Source: Draconibacterium orientale (GTDB lineage Bacteria > Bacteroidota > Bacteroidia > Bacteroidales > FEN-979). Taken from it: DNA of 54,102 bases. The notes beneath the pieces are model-generated. The model worked only from the letters and a program-made list of their open reading frames with translations. It was not told the origin of the DNA and did not search any database. The stretch is taken from assembly GCA_020718225.1 (NCBI GenBank), contig DYSO01000005.1, forward strand, positions 1 through 54,102, read 5' to 3'. Positions 1 through 54,102 of the stretch are shown here, piece by piece (the stretch's first letter is position 1; each line of letters begins with the position of its first letter). A program made the position numbers and the translations under genes.

Positions 1-90
1 GCCTTCCAGCCCTTCCCACTCCGACACACGGACAGAAAGACAATGCAGCAAAAATTAAAGACGTAATATCGGAGGACAAGAACGGCCAGC

Positions 91-223
91 TTGTAACAGG
101 CGGTATATTTTATTGCCGAGACAGTGGGTATTTCAGCGTTTCTGCATCTAATAAACTTTCGTGTAACTTGACAGGACAGTGCTTCGAAATCGGCAACAAA
201 AACATACCGCCAATCCGTTGGCA
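91..223 (+). repeat. attC-like imperfect inverted repeat (putative gene-cassette recombination site)
   Basis: ttgtAAC (91-97) ... GTTggca (217-223). Arm 99-119 GGCGGTATATTTTATTGCCGA pairs with arm 190-211 TCGGCAACAAAAACATACCGCC (19 WC pairs, 2 mismatches, 1 bulge). Length 133 bp. Confidence 0.6.
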
Positions 224-321
224 ACAAGTGTAAAAAGACAGACGAGACCAAAGCTTGCAAAAGAGCTGCAACCGACCGAAGGGAGCTCACGAGCACCTTT
301 GAAAATAAATAATCGGGCGAG

Positions 322-329
322 TAATTTTG
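322..329 (+). promoter_or_regulatory. Putative Bacteroidota -7 promoter element (TAnnTTTG) for hsdM
   Basis: TAATTTTG about 60 bp upstream of the ATG at 390. Confidence 0.4.
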
Positions 330-389
330 CTTACGCACCCGTGCTAAATTGTTACATTTTAGCTTTTAAAATAGTGAACAGAAAATACT

Positions 390-1505
390 ATGACAGATAA
401 TTTAGAATTAGAAAAAACCCTTTGGCAAGCAGCCGATAAACTCCGCAACAATATGGATGCGGCTGAATACAAACACGTGGTTTTGGGTTTGATATTCTTG
501 AAATACATTTCGGATGCTTTTGACGAACTATATGAGCATTTAAAAGATACGGAAAACGAAACAGGAGCCAACCCCGAAGATAAAGACGAATATACAGCCG
601 AAAGAGTTTTCTATGTTCCACCACAGGCACGTTGGAAATGGTTACAAGGCAAGGCCAAACTGCCAACAATAGGCAAAGACATTGACGATGCAATGGATGC
701 TATTGAAAAGGACAACGCTACACTAAAAGGAGTTTTACCAAAAGACTATGCCCGACCTGCATTAGATAAGCAACGATTAGGAGAATTGATTGATTTAATT
801 GGTTCAATCACTTTGAGCAAGGGCGGAAACGGAAAAGGCAAAGATGTTTTAGGTTTTGTATTTGAATATTTCTTAGGACAATTTGCCGACGCCGAAGGCA
901 AAAAAGGCGGACAATTTTATACACCGCAAAGCATTGTAAAAATACTGGTTGATATGCGTGCACCCGAACCCGAAAAACGAGTTTATGACGGATGTTGCGG
1001 AAGTGGTGGAATGTTTGTGCAAAGCGAACGCTTTATTGAAATGCACGAACACCGAAAAGGCAAGATTTCTATTTACGGACAAGAAAGCAACCCGACAACT
1101 CATAAATTAGCTAAAATGAATTTGGCTATTCGTGGTATAGATGCCAAAATTGAATTGGGCGATACTTTGATGAGCGACAAATTTCCCGAACTCAAGGTTG
1201 ATTATGTAATTGCAAATCCACCTTTCAATGTTAGCGACTACAACATAAACAAAGCCGAAACGCACAAATGGAAATACGGCATACCACCAACAGGCAACGC
1301 TAACTACGCTTGGTTGCAGCATTTCGTGAGCAAACTTGCGCCTTATGGAACAGCAGGAATTGTTTTGGCAAATGGAAGTATGAGTTCTGAAATTGCAACC
1401 GAAGGAGAAATCCGAAAAGCAATGATTGAAGCCGATTTGGTGGATTGTATGGTTTCCTTGGATAACACAGGCAAAAATGTTAGCAGAAGACTTGGTAAAT
1501 GGTAA
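390..1505 (+). pseudogene. hsdM: Type I restriction-modification methyltransferase subunit M, 3'-truncated
   Basis: N-terminus [38 protein letters not shown], motif [12 protein letters not shown] and motif IV NPPF. HsdM-like sequence stops at VDCMVSL (~1460), about 150 aa short of a typical HsdM. No hsdS follows. Confidence 0.85.
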
Positions 1506-1518
1506 AGACAACGAATAA
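1462..1518 (+). pseudogene. Probable 3'-terminal remnant of type I restriction subunit hsdR
   Basis: The +1 frame reads [18 protein letters not shown], resembling the conserved HsdR C-terminal ending (VLxQAExLAEEW-like). Confidence 0.5.
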
Positions 1519-1583
1519 ATATTGCCCACGCGTAAAAAATAAAATATGTTCCCTGTTCCCTTTATCAGATTAATTTAAACAGT

Positions 1584-4500
1584 ATGAAAAAAATTCACTA
1601 CCATCGGTTTTTTTATGTTCTGGCTGTTTTTGCCGGAATAGCGCTCCTGATGATTTCCGGGTGCAGGAAACAAAGTTCACTGCAGCGGGTCAATCCGGCA
1701 TTCCGGGAATATATCCAGGCATTCACAACGGGGATTATATCAACGCGGTCGGTTATTAAGGTCCGGCTGGCCGACAATTTTGCCGATACGGTCACCTTTA
1801 ACATGCCGGTAGCGGAGACCTTTTTCAGGTTTAAACCTGTCATTCAGGGAAAGACCTATTGGACCGACAGCCGGACCATCGAATTTCACCCGGACGAACC
1901 ATTGCCCCAGGACCAGGTATATACGGTCGCGTTTTTTCTTTCGAAGCTGATTACCGTTCCCGATTCACTGAACACGCTTTTTTCCCAGGTTCAGACCATG
2001 AAACAGGAGATCGCGGTTTCTGTTGAAAACCACAAAGCCTACTTTCATTCCGACCTTTCGCGTGAATTCCTTACAGGTATTTTAAAAACTTCCGACGTGG
2101 CCGACGATCAGCAGGTAGAAAAAGTTTTGAAGGCCACGCAGGATGGCCGGGAACTTCCGGTTTGCTGGTCGCATGATAAAAAGAACCGCTCCCATCTTTT
2201 CCAGGTTGATTCCATCCACAGGGGGAGAGCAGCCAGCGCTGTAAAACTTCAATGGGATGGCGCCCCGATAAATTCGAAAACCGATGGCGACCTGAAAGTG
2301 GAAATTCCGGCGCTGAACGATTTCAGAATACTGGATGTCCGGAGTTTCCCTTCGGAACAACCCTGTTTGCGGGTTCAGTTCAGCGATCCGCTGGATCCCG
2401 GTCAGAACCTGGATGGTCTTTTTCGTGTCGGGAAACTACAGGATTTACGGTATTCTGTTGATGATAACCTGCTTTGGATTTATCTCCCGGATATACAGGA
2501 GAACAAAACCAGGTTAACGTTCGAACCATCCATTAAAAATATTCAGCATAAGGAGTTGGGGAAGCGCATCCTTATCGATATTCAAATCGAAAATGCCAGC
2601 CCCAACCTTCGTTTTGTGGGTGATGGCGTGATCCTTCCAAGTTCCAACGGGATGTTGCTGCCTTTTGAAGCGGTTAACCTGAATGCGGTGGATATTAAAG
2701 TGGTCAGGATCTTCGAAAAAAACATCCTACAGTTTTTACAAGTCAATGAATTGTCGGGCAATTCTGAGCTTGCACGCGTTGGGCGGATTGTTTTAAAAAA
2801 GAGCATGCCCTTAAACGGGGTTGCCGATAAAGGCCGCTGGAACCGGTTTTCGATCGACCTTTCCAATCTGATAAAAACAGAGCCCGGGGCGATTTATTCG
2901 GTAATTCTCAGCTTTAGGAAAGATTATTCCACGTTCCCGTGTAATGGTTCCGATTCAGTAAACAATAACGACCGGGATATGATGGTCTTTTCTGATCCTG
3001 ATAAAGAGAACGACAAAGATTGGGGCTATTACAGCAATTATTACGATGATGACTACAACAACGGGGGATGGCTGCAATACCGTTGGGAAGAACGCGACGA
3101 CCCCTGTAAACCATCTTACTATTTCAACAAAACCATCAGCCGTAATGTCTTGTCTTCCGACCTGGGCATCATTGCCAAAGGGGGGAATGATGGGGAATTT
3201 CATGTTTATGTAACCGATATTGTTACTTCAAAGCCCCTGTCGGGTATCGCGGTGGAATTCTTCAATTTTCAGCTTCAAAGTTTGTGCAAAGCCACAACCG
3301 ATCAGGAAGGAATGGTGACGGTCCCGGTAAAGAAGCGGCCGTTTGTCCTGACGGCGAAAAGCAAGGGGCAAACCGGATATCTTAAACTTTCGGATGGTTT
3401 GGCCTTGTCGCTCAGTATGTTTGACGTCAGCGGCGAACCGGTACAAAACGGGATCAAAGGTTATTTATACGGCGAACGCGGAGTGTGGCGCCCGGGCGAT
3501 TCACTTTTTCTTACCTTCATTCTTGAGGATAAGGAACATCAGCTTCCGAAACATCATCCGGTTGGTTTTTCGTTGCTCAATCCTTCGGGTCAACTGATCA
3601 ACCGGATGGTCAGGACTTCTTCGGTAGATGGTTTTTACAGTTTCAATACGGTCACGGCCCCGGATGCGCCTACCGGGAACTGGCTTGCCCAGGTCAGCGT
3701 GGGTGGCGCCGAATTCCGGAAAACCCTGAAAATCGAAACCATTAAACCCAACCGTTTGAAGATCACACTGGACTTTAAAACCGACCGGCTAATAAAAGAT
3801 CATATTCCATCCGCTTTGCTGGAAGCTACCTGGCTTACAGGGTCCATCGCCGGGAACCTGAAGGCTAAAGTAACCATGACCCTGACAAAATCGGCAACGG
3901 AATTTAAAGGATTTCCCGGGTTTGTTTTCGACAATCCGACTGCCGGGTTTGCTGCCGAAAACATCACGGTTTTCGATGGCCGGCTGGATCCTTCAGGTTG
4001 TGCCCTTATCCTGCCAAAAATTCATGTAACCCACACCGCTCCAGGCGTTCTGAATGCCCGGTTCGAGACCATGGTTTTCGAAGATGGGGGCGATTTCAGC
4101 GTTGACCGGTTTGTCCTTCCCTATTATCCTTTTCAATCCTATTGTGGCATTCGGCCCCCCTTGAATACAAAAAACGACCACATCCTCATGACCGACAAAA
4201 CATACCCGGTCGACTTGGTTAATGTGGATTCCCGGGGGAAGCTGGTCCCGTCCAATACCTTGAAAGTTGAAGTCTATAAACTTGAATGGCGGTGGTGGTG
4301 GGACGATTCTGAAGAAGGTTCCGCCGATTTTATCTCAACTGCTTATATCCGGCCCGTCGACTCGACCCTATTGAAAACCGCTGACGGAAAAGCATCATAT
4401 CCGTTTGAGGCAGGTTATGATGATTGGGGAAGATATCTCATCAAAGTCACAGATCAATCGTCGGGCCATGCAGCCGGAACGATCGTATATGTAGACTGGC

Positions 4501-7157
4501 CCGGCTATTTCCGTATGCCGGGAGGAGAAAAGCAGGCGGCAGCAATGCTCACGCTCACTACCGATAAACCTGGTTATAAAGTGGGCGATATGATAAAATT
4601 AACACTTCCGTCTGCTCCGGATGGAAGGGCATTGGTTACCATCGAAACCGGGTCGAAGGTGTTAAAATCATTCTGGGTCCCCACTTCCCGGGGGAGTGTC
4701 GATTTTTCTGTTAAAGCAACAGAAGCGATGGCGCCCAATTGCTATGTTTACATTACCCTGATCCAGCCGCATGCGCAAACAACGAATGATCTTCCCATCC
4801 GGCTATACGGAGTTGTAGCTGTCCCCATTGAAAATCCAGGCACACATCTCAGCCCGGCCATCCACGTTCAAAAAGAATGGGCGCCCGGACAAAAAGTGAC
4901 CATTGGTATCAGCGAAAGCAACGGAAAACCCATGACCTATACCTTAGCCATTGTTGATGAGGGTTTGCTTGACCTTACCCGGTTTAAAACACCCGATCCG
5001 TGGAATGTTTTTTATGCAAGGGAAGCGCTTGGGGTGAAAACATGGGACCTGTACGATCAGGTAATAGGGGCATACAGCGGAGAATTACAACGGATTTTAA
5101 GCATCGGTGGCGATCAGGAAGGCGACTTGAAAGGGATGCTGAAAGCCAACCGGTTTGTTCCAATGGTGCGGAATTTTGGCCCATATGAATTGAAAAGCGG
5201 CCAATCGCGCAACCATTCTTTTATCATGCCTCAGTATATTGGATCGGTGAGGGTGATGGTGGTGGCAGGTAAAGATGGCGCTTATGGCCGGAATGAAAAA
5301 ACAGTAGCGGTGAAAAAACCGCTGATGGTACTTGGAACGCTTCCGCGGGTAGTTGGTCCGGGTGAAACGCTAAAGCTTCCGGTAAGTGTATTTGCCATGG
5401 ACAAAACAATAAAAAACGTGAAAGTTGATCTGGAAGTGAACCCTCAGTTTATTATCGAAGGAGCAGTTTCAAAACAACTCGTATTTACTGCAACGGGTGA
5501 TCAGATGGTTACCTTCGATCTGAAAGTCAGGGAATCAACCGGAATCGGGAAAATCCATATAGTCGCTTTCAGTGGGGACCAAACGGCCGACCATGAAATA
5601 GAAATCGAAGTCAGGAATCCCAATACCCGGATAACCAACATTTTTGAAAAGGCAATTCAGCCGGGAGGTTCCTGGATGGCTGATGTTGTTTCTCCCGGAA
5701 TTCCGGGTACCAACAGCGGGACCCTGGAAATCTCATCCATGCCGCCACTCAACCTGAAACAACGGTTGGGGTTCCTGATGAAATATCCCTATGGTTGTCT
5801 GGAACAATCGGTTTCTGCTGTTTTCCCACAACTCTGTCTGACCGATATTATGGATCTTCCGGAGGGATCAAAAAAAGAGACAACCCAGCATATCCGCCTG
5901 GCTATTCAAAGGATAAAATCGTTTCAGCTTACCAATGGAGGATTGTCATACTGGCCGGGAGGAACTTATGCCGATGATTGGGGTACCAGTTATGCCGGCC
6001 ATTTTATGATTGAAGCAGAACAGAAAGGATACGCCTTACCGGCTCATTTTATCTCTTCCTGGAAAGAATTTCAGCGACAGAAAGCGGTCTCCTGGAATGT
6101 CAATGCCGGCTATTTTAATGATGACCTCGTACAGGCCTATCGTTTGTTTACATTGGCCCTTGCCCGGTCGCCGGAGTTGGGTTCGATGAACCGACTGCTG
6201 GAGAAAAAAGACCTTTCGATAGCAGCGCAATGGCAACTGGCAGCGGCCTATCAGATTGCCGGGAAAAGTGAAACTGCCATCCAATTGATTAACCGGGCTA
6301 CCATGGGGGTTAAACCTTACCGGGAACTTACCGGTACTTTCGGTTCAGATCTTCGCGACAAAGCCATGATCGTTGACGCGCTCTGCCTCCTGAATATGAA
6401 AACGAAGGCGGCCCCCCTGGTAAAAGAGATCTCCGATGCTTTATGTTCAAGAGAATGGTACAGTACCCAATCCACCGCCTTTGCCCTTATGGCCATCGTG
6501 AAATTTACCGGAAACAGTTCCGGATCCGGAATTACGGCTACCTGCCGGATATATCAGGACGAGCCTGTTAAAATCAGTACCACGAATCCGTTTTTCTCCC
6601 GTTCCATCGATGTAATTCCCGGGAAAAAAGGGGTTGTACAGGTCACAAACAATGGTAAAAATATCCTGTTTGCCCGGGTCATTGTTTCCGGCATACCGGG
6701 CTTTGACGACGTTACTGCCGCTTCCAGTAACCTGAAGATAAAAGTAACCTGGCAATCGATCAAAGGAGACGTCATCAATCCCCAAAAATTGCCACAGGGG
6801 ACCAATTTCATTATGGAAGTGACCATTACCAACCCGGGGTTGCGGGGGAATTACCAACAATTGGCCCTGTCGCAGATTTTTCCATCGGGGTGGGAGATAA
6901 TCAATGCCCATAGCAGCAGCCTGGCCCAGACACAAACTACGGACTCTCCGTTTAGTTATCAGGATGTTCGCGATGACCGGGTTTATACCCATTTTGACCT
7001 GGATGCTGCTCAATCCAAAACATTCAGGGTGATGCTAATGGCTGCCTATCAGGGGAAGTTTTATATGCCGGCTGTTTTGTGCGAAGCCATGTACGATAAT
7101 ACCATTAATGCCCGCGTACCAGGTGGATGGGTGGAGGTGATACCATCCATAAAATGA
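1584..7157 (+). CDS. Bacterial alpha-2-macroglobulin family lipoprotein (YfhM-like)
   Basis: 1857 aa, lipobox ISGC, ERGVWRPGD, AIVDEGLL, thioester motif YPYGCLEQ, DVRDDRV/EAMYD C-terminus, adjacent to pbpC. Confidence 0.95.
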   Translation: MKKIHYHRFFYVLAVFAGIALLMISGCRKQSSLQRVNPAFREYIQAFTTGIISTRSVIKVRLADNFADTVTFNMPVAETFFRFKPVIQGKTYWTDSRTIEFHPDEPLPQDQVYTVAFFLSKLITVPDSLNTLFSQVQTMKQEIAVSVENHKAYFHSDLSREFLTGILKTSDVADDQQVEKVLKATQDGRELPVCWSHDKKNRSHLFQVDSIHRGRAASAVKLQWDGAPINSKTDGDLKVEIPALNDFRILDVRSFPSEQPCLRVQFSDPLDPGQNLDGLFRVGKLQDLRYSVDDNLLWIYLPDIQENKTRLTFEPSIKNIQHKELGKRILIDIQIENASPNLRFVGDGVILPSSNGMLLPFEAVNLNAVDIKVVRIFEKNILQFLQVNELSGNSELARVGRIVLKKSMPLNGVADKGRWNRFSIDLSNLIKTEPGAIYSVILSFRKDYSTFPCNGSDSVNNNDRDMMVFSDPDKENDKDWGYYSNYYDDDYNNGGWLQYRWEERDDPCKPSYYFNKTISRNVLSSDLGIIAKGGNDGEFHVYVTDIVTSKPLSGIAVEFFNFQLQSLCKATTDQEGMVTVPVKKRPFVLTAKSKGQTGYLKLSDGLALSLSMFDVSGEPVQNGIKGYLYGERGVWRPGDSLFLTFILEDKEHQLPKHHPVGFSLLNPSGQLINRMVRTSSVDGFYSFNTVTAPDAPTGNWLAQVSVGGAEFRKTLKIETIKPNRLKITLDFKTDRLIKDHIPSALLEATWLTGSIAGNLKAKVTMTLTKSATEFKGFPGFVFDNPTAGFAAENITVFDGRLDPSGCALILPKIHVTHTAPGVLNARFETMVFEDGGDFSVDRFVLPYYPFQSYCGIRPPLNTKNDHILMTDKTYPVDLVNVDSRGKLVPSNTLKVEVYKLEWRWWWDDSEEGSADFISTAYIRPVDSTLLKTADGKASYPFEAGYDDWGRYLIKVTDQSSGHAAGTIVYVDWPGYFRMPGGEKQAAAMLTLTTDKPGYKVGDMIKLTLPSAPDGRALVTIETGSKVLKSFWVPTSRGSVDFSVKATEAMAPNCYVYITLIQPHAQTTNDLPIRLYGVVAVPIENPGTHLSPAIHVQKEWAPGQKVTIGISESNGKPMTYTLAIVDEGLLDLTRFKTPDPWNVFYAREALGVKTWDLYDQVIGAYSGELQRILSIGGDQEGDLKGMLKANRFVPMVRNFGPYELKSGQSRNHSFIMPQYIGSVRVMVVAGKDGAYGRNEKTVAVKKPLMVLGTLPRVVGPGETLKLPVSVFAMDKTIKNVKVDLEVNPQFIIEGAVSKQLVFTATGDQMVTFDLKVRESTGIGKIHIVAFSGDQTADHEIEIEVRNPNTRITNIFEKAIQPGGSWMADVVSPGIPGTNSGTLEISSMPPLNLKQRLGFLMKYPYGCLEQSVSAVFPQLCLTDIMDLPEGSKKETTQHIRLAIQRIKSFQLTNGGLSYWPGGTYADDWGTSYAGHFMIEAEQKGYALPAHFISSWKEFQRQKAVSWNVNAGYFNDDLVQAYRLFTLALARSPELGSMNRLLEKKDLSIAAQWQLAAAYQIAGKSETAIQLINRATMGVKPYRELTGTFGSDLRDKAMIVDALCLLNMKTKAAPLVKEISDALCSREWYSTQSTAFALMAIVKFTGNSSGSGITATCRIYQDEPVKISTTNPFFSRSIDVIPGKKGVVQVTNNGKNILFARVIVSGIPGFDDVTAASSNLKIKVTWQSIKGDVINPQKLPQGTNFIMEVTITNPGLRGNYQQLALSQIFPSGWEIINAHSSSLAQTQTTDSPFSYQDVRDDRVYTHFDLDAAQSKTFRVMLMAAYQGKFYMPAVLCEAMYDNTINARVPGGWVEVIPSIK

Positions 7158-9562
7158 TCTCTCTGACGGGTTATGTTCATCGTTTCAGGAAGCTTCACCC
7201 AAACCGGCGAAAGCGGTTGGTTTATATAACCATCATGGCTTTCCTGGTTATGCTGTTTTTTTATTGGCGATGGCTTCCTGCCCCGCTGTTCAATGACCCT
7301 ATGTCCACTGTTTTATTAGACAGGAACGGTCAGTTGCTTGGTGCGAAGATATCAGCCGATCAGCAATGGCGTTTTCCGGAGAGCGATCGGGTGCCGGAAA
7401 AATTTGAACAAGCCATTCTTCATTACGAGGACCGATATTTCCGGTATCATCCTGGATTTAACCTGGTTGCAATGGTTCGCGCTACATACCTCAATTTCAG
7501 ATATCACCGGGTTGTGAGCGGAGGAAGTACCATCACCATGCAGGTCATCCGGATGGCCCGGAAAAACAGAAAGCGCACCTATTTTGAGAAAATCCGTGAA
7601 ACATTGCTTGCCATCCGTTTGGAACTTGGCAACAGCAAAACAAAAATTTTACGGTTCTATGCTTCTCATGCCCCTTTCGGAGGTAATGTAGTGGGGCTCG
7701 AAGCAGCGGCCTGGCGATATTTCGGAGTGAGGGCGGAACAACTATCCTGGGCCGAAACAGCTACCCTGGCTGTGTTGCCCAACAGTCCTGGATTGATTTA
7801 TCCCGGAAGGAACCCGGAACGGTTGCTTGCAAAACGCAACCGGCTTCTCGACCTGCTTCACAGCAGCCATGTGATCGATTCTGCGACCTGTGCGCTGGCT
7901 AAAAGTGAACGGCTTCCTGAAAAACAATTTTCTTTGCCACAACTTGCCCCCCATTTGCTTGACCGGATGATAAAAGAGGGAAAGAAAGGGAAAAAAACAG
8001 CAACCACCCTCGATGCAACACTTCAGGAAAGAATCAATAATATATTGGAAATTCATGCTACCCAACTGAAAGCAAACGAAATTCACAACGCAGCCGTACT
8101 GGTCCTTGAAGTAAATACCGGAAAAGTATTGGCTTACGTGGGGAATAGATCAAAGAACAACATCGCAGAATACGGCAATAATGTCGACATCATCACTTCG
8201 CCACGCAGTACCGGCAGCATTCTGAAACCATTTTTGTACGCAGCCATGCTAAACGACGGATTGCTGCTGCCCAACACGCTGGTCCCCGATATCCCCATGC
8301 AGGTTGGAGGGTTTATTCCCGAAAATTACAATCTGACATATGATGGCGCTGTGCCTGCAAAACGCGCCCTGTTCAGGTCCCTGAATATTCCGGCCGTAAA
8401 AATGCTTCAGACCTATGGCTACTCGCAGTTCTATGCCTTGCTCCGGAACATCGGGATGACAACCCTGGTCAAACCTGCCGGACATTATGGTTTGGCCCTC
8501 ATCCTGGGTGGCGCAGAGGCAACCTTGTGGGACCTTGCCGGCATTTACGGCTCCATGGCACGGACCTTGAACCATTTTTCAGGGAATGGTACCGGATATA
8601 CACGGACTGATTTTCATCCGCCCGTATTGACAGAAAGTGAAAAACAACAACCTCTTTTCCATGGCAGCCAAAGTTCCTGGTTCGATGCCGGTTCCATTTG
8701 GCTGACTTTTGAAGCCATGGTTGAAGTTGCACGTCCTGATGAGGATATCCAATGGCAGAGTTTTTCTTCTTCACGAAAAATTGCCTGGAAAACAGGGACC
8801 AGTTTTGGTAACCGGGATGGTTGGTCCATTGGGGTTACCCCCGGGTTTGTTGTTGCAGTTTGGGTTGGAAATGCTTCTGGAGAAGGCAGACCAGGGTTGA
8901 CCGGCATTGGTGTTGCAGCTCCCATATTGTTTGATGTTTTCAAAGCGTTGCCTGCTACTGACTGGTTCAGGCAACCCATTGAAGCGATGGTACAAACAGC
9001 GGTTTGCCGGTATAGTGGCTATCGTGCCTCTTCCATCTGTGAATTTACCGATACCATATGGATACCCAAAACCGGAATAAAAACCGCTGCCTGTCCTTTT
9101 CATCAAATGGTACATCTCGATGAAACCGGTCGGTGGCAGGTCCATTCCGGTTGCGAAACTCCCGGGCAGATGCAACATGTTTCCTGGTTTGTACTCCCGC
9201 CTGTTCAGGAGTGGTATTTCCGGGGGAAAAACCCTTTTTATAAACCCCTTCCACCGTTCCGGCCCGATTGTGGCGCTTCAGATGAACGGAAAAACATGGA
9301 AATTATCTATCCCAAAAACAACAGCAGGATCTATATTCCGGTCGAACTTGACGGAAGGGCTGGCAACGCCGTGGTAAAACTCGCCCACCGTAACCCGCAA
9401 GCGCTGGTCTATTGGCACCTCGATGACAGATTCCTTGGGATGACGACAAAAATTCATCAGATGGCCATTTCCCCCCATCAGGGGATGCACCGGCTGACCC
9501 TGGTTGATGAAAATGGAGAGACTTTGGTAATCCGATTTTGGGTTTTGACAAAAGATGAATAA
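7154..9562 (+). CDS. pbpC: Penicillin-binding protein 1C
   Basis: Transglycosylase motifs EDRYF and GGSTITMQ; transpeptidase STGSILKPF, SLN and KTGTS; C-terminal BiPBP domain. ATG at 7154 overlaps the A2M stop (ATGA). Confidence 0.95.
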   Translation: MISLTGYVHRFRKLHPNRRKRLVYITIMAFLVMLFFYWRWLPAPLFNDPMSTVLLDRNGQLLGAKISADQQWRFPESDRVPEKFEQAILHYEDRYFRYHPGFNLVAMVRATYLNFRYHRVVSGGSTITMQVIRMARKNRKRTYFEKIRETLLAIRLELGNSKTKILRFYASHAPFGGNVVGLEAAAWRYFGVRAEQLSWAETATLAVLPNSPGLIYPGRNPERLLAKRNRLLDLLHSSHVIDSATCALAKSERLPEKQFSLPQLAPHLLDRMIKEGKKGKKTATTLDATLQERINNILEIHATQLKANEIHNAAVLVLEVNTGKVLAYVGNRSKNNIAEYGNNVDIITSPRSTGSILKPFLYAAMLNDGLLLPNTLVPDIPMQVGGFIPENYNLTYDGAVPAKRALFRSLNIPAVKMLQTYGYSQFYALLRNIGMTTLVKPAGHYGLALILGGAEATLWDLAGIYGSMARTLNHFSGNGTGYTRTDFHPPVLTESEKQQPLFHGSQSSWFDAGSIWLTFEAMVEVARPDEDIQWQSFSSSRKIAWKTGTSFGNRDGWSIGVTPGFVVAVWVGNASGEGRPGLTGIGVAAPILFDVFKALPATDWFRQPIEAMVQTAVCRYSGYRASSICEFTDTIWIPKTGIKTAACPFHQMVHLDETGRWQVHSGCETPGQMQHVSWFVLPPVQEWYFRGKNPFYKPLPPFRPDCGASDERKNMEIIYPKNNSRIYIPVELDGRAGNAVVKLAHRNPQALVYWHLDDRFLGMTTKIHQMAISPHQGMHRLTLVDENGETLVIRFWVLTKDE

Positions 9563-9621
9563 TGACAGAAACCGGAAAATTTTCTATCTTGCCACCCGAA
9601 AATCCTACCAACTACTCAGCG

Positions 9622-11919
9622 ATGAAAATGTACCTGAAAGCGGTGTTTTTTATTATTGTCATTATCCTGACAGGATGTGGACATAAAGAGGTCCAGATCA
9701 CCAACCTCGACATGCTGAAAGGGGGCAAAACTTTTGCCGTACCTACCGGGACTGCGGCCGACCAGTTTGTACTGAAAAAATTTCCGGATGCCAAAATCGA
9801 GTATTACAACAGTGTGCTCGATTGCGCTATGGCCGTCAGGGATGGCAAAGCTGATGCCGTGGTTTACGACCTGCCTGTTTTAAAAAATATTTCCGGAAAG
9901 AACGAAGGACTATTAATCTTGCCTGAATTGTTATTTGACGATCAGTATGGTTTCGCAGTGCAGATGCATGACACGGCACTAAAAACTACCATGGACAAGG
10001 TACTGGCTGAGCTGAAGGCAGATGGCACTTACGATGACATGCAAAAACGCTGGTTTCCCGAACACGGAAGCCCGTCGCCCATGCCGGAGATCAAACTCAC
10101 CGGCGAGAATGGGGCGCTTAAATTCGGTACGGCCGCAGTGACCGAACCCATGACGTTTGTGGATGGCAGTCAGAAAATGGCAGGATTCGATATTGAATAT
10201 GCCACCTATATTGCAAAAAAACTTGGGAAACAGATCGAAATTGTCGACATGGAATTTGGGGCTATGATCCCGGCCCTGATGTCGGGAAAAGTGGACATGA
10301 TCGGCGCCGGAATCTCCATCACCGAAGAGAGGGCCAAAAGCGTGCTTTTTTCACAAAGCTACTATCCAAGTGGCCTGGCAGCCGGTGTTAAAGATGTTTC
10401 GAAAGGTGTTTCTGAAGAAACGCCCGAAGAAAGCGGCGCGAAGATGAAATCCATCGAAGATATAAAAACGAAAAGAATCGGTGTATTGTTAGGCAGCATC
10501 CATGATTCCTACGTAACCCGCACCTTTCCGGGGGCCACGATACTACAGTATCAGAACCTTTCCGATATGCTGTTTGGCCTGAATACAGATAAGGCTGATG
10601 TCGCGTTTATGGATCACACGGGGCTAAAGGATATTTTCAGCAAAAACCCGGAGTTGGGTGTTCTGGCTGAAAATGTTTTTGCCGTCGACATCGCGGCCGG
10701 ATTCAACCAGAAAAACGACTCCCTCCGCCTGCAATTTAATACCTTCCTTAAAGAAATCAGGAGCAACGGCGTATACAAGGATATGGAAGATCGCTGGATA
10801 ACCAAAGGATTGACTGAAATGCCGGTAATTACTGGCCCCAAAGCGAACGGGGAGCTCCGGGTGGGTATTGTCAGCGACCTGGGATTACCAACAACCATCA
10901 TCCAGGACGGACGCCTGATAGGATTTGATATTGAACTCGGCCAACGGTTTGCTGCTTATACCGGTAAAGAATATGTGCCGGTCGATTTACAATTTGCAGC
11001 AATGTTAGCCTCTGTTTCAACCGACAAAATCGATATAATTACCAGTTCGTTAATGATCACCGAAGAACGAAAGAAACAAATTGATTTTTCCGATCCCTAT
11101 TACAATTCGGGGGTGAGCATTATTGCAAAACAAAACAACATCGACCGGCCATTTGCCATGAACGACAATAAGGCAGGTGGCGGAAATGAATCCGGAATCC
11201 GGGAAAAAACAATTTTCAGGACCATTTCAGACAGTTTTTACAACAACATTATCCTGGAAAAACGTTACCTGCACATCTTCGATGGATTGGCCGTGACCAT
11301 AATCATTTCGATACTGGCTGCCTTCCTGGGTACCCTGATCGGAGCCCTGGTTTGCTACATGCGGATGTCGAAAACCAGATTTCTTTCCGAGTTGGCTAAA
11401 ATCTATATATGGCTGTTGCGCGGGACTCCGGTGCTGGTTCTGCTCATGATTATTTATTATGTGGTATTTGCCTCGGTAAATATCGACCCGGTCGTCGTGG
11501 CTGTGATTGCCTTTGGACTGAACTTTGGCGCCTATGTTTCCGAAATGTTCCGGACTTCCATAGAAAGTATCGACAAGGGGCAGACGGAAGCTGCTACGGC
11601 GGGAGGATTTACAAAGATCCAAACCTTCGGCTTAATCATTCTGCCACAAGCATTGCGCAGCATCTTACCGGTATATAAGGGAGAATTCATTTCCCTGATT
11701 AAAATGACATCCATTGTGGGTTACATCGCCGTACAGGATCTCACCAAGGCCAGTGATATCATCCGCAGCCGTACCTTCGATGCCTTCTTTCCGCTCATCA
11801 TGGTTGCTGTGATCTATTTGTTCCTTGCCTGGTTGCTGTCGTGGGCTCTTGGTTTTATCGAAATCTCTGCAGATCCTAAAAGAAAACGCGCTAAAATAAT
11901 GAGGAGGATAGCCGGATGA
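9622..11919 (+). CDS. Polar amino-acid ABC transporter, fused substrate-binding (family 3) domains + permease
   Basis: Lipobox LTGC, two GFDIE and two ITEER motifs, permease RGTP and EAA loop (IDKGQTEAA). Start likely 9622/9628 rather than 9562. Confidence 0.9.
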
Positions 11920-13001
11920 TCAAAGTAAGAAACCTCTCAAAACATTTTGGGAACCTGGTCGTGCTGAAGGACATCAGCGCTGATATCCGGAAAGGGGAAG
12001 TCATTTCCGTCATTGGTCCGTCAGGTACCGGGAAAAGTACCTTTCTCCGCTGCCTGAACCTGCTTGAAACCCCAACCGGGGGAACCATCTTCATCGATGA
12101 TGTCCCGCTGCTTGATAAACGTACCAACGTTTCAAAACTTCGCCAGAAGATGGGGATGGTTTTTCAATCCTTTAACCTTTATGCACACCTTTCGGTAATC
12201 GAAAATCTGACCATCGGCCCGGTTAAATTGCTTGGGAAACAACGGGCCGAAGCAGATGCAAAAGCGATGGAGCTTTTAAAAGTGGTCGGATTGGCCGAAA
12301 AAGCCGGGAGCTTCCCCGATGAACTGTCGGGCGGGCAGAAACAGCGGGTTGCCATTGCCCGTTGCATGGCCATGGACCCGGAAATCCTGCTTTTTGACGA
12401 ACCTACTTCGGCGCTCGACCCAACCATGGTCAGCGAAGTACTGGCCGTGATCCGACGGCTGTCACGCGAAGGGATGACCATGATCATTGTGACCCATGAA
12501 ATGGAATTTGCCAGAAATATATCGGACCGGATTTTTTACATGGACGAAGGCGTAATTTATGAAGAGGGAACCCCCCAACAAATTTTCGACCATCCGCAGA
12601 AAGAAAAAACCAGGGCATTCATCCACCGGGTACGCAGCCTGAATTTCCATATCAGCAGCAGCAATTACGACCTCTATGCCATGCAGGGAGAGATGGAACT
12701 GTTCTGCGAAAAGCACATGCTCCCTAAAAAAGTGACGGGTTATGTGGTTCATATCACCGAAGAACTCCTGGGAATCCAGACCGATTTTTCCGATATAAAA
12801 CTGAACCTCTCCTATACTGAAAAAGAGGGCGATGTACAACTGGTTTGCGAAAGCGCAGGTATTCCTGAAAATCCGCTGAAAACGGAATTGCTCGAAGAGG
12901 ACATTGCATTGAAACTCATCCTCGGAAGGTGCAAAAGCGTCAATTATACATATACTGACGGTAAAAATGTTTTGGCGCTCAGGATCAAAGGGGAGTCATG
13001 A
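11916..13001 (+). CDS. Polar amino-acid ABC transporter ATP-binding protein (GlnQ-like) with ~120-aa C-terminal extension
   Basis: Walker [10 protein letters not shown], signature LSGGQKQR, Walker [13 protein letters not shown]-loop VTHEM. Confidence 0.93.
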
Positions 13002-13013
13002 TCATCTTTCAAC

Positions 13014-13021
13014 TATCTTTG
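13014..13021 (+). promoter_or_regulatory. Putative -7 promoter element
   Basis: TATCTTTG matches TAnnTTTG, 18 bp before the ATG at 13040. Confidence 0.55.
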
Positions 13022-13039
13022 CGACTTTAAATCAAACCT

Positions 13040-14050
13040 ATGATTCTTGTAACCGGAGGTACAGGTCTGCTGGGCTCCCATTTACTTCTCAATCTTGTTC
13101 AGTCAGGCAAACCTGTTCGTGCCATCAAACGCGCATCCAGCGATACCCGCATGGTTTCCGGAATCTTTTCCTATTACACTCCCAATCCTGAAGAACTTGC
13201 CGGGAAAATTCAATGGGTGGATGCCGATCTTATGGATTTTGGGGCTGTTGAAGATGCCCTTGAAGGAATAACCGAAATTTATCATGCCGCGGCAATAGTC
13301 TCTTTTTATCCGAAAGACCACAAAGCCATGTTGAAGGTCAACATCGAAGGAACGGCAAATTTAGTGAACCAGGCCATCGGCCATCAAGTTGGGAAATTTT
13401 GTTACGTCAGTTCGGTAGCTACCCTGGGCAGGGCCGAAAACGATGGTCTTTCAACGGAAGAAACCTACTGGGTCCCATCCCGGAAAAACTCGGTTTACAG
13501 CATCAGTAAATATGGAGCTGAACGCGAAGTCTGGCGTGGTATGGAAGAAGGCCTCCGGGCCGTGATTGTCAGTCCTTCCGTTATTCTGGGACCGGGATTC
13601 TGGAACGATAACTCCGGATTGTTCCGCCTGGTTTGGGAGGGGTTGAAATATTACACAAACGGGGTAAACGGTTATGTGGATGCACGCGATGTTTCACAGG
13701 CAATGGTTGGGTTGATGGACAATAACCTCTTCGGTCAGCGTTTCATTTGCTCTTCGGAAAATCTTACGTACCGGGATTTTTTTAGCACGATCGCAAAACA
13801 CCTGCATAAGCCGGCGCCTTCGGTTAATGTCCCCATGGCGCTCACATCCATTGCCTGGCGTGTGGAGGCAGTACGGGCTTTTCTGACGGGGTCAAAACCC
13901 GAAGTGACCCGTGAAATGGCCATAACCACCACTCAGCATTACACCTATTCCAATGAGAAAATAAAAAGAACCATCGATTTCAAATTCAGGTCGATAGAGG
14001 AATCGATAGGGGAGATTTGTGGTTTTTTCCTGAAGGACCATGTAAGATGA
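13040..14050 (+). CDS. NAD-dependent epimerase/dehydratase (extended SDR)
   Basis: ILVTGGTGLLG Rossmann motif, HAAA, YSISK (YxxxK). Confidence 0.9.
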   Translation: MILVTGGTGLLGSHLLLNLVQSGKPVRAIKRASSDTRMVSGIFSYYTPNPEELAGKIQWVDADLMDFGAVEDALEGITEIYHAAAIVSFYPKDHKAMLKVNIEGTANLVNQAIGHQVGKFCYVSSVATLGRAENDGLSTEETYWVPSRKNSVYSISKYGAEREVWRGMEEGLRAVIVSPSVILGPGFWNDNSGLFRLVWEGLKYYTNGVNGYVDARDVSQAMVGLMDNNLFGQRFICSSENLTYRDFFSTIAKHLHKPAPSVNVPMALTSIAWRVEAVRAFLTGSKPEVTREMAITTTQHYTYSNEKIKRTIDFKFRSIEESIGEICGFFLKDHVR

Positions 14051-14063
14051 TGGCGACCGGTTG

Positions 14064-14912
14064 TCAGGTTGTCCCGAAATACCTGAATTGACTTCTCAGA
14101 CTTCCGGCTACATCGGAAAATTCGATCTCTTTTTCAAACTCAACCATCAGATGGCTGTCAACCAGGATGCGTGGATTTACAGACAATCTGAAAATTTCAC
14201 GATAGGTTTTTTTTCTTAACAGACCATCTGATCCGTTCCCTTTGCGGATATTTTTTTGATATGTGATGGCATTGGATATAACGATAAAAGGATAAAAGAA
14301 AGGAAAGAGGATCACCGATGTGCTTTTTATCCGGGTGGGATGGATTTTTTTAATTTGAAAACCGGACAGTTTTGCCTGGGCCCTTAATTTTTGAATGCCG
14401 GTTAAAAAAAGATGGCCGTAATAAATTTCGGGGGTAATATCCTGATCCGACATCCAGATACTGTCAATTTCATTGGGGGGCATGAGTGTGTTGAACCGTT
14501 CGCTCTCGCTCAGTAAATAGCTGAGTTTTGCCCGGAGATTTGAATAATTGGGCGTTGTAATGATCAATTTCCCCATTGGTTTTAAAACCCGGTTAAACTC
14601 CCTGAGGGCGGCCAGTTGATTGGCAAAGTGTTCAATCCCTTCCTGACAGATCAGGGCATCGGCTATGTGGTCTGGGAGCGGTATCCCATCAGAGATATTG
14701 GCACGTTGGCAACGCATACCCCGGACCTGAAAATACTCAGGAAACAGGTCAAAGGCCATGGGCCGGGCCCCGATCTCTAAAAGAATTTTGGAAGTGATTC
14801 CATTCCCGGCCGGAAAATCAACAACCATACGATCTTCAAAATGTTTCCGGTTCAGCAACAAAAACTGTTTGACAAAGTATTTGATACTCTTTCTATCGTC
14901 TTCGTAAGTCAT
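14064..14912 (-). CDS. Class I SAM-dependent methyltransferase
   Basis: VVDFPAGNG motif I, EGIEH, RVLKPMG, ITTPN. Confidence 0.85.
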   Translation of the reverse strand: MTYEDDRKSIKYFVKQFLLLNRKHFEDRMVVDFPAGNGITSKILLEIGARPMAFDLFPEYFQVRGMRCQRANISDGIPLPDHIADALICQEGIEHFANQLAALREFNRVLKPMGKLIITTPNYSNLRAKLSYLLSESERFNTLMPPNEIDSIWMSDQDITPEIYYGHLFLTGIQKLRAQAKLSGFQIKKIHPTRIKSTSVILFPFFYPFIVISNAITYQKNIRKGNGSDGLLRKKTYREIFRLSVNPRILVDSHLMVEFEKEIEFSDVAGSLRSQFRYFGTT

Positions 14913-14922
14913 TGTTGTTGAT

Positions 14923-16344
14923 TTATCGGATCAGGTTCCGGTAATGATAAAAACGGGTAACGATGTCATCCACAAATCCTTCCGTCTTATAATCCGGAAA
15001 AAATGTTCCCACACTATCGGGGTTAGCCATTGGGTTGCTTTTTGATCGTCGTAATAAATAGTAATCAACGTGCCGGTTCCATTTCCCTTTGTCCCTGCCG
15101 TATTTCTCCGCTTTTTCACGGGCAGCCATTACCCTTCCGAGTCCTACATTGTAAGAGGCTAACACAAAATAGACCCGTTCCCGGGGGTCAATAATGTCTT
15201 TGGGAAGTTGTTTGTCAAGGTATTGGAGATACTTAACGCCAGCTTCAATCTGCCGCGCCGGTGGAGAAAGACTGTCAATGCCATATTTAACTGCTGTTTC
15301 CGGCATCAGCTGCATCAGTCCGCTTGCGTTTCGGGTCGAAACCTGTCCGGGTCTGAAATTGGATTCTTCATACACCAGGGAGGCAATCAACCTCCAATCC
15401 CAGTTGATCCGTTTGCTTTGTTCGTGCAGAATATCGTCGTAGGGGGAAAGACGGTTGCTGTTGACCGAAAAATAATTGCTTCTTAGTAAATTTACAATAC
15501 GCTGGTTGTTAAAATAATCAAGATAGATTTTTTTTAATTTCCCCGAAGATTTATATTCCCCAAGCCATTTGTTGATTTCAGCAAGCAGTGAATCGGAGGC
15601 ATGGCCCACACCCCAACCATAACTGTAATGTGGGAAAGCAATCAGGGAGATATCAATATTTTGATAATACCGTTTGTAAACCATGGCAACATTTTCCTGG
15701 CATATGGCATAACGGATTTTACCTTCGGAAACCAACCGGATCAAATCTTCCTGACTGAATATTGCAGATTCCCGGAGTATTGCCTTCTTTTTTGTCGCCT
15801 TATAAATCGAGTGATAGATGGATGCGAAAAAAGGATTTTGTCTGACATGGAGCGTATCGGAAGGGAAATCGTTCAACGATTTTACATAAGCAGTGTCGTC
15901 CTTGTTTTTACCGGATGCTTTTTGCTGAACAAGTGCCAGCCGGGTTTCCCCGAAGGGCATTGAAAAAGACACAAGGCTATTTCCTTCTGTAGTTATGGGA
16001 AGGTTCAGGGCAATCAGGTCGGCAGCATTGTTTTTCAGATAATAGTTGAGCGTCGGAATGCTTTTGCTGGAAATGATTTTCAGCGGGACCCCCAAATACC
16101 GGGCAAAAGTTTCCAGCAAAATCAGTTGATATCCCATCGGTTCACCACGATATATAAAGTAATTCAGGGTGTTCTCGTCCGTTAAGGCAATCAGGTAGCC
16201 CCTTTCCCTGATCCGGTGAAAAGCATCCTTTTTCTCCGCTTCACGGTAGTATAAAGAGTGGGTTATATAAACAGCAATGGCAAGAAGGGCCACGCCCATC
16301 AGGATGGCCCTGAATCTGTGAATGAATTGTGATATTTTTTTCAA
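14923..16344 (-). CDS. mltF: MltF-like lytic transglycosylase (SBP-3 domain + SLT domain)
   Basis: N-terminal YFIYRGEPMGY SBP domain; SLT motifs EESNF, GLMQL, ASYNVG. Confidence 0.85.
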   Translation of the reverse strand: MKKISQFIHRFRAILMGVALLAIAVYITHSLYYREAEKKDAFHRIRERGYLIALTDENTLNYFIYRGEPMGYQLILLETFARYLGVPLKIISSKSIPTLNYYLKNNAADLIALNLPITTEGNSLVSFSMPFGETRLALVQQKASGKNKDDTAYVKSLNDFPSDTLHVRQNPFFASIYHSIYKATKKKAILRESAIFSQEDLIRLVSEGKIRYAICQENVAMVYKRYYQNIDISLIAFPHYSYGWGVGHASDSLLAEINKWLGEYKSSGKLKKIYLDYFNNQRIVNLLRSNYFSVNSNRLSPYDDILHEQSKRINWDWRLIASLVYEESNFRPGQVSTRNASGLMQLMPETAVKYGIDSLSPPARQIEAGVKYLQYLDKQLPKDIIDPRERVYFVLASYNVGLGRVMAAREKAEKYGRDKGKWNRHVDYYLLRRSKSNPMANPDSVGTFFPDYKTEGFVDDIVTRFYHYRNLIR

Positions 16345-16351
16345 TATATTG

Positions 16352-17470
16352 TTATGCTACTTTTCTGTATCTCCAAATGGCCAGATTTACAATGAAGAAT
16401 GCGTAAATTACCAGGGCCCAGAAATGGCGGCTGATATCGGCAAATGTTGACCCCTTCAGCAATACCATCCGCATAATCTTGATAAAATACATCAAGGGGT
16501 TCAATTTATCCAATGTTTGCGCCCATTGCGGCATGCTCTCAATGGAAGTGAACAAGCCGCTCATCAGAATGAATACCACCATGAAAAAGAACGAAATAAG
16601 CATCGACTGCTGTTGGGTATGTGAAATTGTGGATATGAGCAGTCCGAATGCCAAAATTACAAAAAGATATACAGCTGCCGATAAAAAAATGAGCCAAAGG
16701 TTTCCTTCGATGGGAATGTTGAAAAGTAATTTACCGATCGTCAGTCCGAAAGCCAGTTCAAAGAGGGAGATAATCCAGAATGGGGCCAGTTTCCCGGTAA
16801 TAAACTGAATTTTTACAATAGGCGTAACATTGATTTGTTCGATGGTACCGATCTCTTTTTCCCTTACAATGTTCATTCCCGATAGCAGGAGCCCGATAAT
16901 GGTTACGAGAAGCACTAAAATTCCCGGGACCATATATGTTTTGTAATTCAGTTCCGGGTTATACCAGTAGCTGTATTCGGTGTGGATGTTTCTCAGGGAC
17001 GATGGAGCTGAATTATTGAAGTTTGCGAGGGCCGTCTGACGGTTGTAGTCAAGCAGGATGATGGTTGAATAAGCATTGATAAGACCGGCAGAAGCTCCGT
17101 TGATGGCATTAATTACAAACTGGGCCCTGGCATGGTTTTCTTTCATCAGGTTTTTTTCAAATCCGGCAGGGATGTTCAGGATCAGGTCAACCTTACCCTG
17201 TTGCATCTGGTTCATAGCTTCCTGGTACGAAAAGGAGAATTGCTTTATCTGATAAAAAGGGGATCCTTCAAATTTTCGGATCAATCCCCTTGATGTGGCA
17301 GAAAGATCGAGATCGACGACCGACATCCGGATGTGTTTCATTTCGAAGGTAGCGGCATTCACCAGGATAATGAGCTGAACAATGGGGACAAGAAAAATAA
17401 TCGGTAACATGGCTTTATCCCTGAAAACCTGTAGAAATTCCTTTTGGATGATATACCGGATTGTTCTCAT
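16352..17470 (-). CDS. ABC-2 type transporter permease (YbhR-like)
   Basis: KEFLQ, YNPELNY, VREKEIGTIEQINVTP, multiple TM segments. Confidence 0.9.
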   Translation of the reverse strand: MRTIRYIIQKEFLQVFRDKAMLPIIFLVPIVQLIILVNAATFEMKHIRMSVVDLDLSATSRGLIRKFEGSPFYQIKQFSFSYQEAMNQMQQGKVDLILNIPAGFEKNLMKENHARAQFVINAINGASAGLINAYSTIILLDYNRQTALANFNNSAPSSLRNIHTEYSYWYNPELNYKTYMVPGILVLLVTIIGLLLSGMNIVREKEIGTIEQINVTPIVKIQFITGKLAPFWIISLFELAFGLTIGKLLFNIPIEGNLWLIFLSAAVYLFVILAFGLLISTISHTQQQSMLISFFFMVVFILMSGLFTSIESMPQWAQTLDKLNPLMYFIKIMRMVLLKGSTFADISRHFWALVIYAFFIVNLAIWRYRKVA

Positions 17471-18573
17471 CAGGCCAATCGAATATTGAATTTTTTAACG
17501 CTCAGCATCAGAAAAAAGAGGGTAAACCCCAATAAAATCAAAGTTTCTTGCCAAACACAGGCAAGTCCGTTCCCCTGAAGCATGATGCTTTTAATGATGG
17601 TAATGAAATATTTTGGTGGCATCACATAACAAAAAACCTGTAAAATCCAGGGCATGTTTTCCACCGGGAAGATAAAACCGCTCAATAGAATGGTCGGAAG
17701 CATCAATGCAACCAGAGAGACCATCATGGCGATTTGCTGACTGCTGGTTAGGGTTGAGATCAGTATTCCCAATGAAAGGGCCATGCAGATGTATAAAAAA
17801 CTTTCTGCCAATAACAGGGTAATACTTCCCAGCACAGGTACATGAAAAACCGTATTTCCAAGGACCAGGATAATAATTGCGTCGATAAAAGCCAGAAATA
17901 CGTATGGAAATACTTTCCCGATAATGATTTGAACCGGCCGTAACGGTGAGACCAACAACAATTCCATGGTTCCCAGCTCTTTTTCACGGGTTATCGCCAG
18001 GGAGGTCATCAGCGCTGAGATCAGCATCAGCAACATGGCCATCAATCCCGGGACAAACATATAAACCCCTTTGAGCTCCCCGTTATACATCATGCGCGCC
18101 TGCGGGATGATCTGGTAGGGCACTTTTTCCGAATTGATCGAAATAAGGTAATTGCTGATGATGCCACTGGCATAGTTTACTAAAATATTGGCTGTATTGG
18201 GATCAGAGGCATCCCCGATAATCTGAAGGTGTGCCGTTCCATTTTTTTCCATTTTTTTTGCGAATTCCGGCTCAAAAACAATTGCCAGGCTGACTTCGCC
18301 ATATCGGAAAGCAGACTCAATTTCTGCTATGTTGTTCAGGTTTCGTTCCAGGATAAAATATCCGGACGAAAGGATTTTATCGCTGATCATCCGTGTGACA
18401 ATATCTTTTGACGGATCATAAATGGCAATCCTGGCATCCTTTATTTCGTTGGTAATCACATAACCGAACAACATCAGTTGAACGGCAGGCATGCCAAAAA
18501 GAATCAGCAGGGTGCGGTAATCCCTGAAAATGTGGTAAAATTCTTTAACGACAAATGCCCTGAAACGTTTCAT
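17470..18573 (-). CDS. ABC-2 type transporter permease (YbhS-like)
   Basis: KEFYHIFRD, DASDPNTA, REKELGTMELLLVSP, LSGFIFP. Confidence 0.9.
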   Translation of the reverse strand: MKRFRAFVVKEFYHIFRDYRTLLILFGMPAVQLMLFGYVITNEIKDARIAIYDPSKDIVTRMISDKILSSGYFILERNLNNIAEIESAFRYGEVSLAIVFEPEFAKKMEKNGTAHLQIIGDASDPNTANILVNYASGIISNYLISINSEKVPYQIIPQARMMYNGELKGVYMFVPGLMAMLLMLISALMTSLAITREKELGTMELLLVSPLRPVQIIIGKVFPYVFLAFIDAIIILVLGNTVFHVPVLGSITLLLAESFLYICMALSLGILISTLTSSQQIAMMVSLVALMLPTILLSGFIFPVENMPWILQVFCYVMPPKYFITIIKSIMLQGNGLACVWQETLILLGFTLFFLMLSVKKFNIRLA

Positions 18574-18625
18574 CCGATTTCTTGTTTTAATGTCCGGTTA
18601 TCGAAGAAACAGCCATGTATAAAAG

Positions 18626-19363
18626 TCATTTTCCGCGTGCTAATTGAATAAAAACATCGTCCATAGTAGAAGCATTGAATTGAAATTTCAATTTTTCGGG
18701 GGTGTCAAGAGCTGCAATCCGCCCATCAACCATGATGGAGACCCGGTCGCAATACTCAGATTCATCCATGTAATGGGTTGTCACAAAAACAGTCGTTCCC
18801 CCGTGCGCCGCTTCATAGATCAAATTCCAGAACTGGCGGCGGGTTATCGGGTCAACGCCTCCGGTAGGCTCATCCAGAAAAACAATTTTGGGGTTGTGGA
18901 GCATGGCCACCGAAAATGCCAGTTTTTGCTTCCACCCCAATGGAATATCCCGGATGAGCTTATCGCGTGCTGCCGATAGATCCAACCGTTCCATCAATGA
19001 TTTTGACCGTTCCGAAATCTCTTTTTTTCGTAAACCGTAAATGCCACCATAAAACCGGATGTTTTCGAAAACCGTCAGGTCATCATACAACGAAAATTTC
19101 TGGCTCATGTACCCGATATTCTGCTTCACCTTTTCCCGTTGCGTATAAATGTTGTAACCGGCAACATTCAGCTCTCCGGAAGTAGGATACCATAAGCCAC
19201 AAAGAATTTTTATGGCCGTGGTTTTTCCAGCCCCGTTTGCGCCTAAAAAACCAAAAATCTCCCCTTTCCGGACCTCAAAAGTTAAATGGTCATTGGCAAC
19301 AAAACTGCCAAACTTCTTGACCAGATCTTTCACAATGATGATATTTTCTGACGAAACAGCCAT
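18626..19363 (-). CDS. ABC transporter ATP-binding protein
   Basis: GANGAGKTT, PLGWKQK (variant signature), LDEPTGGVD, TTHYMDE. Confidence 0.92.
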   Translation of the reverse strand: MAVSSENIIIVKDLVKKFGSFVANDHLTFEVRKGEIFGFLGANGAGKTTAIKILCGLWYPTSGELNVAGYNIYTQREKVKQNIGYMSQKFSLYDDLTVFENIRFYGGIYGLRKKEISERSKSLMERLDLSAARDKLIRDIPLGWKQKLAFSVAMLHNPKIVFLDEPTGGVDPITRRQFWNLIYEAAHGGTTVFVTTHYMDESEYCDRVSIMVDGRIAALDTPEKLKFQFNASTMDDVFIQLARGK

Positions 19364-19439
19364 GGAATGGTATGGGGGATGTGAGATTTTGGATATCAGA
19401 TAATGAATTGCCGGGGTGTGTGATGCATCGGTGATATTT

Positions 19440-20357
19440 TCAGTTGATGGTCATTAAATCCATAAAACAATCTTCGATGGAAGCAGTGATTTCTTCAATT
19501 TCAACGTTGGTGTGCCCTTTTGTACTGAGGTGTTTTTGTAATTCAGCGGGTTGTATTTCTCCTTTTTTGAACGACAGGTGAACGGATTGACCGAAGGTAT
19601 CGGCACGATGGGTGCCCGGATATTTCATGAGTTCTTTCATCAACGGATACACATCGCCAGCCCTGACCGATAAAAGAGCGTGGGGATAATCTTTGATGAT
19701 TTCCGCAGGGGTATTGATTTTCATGATTTTACCGGCTTGCATCAAAGCCACCCTGTCGCACTTTTCTGCTTCATCCATGTAGGGGGTCGAAACCAAAATG
19801 GTGATCCCGCCATCTCTCAGCCGTTTCAACATTTCCCAGAATTCACGGCGCGAAACGGCATCAACGCCGGTTGTCGGTTCATCCAGAAAGAGAATCTGTG
19901 GTTTGTGTATCAGGGCACACGATAAGGCAAGTTTTTGTTTCATCCCCCCTGATAATTTCCCTGCTTTACGCTTCTTAAATGGTTCAATCTGCGCGTAGAT
20001 ATCCTTGATCAGATCGTAATTCTCTGCGATGGTAGTACCAAAAATGGTGGCGAAAAAAGAGAGGTTTTCCTCAACGGTAAGGTCCTGGTATAACGAAAAT
20101 TTTCCAGGCATATATCCGCAGATATTCCGGATTTGCCGGTAATCTTTAACAACATCTAAACCTTCAACCTGGCACGCTCCCTGGGTTGGTACCAACAGGG
20201 TGGTCAAAATCCGGAACAAACTTGTTTTTCCTGCCCCGTCGGGACCAATAAAACCAAAGAGTTCCCCGCCTGCAACTTCGAAAGAAATATCGTCGATGGC
20301 CAGCGTGGTTTTGTAACGCAGGGTGAGATTTTTTACGGAAACAGCAACCGGGTCCAT
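19440..20357 (-). CDS. ABC transporter ATP-binding protein
   Basis: GPDGAGKTS, LSGGMKQK, LDEPTTGVD, STPYMDE. Confidence 0.92.
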   Translation of the reverse strand: MDPVAVSVKNLTLRYKTTLAIDDISFEVAGGELFGFIGPDGAGKTSLFRILTTLLVPTQGACQVEGLDVVKDYRQIRNICGYMPGKFSLYQDLTVEENLSFFATIFGTTIAENYDLIKDIYAQIEPFKKRKAGKLSGGMKQKLALSCALIHKPQILFLDEPTTGVDAVSRREFWEMLKRLRDGGITILVSTPYMDEAEKCDRVALMQAGKIMKINTPAEIIKDYPHALLSVRAGDVYPLMKELMKYPGTHRADTFGQSVHLSFKKGEIQPAELQKHLSTKGHTNVEIEEITASIEDCFMDLMTIN

Positions 20358-20396
20358 CTCTGGGTTATGGTTAAGGGTGTTGGCTGGTGAGAAAAA

Positions 20397-20867
20397 TTAT
20401 TGCTTCGGGGGTGTCGATTTGGTCCAATAGGTGTTTCGCCCCAACATGGAAATTCCGACATAACCTCTGATTTTCAGCTTGTTTTGAGATTCAAACTGAA
20501 TATAACACTTGTATGTTTTTCCGTTTTTGGGATCATAAATAGTCCCTCCCGACCATTCATCTTCACCATTAAAAACAAAGTTTTTAAGATTTACAAGCCC
20601 GATTATCGGAGTGGATTTCAATTTTTCATCAGGGTTCTCTTTGTCGGTACGTGGGAGTCCGGTGATCGAATCGATCGGGGTCCTGAGCCAGACCAGTTTT
20701 CCGAAATACTTGTCGTTTTCTTTATAAATCTGTACTTTCCCGGTGGCCTCCTGATTCAGCCAGGTACCAAGGATATCATCGGCTTTGTGGTTTTGACCCT
20801 CAAGGGTAATTCCATTCCCTGCCAATAATGCGAGGATCAGGAAAAAAGTTTTTACAGTTTTTTTCAT
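20397..20867 (-). CDS. DUF2147 family secreted protein
   Basis: Signal peptide; GTW, DKENPD, WSGGTIYDPKNGKTY, LKIRGYVG...GRNTYW. Confidence 0.85.
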   Translation of the reverse strand: MKKTVKTFFLILALLAGNGITLEGQNHKADDILGTWLNQEATGKVQIYKENDKYFGKLVWLRTPIDSITGLPRTDKENPDEKLKSTPIIGLVNLKNFVFNGEDEWSGGTIYDPKNGKTYKCYIQFESQNKLKIRGYVGISMLGRNTYWTKSTPPKQ

Positions 20868-20879
20868 GCGTTGTTTTTT

Positions 20880-21773
20880 TTAATGATTAAAAAATTTGAT
20901 TTCGCCGGGCATCCCGATTTTCATATTGCCGTCGTTGGTCACACGCACTTTCATGGCATAAACAAGGTTCACGCGTTCCTCTTTGGTTTGAATGGTTTTT
21001 GGCGTGAATTCGGCAGTCTGGGAAATCCAGATGACGATACCGGTGGTTTTATGGTTGGTTGTTGCATCTTTGTCATACCGTACTTCGACCGTGTCGCCTA
21101 TTTTTATCTGGGGAAGCTGTGCCCCGGTAACATAGACCCGGAGTTGCATTTCTCTCAGATCGGCGATTTTATAAAGGGGTTTCCCAAAAACGGTAACTTC
21201 GTTGTTTTCCGCATATTTTGTTAAAACAGTGCCTTTTACCGGGTTAACAATATAGGCGTTTTTAATGGATTCATTGATTTGGGCTATCTGCTGACCGGTA
21301 GAGGCGACCTGATCGCCAATGCCCTGGAATTGGGTTTTTATCGATGCAATCTGTTTCCCGATCAGGTTCAGGCTCGAATTGATATCGTCCATTTGTTTTT
21401 GGGTTGCCGCTCCATCTTTAAGCAAATTGATGATTCGTGCCTTTTCAATAAGGATGTTTTCCCGGTTCTGCTCCTGGACTGCAATCTGGGCAGCAAGGTC
21501 CTCTTTACGCGATGCTGTGGCGCTTTTTTGGCTGGCGACCTGAAGTTTTTTCAGATACAGATCGGTAGTGTCAACAAAACCAACCAATTGGTTCGAATCC
21601 AGGGGTTGTCCCTCTTCAACAATGAACCCCATGATTTTTCCATTGGCCTGGGCGGATACGGTCACCTCTGTTGCTTCAAACGACCCGTAGGCATCGGGTT
21701 TGTCCTGGCTGTTCTGGCATGATGTGCCAAGGATTAAAACCCCTGACAACAATCCAATGAAATGGTTTTTCAT
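20880..21773 (-). CDS. HlyD family periplasmic adaptor (YbhG-like), lipoprotein
   Basis: Lipobox GTSC, GSFEATEV, coiled coil, AEFTPKTIQT, KIGMPG. Confidence 0.9.
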   Translation of the reverse strand: MKNHFIGLLSGVLILGTSCQNSQDKPDAYGSFEATEVTVSAQANGKIMGFIVEEGQPLDSNQLVGFVDTTDLYLKKLQVASQKSATASRKEDLAAQIAVQEQNRENILIEKARIINLLKDGAATQKQMDDINSSLNLIGKQIASIKTQFQGIGDQVASTGQQIAQINESIKNAYIVNPVKGTVLTKYAENNEVTVFGKPLYKIADLREMQLRVYVTGAQLPQIKIGDTVEVRYDKDATTNHKTTGIVIWISQTAEFTPKTIQTKEERVNLVYAMKVRVTNDGNMKIGMPGEIKFFNH

Positions 21774-21795
21774 TCTTTAAAATTTATTTTTGAGA

Positions 21796-23103
21796 TCAAA
21801 GTTTTCCCAAGGTATATAAATATGAGATGCGGGCTTTCACAAGTTGGATTTTATGGATTTCCATAATCATCCGGGCATGCGTTTCATCATTAACCCGGAG
21901 GATATAATCGCTGGAAGTAATAATTCCATGGGTAAGCTGTGACGAAGCAGTCCTGGAAATATCTGCCCTCAGGTTTATCAATTGCTGGTCGCGGAAAAGA
22001 AGATCGGACAGTTTTTTGATATCGGATAAAATTTTCTGAGTGGTTACACGGAGGTTTTTATCGAAAGTTTCCTGCTGGTTTTTCAGGATATCCCCCTGAA
22101 TGTCAAATATTTTTTTTTCATTTTTATTGGCATTCCAGTTCCATGGGTTCCAGGTAAGCCTGGCGCCCACCATGACCATGGGGGCGATATCGCTCGAAAG
22201 AAAATTATATCCGGGTATGCCGAAACCCACCTGCCCGTATGCCCAGAATTTTGGGTTCCATTTGGTTGTAACCATGTTTTTCATTAGGTCAACCCGGTTG
22301 CGCTGAATGTCGAACAGTTCATATTCAATACGTTTATTCTCATAGTCCTGGACCGGGTTGGGAATAACCGGTAATACAACGGACGACTTTTCATCAAGGG
22401 GTGTTGAAATCAGTTCAGAAAGCATGTGAAGGCTGGCCACACGGTCCATGGACAATTCGTAAATATTCTGTTCAAGGTTAATGATTTCTGCCCGGATCAG
22501 GTCGGCGTTCATCGAAAGCAAGACGCCATTTCTGACAGCCGATTCAACTTCGGAAAGCTTTAATTCAAGCTGTTTCTTGGTGTCGGAAAGCAATGTTGTG
22601 TTTTGCTGGGTAAGCAAAATGCTAAAATAGAACTGGTTAATCTGGTCTTTCAACAGATAAAGGCTGGCATCTACATTTTTCTTATCCACCTTCAGGTTAA
22701 ATTTTTCAAGCCGCTTCTGATAATTGGTTACATTCCCATCATAAACAGATTCACTGATATCCAGTGTGAGTTTGTACTGGTCGTTTGGTATAACCGGCCC
22801 CTGAAGCTGTGGTAGACCTGCCGGTAATGGGATAACCACTTCGGTAACTTCATTCTGCCAGGAGGCATTTCCATTTATATTGAATTGGGGAAGGTGGTTT
22901 TTATTCAGGTTTTTGGTCCTGAAATCGCTGGATTTCTCAAGAAGAGTGGCTTGTCTGGTGAGGGGATAGGTTTTTTGTACCTGCTGATAACAAAAATCCA
23001 GGGTAATGGTGTCCTGGGCAGAGACTTTCGTGGGGAGCGTTCCTGACAAGAGAAACGATGCGAGCAGGAGACTAAATTTAAACCACGTTTGTACTTTTTT
23101 CAT
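21796..23103 (-). CDS. TolC family outer-membrane protein
   Basis: Signal peptide, LPQFNING, YDG, GARLTWN, helical repeats, operon context. Start likely 23103. Confidence 0.85.
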   Translation of the reverse strand: MKKVQTWFKFSLLLASFLLSGTLPTKVSAQDTITLDFCYQQVQKTYPLTRQATLLEKSSDFRTKNLNKNHLPQFNINGNASWQNEVTEVVIPLPAGLPQLQGPVIPNDQYKLTLDISESVYDGNVTNYQKRLEKFNLKVDKKNVDASLYLLKDQINQFYFSILLTQQNTTLLSDTKKQLELKLSEVESAVRNGVLLSMNADLIRAEIINLEQNIYELSMDRVASLHMLSELISTPLDEKSSVVLPVIPNPVQDYENKRIEYELFDIQRNRVDLMKNMVTTKWNPKFWAYGQVGFGIPGYNFLSSDIAPMVMVGARLTWNPWNWNANKNEKKIFDIQGDILKNQQETFDKNLRVTTQKILSDIKKLSDLLFRDQQLINLRADISRTASSQLTHGIITSSDYILRVNDETHARMIMEIHKIQLVKARISYLYTLGKL

Positions 23104-23704
23104 ATCCTTGTAAGGCATTTGAAATAAATGTGGGAACTATTTGTTTTCTCTCTTCAAAAAACTGTGCCATTCTGTCATCTGACAATGAAAAAATGGATTG
23201 TAGAAGAGGTTTTGCAACAACCGGGAAGATGGCCAATGCGAGAATGTTGACATAAATATGCAAAGGGTCAATCTCAAGTCCAATCTCATCTTTGAGCTGC
23301 TTTCGTATTTTTTCAAGAAATAATTCGGGAAGAATGTTTTGCTTTACGATTATTTCCCTGAGTTGTTCAGGCTTTTCGTACATGGCATTGATAATAAAAT
23401 GCACCACATAGGAATGGTGAGAAATAAAATGAATATAAAAATGGACGAAATTTTCAATTTTCGGCAACAGGGCCATGTCCGATAAAAAGATTTCTTTCAT
23501 TTTGGAGGTAATCCGGGCGAAAGTTTCATTGAATACTTTCTCAAACAGCGATTCCTTATTCCTGAAATAGTAATGCAGCAAGGCCTTGTTGATACCGGCC
23601 AGGTTTGCTATTTCCTGCATCCTTGTACCATTAAAACCTTTCTGGTGAAACACCTGACGGGCTGCATCCAATATTTTTTCTTCGGTATTTTGAGGACTCT
23701 CCAT
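23078..23704 (-). CDS. TetR/AcrR family transcriptional regulator
   Basis: EKILDAARQVFHQKGFNGTRMQEIANLAGINKALLHYYFRNKE HTH. ATG start at 23704. Confidence 0.93.
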   Translation of the reverse strand: MESPQNTEEKILDAARQVFHQKGFNGTRMQEIANLAGINKALLHYYFRNKESLFEKVFNETFARITSKMKEIFLSDMALLPKIENFVHFYIHFISHHSYVVHFIINAMYEKPEQLREIIVKQNILPELFLEKIRKQLKDEIGLEIDPLHIYVNILALAIFPVVAKPLLQSIFSLSDDRMAQFFEERKQIVPTFISNALQGYEKSTNVV

Positions 23705-23709
23705 TTTAT

Positions 23710-23761
23710 TAACCAATTTGTTTAACCAAAGGGATTAATCATTTGGTTTAACCAGGTGGTC
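23710..23761. promoter_or_regulatory. Putative TetR operator array: four tandem 13-bp quasi-palindromes
   Basis: TAACCAATTTGTT / TAACCAAAGGGAT / TAATCATTTGGTT / TAACCAGGTGGTC, consensus AACCAnnTGGTT, directly upstream of the tetR start. Confidence 0.7.
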
Positions 23762-23805
23762 AAAATTAATATATTTTTTTTACTTCCGACAAATGTTGAA
23801 AAAAA

Positions 23806-25608
23806 TTATTTAGGGATTTTAATTTTCTGCCCGGGTTTTAGCTTGCTGGCGTTTTTGATGTCGTTGATATTCTTGATTTGCGACACGGTGACATCAAATT
23901 TATCTGCGATATCCCAAAGGTTGTCCCCCGAAACGATGGTATAATAAATGAATTTTTGAGAGGGGGCAGCTGTTTTTGCAGGCTTCGTATTCGGGTTTGG
24001 TTTAGGGTTGGCCGATGCGGCAATTCCTGGGGAAACGACCTTTAATTTCTGGCCAATTATAATTTTATCGCCGGAAAGGTTGTTCCAGGTTTTAAGTTTT
24101 TCAATGGAACAGTGGTATTTATTGGCGATACTCCCAAGACTTTCCTCGCTTTTTACGACATGCATTGTACCGGAAGTTCCGGCAGACCGGGTTGAAGTAT
24201 TGGATGCGCTGGTCATGGATGGTTGTGTATTTCTGTTGGCCAGGGCAGAGGAAGCTGTATCCGGTTTCATTTCAGCAGCGGGAATATAGGTTGAAGAAAT
24301 TCCGGGGTGATTGGGTTTTTCTCTTGGGGGTTTGGTATAAACCAGGAGTTTTTGTTTTGGTTTGACATAATTTTTGCGCAATCCGTTCAGTGATTTTAAT
24401 TCAGCGATCGTCATATGGAATTTTTTTGCGATGCTGGTCATTGTCTCCCCGCTTTTCACTGTGTATAAATCTGCTTCGCGGTAATTGCTGAAGGCGGTTG
24501 AAAAAAGAGAATCCTGGGAGCAACTGTTTTTTGTCTTGTATGCATAAAGTGTATTTTCATTATTGATGAAATCGCCAATGTTTTTTTTTCGCAACCTGAC
24601 CTTATAAGTATTATCCGGTGTTGCCGGGATAAAATCATGTTTAAACGAGGGGTTTAAAAAAGCAACTTCGTCCTTTGGGATATTTAACATTTCAGAGATT
24701 TGATCGAACGATAGCGGATTTCTGGCGGTCACGGTATCTACTTCATAATAAAGTATTCCCGGGTCAACGGGATTGATTTTATGTTCATTGGCAAAGGTCA
24801 AAACATAACTTGCCGCAATGAAAGCAGGCACGTAGCTTCGGGTTTCTTTGGGTAGGTAATTATGGATGGCCCAGAAATTTTTCATCCCGCCGGAACGGCG
24901 GATTGCCTTATTGACATTTCCGGCGCCTGAATTATATGCAGCCAGCGCAAGGGGCCAGTTACCATAAATATCATACAAATCGCTCAGATGTTCACATGCA
25001 GCAATGGTTGCTTTGTAAGGGTCGAAACGGTCGTCAACATAAGAAGACACCTTGAGCCCATATACTTTTCCGGTACCATACATAAACTGCCATAGCCCTT
25101 TGGCTCCCGCCCGTGAATTGGCAGTAGGGTTTAGCGCCGACTCAATAACGGCTAAATATTTTAGCTCCAGGGGCATATTGTATCTGTCCAGTTGCTCCTC
25201 GAATAGCGGAAAATAGATCTGGGCCAGCCCAAGTATACGGGCGGTTAATTTGCGTTTTTTAAATGCATAAACCTCAATAAACTTCCTTACTTCGCTGTTA
25301 TAAACAAACTCAAACGGGGATTGGTCATTCATTTGTGCAATTCTTTCCCGGTAAACGGAGTCGGAAAAAAAAGGAATATCATTGTCGGTATAAGTATTCC
25401 AGTTCTGTAATTTACTTGCATTGGGAAATTCGGAATCTTCAAATATTTTTAAACTGGCCAGACTGTCGAGCATAAGTACAACCGGATCATCCTCAATCAA
25501 ATGTTGATATTTAAAAAGTGAATCGGTCCTGAGCGTGTCCTGGGAGAAAATAAAAACAGGAAAAAAGAGAAGGAGGAGAAAGGGGATCAGGATTTTTTTT
25601 AATCGCAT
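23806..25608 (-). CDS. mltD: MltD-like lytic murein transglycosylase with three LysM domains
   Basis: LAVIESALNP, GLWQFM, AAYNSG, ETRSYVP; three LysM repeats (YTVKSGE, HVVKSEE, YTIVSGD). Confidence 0.92.
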   Translation of the reverse strand: MRLKKILIPFLLLLFFPVFIFSQDTLRTDSLFKYQHLIEDDPVVLMLDSLASLKIFEDSEFPNASKLQNWNTYTDNDIPFFSDSVYRERIAQMNDQSPFEFVYNSEVRKFIEVYAFKKRKLTARILGLAQIYFPLFEEQLDRYNMPLELKYLAVIESALNPTANSRAGAKGLWQFMYGTGKVYGLKVSSYVDDRFDPYKATIAACEHLSDLYDIYGNWPLALAAYNSGAGNVNKAIRRSGGMKNFWAIHNYLPKETRSYVPAFIAASYVLTFANEHKINPVDPGILYYEVDTVTARNPLSFDQISEMLNIPKDEVAFLNPSFKHDFIPATPDNTYKVRLRKKNIGDFINNENTLYAYKTKNSCSQDSLFSTAFSNYREADLYTVKSGETMTSIAKKFHMTIAELKSLNGLRKNYVKPKQKLLVYTKPPREKPNHPGISSTYIPAAEMKPDTASSALANRNTQPSMTSASNTSTRSAGTSGTMHVVKSEESLGSIANKYHCSIEKLKTWNNLSGDKIIIGQKLKVVSPGIAASANPKPNPNTKPAKTAAPSQKFIYYTIVSGDNLWDIADKFDVTVSQIKNINDIKNASKLKPGQKIKIPK

Positions 25609-25646
25609 GAAGAGGGGTTGTAGTATTGAATGTAATAAAATAACTC

Positions 25647-25654
25647 CAAAAGTA
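25647..25654 (-). promoter_or_regulatory. Putative -7 promoter element for mltD
   Basis: The reverse complement TACTTTTG matches TAnnTTTG. Confidence 0.5.
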
Positions 25655-25781
25655 CGGTTTTATTATTTATGGTCTCCGTTGCTATGCAAAGGAATCCGGT
25701 GCCGGAAACAAAAACGGCCTGGGTTGATAACACATATTTCGTCCGGATATAATTAAAGTTCAATGGAATGGCTAAAATTGT

Positions 25782-25789
25782 TATTTTTG
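25782..25789 (+). promoter_or_regulatory. Putative -7 promoter element for the deiminase gene
   Basis: TATTTTTG 19 bp upstream of ATG 25809. Confidence 0.5.
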
Positions 25790-25808
25790 CGGTATCAATT
25801 TATCGACA

Positions 25809-27851
25809 ATGAAACCGATTTTACTTACAGGCATTTTCATTTTTTTATTCAGCACAACATTGCTGGCACAGGATCCTGTTCCAAGACCCGGTCCACTTCT
25901 TCGGCATTGGATGACTTCCGACGAACTGTTACGTAAAGGCGAGATAGGGAAAAATTTTGTTGAAACCGACCCTCCTGTTGCTCCCATCCGAAATGTGGCC
26001 GAATTTGATCCGATGCAGGGGGCCCTTATCCGGTATCCGTTTGGACTCCCGTTTTTACTGATCAAAGAGATGGCTTTGACTGTGAAACTCACAACCATTG
26101 TCGCCTCTCAATCGCAAAAGAATACGGTCATTCAGCAATATCTCTCCAATGGTATCGACACCAGCCATTGCAACTTTTTAATAGCCCCGACCGACTCCTA
26201 TTGGACAAGAGATTATGGACCCTGGTTTGTTTCGGACAGCTCAAACCATATCGGTATTGTTGATTTTCCATATAACAGGCCACGGCCCGATGATGATGAA
26301 ATACCCAAAAAAGTTGCGAACATGCTCGGCATTCCATGGTATGGCATGGACCTGATTACCACCGGAGGGAATTATATGACCGATGGCATAGGTACCGGCG
26401 CCTCTACAAAACTTGTGTGGGAAGAAAACCCTGCCCAGTCGCATACCCAGATTGCCCAGAAAATGGAAGACTATTTAGGCATTGGTACCTATCAGGTGGT
26501 GACCGATCCAAACAACACCTATATCGACCATATTGATTGCTGGGCTAAATTTTTAGCTCCCGATAAAATATTGATCCGGAAAGTTCCCCCGTCACATTCC
26601 AGATATACTGCCATCGAAGCTGCTGCAGCATATTGGGCCGGACAAATTTGCCCGTATGGATATCCTTACAAGGTATATCGTGTAATGACCGGTCAGGATC
26701 AACCCTACACCAATTCCGTCATCCTCAACAATAAAGTTCTGGTCCCGTACATGGGAAATTATTGGGACGATAGCGCAAAAGCGGTTTATCAGGCTGCCAT
26801 GCCTGGATATATTGTCAAGGGATTTATCGGGGACCCATCCACCCCCTGGGAATCGACCGATGCACTGCATTGCCGGGTCATGGGCATGGCCGAGGTGGGC
26901 CAACTCTATATCCACCATATTCCTTTATCAGGAAATCAACCTTGTGAAACCGGATCTGTTATCAATGAAGAGATTTTAGCATGCAGTCAGGTTCCCATAA
27001 AAAATGATTCTGTTTTTATAAACTATAGAAGCAACCAGGGGCCTTACCATTCGGTTTTGATGTCTAATACCGGATCAAACCATTATACCGGAAATATCCC
27101 CAAACAACCCGCAGGCAGTGTAGTCCGGTATTTTCTTTCAGCAGCCGATGAATCGGGCCGGCATGCTTCACTTCCACTCCGTGGTTCTGCCGATCCGTTC
27201 AGGTTTCAGACTGTCTTTACCAAACTGACAGCGGTACCCGATACCCTTTGGTTTCATGATGCGGGGGAAGCCTGGATGGGTTTAATCGCGCAATTGCACA
27301 ACAATCTTGACGAAAATGTGACTTTAACGGACGTTCAGCAGTGGGGTACTGAAATTCCCTGGTGGGTAGATTCTATATCGGCGCCCTCCTTACCGCATAC
27401 CATCATCCCGGGCGATTCGGTTGCCATTAAAGTAAAGGTTCCGATTCCGGTCAACGCATCTCCATTAACCGATTATTATATAGATTCTCTGCGGATTACT
27501 GCATCAACGGGAATACAGCATATAGTCCTTATGATCAATACTGATATCCTGCAAAACACAACCAGTCAGGATGACTTTGCCGAACTGAAACAAAATTTCC
27601 CAAATCCATTTTTCGCGGAAACAACCATTCCTTTTATTACCCGTCAAAGTGGACAAGTTGGACTGGAGATTTTTGATATACATGGGATGAAGGTCCGATC
27701 GGTGGTTGATGGCCGGTTTGCCGCCGGGTATCATCAGGTATCATGGAACGGAACGGACGATCGGGGAGCCGCTCTTCCTGGTGGTATATATCTGTACCGG
27801 CTGATAACCGGTAACCAGACAGTCACAAACCGGATGGTACTTATCCGTTAA
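25809..27851 (+). CDS. Agmatine/peptidylarginine deiminase family protein with T9SS-type C-terminal domain
   Basis: Signal peptide; [23 protein letters not shown] motifs; CTD QNFPNPF...WNGTD...GIYLYRL. Confidence 0.88.
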
Positions 27852-29361
27852 CCTGTTTTTCGGGGCGCATCTGCGGAAAAAAAAGAACATCCTGAATTGA
27901 TGGCGTATTGGTCATGATCATGGTCAACCGGTCAATGCCAATACCAAGTCCCGCCGTTGGCGGCATCCCGAATTCAAGCGCCCTTAAAAAATCTTCATCC
28001 AACAACATCGATTCATCATCTCCGCGTTTTCCAAGTTCAAGTTGTGATTCAAAGCGTTCACGCTGATCAATCGGGTCGTTCAATTCTGAAAAAGCATTGC
28101 ATAATTCTTTTCCGTTGCATATGGCTTCAAACCGTTCGACCAACCCCGGTTTTGTCCGGTGTTTTTTGGCAAGGGGCGACATTTCAACCGGATAATCGGT
28201 AATGAAAGTTGGCTGAATGAGAAAGGGTTCACATTTTTCTCCAAAAATCTGATCGATGATTTTCCCTTTGGCCATGGTTTTATCAATCGCGACATGGAGA
28301 TCTTTTGCTATTGCAACCAGGGCTTCTTCGTCAACTCCTTCAATATCAATTCCGGTGAAGTGCCTGATAACCTCAAACATGGTAAAGCGTTTCCAGGGAC
28401 GTTTAAAATCGATCTGGTTTTCACCTACCATAACCCGGGTTGTCCCGTGAAGGTCAATGGCAATTTTTTCGACCATCTCTTCCACCAGCTCCATCATCCA
28501 TTCATAATCTTTATAGGCCACATAAAGTTCCATCTGCGTGAACTCGGGATTATGAAAGCGGTCCATACCTTCATTGCGGAAATCCTTTGAAAATTCAAAC
28601 ACGCCGTCGTATCCTCCCACGATGAGCCGTTTTAAATAAAGCTCATTGGCAATGCGGAGGTAAAGGGTCATATCGAGTGTGTTGTGGAAGGTTTTAAAAG
28701 GCCGTGCAGCTGCCCCGCCATAGAGGGGTTGAAGGATGGGGGTTTCCACTTCGAGGTAACTTTTATCATTCAGGTAACTGCGCATGGAGTTGATCATCTG
28801 GTTGCGCTTGATGAAAACTTCGCGTACCTCCGGATTTACAATAAGATCGACATACCGCTGCCGGTACCGTTGTTCCGGATCGGTATATGCGTCGAAAACA
28901 GCATCTTCCTTTTCCTTAACGATGGGCAGGACGCGCAATGATTTGCTAAGTAATTTCAACGATTTGACATGAATGGTAACCTCGCCCATCTGGGTGATAA
29001 AAACATATCCTGTAACACCGATTATGTCGCCAATATCAAGTAGTTTTTTAAAAACAGTGTTGTAAAGGGTTTTATCTTCGTCCGGGCACAGATCATCCCG
29101 TTTGACGTACAGTTGAACCCGGCCACTTTCATCCTGTATCTCAACGAAAGAAGCAGCTCCCATGATACGGCGGCTCATCATACGACCTGCTATCTGCACC
29201 TGTTGAAAGAGCGTATTGTCGATTGGAAAACGTTTTTTTATATCGGATGCCCTGGCATTCATTTCAAAAGTCTGGGGAGGATAAGGATCAATACCAAGCC
29301 GGAGTAATTCATGCAGTGAATTTCTTCGGATAATCTCCTGTTCCGTTAATGCGATTGCCAT
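27841..29361 (-). CDS. lysS: Lysine--tRNA ligase (class II)
   Basis: [47 protein letters not shown]. Confidence 0.98.
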
Positions 29362-29390
29362 AGGTTGAAATTTTTTGTAAAGATAGAGAA

Positions 29391-30155
29391 TTACGATAAA
29401 ACGTCATGAAGGATATGGTGCGAATGCAGCCCTTTAAAACCGGTAAGATGTAGCTGGTAATAAAGAAGCAGGGTATCAAGCAGCCTTTTCCGGGTTGCCG
29501 GGCCAATGCTGTTTATCCCGGCCGGGAGTGGTTCAAGGGCAGGGTTAATCCGGTCGTCAGGTCGGAGGAATGGAGTTGTTAACATGGAATAAAAAATCGA
29601 ACTGTGATCCGGATCGAGATAGTGGGGGTGGTCGGGAATGGAGGGCTGGAAAAGTCCTTCCCTTAGGTTGAAAACCGGAAATTGCGAAGAATGGTTGGTC
29701 TGTGGGAATATACCAAGATAGTGACAAAGATGAAGGGCAAACAGAAGGGGAAAATTGGTAACCGGATCCCGGGTTTCATCCAGATGAAGGCACGATGCCC
29801 ATAGAAATTCAAAGAGGGGAGGATTGGCTTCCTCCTCGCGGATGGATTTGTATGCCAGCTCATTGATAAAAAGCAGTACAGAACTTTTCCGGATATCCGA
29901 AGGGATGTTTTGGTAGGGATGTCCCAGACAGACCTCCTTTACCGAATGAAGCGTGCGTTGTTCCTTATGATAAACCACGAGTTCGAGCAATGTCAGTGGC
30001 TGGAACAGACCCGGTTTCACTTTTGCACCGCGGCCCCGCACACCACGGAAGAGATAAGATTGAATTCCAAAAAGTTCAGTATAGATTTTAACAATAATAC
30101 TGCTTTCAGAATATTTAAGGGTATGAAAAACGATGCCTTTGGTTGAATGGAGCAT
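29391..30155 (-). CDS. recO: DNA repair protein RecO
   Basis: TKGIV...[17 protein letters not shown]-terminal OB fold, [11 protein letters not shown]; porZ-recO synteny. Confidence 0.9.
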
Positions 30156-32488
30156 CAGTGAATGAGCAGGATTTTGGTGACGATTCTTTCTGAACCTGTA
30201 TCGTTGGATGCATATACCAGGTAAACCCCTGTATGCGCTTTACGGCCATCGAAATTTTTACCATCCCAAATGGCTTGTCCGCCTTCTGCACGGGTAGAAT
30301 ATACCAGCGCCCCGTTAACATCGGTAATCCTGACCTGTGCATTGCTGACCAGCCCCTTGATGGCAATGAATCCTTCGAAATCAGATTTTACAGGGTTTGG
30401 AAATGCATACACGTTTTCATTGGTATCGCCTCCAGGTGTTGCGGGCCCGCGAAAGGATATGACCCCTTTATCCGTCCCGAAAAAAACATCGCCATCTTTA
30501 TTGAGCGCTATACAGATAATGCGGTCAGAAAGCAATGGGCTGTCATCAGCGGTAAAATGATATTTTTGTTTGGCGCCATCTTCCGAAAAACAATAAACGC
30601 CTCCCCGGTCTGTTCCGATCCATTTTTGGTTTGCACCATCAACAGCGATGGCTGTTACCGTTTCATTTTCCAACAGATATTGAACATAGCCGCCTTGCTG
30701 GATGAGGATTCGCTGACAATCGAAATGCTGGCCGTTAAAAATATTTTCAGGAGAATAAAAAACGGCAACCCCTTTTTCTGTACCAATCCAAACCTCTCCG
30801 TTTTGGTCTTCGGCCATGGCATTGACGTTATTTCCCGGAATGCCCCCGTTCCCGGTTGCTGAGTTTAAAAGTTTTGCCTGATCATCGGCCGGGTTCTGTG
30901 GGGTGCCGTTATCTGTAAAAACCAAAAGCGAATTTGGGTTCATGTTTCCATATCGCATCTGAATCCATTTTTGGCCAAGCCGGGTAGCCATAATCTGCCC
31001 CAGGTCGTTTTCATTGGCAATGGGAATGGTAAAACCGGTCCAAACCTCCCCCTTTTTCATGGAAAGACAACTGTTATTGTGTGAGGTCACCACCCAAAGG
31101 TTACCCTCAGAGTCAAAAGTTAGTCCCCCAACCCGGATATCGGAAGTGTCGGAAGCTGTATGATGCCGCAGTGTACTGTTTGATTCGGTATATCGCCTGA
31201 TAACGGAATCGTTATACATTTCAAGAACCCCGCGGCCAAAGGACCCGGCGTATATGCGGTTATTATCGGAAGGGTCAACGGCAACAGAAACAATATCGTG
31301 GGTCAGCCCCATTATCGGACTGGTGTTTCCGGTAATGTTTTTCCAGTTTGTATTATCAAAATGATATACCTGTGCCTGATAATAGAGAGGGACATAGGAA
31401 GCATCATGCCCGCCGGGGGCAATGACCAGATTATTTCCCTGGGCCGACATGCTAAAAGCCAAAGCGCTTAATGGGCCGCTCAGGGTAATGTGGTGGATCA
31501 CTCCGGTTGCAGCATCGTAATTGATCAATCCGGAATAGGTGTCAGAAATCCAGATATTACCCGAAACATCTGCAAATCCGTTGGTCGGATAGGGGCTCCC
31601 CGGTTCATAATTCCAAATGGTCGTGATTAATTCCAGGTCTGGGTTGAACTCGCAGGCAAAATAAGCGTAGGATACAACAAGAAATTTCTCATTGGCCTGA
31701 AGGTGCATCACTGGACTGTATAATTCCCGTTCCCATCGGTCCCATAAGCCGTTTGAAAAAACGTACAGGGTATCGGAGGTGGATGCCCCCTGTTTTTTAT
31801 TGACAATGATCTTCCCGTTAAAATTTACGATGGTGTTGTACTGGGCGCTGGTATCAATGGCTGTATCCTTGTGCCATGAGGCAAAATTAGCCAGGTTCGG
31901 ATCTTTGGACCATGCTTTGTAAATCCCTTTTTCGGTCGCTGCAAAAAGCGAGTCATCGTTATCAGTGGTCAGCGCCAGCACATTAACCTGACTTCCCTGG
32001 CTCCCGATGTAATAGGTGTCGCGGATTTCCTCTTTGCTGATATCAAGGGCCACAATTCCGAACCCACACGATAAATAAGCCACCTTTCCGATAAAATAGA
32101 TGTCGTTGATGGTTTTATTTCCCAAAATGGGTTTTCGTTTAATATCGGAAATATTGATGATGGTATTATCTTTTATCAGATCGATATTTGCATTGGAATA
32201 GGCAATGACAAGTGTATTATACGCTTTGTTATAATTGATGCAACTGATCCCGATGTCGGAAAGACCGGTAATCTTTGTGATCCTGACTACGCTGTAATCC
32301 TCTTTATTGACATAGAAAACAGCATATGGAGTGGAGGCATAGACTTTATCGCCGGCATCGGTCACTGAATTACAGAGGGTGTAGGGGAGTTCGTCCCGCC
32401 ATTGACCAACAGGGACCTGCTGGGCAAAAAGGCAGGCTGGTGCAGGAAGCATCAGGATAAAGGTTAGAAAGTAACGAAACAGTTTCAT
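30155..32488 (-). CDS. porZ: PorZ-like T9SS beta-propeller protein
   Basis: GQWRDELP, GLSD, IAYSNANID, propeller repeats WIGT, CTD VYAFPNPV...WDG...TGVYLV. Start MKLFRYF at 32488. Confidence 0.85.
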   Translation of the reverse strand: MKLFRYFLTFILMLPAPACLFAQQVPVGQWRDELPYTLCNSVTDAGDKVYASTPYAVFYVNKEDYSVVRITKITGLSDIGISCINYNKAYNTLVIAYSNANIDLIKDNTIINISDIKRKPILGNKTINDIYFIGKVAYLSCGFGIVALDISKEEIRDTYYIGSQGSQVNVLALTTDNDDSLFAATEKGIYKAWSKDPNLANFASWHKDTAIDTSAQYNTIVNFNGKIIVNKKQGASTSDTLYVFSNGLWDRWERELYSPVMHLQANEKFLVVSYAYFACEFNPDLELITTIWNYEPGSPYPTNGFADVSGNIWISDTYSGLINYDAATGVIHHITLSGPLSALAFSMSAQGNNLVIAPGGHDASYVPLYYQAQVYHFDNTNWKNITGNTSPIMGLTHDIVSVAVDPSDNNRIYAGSFGRGVLEMYNDSVIRRYTESNSTLRHHTASDTSDIRVGGLTFDSEGNLWVVTSHNNSCLSMKKGEVWTGFTIPIANENDLGQIMATRLGQKWIQMRYGNMNPNSLLVFTDNGTPQNPADDQAKLLNSATGNGGIPGNNVNAMAEDQNGEVWIGTEKGVAVFYSPENIFNGQHFDCQRILIQQGGYVQYLLENETVTAIAVDGANQKWIGTDRGGVYCFSEDGAKQKYHFTADDSPLLSDRIICIALNKDGDVFFGTDKGVISFRGPATPGGDTNENVYAFPNPVKSDFEGFIAIKGLVSNAQVRITDVNGALVYSTRAEGGQAIWDGKNFDGRKAHTGVYLVYASNDTGSERIVTKILLIH

Positions 32489-32561
32489 GATTAATGAATT
32501 ACAGAGGGGAATTAAAGGAAGGTATAACTTATTTTTTCTTGATTTATTGTGTAAAACAAGA

Positions 32562-33842
32562 TCATACAATCATACCTGCGGCAACCGTTTCGTTTGTGCT
32601 TTCATCAATGAGGATAATGCTTCCGGTAATCCTGTTTTGGGAGTAGGGATCAAAGAACAAAGGTTGGGTGGTACGAAGCCGGATCCGTGCAATATCGTTC
32701 ATGTTCACGGTAATATTTGTTGTTATTTGTTCCAGAGAACTGATATTCAGCACATAATCAACATTTTCGATGATACACCTGACGTCGCGGGTCGTATGTT
32801 TTAACGTGTACCTGCCTTTCACCTGAAGTGGTTTTGGGTTCATCCAGCAAATCATGGTCTCAAGGTCATTGCTTTCTGAAGGTATGTCGGATGGGCTGAC
32901 AATCATATCGCCACGGCTGATATCCACATCGTCACTCAGTGTCAGTGTTACCGACATGGGGGCCCAGGTTTCTGCAAGGGGGCCATCAAAAGTGTCGATG
33001 GTTGCAATGTGACTGGTGATCCGGGAGGGCAGGATAAGAATTTCATCACCGGGATGAAAAAACCCGCCTGCAACCCTGCCGGCATATCCCCGGTAGTCAT
33101 GAAATTCGTCCGATTCCGGGCGGATCACATATTGGACCGGAAAACGAGGATGCTGCAGATCGTGGTCCTGGTCGATAGGGATTGTTTCAAGGATGTGTAA
33201 CAAGGTGCCCGAATGGTTCCATGCCATGTTTTCTGAAGGTTTCACAACATTATCGCCATGAAGTGCACTGATTGGAATAAAACGAATGTCTTTATCGGGA
33301 AAAATACGATTGGCGAATGCCCTGAAATCACCCGATATGCGGTCGAACACATCCTGGCGGTAATCCATGAGGTCCATTTTATTGATACATACGATAATAT
33401 GGGGAATTCCAAGCAGGGAAGCAATAAAGGCGTGACGGTGTGTTTGTTCAATCACCCCGTTTCGTGCATCAATAAGTAAAATGGCGGCATTGGCGGTGGA
33501 TGCACCGGTGACCATATTGCGGGTATATTGGATATGGCCCGGGGTATCGGCGATTATAAATTTGCGGTTGGGGGTTGCAAAATAGCGGTAGGCCACATCG
33601 ATGGTAATTCCTTGTTCCCGCTCCGCGCGAAGCCCGTCAGTAAACAGCGCCAGGTTAAGATGCCCGCTGCCTTTTTGGATGCTGGCCCTTTTTACGGCAT
33701 CGAGCTGGTCTTCGAAGATCGATTTACTGTCGTACAAGAGCCGGCCAATCAGGGTACTTTTACCGTCGTCAACACTTCCTGCGGTGGTGAACCGCAACAG
33801 TTCCATGTTCAGGTAGGCCTTGTTTGAAAATTTTTGTTCCAT
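32562..33842 (-). CDS. cysN: Sulfate adenylyltransferase subunit 1 (no fused APS kinase)
   Basis: RFTTAGSVDDGKSTLIGRL, EREQGITIDVAYRYF, DTPGH, NKMD, TVAAGMI. Confidence 0.96.
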   Translation of the reverse strand: MEQKFSNKAYLNMELLRFTTAGSVDDGKSTLIGRLLYDSKSIFEDQLDAVKRASIQKGSGHLNLALFTDGLRAEREQGITIDVAYRYFATPNRKFIIADTPGHIQYTRNMVTGASTANAAILLIDARNGVIEQTHRHAFIASLLGIPHIIVCINKMDLMDYRQDVFDRISGDFRAFANRIFPDKDIRFIPISALHGDNVVKPSENMAWNHSGTLLHILETIPIDQDHDLQHPRFPVQYVIRPESDEFHDYRGYAGRVAGGFFHPGDEILILPSRITSHIATIDTFDGPLAETWAPMSVTLTLSDDVDISRGDMIVSPSDIPSESNDLETMICWMNPKPLQVKGRYTLKHTTRDVRCIIENVDYVLNISSLEQITTNITVNMNDIARIRLRTTQPLFFDPYSQNRITGSIILIDESTNETVAAGMIV

Positions 33843-34747
33843 TAAAAATAGCCCTCTTTTTTCCGGTCTTCCATGGCTGCATCCGATCTTTTATCATCAT
33901 AGCGTCCCCCCCGTTCTGTAACCCGGGTGGCAGCTATTTCCTGGATAATGTCTTCGACGGTGTCGGCAGTGGAAAGGGTAAGCCCGGTACAACTGATGTC
34001 GCCAACAGTCCGGCACCGGACCCTCCGGTGTTCTGTTTTTTCAGCAGGTTTCATCTGCATGAAGGGAGCGGCTGCAAGCCAAACGCCATCCCGGTAAAAA
34101 ACATCCCGTTCGTGGGTAAAATAAATATCGGGCAAATCAATATGATCGGCAAGAATATATTGCCATACATCCATTTCTGTCCAATTGCTGATAGGAAAAA
34201 CCCGGAAATGTTCCCCCATTCGTTTTTTTCCGTTAAAGAGCCCCCATAATTCCGGCCGTTGGTTTTTTGGGTCCCATTGACCGAATTCATCGCGGTGAGA
34301 GAAAAACCGTTCTTTGGCCCTGGCTTTTTCTTCATCACGACGGGCCCCGCCAATGGCGGCATCAAACTTGTTTTTTTCAAGCGTATCAAGCAACGTAACG
34401 GTTTGCAACACATTCCGGCTGGCATTGATGCCTTTTTCTTCGATAACCCTTCCGGTATCTATCGATTCCTGTACTGAACCAACAAGGAGCCTGACATTTA
34501 ACCGGGCAACAAGCCGGTCGCGGAATTCAAGGGCTTCTGTAAAATTATGGCCGGTGTCAATATGCAGCAACTGGAATGGAATACGGGCCGGATAAAAAGC
34601 TTTCCGGGATAAATGTACCAAGACAATGGAATCTTTCCCTCCCGAAAAAAGAAGGACAGGGCGTTCAAACTGGGCAGCGACTTCCCGGATTACATGAATG
34701 GCTTCCGCTTCAAGTTCCTTCAGATGGGTTAACTGATAAAGGCTCAT
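33842..34747 (-). CDS. cysD: Sulfate adenylyltransferase subunit 2
   Basis: LEAEAIH, FSGGKDS, GGARRDEEKARAKER, WDPKNQRPELW, MEDRKKEGYF. Real start MSLYQ at 34747. Confidence 0.96.
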   Translation of the reverse strand: MSLYQLTHLKELEAEAIHVIREVAAQFERPVLLFSGGKDSIVLVHLSRKAFYPARIPFQLLHIDTGHNFTEALEFRDRLVARLNVRLLVGSVQESIDTGRVIEEKGINASRNVLQTVTLLDTLEKNKFDAAIGGARRDEEKARAKERFFSHRDEFGQWDPKNQRPELWGLFNGKKRMGEHFRVFPISNWTEMDVWQYILADHIDLPDIYFTHERDVFYRDGVWLAAAPFMQMKPAEKTEHRRVRCRTVGDISCTGLTLSTADTVEDIIQEIAATRVTERGGRYDDKRSDAAMEDRKKEGYF

Positions 34748-34760
34748 CGGATCAACCCTG

Positions 34761-37244
34761 CTATGATTTGCCAAATATCCGTTGTAGTAACGTTTTTTTA
34801 CGGCCGGTCTCTTTGTCGTCAGAATAATATCCGTAACCATATCCGTAACCATACCCGTAACCATACCCGTAACTATATCCATAACCATATCCGTATCCAT
34901 AACCATACCCGTATCCATACGAGCTTCGGGAGAGTTTCACGTCATTGATCAGGATGGCGAGGTTCGGGATATTGCGGTGTTCCAAGTCGTGGATGATAGA
35001 ACCAAAAATCTTTTTATGGGTATAACCCTGGCGCACGAGGAACAGGTTGGCGTCGACATGTTTCACCAATAAAAAGGCATCGGTCACAAGCCCGATCGGT
35101 GGGGTGTCGATAATGATAAAGTCATATATCTCTTTGAGGTGTGAAAACAACTCCGTGCATTTGTCGGAGGCAATTAATTCAGCAGGATTGGGAGGTACCG
35201 GTCCGGCCATAATGATGTCAAGGTTGTCGATGCCCGAAGCCTGGATGATATCCTCCAGCTTGCTCTTGTTGATCAGATAAGAGCTGATCCCCTCTGTATT
35301 GGTAAGGCCAAAGTCCTGGTAAATTTTGGGTTTTCGCAAATCAAAGCCCATCAGAAGGGTTTTTTTACCGTATAGGGCAAAGATGGAGGCAAGGTTAATG
35401 GAAATAAAGGTTTTCCCGACAGCAACCATATCGGAAGTAACCATGATGGTTTGTTTTTCTTTTCCCTTCAGTAGGTAGTTGATGTTGGTCCTGACTGAGC
35501 GGAACGATTCTGCAATGGTCGATTTGGGTGAATCAATCACGACGATTTTTCCCGGCTTGTCACTATGTATTACATGTCCGATGATGGGAAGTTTGGTTAT
35601 CTTTTCTATATATTCCCGTTCCATGACCATATCGTTAAAGTAGTCCTTGCCGAGGATATATACAATGGGAAGAATAATGCCAAGGATCAGGGCTATAATA
35701 TAATTAAGGCTCTTTTTTGGGAAAACGGGCGATGACCCTTCACTTTTGGCTTCGTCTAAAACTTCGTTATCGGAAAGGTTGGCTGCCTGGGTGATCTGTG
35801 CTTCGGAACGTTTCTGTAGCAGATAGGTATAAATGGCGTCGGTAAGTTTGAATTTTCGCTCGATCCCGAATAAAACCCGTTGTGTTTCTGGGAGGTTGCC
35901 GATGCGGGCATTGATGCCGGCAACCCGGTTGTTGATCTCTGTTACCGCAATTTCATTGGAGTTGATGGCGCTTTTTACATTTTCATAAAGGGCATTTTTG
36001 GTTGTTGCAATCTGAAGGTCAATGGCGCGGAGGCTTGGGTTTTTTTCCCTCGAATATTGCGACGCTTCGGTCCGCTTCATATAGAGGGTTGTCAACTGCA
36101 TGGTAAGGTCGTTCAAAATGGTATTGTCGATACCCATCGAAGCAGGAACGATCAGCTCGTCCAGCTTCTGGTTTTTTTCAATGTAATCCTTCATGTTCAG
36201 GAGGTACTTTGATTTGACCATCAAAATGGCTTTTTCATCCTGAAGTTCCATCATTTTTTCAAAAACCTGTTTTGCTTCGTCGTCAAGGTTCATGATCTCT
36301 TTGTTGGTACGGAATAACATCAGTGCTTTTTCCGATGAGTTCAAAGAATCGGTGATCCCCTGAAGTTCGGTATCAATAAAAGATATGGTACGCAAAGCCA
36401 CAATGTTTTTTCGTTCCAGCCCTTTGGCAAGGTACTCTTTGGTGAGTGTATTGAGAAAGGTACTGATTTTATCGGGGTTGCCGCCTTTGAGCTTGATTTC
36501 AACAATGGAAGCTTCCCTGTTTATGGGTTCGATGCTGAACGATTTGAATTCAGTGACTAACTTATCATAACTGTTGAAAGAAAAAGAAAAAGAACGGTTC
36601 AGGTCAACCTCGGGGTCGAACTTGTCGGTGCGGATCAGTTTGAATTTAAAATATTTATTCTGAACGAGTTGACCTACGGAAAAAGTTTCATCAAAAGAAA
36701 TGTTCACTTTTTCACCCTCTATGTTTTGGCGAAGGGAAAAATTGAAAAAGGCCGCCTCCTGGTTTTTTGCCTCCAGCCGGTATTTGTCGTCTGAAAGAAA
36801 AGTGACATTGAACTTTGTGTTCACGGTCTGGGGAAAGGTTGAATCCATGATAATCCGGAAAGGCACCTCCTTGAAAAGCTCTCTGGTAACAAAATTGTCT
36901 TCACTGAAATAGGCCACTTCGAACCCGGTTTTGGTTATAGTGCGATAGCTCAGTGAATAGGACGAAAGGACCCCGATTTCGTTTTGGAGGTTTTGCATGT
37001 TGTTGAACAGCCCCATGCCCAAAAGGTCCTGGGGGTTCAACTTGTTTTCCGATTTATCCGTAATCAGAACGGTGGTTTTAACTTCATAAACCGATGGGGT
37101 ATATTTGTTAAAAATAAATGCGATGATGAGCGCTATGAAAATGGTAACAGCAAAAAGGTACCAATAACGGTAAAATTTAAAGAGCAGCGCTTTGTAGTCA
37201 ACAGATTGCTCTTGCTGGGCAAAATCTTGGATGTTTTCGTTCAC
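34761..37244 (-). CDS. wzc: Polysaccharide co-polymerase / BY tyrosine kinase (Wzc-like)
   Basis: Two TM segments flanking a coiled-coil domain, AESFRSVRTN, GKT, DLRKP, IIDTPP, C-terminal Tyr cluster; GTG start. Confidence 0.93.
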   Translation of the reverse strand: MNENIQDFAQQEQSVDYKALLFKFYRYWYLFAVTIFIALIIAFIFNKYTPSVYEVKTTVLITDKSENKLNPQDLLGMGLFNNMQNLQNEIGVLSSYSLSYRTITKTGFEVAYFSEDNFVTRELFKEVPFRIIMDSTFPQTVNTKFNVTFLSDDKYRLEAKNQEAAFFNFSLRQNIEGEKVNISFDETFSVGQLVQNKYFKFKLIRTDKFDPEVDLNRSFSFSFNSYDKLVTEFKSFSIEPINREASIVEIKLKGGNPDKISTFLNTLTKEYLAKGLERKNIVALRTISFIDTELQGITDSLNSSEKALMLFRTNKEIMNLDDEAKQVFEKMMELQDEKAILMVKSKYLLNMKDYIEKNQKLDELIVPASMGIDNTILNDLTMQLTTLYMKRTEASQYSREKNPSLRAIDLQIATTKNALYENVKSAINSNEIAVTEINNRVAGINARIGNLPETQRVLFGIERKFKLTDAIYTYLLQKRSEAQITQAANLSDNEVLDEAKSEGSSPVFPKKSLNYIIALILGIILPIVYILGKDYFNDMVMEREYIEKITKLPIIGHVIHSDKPGKIVVIDSPKSTIAESFRSVRTNINYLLKGKEKQTIMVTSDMVAVGKTFISINLASIFALYGKKTLLMGFDLRKPKIYQDFGLTNTEGISSYLINKSKLEDIIQASGIDNLDIIMAGPVPPNPAELIASDKCTELFSHLKEIYDFIIIDTPPIGLVTDAFLLVKHVDANLFLVRQGYTHKKIFGSIIHDLEHRNIPNLAILINDVKLSRSSYGYGYGYGYGYGYGYSYGYGYGYGYGYGYGYYSDDKETGRKKTLLQRIFGKS
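34824..34919 (-). repeat. (Tyr-Gly)n coding tandem repeat in the wzc tail
   Basis: 32 codons with 17 Tyr; 6/12-bp periodic DNA (CCGTAACCATAY-like x4 at 34831-34878). Confidence 0.95.
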
Positions 37245-37251
37245 AGGTCAA

Positions 37252-38049
37252 TTATTTTGAGAAATAATTTATCAACAATAGGGTGGTTGAAACCGATGCA
37301 AGCACAATGGCCCAGGGGAAGGTAGTGCCAAGTCCCCAACGTTTGTAGCCTAAGGGCATGACATAAATGATATCGCTGGGCTGTAGGTAATAGAAATCGG
37401 AATTAAGGATATCGTCGCTGGTCAGGTCTAAGTATTGCACCCGGGAACCCCCTTTGGTTTGCCGGATCAGCGCTACTTTACTTCGGTTTGCAAATTCGGT
37501 CATGTCGCCGGCCATGGAAAGTGCTTCAAAAATATTGATATCGTCCTTGTAAATTGTGAAAATTCCGGGGCGACTGACTTCCCCGACAAGGGTTATACGA
37601 AAGTTCACGACTTTAACAACCACATTGGTCTCTTTCAGGTATTCGTTGATCAGTTGCTGGATCATGGATTTGATCTGGTCGACATTGAGGTCCCTGACAT
37701 AAACTTTACCGACAATGGGGAAATCGATATACCCTTCCGGTGTGACGCTATAGCTGTTCAGGTAGATGGACGCATCGTTGGCGTAATCATTGTAAGAGCT
37801 GGTGCCCGATTGTTTGTTAAAAAAGATAAAGGCTTTTTCATCCAGGCTGAAAACACGGATATAGAGGTTGTCTTTGGGTTGAACCTTATATTCCACATCT
37901 CGTTTGTTGGAAAAAAACGAGGTGGTATCCTTGGCTTGTTCTTTTTGAAGGTATTTAATTTTTTTCTGTGGAACGCAGGAAGTCGCGAGCATAGCAACCA
38001 ATAATACAAAACTCAGATATTTCAGGAGTAATGATAGGCGATGTTTCAT
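37252..38049 (-). CDS. wza: Polysaccharide export lipoprotein (Wza-like)
   Basis: Lipobox ATSC, YKVQPKDNL, GYIDFPIVG, GEVSRPG, EALSMAGD, YYLQPSDIIYV. Start 38049 or 38055. Confidence 0.92.
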   Translation of the reverse strand: MKHRLSLLLKYLSFVLLVAMLATSCVPQKKIKYLQKEQAKDTTSFFSNKRDVEYKVQPKDNLYIRVFSLDEKAFIFFNKQSGTSSYNDYANDASIYLNSYSVTPEGYIDFPIVGKVYVRDLNVDQIKSMIQQLINEYLKETNVVVKVVNFRITLVGEVSRPGIFTIYKDDINIFEALSMAGDMTEFANRSKVALIRQTKGGSRVQYLDLTSDDILNSDFYYLQPSDIIYVMPLGYKRWGLGTTFPWAIVLASVSTTLLLINYFSK

Positions 38050-38072
38050 AAACATAGAGTATAAAAACACGG

Positions 38073-38080
38073 CAAATGTA
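38073..38080 (-). promoter_or_regulatory. Putative -7 promoter element for the wza-wzc-cysDN block
   Basis: The reverse complement TACATTTG matches TAnnTTTG, ~20 bp upstream of wza. Confidence 0.55.
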
Positions 38081-38132
38081 CACATTTTTTTTAAACTGAA
38101 AACGGGGTGGGGCATCTCATCCTAAAACAGAC

Positions 38133-39467
38133 CTAAGCTGTTGCGATTTCACCCAGAAGGGTGGCAGAGGTGAAATTAACAACGCGTGCATTGATATAAT
38201 TTCCGGGGCCCGCTTCTGTTTTAGGAAAAACAATAACCTTATTCTGTGAGTTTCGTCCGAAATGGTGCCATTTCGATCGTTTCGATTCTCCTTCGATGAG
38301 GGTGGTAAAAATTTTACCCAGGTCACGTTTGTTGCTTTCAAAAGACAGTTTCTGCTGCAGGTCAATGATTTCATTTAACCTTCTTTTCTTAACTGGTTCG
38401 GCGATGTTGTCTTTCATGGTTTCTGCAGCCTGTGTCCGGGGACGTTCAGAATATTTGAACATATAAGCAAAATCGTATTTTGCCCATTCCATCAGCGACA
38501 GGGTTTGTTGGTGGTCTTCTTCTGTTTCATCACAGAACCCGGTAATGATGTCGGTCGAAACAGAACAACCGGGGATGATATCCCTGATCGCCCTGATCCG
38601 GTCCATGTATTGTTCCCGGGTATAATTCCGGTTCATTAATTTCAGGATGTGGTTGCTTCCCGACTGGGCCGGCAGGTGGATGGATTTGCAGATGTTGTCA
38701 TGTTTTGCAATAACATGTAGCAAGGCATCCGGGATGTCTTTGGGGTGTGAAGTGGCGAACCGGATACGCATTAACGGGTCAACGCCGGCAACTTGTTCCA
38801 GAAGGTTTGCAAAATCAACCTTCCCTCCGGGCGACATCCATTGATAGGAGTTGACATTCTGGCCGAGCAAGGTAACTTCGCGGTATCCCTGGTTGAACAG
38901 ATCGTGGGTCTCTGCAACAATCGACCCGGCATCCCGGCTTCGTTCCCGGCCGCGGGTGAAGGGGACCACGCAATAGGAACAATAATTTTCGCACCCCCGC
39001 ATAATCGAAATAAATGCAGTGACGCCATTCAGATCCAGACGAACCGGTGTTATGTCGGCATAGGTTTCATCGGCCGACAGGATCGTATGGATGGCCTTTT
39101 GACCGGAAATTGCCTGTTCGATCAGAAAGGGGAGGTCGCGGTAAGAATCCGGTCCTGCAACCAGGTCGAGCAGTTGTTCGTCATTTCCAAGGGCGGTTTT
39201 GGTGCGGTCGGCCATACAACCCAGCAAACCAATCATCAGTGCGGGGTTCCGTTTCTTTAATGATTTAAAATACTGCAATCGTTTCCGGACCCGTTCCTCA
39301 GCATTTTCACGGATTGAACAGGTGTTGATAAAAACAATATCTGCCTGGCCGGGGTCGGTGGTTTGATCATATCCTTGACGGGTAAGTACAGATGTAATGA
39401 TTTCACTGTCAGAAAAATTCATCTGACAGCCATAGGTTTCAAGAAAAAATTTTTTTGATTTTTTCAT
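38133..39467 (-). CDS. miaB: tRNA ms2i6A37 methylthiotransferase
   Basis: ETYGCQMN, NTCSIRE, radical-SAM CENYCSYC, LLGQNVNSY, TRAM domain. Confidence 0.96.
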   Translation of the reverse strand: MKKSKKFFLETYGCQMNFSDSEIITSVLTRQGYDQTTDPGQADIVFINTCSIRENAEERVRKRLQYFKSLKKRNPALMIGLLGCMADRTKTALGNDEQLLDLVAGPDSYRDLPFLIEQAISGQKAIHTILSADETYADITPVRLDLNGVTAFISIMRGCENYCSYCVVPFTRGRERSRDAGSIVAETHDLFNQGYREVTLLGQNVNSYQWMSPGGKVDFANLLEQVAGVDPLMRIRFATSHPKDIPDALLHVIAKHDNICKSIHLPAQSGSNHILKLMNRNYTREQYMDRIRAIRDIIPGCSVSTDIITGFCDETEEDHQQTLSLMEWAKYDFAYMFKYSERPRTQAAETMKDNIAEPVKKRRLNEIIDLQQKLSFESNKRDLGKIFTTLIEGESKRSKWHHFGRNSQNKVIVFPKTEAGPGNYINARVVNFTSATLLGEIATA

Positions 39468-39519
39468 CTTTGTGTATTACCCGGGGCCATGAAAACCGAT
39501 AAAGCATAAAAAATCGGGG

Positions 39520-39554
39520 CAAAGGTAGTGATTAAGTTAATTGTCTTACTTTTG
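39520..39554. promoter_or_regulatory. Divergent -7 promoter elements for miaB (-) and topA (+)
   Basis: TACCTTTG on the minus strand (39520-39527) and TACTTTTG on the plus strand (39547-39554). Confidence 0.55.
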
Positions 39555-39587
39555 TGCCGGATTTCGAAAAATTAATACGGTATCCAG

Positions 39588-41909
39588 ATGACAAAGAACT
39601 TAGTAATTGTTGAGTCTCCGGCCAAGGCTAAGACCATCGGAGGATTTTTAGGGAAGGATTTTACGGTTAAGTCATGCATGGGACATGTAGCAGACTTGTC
39701 GAAAAAGGGTCTCGGTGTGGATATTGAAAACGGTTTCATCCCCCGGTACATCGTTTCGCCGGAAAAGAAAAAAATCGTTTCAGAGTTGAAGAAACTTGCC
39801 CTGGATTCGGAATGGGTATGGCTGGCTTCTGACGAGGACCGGGAAGGAGAGGCCATTGCCTGGCACCTGGCAGAGACCTTAGGGCTGGATGAAAAAAAAA
39901 CCAAAAGAATCGCTTTCCATGAAATTACCCGGAGCGCTATTCAGGAAGCCATAGAATCGCCGCGGGGTATAGATAAAAACCTGGTCAATGCCCAACAGGC
40001 ACGGCGGGTACTCGATCGCCTTGTTGGCTTTGAATTATCCCCGCTGTTGTGGAAGAAAATCAAACCATCACTTTCGGCCGGCCGCGTCCAATCGGTTGCC
40101 GTACGTCTGATTGTGGAGCGCGAAGAGGAGATTAAAAATTTTCAAAGCGCCTCAGCTTTCCGCATTACCGCGGAGTTTCAGGTGAAAAATGGAGAAAAAA
40201 CCGCGGGGTTCAAAGCCGAGCTCAATAAACGCTTTTCAACAAAAGAACAAGCTGTTGATTTTCTTGAGAAATGCAGGCTGACAGCGTACGTCATTGAAGA
40301 TATCGATACCCGTCCTGCAAAAAAAACCCCTGCTCCGCCATTCACAACTTCCACCCTTCAACAGGAAGCCTCGCGCAAACTTGGTTTCTCTGTATCAAAC
40401 ACCATGCGCATTGCCCAGGCGCTTTATGAATCGGGAAAAATTACCTACATGCGTACCGATTCGGTCAACCTGTCGGATCTTGCATTGTCCATGTCGCACC
40501 GGGAGATTGCGGAAAGCTTTGGCGAACCTTACGTAAAAATACGGAAGTTCTCTACAAAAACCAAAGGGGCGCAGGAGGCGCATGAAGCCATTCGCCCGAC
40601 TGCACTTTCCGTTAAAACCATCGAGGGCGATAAATCGCAAAAACGGTTGTATGAACTGATATGGAAACGTACCATTGCTTCCCAGATGGCCGACGCTGAA
40701 TTGGAGAAAACCAATGTGGTGATTGGCATTGACAACAGCACTGAAAAATTCATTGCAAAAGGGGAGGTAATGAAATTTGACGGGTTTCTGAAAGTTTATA
40801 TGGAATCAAAGGATGAAGATGAACAGAATGGGGAAGAAGGAATGCTCCCCCCCATGGTAATCGGCGAAAAACCCACGCTTCTGGAAATGGTCGCCCAGGA
40901 AAAATTTACACAGCAACCATACCGCTATACCGAAGCAACCCTGGTAAAAAAATTAGAAGAATTGGGGATCGGGCGCCCATCGACCTATGCTCCGATCATT
41001 TCGACCATTCAAAAAAGAGAATACGTTATTAAGGAAGACCGGCCCGGCTTTTCAAGGAGTTTTATCCAGATTATCCTGAAAAACAATACCCTGAAAGAAG
41101 AACATAAAACCGAAAACACAGGATTTGAAAAAGCCAAACTTTTTCCAACCGATATTGGTACCCTGGTCAATAGCTTTCTCACCCGGCATTTCGGAAACAT
41201 CCTGGAATATAATTTCACCGCCAATGTCGAAGAGGAGTTCGATGAAATTGCGGAAGGGAAATTGGTCTGGAATGAAATGATCCGGGAGTTTTATCAACCT
41301 TTTCATAAACAAATTGAAAATGCCCTTGAAAATTCAGGGAAAGTAAGCGGCGAAAAATTACTCGGAACAGATCCTCAAACCGGAGTTAATGTTTTTGTAA
41401 AAATCGGACGGTACGGGCCAATGGTACAAATGGGAAATACCGATAGCGAAACCAAACCACGGTTTGCATCCTTGAAAAAAGGACAAAGCCTCGAAACCAT
41501 TTCACTGACTGAAGCGCTGGACCTGTTTAAATTACCACGGGTTGCCGGAGAATATGAATCCTCGGAGGTAGTGATATCCACCGGCCGTTTTGGCCCGTAT
41601 GTTCGTCATCAATCTGCTTTTTATACCCTGCCAAAAGAAGATGATCCCCTTACGGTGACCCTTGAACGGGCAGTTGAAGTCATCGTCAATAAAAGGCAGG
41701 CCGACAGCCAGAAGATACTCCACGAATTTTTGGACGGTAAAGACCTGATCCGTGTCATCAACGGACGCTTCGGGGCTTACATCACATACAATAAAGAAAA
41801 TTATAAAATTCCCCGGGGAAAAGATCCCAAAACGCTTACCCTTGAAGCGTGTAAAACCATCATTGCCAATACAGAACCTTCAAAATCCAAATCGAAAAAG
41901 AAAAAGTAA
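39588..41909 (+). CDS. topA: DNA topoisomerase I
   Basis: LVIVESPAKAKTI, DEDREGE, SAGRVQS, ITYMRTDS, QEAHEAIRP, GIGRPSTY, Topo C-terminal GRYGP/GRFGP repeats. Confidence 0.98.
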   Translation: MTKNLVIVESPAKAKTIGGFLGKDFTVKSCMGHVADLSKKGLGVDIENGFIPRYIVSPEKKKIVSELKKLALDSEWVWLASDEDREGEAIAWHLAETLGLDEKKTKRIAFHEITRSAIQEAIESPRGIDKNLVNAQQARRVLDRLVGFELSPLLWKKIKPSLSAGRVQSVAVRLIVEREEEIKNFQSASAFRITAEFQVKNGEKTAGFKAELNKRFSTKEQAVDFLEKCRLTAYVIEDIDTRPAKKTPAPPFTTSTLQQEASRKLGFSVSNTMRIAQALYESGKITYMRTDSVNLSDLALSMSHREIAESFGEPYVKIRKFSTKTKGAQEAHEAIRPTALSVKTIEGDKSQKRLYELIWKRTIASQMADAELEKTNVVIGIDNSTEKFIAKGEVMKFDGFLKVYMESKDEDEQNGEEGMLPPMVIGEKPTLLEMVAQEKFTQQPYRYTEATLVKKLEELGIGRPSTYAPIISTIQKREYVIKEDRPGFSRSFIQIILKNNTLKEEHKTENTGFEKAKLFPTDIGTLVNSFLTRHFGNILEYNFTANVEEEFDEIAEGKLVWNEMIREFYQPFHKQIENALENSGKVSGEKLLGTDPQTGVNVFVKIGRYGPMVQMGNTDSETKPRFASLKKGQSLETISLTEALDLFKLPRVAGEYESSEVVISTGRFGPYVRHQSAFYTLPKEDDPLTVTLERAVEVIVNKRQADSQKILHEFLDGKDLIRVINGRFGAYITYNKENYKIPRGKDPKTLTLEACKTIIANTEPSKSKSKKKK

Positions 41910-41915
41910 TGTCCC

Positions 41916-43094
41916 ATGGATATTTCTGTTTTTTTTGAACCATTAAACCTGAGCGAATTTTCCTTCACAGAGGGGCTGTCCGCCCAGTCCCGGTTAGGGA
42001 GCATCATTCCTGTTTTTTCAGATGCGAGGGATTTTCCTGACTACACATCCTTCGACATTGCCCTGATCGGGGTGAAAGATGACCGGGGAGCTGTGAATAA
42101 TGACGGGTGCGGCCTTGCACCGGACAGGATCAGAAAATATCTTTATCAACTCAATACCGGCCCATATCCCATCAAAATTGTTGACCTTGGAAATATAAAA
42201 AATGGGTTTTCGGTTTCCGACACCTACTTTGCACTCAGTTCCGCAGTGGCCGAACTGATTACCAACAATGTAGTTCCGGTTATCCTCGGGGGGAGCCAGG
42301 ATATTACCTTTGCCAATTATCAGGCCTACCAGGGACTGGGTCAGATTATCAATATTGTTGCCATTGATCCCATGTTTGACCTGGGGAAATCAGAACAGGA
42401 ACTTACTTCCCAATCCTATTTGAGCAACATTATCCTGCATCAGCCCAACTACCTGTTCAACTATGCAAACATAGGATATCAGACCTATTTTATTGACCAG
42501 GATGCGTTAAAGCTGATGAAAAACCTCTTTTTTGATACCTATCGCCTGGGTATTGTACGCCAGGACCTGGAGGAGGTTGAACCGATTGTGCGCAATGCCG
42601 ACATGCTCAGTTTTGATGTTTCTGCCATACGCAATTCAGATGCCCCCGGCAATGAGAATGCTACCCCCAATGGGTTTTATGGTGAAGAAGCTTGCCAGAT
42701 TGTCCGTTACGCAGGGCTCAGTGATAAACTTACTTCCATCGGCTTTTATGAGGTCAACCCCAAATTAGACCCCGGCGGGCAAACCTCCCATCTGGTGGCC
42801 CAGATGATCTGGTACTTTATTGATGGTTATTATAATCGCGCCCATGATTTTCCCTTTCGCAATGAAGAGGATTATCTCAAATATCATGTGAGCATCAGGG
42901 ACCATAAGGAAGATATCGTTTTTTATAAAAGTAAAAAAACCGATCGCTGGTGGATGGAAATTCCGTTACAGGCTGAACAACGGATCAAGTACCAAAGACA
43001 CTACATGGTACCTTGTTCTTATAAAGATTATCAGATTGCCTGTGAAAACGATATCCCCGACCGTTGGTGGATGGTTTATCAAAAACTGATGTAA
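41916..43094 (+). CDS. Arginase/formimidoylglutamase-fold protein (metal ligands degenerate)
   Basis: IALIGV, PDRIRKYLY, DLGNI, PVILGGSQD, DAPG..PNGF, EVNP. Confidence 0.8.
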   Translation: MDISVFFEPLNLSEFSFTEGLSAQSRLGSIIPVFSDARDFPDYTSFDIALIGVKDDRGAVNNDGCGLAPDRIRKYLYQLNTGPYPIKIVDLGNIKNGFSVSDTYFALSSAVAELITNNVVPVILGGSQDITFANYQAYQGLGQIINIVAIDPMFDLGKSEQELTSQSYLSNIILHQPNYLFNYANIGYQTYFIDQDALKLMKNLFFDTYRLGIVRQDLEEVEPIVRNADMLSFDVSAIRNSDAPGNENATPNGFYGEEACQIVRYAGLSDKLTSIGFYEVNPKLDPGGQTSHLVAQMIWYFIDGYYNRAHDFPFRNEEDYLKYHVSIRDHKEDIVFYKSKKTDRWWMEIPLQAEQRIKYQRHYMVPCSYKDYQIACENDIPDRWWMVYQKLM

Positions 43095-43103
43095 TTTCAA
43101 ACC

Positions 43104-43658
43104 CTACCGGCTTAATCGGTCAGGGTTGGCCGATAAAAAACCTTTCCACCCTGAGAAATTTTTTTGGGTTTGAGGGATCGCTTTTTGAAAAAAGTGACAC
43201 ACCGCCACGGCAAGTGCATCTGTTGCATCCATTGTTTCAGGGGCCTCTTTCATATCCAGAAACCGTTGCAGCATCGCAGCTACCTGTTCTTTTGTTGCAG
43301 CTCCTTTTCCGGTTATGGATTGTTTTATTTTGCGTGGTGTGTATTCAAAAACCGGTATTGACCGCGATAATGCAGCTGCAATCGAAACACCCTGTGCCCT
43401 TCCGAGTTTCAGCATCGATTGGACATTTTTTCCGAAAAAAGGCGCCTCAATAGCCAGTTCGTCGGGGTGATACGCATCAATTAATGCAACCATTCGCTCA
43501 AAAATTATTTTCAGGCGTAAAGGATGATTGTCGGATTTGTTTAATTTTAGCACGCCCAATGTAAGTAAGGCAGGGTGGTTTCCGATTATACGGATAACCC
43601 CGTAACCCATGATGGTTGTTCCCGGGTCAATACCCAAAATTATCCGCTCGCCGGTCAT
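43104..43658 (-). CDS. ruvC: Holliday junction resolvase RuvC
   Basis: [45 protein letters not shown]. Confidence 0.96.
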
Positions 43659-43667
43659 TGCTGTAAC

Positions 43668-44690
43668 ATGAAAAACAGGTCAAAAGTAAGCAAATTAGCC
43701 AATCTCGCCATTCAATTAATCATATTGGTCATTACTTATGGTTTTATTTTCCGGCAGGTATTCCTGAAAAATGATCTTCCGGGAATGTACCAAAACGTCA
43801 GAGGAGAATTCTTCAAACCGCTTTTTATACCAGGATTGGGCCTGGTTGTGCTGCTTATGGTTGTAAATTGGGGAATTGAAAGCTGGAAATGGAGGCTGTT
43901 GATCGGGAAAATTGAAAAAATCGGATTTTTTAAATCATTTCAGGCAGTCCTGACCGGCGTCAGCATTAGTTCATTTACCCCAAACCGGATCGGGGAATTT
44001 TTTGGCAGGGTTTTTATATTACAGAAAGCCAGCCATATAGAAGGTATCCTGGTCACCATCCTGGGAAGCATGAGCCAATTGTTGATTACCATCGTGGGAG
44101 GTTCTGTGGCAATCCTTGTTTTTCTCCCACACTTTTTATCCGGTACCGTCTTCGGCCATGGTTATCTCTATTATACATTTCTGGTAGTGGTTGTATCCCT
44201 CAATCTCCTGCTTTTAGGCCTTTTCTATAACATTTCCTACATAGCCATATGGAAAGAAATTCTTTTTAAAAACAGGTTAAGAAAATTTCGCAAGTTCCTC
44301 AGGGTTTTTGCTTTCTATCATTATAAAGAGATTACCCGCGTAATCTTACTGAGTTTTTTACGGTATGTGGTTTTTTCTTTCCAGTTTTTTCTCCTGCTCC
44401 GTTTATTGGGAGTCGTATTGCCTTTTTTTCATGCCCAGTTGCTGATATCCCTGATATTTTTCATTATGGCCATGGTCCCCACCATAGCCCTTGCCGAACT
44501 GGGGATCCGCGGGTCAGTTTCACTGTACATTTTTGGGCTCTATTTTTCGCAGACCGGTCTGATAAACAATGCCTTTGTCCTGCCGGTTTTTGCATCCGCC
44601 ACACTTTTATGGCTGATTAACCTTGGAATACCTGCCCTGGCCGGTACCTTTTTTCTCTTCCGGTTGCAATTTTTCAGAAACCAGAAATAA
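43668..44690 (+). CDS. Lysylphosphatidylglycerol synthase-like transmembrane (flippase-like) protein
   Basis: [26 protein letters not shown], multiple TM segments; ATG at 43668. Confidence 0.8.
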
Positions 44691-44696
44691 ACCATC

Positions 44697-45878
44697 ATGG
44701 TTATGCCAGAGATTGTTATAACAGTGATTTTTCTTTTTTTGGCAGGATATGGTTATTTCATCCTGAGTTTTACCCTGGGCCTGTATAAGCTGGATAAACA
44801 GCATAATCAAAACCAAGCCCCCGACGGCGGGTATCTGTTTGAATACAAAACCAAAGTAACAGTCATAATCCCGACACGCAATGAAATCGATAATATCGCA
44901 GGAATCCTGGATGAAATCAGAAACCAGGATTATCCGGGAAATTTACTGGATGTCATTGTGAGCGATGATTTTTCAACGGACCATACCTGTGCTTTTGTAG
45001 AGCAGTTTATTCACAAGTATCCTGATTTTTCGGTTGTTTTGATCGATCCTAAAAGGGAGGACCGGGCCGGAAAAACGGGGAAGAAACGGGCAGTAGAAAG
45101 AGCCATCCGGATTTCACAAGGGGAGTTGATCCTGGGAACCGATGCCGATACCCACCGGAGCTCCCATTGGATTTCGTCCATGGTGTCGGCCTATGAAAGC
45201 AGCCATGCAAAAATGGTTTTGGGAGCCGTGGTATTTCACAATGAAAATAGTTTGTTACAAAAAATTCAATCGGTGGAGTTTATAGGGTTGATGGGGGTGA
45301 CTGCCGGCGCTGCTTCCCTGGGGCATCCCGTGATGTGCAATGGCGCTAATCTGGCTTATACTGCCAAGGCATTTCATGAGGTTGGAGGTTTTCGGGAGAA
45401 CCATCGATTTGCCTCAGGCGACGATCAGTTCCTGATGGCCGGGATTAAAAAAGAATATGGTCGGGGAGCGGTCTTTTTTCATTATAACCGGTTGGCAGTT
45501 GTTCGCACCGAAGCGGAGAAAACTTTCCGCGGATTTATCAATCAACGGTTGCGATGGGTTTCAAAAGGGAGTGGTTATCGCGATCCATATGTAATAACCG
45601 TGGCCATGGTTACCTATCTGGTCCATTTTTTTCTCCTGGCAGGAATGTTGGCCGCTGTTTGGTGGCCGGAACTTTTTTTTATCTCCTTTTTGCTGTGGTT
45701 AATAAAAATTTTATTGGATTATCCGCTGGTGTTTATGATGACACGGTTTTTCGGGAAACAGGATTTGCTTGGCTATTACTTTATATCCCAGGTGTATCAA
45801 CTCGTATATGTTGTTGTTTTGGGCATTACTGGTTTGATAGTCCCCTTTTATTGGAAAGGAAGAAAGGAAGGCCTTTAA
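44697..45878 (+). CDS. Glycosyltransferase family 2, membrane-bound
   Basis: VIIPTRNE, DDFSTD, GKK, TDAD, NGANLAY, SGDD, QRLRW. Confidence 0.9.
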   Translation: MVMPEIVITVIFLFLAGYGYFILSFTLGLYKLDKQHNQNQAPDGGYLFEYKTKVTVIIPTRNEIDNIAGILDEIRNQDYPGNLLDVIVSDDFSTDHTCAFVEQFIHKYPDFSVVLIDPKREDRAGKTGKKRAVERAIRISQGELILGTDADTHRSSHWISSMVSAYESSHAKMVLGAVVFHNENSLLQKIQSVEFIGLMGVTAGAASLGHPVMCNGANLAYTAKAFHEVGGFRENHRFASGDDQFLMAGIKKEYGRGAVFFHYNRLAVVRTEAEKTFRGFINQRLRWVSKGSGYRDPYVITVAMVTYLVHFFLLAGMLAAVWWPELFFISFLLWLIKILLDYPLVFMMTRFFGKQDLLGYYFISQVYQLVYVVVLGITGLIVPFYWKGRKEGL

Positions 45879-46549
45879 ACCACGTTGTCTGTAAAAAGGG
45901 CTTCTGCAAGGATCAGATCCCGGGGATGGGTGATTTTTATATTGTTTTTATCTCCTTCAACCAGGAAAATTTGTTCCCCGGAAGCTTCCACAACAGAAGC
46001 ATCATCGGTAAAATAATCGGAGTAAGGCTGGGTATAGGCGCGTTTAAGTACTTTTGAGTCGAAAACCTGAGGGGTTTGAATAACAACAAAACCGCTCCGG
46101 TCAACCGACCGGTTTGAGCCAGCGAAGATTTGTCGAATCGAATCGTTGACAGGGAGAACCGGTACGCTGTTTCCATTCAGTCGGGCAGTTGCAAAAGTAT
46201 GGCGGATCAGGGTCATGGTGACCATTGGCCTTACTCCGTCATGAATGGCTGTTAATCCATCTTCGGGGATTGTTTCCAAGGCATTTTTTACAGAATGAAA
46301 ACGGGTTGGGCCACCGGCAACAAGGGTGTGAGGAATGGTACATGAAAACTGCCGGCACAATCCTTCCCAGATGGGAAACTGATCCTCCGGCAGTACAACA
46401 AAGATCAATATTTCCGGAAACGTTTGAAAAAAGGCCTGCATGCTGTGCATCAGCATAGGCTTCCCTGCCAGTAAAAGGAATTGTTTGGGAATGTCCCTGT
46501 TCATTCGTGAACCGATACCTCCGGCAACGATGACAACTGTTTTTTTCAA
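45875..46549 (-). CDS. ispD: 2-C-methyl-D-erythritol 4-phosphate cytidylyltransferase
   Basis: VAGGIGSRM..DIPKQF, GGPTRFHSV, IHDGVRP, IQTPQ, TDDASV, NIKIT. Confidence 0.9.
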   Translation of the reverse strand: MKKTVVIVAGGIGSRMNRDIPKQFLLLAGKPMLMHSMQAFFQTFPEILIFVVLPEDQFPIWEGLCRQFSCTIPHTLVAGGPTRFHSVKNALETIPEDGLTAIHDGVRPMVTMTLIRHTFATARLNGNSVPVLPVNDSIRQIFAGSNRSVDRSGFVVIQTPQVFDSKVLKRAYTQPYSDYFTDDASVVEASGEQIFLVEGDKNNIKITHPRDLILAEALFTDNVV

Positions 46550-46566
46550 TAAGGGTCGATTGGATG

Positions 46567-47616
46567 TTAAAGGATCAGCATCGGGTTGCCATATGTAAAA
46601 AACTTGTAGTTCTTGTCCACGGCAACTTCATATGCTTTCATCAGTAAATCATAACCGGCAAAGGCTGAAACCATCATCATCATAGGCGACTGGGGAAGGT
46701 GAAAGTTTGTGATCATGGCATTCGCGATGCTGAATTCGTAAGGGGGAAAAATGAATTTATTGGTCCATCCCCGGTATGGTTTGAGGTTTCCGGCAATGGT
46801 CACCGATGATTCTATGGCTTTCATAGAGGTGGTGCCCACGGCAACAACACGGCCTTTAGCGGCCATGGAGCGGTTGACGATTTCGGCTGTTTCAGGCTCA
46901 ATGATCACCTCTTCCGAATCCATTTTATGTTTGGTCAGATCTTCTACATCGATGGTGCGAAAATTTCCCAACCCTACATGTAGGGTCACTTCTGCAAAAG
47001 AAACTCCTTGTAATTCAAGTCGTTTCATTATTTCGCGACTAAAATGCAGACCGGCGCTCGGGGCGGCAACGGCTCCCTCGTGTTTTGCAAAAATGGTTTG
47101 ATAACGCTCTTCGTCCTCCTGGGTTGCCTGACGGTTCAGGATTTTGGGAAGCGGTGTTTGCCCCAGGTGCTGAATGGTTTTTTTAAAGTCTTCGTATGGC
47201 CCGTCGAATAAAAACCGGATGGTCCGTCCCCGGGAAGTAGTATTGTCGATCACTTCTGCCACAAGGGAATCGTCGTCGCCAAAATAAAGTTTATTGCCAA
47301 TCCGGATTTTACGGGCCGGATCAACCAGAACGTCCCAAAGACGGGATTCCCGGTTAAGCTCACGAAGGAGAAAAACTTCAATTTTGGCCCCTGTCTTTTC
47401 TTTTTCACCATATAACCGGGCAGGAAAGACTTTGGTATTATTGATAATAAAAACATCTTTCTCGCCGAAATAGTTAAGGATGTCTTTAAAATGGGCGTGT
47501 TCAATGGTCTGTGATTTACGGTCCAGTACCATCATGAGCACTTCATCGCGGAGTTTGGATGGATGATTTGCGATCAGTTCGGGGGGCAAGTGGAATCGAA
47601 ATTGGGATAATTTCAT
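46567..47616 (-). CDS. queA: S-adenosylmethionine:tRNA ribosyltransferase-isomerase
   Basis: [47 protein letters not shown]. Confidence 0.96.
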
Positions 47617-47642
47617 GATCTTCGGCCGGTTAAAAAGGGCGG

Positions 47643-47650
47643 CAAAGGTA
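47643..47650 (-). promoter_or_regulatory. Putative -7 promoter element for queA
   Basis: Reverse complement TACCTTTG. Confidence 0.5.
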
Positions 47651-47680
47651 ATACTTTTTTAAACCAAAGTCAAATGGTTT

Positions 47681-48343
47681 TTATTCTTTAAACAGGTCGG
47701 CGATATCCTCCCCCTGATCTGTTTTTAAATGACAGGCTACAATACCCAATGCTTGTGCGGCTTTTACATGTTGCAACGAATCATCAATGAACAATGTTTC
47801 GCCGGGGATAAGGGCTCCTTCGGCTAACACAAATTCAAAAATTTCTTTTTCAGGTTTTTGCAAATGAATTTGGAAAGAAAACCAGGCTTTTTCAAAAAGA
47901 TGGTCAAAGCTGAGATACCCAAAACGTTGCCTGAAATCTTTCAAAAACTGATTGTAATGAATTTCATTTGAATTGCTAAGGATGAATATCCGGTAATGTT
48001 CCCTCAGTTTTTCAATCCGTCTTATCCGGGATTCCGGTATGTCAAGAAGCATGGCATTCCAGGCCTCATCAATCTGGGCATCTGTGACAGGCATCGAAAA
48101 TTCCGGCTTTAAGAAATCCCTGAATTGCTGAGGAGTCAAGGAACCCCGTTCAAACTTTCTGAACAGGTCTTCCTTTTCAGAAACCGAATAAGAACCATTA
48201 AAGCTTATTAAACCAAGTTCTTTGAACCTGGCTTTGGTAAGTCCGATATCGATATTGCAGATCACGCCCCCAAAGTCGAAAATAATATTTTTGATTTTTG
48301 TTAAGGGCGAGCTGCTGCTAATTTTTGATACGTTACACTGCAT
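47681..48343 (-). CDS. HAD family phosphatase
   Basis: IFDFGGV, LSNSN, KPE, FIDD; start uncertain (48343 chosen). Confidence 0.88.
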   Translation of the reverse strand: MQCNVSKISSSSPLTKIKNIIFDFGGVICNIDIGLTKARFKELGLISFNGSYSVSEKEDLFRKFERGSLTPQQFRDFLKPEFSMPVTDAQIDEAWNAMLLDIPESRIRRIEKLREHYRIFILSNSNEIHYNQFLKDFRQRFGYLSFDHLFEKAWFSFQIHLQKPEKEIFEFVLAEGALIPGETLFIDDSLQHVKAAQALGIVACHLKTDQGEDIADLFKE

Positions 48344-48395
48344 TGCCGAAAGAGTTACTCCTTTGATAGATATTGCAAACATCGGAAAAAAATTC

Positions 48396-48403
48396 TACTT
48401 TTG
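48396..48403 (+). promoter_or_regulatory. Putative -7 promoter element for the tRNA
   Basis: TACTTTTG 50 bp upstream of the tRNA. Confidence 0.5.
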
Positions 48404-48453
48404 CAGTCCTCATTTCGTTAATCGAATGAATAAATCGTATTTCGAAATTGAGA

Positions 48454-48530
48454 GGGCCCATAGCTCAGACGGTTAGAGCAGCTGACTCATAATCAGCTGG
48501 CCACAGGTTCAAGTCCTGTTGGGCCCACCA
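48454..48530 (+). tRNA. tRNA with CAT anticodon, most likely tRNA-Ile2 (lysidine); tRNA-Met not excluded
   Basis: Acceptor GGGCCCA/TGGGCCC, D arm GCTC/GAGC, anticodon arm GCTGA-CTCATAA-TCAGC, T loop TTCAAGT, discriminator A and encoded CCA. Confidence 0.95.
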
Positions 48531-48558
48531 TTTTTACTTCAATCAATAATCCATCTTT

Positions 48559-49524
48559 ATGGCTGAAATAATACCGGAACCCATTGAAAAATACGGGTTA
48601 AGTCAACATGCCCGGCCAAAAGTCCTTTTCTCCAGGATCGGGATCGTAGGATGCGGTTCAGTCGGTCAGGAACTCGCTATAACAATATCGAAACAAGGTA
48701 TTGATGTTACGTTTTTAGAACTTAATGATCATTTGATACAACATTCCCTGGATGAGATCAGAAAACAACTGGACCATGAAATTAACCACTGGGGTCTTAC
48801 ACCCGGAGAAAGGAACGCCATCATGTCCAGGATCCGGGGCACCCTCAGTTACTCCGATTTCACCCATTGTGAACTCGTTATTGAGGCCATAAAGTCAAAA
48901 CAGGGTGAATCCAGTTTTTCGATGCGAAAAGATGTCTTCAGAAGCATCGAAAAACATGTGGACAAGCGCTGTATCATCGCAACCAACTCATCAACAATCA
49001 CGGTAACAGAACTCTCTTCGGAACTGGAAAACAACGACCGGTGTATCAGTTTTCACATTTCGACCACAGCTCCCGGGGCAAGTGTGGTGGAGTTGGCAAA
49101 AAGCCTTCACACCTCCGATGAAGTTTATTCGAAGGTAGCCCAGTTTGTAAAACTTCTGGATAAAATCCCGATTGAAGTTACCGAATCCCCCGGACTGGTT
49201 AGTGTACGGCTTTTTGTAGTGTTGTTGAACGAAGCTTGTGAAGCCCTGATGGAGGGGGTAAGTTCCATGGAAAATATCGACCTTACCATGCGTTCAAGTT
49301 TTAATATGCCCCTGGGCCCGTTCGAATTTGCCGACAAGGTTGGTCTCGATAAAATTATCCGGTGGATGGAAAATCTTTACACAGAATTCGGATCGACCCG
49401 CTATATTCCCAACCCGATTATCAAGAAACTTTACAGGGCAAACCGGCTCGGCCGTGTCAGCGGCATCGGTTTTTATAGATACAATCCGGAAGGAAATAAA
49501 ATAACAGATGAAATCTGCTGTTAA
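48559..49524 (+). CDS. 3-hydroxyacyl-CoA dehydrogenase family protein (3-hydroxybutyryl-CoA DH-like, divergent)
   Basis: IGIVGCGSVG, LVIEA, ATNSST, MPLGPFEFADKVGLD, LGR.SG.GFY. Confidence 0.85.
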   Translation: MAEIIPEPIEKYGLSQHARPKVLFSRIGIVGCGSVGQELAITISKQGIDVTFLELNDHLIQHSLDEIRKQLDHEINHWGLTPGERNAIMSRIRGTLSYSDFTHCELVIEAIKSKQGESSFSMRKDVFRSIEKHVDKRCIIATNSSTITVTELSSELENNDRCISFHISTTAPGASVVELAKSLHTSDEVYSKVAQFVKLLDKIPIEVTESPGLVSVRLFVVLLNEACEALMEGVSSMENIDLTMRSSFNMPLGPFEFADKVGLDKIIRWMENLYTEFGSTRYIPNPIIKKLYRANRLGRVSGIGFYRYNPEGNKITDEICC

Positions 49525-49593
49525 TATCCGCTCCCTTGTTGGTTCCTCCGGATGACAGCATCGGTAGCAGAAAAGAAGTTAAAAATAAACCCA

Positions 49594-50835
49594 ATGAATA
49601 TTTTAGTCTTAAACTGCGGGAGTTCATCCATTAAATACCAGCTTTTCGATATGGAAGCCCGTCAGGTGTTAGCCAAAGGGATTGTTGAAAAGGTTGGGCT
49701 GAAAGGGTCGTTTCTCATGCCGGAGAAACAAAATGGCGATAAAGTCCGGCTCGAAGGCGAAGTGATCGACCACCAGATCGGAATCGAATATGTGCTTGGG
49801 ATCCTGATCAGCAAGGAACATGGTTGCATTTCCTCCCTGTCGGAAATAAATGCCATCGGACACCGGATGGTTCACGGAGGTGAAAGGTTTCAGGAAAGCA
49901 GCCTGATCAATGATGATACAATTAAGGATTTTAAAGCTTGTATTCCATTGGCCCCCTTGCATAATCCGGCAAACCTGAAGGGTGTTTTTGCTTTGCAGCA
50001 CTTGTTGCCGGAAGTTCCTCAGGTAGCCGTATTCGATACAGCCTTTCATCAAACCATGCCACCGCATGCATATATGTATGCTATTCCATACTCCCTCTAT
50101 AAAAAATATGGGATAAGGCGTTACGGATTCCACGGTACCAGCCACTATTATGTCGCCCACCGTGCCTGTCAGATACTCGGTGTCCCGATAAATACAATGA
50201 AGATTATTACCTGTCATCTTGGAAACGGATCATCCATGGCGGCCATCAAAGATGGAAAATCAATCGATACTTCCATGGGGCTTACCCCCGTTGAAGGGTT
50301 GATCATGGGTACCCGGTCGGGTGATATGGATTTGGGAGTGTTTACTTTCGTAATGGAAAAAGAAGAATTAAACATCAATGTAGCCAATACATTGGTGAAC
50401 AAACACAGCGGGATGCTTGGGATCACCGGAGTTTCATCCGATATGCGCGAAATTGAAAAAGAGGCAGATGCGGGAAACGAAAGAGCCATTTTAGGACTTG
50501 AGATGTTCCGCTACCGGATTAAAAAATACATCGGGGCTTATGCGGCTGCACTGGGAGGGCTCGACCTGCTGATATTTACAGGCGGAATTGGTGAAAACGA
50601 TTCCGTAACACGCGAAACCTGCTGTTCCGGAATGGAGTATATGGGACTTGAATTTGACCGGGAAAAAAATGCCGGTGTCAGGAGTAAAGAGATGCTCCTT
50701 AGCAAACCACAATCCAGGGTGCAGGTTATGACAATCCCGACCAACGAAGAGCTTGTCATCGCAGAACATACTTTCCGGATTGTGAAGGAATCCGGAATAA
50801 AAGGAAGTACGCAATCCAAAAATCCGATTATATGA
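49594..50835 (+). CDS. ackA: Acetate kinase
   Basis: ILVLNCGSSSIKY, GHRMVHGG, APLHNP, FDTAFH, RRYGFHGTSH, HLGNG, FTGGIGEN, PTNEE. ATG at 49594. Confidence 0.97.
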   Translation: MNILVLNCGSSSIKYQLFDMEARQVLAKGIVEKVGLKGSFLMPEKQNGDKVRLEGEVIDHQIGIEYVLGILISKEHGCISSLSEINAIGHRMVHGGERFQESSLINDDTIKDFKACIPLAPLHNPANLKGVFALQHLLPEVPQVAVFDTAFHQTMPPHAYMYAIPYSLYKKYGIRRYGFHGTSHYYVAHRACQILGVPINTMKIITCHLGNGSSMAAIKDGKSIDTSMGLTPVEGLIMGTRSGDMDLGVFTFVMEKEELNINVANTLVNKHSGMLGITGVSSDMREIEKEADAGNERAILGLEMFRYRIKKYIGAYAAALGGLDLLIFTGGIGENDSVTRETCCSGMEYMGLEFDREKNAGVRSKEMLLSKPQSRVQVMTIPTNEELVIAEHTFRIVKESGIKGSTQSKNPII

Positions 50836-51608
50836 AAAAATGGATCCGCTTTTTACCTTTTTATCTCGCCATCATTATGGTTTCTTGTTCAGAAGCACAA
50901 CAGTTACAGGGTTTTCAAAAACATCTTTATATCAATTCCCTGAACGATTCACTCCCATACCGGTTTTTTATCCCTGACCATTCAGGGGAACTGAAACTTC
51001 CCCTGATACTTTTTTTGCATGGTTCCGGTGAACGTGGCTCAGATAATGAAAAACAAGTAAGCAACGGGGTTAAAAATTTTGTAACTACTGAAAATCAAAA
51101 AAACCATCCCAGCTTTGTGGTAGTCCCTCAATGCCCAGCAAACGCCAGGTGGGTGGATGTTGATTTTCGTCAGCCATATAGCAGACAGCCTGCCGAAATT
51201 TCAAAACCACTGAGCATGGTCATGTCGTTGATTGACTCTCTGGCCGATCAGTATCCAGTTGATAAACAACGAATTTATATTACCGGTCTCTCCATGGGTG
51301 GCTTTGGCGCCTGGGATCTGATTGAACGATATCCGGCTTATTTTGCCGCTGCAGTTCCTGTTTGCGGAGGTGGCGACGAATTACTTGCAGGCAGGTTGGT
51401 AAAAATTCCCATCTGGGCATTTCATGGAAAACAGGACAATGTCGTCATGCCTTCACGATCGGAAAACATGATCAATGCCATCCGCAAGGCAGGCGGACAA
51501 CCTCTCTATACAGCCTATCCCGATTTGGGACATGCCTGTTGGGAAGAGACCTATTCCGATCCGGAATTGTTTCAATGGCTTTTTAAACAAACCACTCCCC
51601 TTCGTTAA
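50832..51608 (+). CDS. Alpha/beta hydrolase (esterase/peptidase-like), probable lipoprotein
   Basis: FLHGSGERG, VVPQ, GLSMGG nucleophile elbow, FHGKQD, GH. Confidence 0.88.
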   Translation: MKKWIRFLPFYLAIIMVSCSEAQQLQGFQKHLYINSLNDSLPYRFFIPDHSGELKLPLILFLHGSGERGSDNEKQVSNGVKNFVTTENQKNHPSFVVVPQCPANARWVDVDFRQPYSRQPAEISKPLSMVMSLIDSLADQYPVDKQRIYITGLSMGGFGAWDLIERYPAYFAAAVPVCGGGDELLAGRLVKIPIWAFHGKQDNVVMPSRSENMINAIRKAGGQPLYTAYPDLGHACWEETYSDPELFQWLFKQTTPLR

Positions 51609-51639
51609 CATATCTGTTTTTTCTCTTTAAGATTCCTCT

Positions 51640-51647
51640 TAATTTTG
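51640..51647 (+). promoter_or_regulatory. Putative -7 promoter element
   Basis: TAATTTTG 20 bp before ATG 51668. Confidence 0.45.
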
Positions 51648-51667
51648 TAAAAAAAATTACTGCCCGG

Positions 51668-52288
51668 ATGAACTTAAAAACGTTACCCCTGATTGCTTTC
51701 CTTTTTTGTCATGTGATGGTGGGGCTGGATGTACATGCCCAGCAATGGGATTTCATCAAGGAGAAAGATGGTATTAAAATCTATACCCGAAAAGAGGCAA
51801 ACTCTGCGCTCAAACAATTTAAAGGCGAGGTTGACCTTCATACTTCCCTGGAAAAGGTATATGACCTGCTCGGAAATGTAAAAAATGTCGACTGGTGGGA
51901 TAAAAATTTAAGGGAAATCAATGTTTTGCTTTATGAGAAAGACAAACACATACAGTATTATTTGATATATGGTGTCCCCTGGCCTTTGGCCGACAGAGAT
52001 TTATGTGTTGATGCAAAGATAACAACCGATCCGGTCACGGGAGTCCGGACCATCTATTCTACTCCGCTTCTCAATGTCATCCCCGAAAAGGAAGATATGG
52101 TCAGGATCAAAGATTATTGGCAACGTTGGGTTATACGGCCTGTAGGGAAAGGAATTGTTCATATCACATTGGAGGGATTTGTTGATCCCGGTGGCAATGT
52201 GCCTGATTGGCTGTACAATATGGTCATTACAGAAACACCTTTAAAAATTATTCGTGGTGTTAAAGAGCGGTTGGAAACAAAAAAGTAG
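51668..52288 (+). CDS. START domain lipid-binding protein (secreted)
   Basis: Signal peptide, W...KEKDGIKIY, PWPLADRD, DPGGNVPDWL. Confidence 0.85.
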   Translation: MNLKTLPLIAFLFCHVMVGLDVHAQQWDFIKEKDGIKIYTRKEANSALKQFKGEVDLHTSLEKVYDLLGNVKNVDWWDKNLREINVLLYEKDKHIQYYLIYGVPWPLADRDLCVDAKITTDPVTGVRTIYSTPLLNVIPEKEDMVRIKDYWQRWVIRPVGKGIVHITLEGFVDPGGNVPDWLYNMVITETPLKIIRGVKERLETKK

Positions 52289-52306
52289 ATTATTCGTAAA
52301 AATTTT

Positions 52307-52314
52307 TAGCTTTG
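52307..52314 (+). promoter_or_regulatory. Putative -7 promoter element for pit
   Basis: TAGCTTTG 30 bp before ATG 52345. Confidence 0.5.
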
Positions 52315-52344
52315 CGGCGCACAAAACGCCCTAATCGTTTTATC

Positions 52345-53331
52345 ATGGAATTTCTTTATATTGTCATCGGGATGGTGCTCATTTTTGATTTCATTAATGG
52401 GTTCCATGATTCTGCTAATTCGATTGCCACGGTGGTTTCAACAAAAGTACTATCTCCTTTTACGGCAGTTGCATTTGCCGCATTTTTCAATTTTGTTGCC
52501 TACCTTTTTTTTAGTTTAAAAGTTGCCACAACCATTGGCAAAGGAGTTGTCAACCCCGAAGTTATCAACCTCAATGTGATTGCAGCGGCGCTATTTGCTG
52601 CCATTGTCTGGAATTTACTTACCTGGTGGTGGGGATTTCCTTCAAGTTCATCACATACCCTGGTTGGCGGGTTGGTCGGGGCTGCGGTTGCAAAAGCCGG
52701 TTTTGGGTCGGTGGTCGTTGGCGGGGTCGTGAAAATTGTCGCTTTTATTATCATAGCGCCGGTTTTAGGAATGGTCATCTCCTTTTTAATCTCGGCCATT
52801 GTATTAAATATCAGTAAAAATTTTTCACCAACAACCATAGATAAACATTTCCGGAGGCTGCAATTGTTATCGGCCGCTGCCTTCAGCCTTGGACATGGCG
52901 GCAACGATGCCCAAAAATCAATGGGGATCATATGGGTGGCGCTTATTGTTACCGGACAGGCTTCTCAACAGGACCCGATTGCCGGTTGGATCGTTCTTTC
53001 CTGTTATTCGGCCATCGCTTTCGGAACCTTATTTGGTGGCTGGAGAATCGTTAAAACAATGGGACAAAGAATTACAAAACTGAAGCCATTTGAAGGTTTC
53101 TGTGCTGAAAGCGCAGGCGCCCTGACACTTTTTGGCGCAACAGAATTAGGGATACCCGTGAGTACAACACACACCATTACAGGCGCTATTATCGGCGTTG
53201 GCGCATCCAAAGGGGCATCGGCTGTGAAATGGGGTGTTACAACCAAGATTTTCTATTCCTGGATACTGACCATTCCCATATCAGCTGCCATTGGCGCAGC
53301 AGCTTTCTACATATTAAACGCAATCCTCTGA
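52345..53331 (+). CDS. pit: Inorganic phosphate transporter (PiT family)
   Basis: NGFHDSANSIAT, PSSSSH, HGGNDAQK, PVSTTH. Confidence 0.95.
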   Translation: MEFLYIVIGMVLIFDFINGFHDSANSIATVVSTKVLSPFTAVAFAAFFNFVAYLFFSLKVATTIGKGVVNPEVINLNVIAAALFAAIVWNLLTWWWGFPSSSSHTLVGGLVGAAVAKAGFGSVVVGGVVKIVAFIIIAPVLGMVISFLISAIVLNISKNFSPTTIDKHFRRLQLLSAAAFSLGHGGNDAQKSMGIIWVALIVTGQASQQDPIAGWIVLSCYSAIAFGTLFGGWRIVKTMGQRITKLKPFEGFCAESAGALTLFGATELGIPVSTTHTITGAIIGVGASKGASAVKWGVTTKIFYSWILTIPISAAIGAAAFYILNAIL

Positions 53332-53359
53332 TCCGATCTGTAAAATTAATACCAACATC

Positions 53360-54010
53360 ATGAAAATAGATTCGTTACTGAAAATTTTCGTCCCGAAAGA
53401 CGACTCCTTTTTCCCTCTCTTTGAAGATGGGGCACATGTCCTGATTCAGTCTGCCGACTTGCTGAAACAATTGATGCTGACAGAAACCATCGATCAAAGG
53501 GCTCCCATCATTAAAAAGATCAAATCGATGGAACACCAGGGTGATGAAATTACCCATAAAATTTACCAGCAATTAAACAAGTCGTTTATTACCCCGTTCG
53601 ACCGCGAGGATATCCAGGAACTGGCCTCCTCTCTCGATGATGTGGTTGATTATATCAATGGGACTGCACAACGCATTGGCCTGTATAAGCTGAAAGTTAT
53701 CCATCCGGATTTTATTCTTTTTGCCGAGATCATTTACGACGCCGCTAAAGAGATTGAATTCTCCCTGCACGGATTGCGGCATTCAGGTAAAAACCATGCA
53801 AAGATTATTCAGTCCTGCATCAACCTGAATACACTTGAAAACAGGGCCGATGATCTTTATCACGATGATATTTCACAACTCTTCGAAAATGAAAAAGATA
53901 CCATTGAGCTGATCAAAACCAAGGAAATTTTTGCCACCCTCGAAAAATCTGTCGATATGGCTGAAGATGTCTCCGATGTTATCAAGACAATCCTGATCAA
54001 ACTGGCATAA
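53360..54010 (+). CDS. DUF47 / PhoU-like phosphate transport regulator
   Basis: EHQGDEITH, FITPFDREDI, LDDVVD, LENRAD; adjacent to pit. Confidence 0.93.
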   Translation: MKIDSLLKIFVPKDDSFFPLFEDGAHVLIQSADLLKQLMLTETIDQRAPIIKKIKSMEHQGDEITHKIYQQLNKSFITPFDREDIQELASSLDDVVDYINGTAQRIGLYKLKVIHPDFILFAEIIYDAAKEIEFSLHGLRHSGKNHAKIIQSCINLNTLENRADDLYHDDISQLFENEKDTIELIKTKEIFATLEKSVDMAEDVSDVIKTILIKLA

Positions 54011-54102
54011 CCCTCCCCCCCCTTATTTTAAATTTCCGTTAAAAAATTGGTTCTTTATCACTTTGAGTGGGTAACATAATGAGGGTTAATTTTAGAGAAG
54101 TC

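Follow-up and report, generated by a model that had tools for sequence, protein, structure and literature searches.

A covarying hairpin of Bacteroidota as a probable attC-like recombination site of an integron-like gene-cassette system

The stretch of Draconibacterium orientale DNA analyzed here (the window, 54,102 nt) is the entire contig C55 of a genome in 275 contigs, and it begins 90 nt to the left of a hairpin element at 91-223. The element is a folded-DNA site of about 135 bases that ends in AAC and GTT and stands ahead of a gene of a restriction-modification (R-M) system. The locus thus raises the question whether the hairpin is a recombination site comparable to those of integrons and, if so, of what kind. 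Integron attC sites are 57-141 bp long with AAC and GTT ends and extrahelical bases, and their bottom strand folds preferentially. The element is probably a recombination site of attC-like type that serves an integron-like system of gene cassettes widespread in Bacteroidota. This reading rests on a conserved structure with covariation, on arrays, on polarity relative to a recombinase gene and on breakpoints at the core.

The description of the element in the first-pass annotation was confirmed to the base. The 5' outer box, TTGTAAC (R''-like, 91-97, with AAC at 95-97), pairs with the 3' outer box GTTGGCA (R'-like, 217-223, with GTT at 217-219), which is also where homology breakpoints are located. 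The long stem consists of a left arm at 99-119 and a right arm at 190-211, found in the repeat search as two overlapping inverted pairs (99-111/199-211 and 108-119/190-201, each 92% complementary) and identified also by folding and covariation. The arms mismatch at A107·C203 and A112·C197, where the A·C of the top strand becomes a G·T wobble on the bottom strand, and a single A is bulged out in the run 198-202. On the left side only A98 separates the box from the arm, and it faces the unpaired 5-nt spacer AATCC (212-216), the two forming a conserved asymmetric internal loop. The loop between the arms (120-189) varies in length among copies and has motifs conserved at both of its bases, CAGTG at 122-126 and TTGACAGG..AGTGC at 168-182. 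Also the direct repeat GACAGTG is present, at 120-126 and 175-181. Consensus folding predicts no conserved internal pairing in the loop.

Covariance model R1, which represents the bottom strand, matches the entire element at 90-226 on the minus strand with 149.1 bits; the window copy is a seed member of the model. When folded as a single DNA sequence, the copy reached -19.7 kcal/mol on the top strand and -19.1 kcal/mol on the bottom strand (z about -2.5), and 4 of 200 shuffles on each strand folded as well. Both strands thus fold about equally, and the window copy itself shows no clear strand preference. By itself its sequence is modest evidence for structure, whereas the comparative evidence is far beyond chance. 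An att site at a tRNA end or of an integrative element was considered and rejected; the sole tRNA of the window, a tRNA-Met gene unrelated to the element, is far off at 48454-48530, and a half-copy on another contig of the same genome (C262) is a decayed copy and not a tRNA.

In a DNA search covering 61 related genomes, positions 75-219 were matched at 70-89% identity in several families. Some of these genomes carry several copies, and often a contig end is less than 200 nt away from the match. When 19 sequences were aligned, the arms showed compensating changes, the top-strand A·C mismatches were retained, and an outer YAAC...GTTR pairing was set off from the long stem by a loop of 1 x 4-5 nt. 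In the MAFFT alignment of 13 copies, evaluated against a structure of 25 pairs, 86.7% of the cells were paired, compared to 35-49% with shifted partners. Fourteen of the 25 pairs change on both sides, and the observed values were reached in none of 500 shuffles. R1, built on the bottom strand, gathered 54 copies from the loci analyzed. These had 86.1% of the cells paired against 34-53% in shifted controls (score 0.560 vs 0.172), with two-sided change in 22 of the 25 stem pairs; this alignment was fitted to R1 and its pairing is consequently inflated, while the 13-copy alignment was not so fitted. Altogether 19 of 20 pairs of the long stem covary. The three AAC/GTT pairs are of standard type in 52, 44 and 47 of the 54 copies, respectively, so that the ends singled out in the first-pass annotation are a property of the family.

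For the 13 copies RNAalifold gave a consensus energy of -13.99 kcal/mol when the bottom strand was folded, compared to -6.25 kcal/mol for the top strand. A G·U pair that can form on the bottom strand alone is present in 51 of the 54 copies. Among 91 copies folded with DNA parameters, 59 were more stable as the bottom strand, the mean difference being -1.49 kcal/mol. The bottom-strand bias across copies, a computational result, is real but modest. The family thus shares with attC sites the paired AAC/GTT ends, the keeping of structure over sequence and the favored bottom strand. It does not share the symmetric unpaired central spacer or the conserved extrahelical bases: the bulged base is a gap in five of the 13 aligned copies and hence not conserved, which leaves no clear counterpart of the extrahelical bases of attC.

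The family is multi-copy and widely distributed. R1 found a match at E<=0.01 in 25 of 40 genomes of the genus, with up to nine matches per genome, and at E<=1e-4 in 64 of 151 genomes evenly sampled from the phylum (42 of 89 genera), with up to 13 per genome. Copies from another class scored 147 bits, nearly the score of the window copy itself.

The copies in related genomes form arrays of one orientation, in which the sites divide single genes or small operons; most of these arrays derive from metagenome-assembled genomes (MAGs). One array (G026:C276) reads TIR-SIR2, site, Mrr_cat, site, an ORF of 248 aa, site, OLD-ATPase with UvrD, and a weak site. Four sites occupy 4.5 kb in G040:C89, three are present in G050:C5, and up to ten lie within 9 kb 3' of the recombinase gene in a Chryseolinea MAG. 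Arrays were found also in Arenibacter, Algoriphagus, Arundinibacter and Winogradskyella. Among 91 copies, 75 of 80 nearest upstream ORFs and 65 of 72 downstream ORFs are co-oriented with the site; a median of 10 nt separates the preceding stop codon from the site, and a median of 33 nt lies between the site and the next start codon. In the Chryseolinea MAG array (11325-17583) site length ranges from 84-95 nt to 172-175 nt; loop length varies widely within this array, as the terminal structure does among attC sites.

The first reading of the locus had proposed that the system shuffles defence genes. The arrays do carry such genes, and further units include type II R-M genes (M with R.HinP1I), a D12 methylase and type I hsdM; however, a sample of 20 cassette ORFs taken from four arrays includes 13 that match no Pfam family. 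The others encode GNAT, RDD, HEPN, an alpha/beta hydrolase, a beta-lactamase-fold protein, DUF6794 and an AraC/GyrI protein. The AraC/GyrI-like cassette protein of G040:C89 (6463-7425) matches also Pfam Cass2, the integron-associated effector binding protein, a family whose name goes back to classical integron cassettes. In one locus (G024:C19, 7304-10900) the element is located between three ORFs that all have Reg_prop repeats, and these may be either one sensor gene split by a site or Reg_prop cassettes.

No PF00589 match was found on the window's contig, in agreement with the earlier remark that the window has no integrase. The recombinase of the same genome is at C187:349-1677, on a separate contig from the element. 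Full-length homologues of the recombinase (43-66% identity) are present in 20 of the 40 genus genomes, and a recombinase and a site were found on one contig in G024:C19, G027:C35, G005:C31 and G005:C36. In the first of these a tyrosine recombinase of 456 aa is placed directly 5' of the array in the same direction, and a linked tyrosine recombinase, which the first-pass annotation had suggested looking for, therefore exists. The gene 5' of the recombinase is conserved between genomes, which marks this as a syntenic locus of the chromosome. For most genomes of the genus, a contig end follows the recombinase stop codon after 100-600 nt, as repeats or strain-variable DNA 3' of the gene would produce. 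Since most contigs end so shortly past the gene, R1 gave only a single strong match in the 20 genus recombinase loci. Just past the recombinase stop a TAnnTTTG-like motif was seen in genus loci, e.g. at G000:C187:1-349, and this motif might drive the first cassette.

Genomes of named species contained 586 relatives of the recombinase, the best of them in Prolixibacteraceae, Draconibacterium, Arundinibacter, Aquiflexum, Algoriphagus, Paludibacter and many Flavobacteriales. From 80 retrieved recombinase loci, 45 picked by eye for downstream sequence were searched with R1 at E<=0.1. This produced 49 matches in 19 of the 45 loci, all 49 downstream of the recombinase and 48 of them co-oriented with it, while the upstream flank of the recombinase had no R1 match in any of the 45. 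The maps of these loci consist of the recombinase followed by repeated units of ORF and site. Within the genus, long recombinases and R1 matches are not positively associated: ten of the 40 genomes have recombinase and sites, ten the recombinase alone, 15 sites alone and five neither. The missing co-occurrence is likely due to unassembled arrays, other recombinase subfamilies (36-40% identity) and site subfamilies missed by R1. Other, shorter hairpins flank an ORF 3' of the G020 recombinase, which hints at a second site subfamily of this sort.

Homology between genomes breaks at the CGTT core of the sites. Most loci have a short hairpin immediately 3' of the recombinase stop codon, and CGTTR comes only a few bases later. 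Over recombinase and hairpin, G020 can be aligned collinearly with G009 at 92% identity, and the two diverge directly past ...GAGTCGTTA. The sequence that follows the core in the window, from 216 on, is present in G059 and G043 behind unrelated sequence, and there the similarity begins at CGTT. In Logan contigs from four metagenomes the summed depth over positions 81-240 was 6-50 times that of neighboring bins, and contigs run into unrelated sequence before 93/94 and before 215. As these data are contigs and not reads, they represent many contexts rather than events, and three listed joints with sides shorter than 30 nt were left out. Based on the sequence comparisons, the crossover point would be in or beside G217-T218.

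The suggestion that the element belongs to a distinct family of cassette sites in Bacteroidota is supported by these results, and the element passed each test by which the first-pass annotation had proposed to refute it: it is multi-copy in relatives, its copies separate variable, co-oriented genes in arrays, the AAC/GTT ends are kept in its homologs, and it matches no Rfam RNA and has no features of an insertion sequence (IS). A structured RNA is one alternative. Without taking part in recombination, it could be a 3'-UTR stabilizer, processing site or insulator at the end of each gene, or else a small RNA in antisense; it would show covariation as RNA structures do, and both the G·U pairs and the location a median of 10 nt past the stop codons of co-oriented genes would be typical of it. 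We nevertheless consider it very unlikely. The G·U pairs are antisense to the flanking genes, and on the sense strand 51 of 54 copies keep an A·C mismatch; there is no T-run at the element; and a search of Rfam with window 1-1500 at E<=10 gave no family match except one chance miRNA match. A structured RNA leaves unexplained the polarity 3' of the recombinase, the CGTT breakpoints and the YAAC/GTTR ends.

The recombinase of G024:C19 passed NF040815 'site-specific tyrosine recombinase/integron integrase' with 230 bits (cut-off 220). It fell below the cut-offs of TIGR02249 'integron integrase' (216 bits where 265 are required) and of NF011946 (146 bits where 435 are required). The closest solved structures were VchIntIA (2A3V, 142.7 bits) and XerA (139.2 bits), and the same two were again on top when the AlphaFold model (pLDDT 80.9) was searched with Foldseek. 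The alignment with 2A3V is split, query residues 345-367 (23 aa) standing against residues 181-246 of IntI4 (66 aa). The recombinase lacks the IntI-specific insertion, the region of the I2 alpha-helix. The array-linked enzyme of Arenibacter gave its best, and a continuous, alignment with the archaeal XerA-like 4A8E (159.6 bits). Genus enzymes carry in addition an N-terminal extension of about 175 aa; for the homologue from G024, Pfam recognized no family within residues 1-185. The AlphaFold model of this part (pLDDT 78.9) consists of two ferredoxin-like modules, for which Foldseek found nothing at E<=0.001. Also in VIA-align all matches of the N-terminal domain were within background, the best at Z 8.2 (ACT-like, 61 residues) and others at Z 6-7 to UvsW/XPB N-terminal and eIF1-like folds.

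A double-stranded module boundary of Xer/dif type, comparable to the pdif modules of Acinetobacter plasmids and recombined as a duplex with no folding, would agree with a recombinase that is Xer-like and has no I2 helix. According to one study (PMC7790495), it was by gaining the I2 helix that integron integrases went from recombining double-stranded DNA to recombining single-stranded DNA. The end boxes are, however, about 120 nt apart, and the duplex that would be bound forms only upon folding of the element. Nor would a site bound by protein as a duplex be expected to show compensatory change, as 19 of the 20 stem pairs do, and no dif-like 11-6-11 palindrome was seen by eye at the GTT end. 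A duplex site is accordingly as improbable as the structured RNA.

Slightly less probable still is a canonical attC site of an ordinary, known type of integron that happens to occur in Bacteroidota. The AAC/GTT ends, a length within the attC range, the bottom-strand bias and arrays adjoining a tyrosine recombinase to which VchIntIA is the nearest solved structure all speak for it. Against it stand the 23 residues in place of the 66 of VchIntIA at the IntI-specific insertion, the TIGR02249 score below its cut-off, the continuous XerA-like alignment of the array-linked Arenibacter enzyme and the spacers of 1 and 5 nt, which are not symmetric. In addition, the IntegronFinder 2.0 survey (PMC9024848) credits Bacteroidetes with In0 alone and then with one Salinibacter integron. 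The judgment in the first-pass annotation that this is not a canonical attC thus holds for the spacers, which are 1 and 4-5 nt in the family, and it now extends to a recombinase that lacks the IntI I2 segment. Least credible of all is a MITE- or REP-like transposable element, non-autonomous and mobilized by a transposase, whose location between genes would be incidental: terminal inverted repeats, multiple copies often near contig ends and high metagenome depth would suit it, but the arms covary rather than keep one sequence, the orientation is tied to the flanking genes on both sides (75/80 and 65/72), the alignments show no target-site duplication, the element shows no IS features, and 49 of 49 matches lie on one side of the recombinase gene.

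For the preferred reading, an attC-like site of a cassette system, the following mechanism can be proposed, in which we infer the single-stranded substrate, the cleavage point, the identity of the enzyme and recombination itself. The bottom strand, about 135 nt, would fold into the hairpin, and the outer YAAC/GTTR box and the long stem, parted by the 1 x 5-nt loop, would provide two binding positions for a tyrosine recombinase, analogous to the R and L boxes of attC. The enzyme would be the Xer/IntI-like recombinase lacking the I2 insertion. Its gene would head the arrays, co-directional with the cassettes and followed by the small hairpin site ending in CGTTR, which would be attI-like. A crossover at G|TT or directly beside it would then insert, excise and reorder units of one or more genes with a site.

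Such a system would have its nearest known counterpart in sedentary chromosomal integrons, such as the array of Vibrio cholerae with VCR-type attC sites of about 120 nt; in one group of sedentary integrons the integrase is co-oriented with the cassettes. As these integrons are commonly described, they are alike in having a recombinase at the head of the array, at a locus syntenic within the genus, and packed co-oriented cassettes. They also resemble the present arrays in their imperfect palindromes of roughly 60-140 nt with AAC...GTT ends, conserved more in structure than in sequence and favoring the bottom strand, and in a cargo largely of ORFans with defence, GNAT and toxin-like genes. The differences are that the recombinase here has no IntI insertion but an N-terminal extension of about 175 aa in this lineage, that the sites have an asymmetric 1 x 5-nt loop and no conserved extrahelical bases, that the integrase-proximal site is a small hairpin, and that a unit can be an entire operon which carries a promoter-like motif of its own, as is the case for some of them. 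The co-oriented array beside a recombinase, with an attI-like hairpin and CGTTR next to it, is what an integron has, but as the IntI insertion and the symmetric spacer are both missing, the system is not filed as one. The best reading is that it works like a sedentary chromosomal integron while not being a canonical integron. Known Xer recombinases (XerA, XerC/D, XerH) act on dif sites, which are short and duplex. The present enzymes align continuously with XerA or XerC-like structures in their catalytic and core-binding domains, while their sites are long covarying hairpins in arrays.

In integron biology single-strand recombination of attC depends on the I2 helix of IntI, and to our knowledge Bacteroidota have been treated as nearly integron-free. 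One study describes how integron integrases shifted from double- to single-strand DNA recombination by acquiring this helix (PMC7790495). For Bacteroidetes, the IntegronFinder 2.0 survey adds one complete integron, in Salinibacter, to the earlier In0 alone (PMC9024848), and two further sources list Bacteroidota among phyla with integrons without giving detail (PMC8618304; 10.1101/2022.02.06.479319). In full-text literature searches no description of the present system was found, although IntegronFinder tables could list some of the loci. The evidence is about evenly balanced on a wider proposal, namely that Bacteroidota own a phylum-wide integron lineage, either an independent invention or a surviving pre-I2 form, in which an I2-less Xer-type enzyme would recombine bottom-strand hairpins, another part of the protein would read the hairpin, and shared sites would move cassettes, including anti-phage systems, between classes. 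Within such a lineage it is possibly the modeled N-terminal pair of ferredoxin-like modules that reads the hairpin in place of I2. If the system is active, structure-specific cassette capture has a second, or ancestral, solution, and Bacteroidota of soil, sea, sludge and sediment hold a large unexplored mobile gene pool that includes defence systems and ORFans. Activity would also explain the assembly breaks just 3' of the recombinase gene, and the covariance model would then find arrays that current integron tools appear to miss.

The window copy itself is a less regular case. Searched with R1, its own genome contains one strong copy and two weak ones (E 0.005 and 0.012). A decayed second copy is located at G000:C262:5192-5340, with only the right arm and the CCGTTA end well kept; it follows an odd run of AATTGGCC-like repeats past the 3' end of an unannotated gene. 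By eye, the start of the product of the gene after it resembles a hybrid sensor kinase. A full copy precedes a Reg_prop hybrid sensor kinase gene in G031:C76.

On the left side of the window element, the end of a preceding unit (1-93) is apparently non-coding, and it is before 93/94 that the metagenome contigs diverge. A module at 12-75 recurs immediately 5' of element copies in other genomes, and DNA matches adjoining copies elsewhere cover 12-195, 21-61, 25-61 and 21-54. On the right side, the 5' leader of the hsdM unit (216-389) recurs ahead of other genes: its modules 216-252, 250-354 and 323-369 were found at 85-96% identity 5' of other genes in other families of the order. The leader contains a palindrome at 343-363 and, at 322-329, the promoter-like TAnnTTTG motif pointed out earlier (TAATTTTG). 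It resembles a portable promoter or leader that moves along with cassettes.

The gene that follows is indeed of R-M type, but it is merely a fragment of HsdM (390-1505, 371 aa), truncated at the C-terminus according to profile and homologue alignment and apparently a cassette remnant. It covers positions 2-214 of the 311 of the N6_Mtase profile and aligns to residues 8-405 of an HsdM of 543 aa, and neither hsdS nor hsdR was found after it to complete a type I system. Ordinary chromosomal genes come next, encoding alpha-2-macroglobulin (A2M), PBP1C and an ABC transporter. The A2M gene (1584-7157) begins the conserved chromosomal backbone, as determined by profile search and genus orthologues, the latter being present in 35 of the 40 genus genomes. 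No element was found at the A2M loci, including 1.5 kb upstream, of 29 other genus genomes, which shows that what was inserted here, the element together with the broken hsdM, is local to this genome and not a regular array end. The earlier view of the element as the last site of a cassette array stands in part: the site is solitary, either the last of an array or an orphan, and it precedes a decayed R-M cassette, away from the genome's recombinase gene on C187. CALIN are clusters of attC sites with no integron integrase, and the window copy is like them, or like a solitary attC, in having no recombinase nearby and a decayed cassette beside it. It differs in that only one strong site is assembled in this genome and a cognate-type recombinase is present elsewhere in it.

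When joining of contigs by k-mer overlap (at least 12 nt) was attempted, neither the start of C55 nor that of C187 could be linked to another contig. The neighbor of the A2M gene in G021 and G036 matches G000:C84:333-997, and C84 may consequently abut C55, a repeat unresolved in the assembly perhaps joining the two. Words like CCCTTCC and AAAGACA are abundant both at G000:C84:1-100 and at window 1-60.
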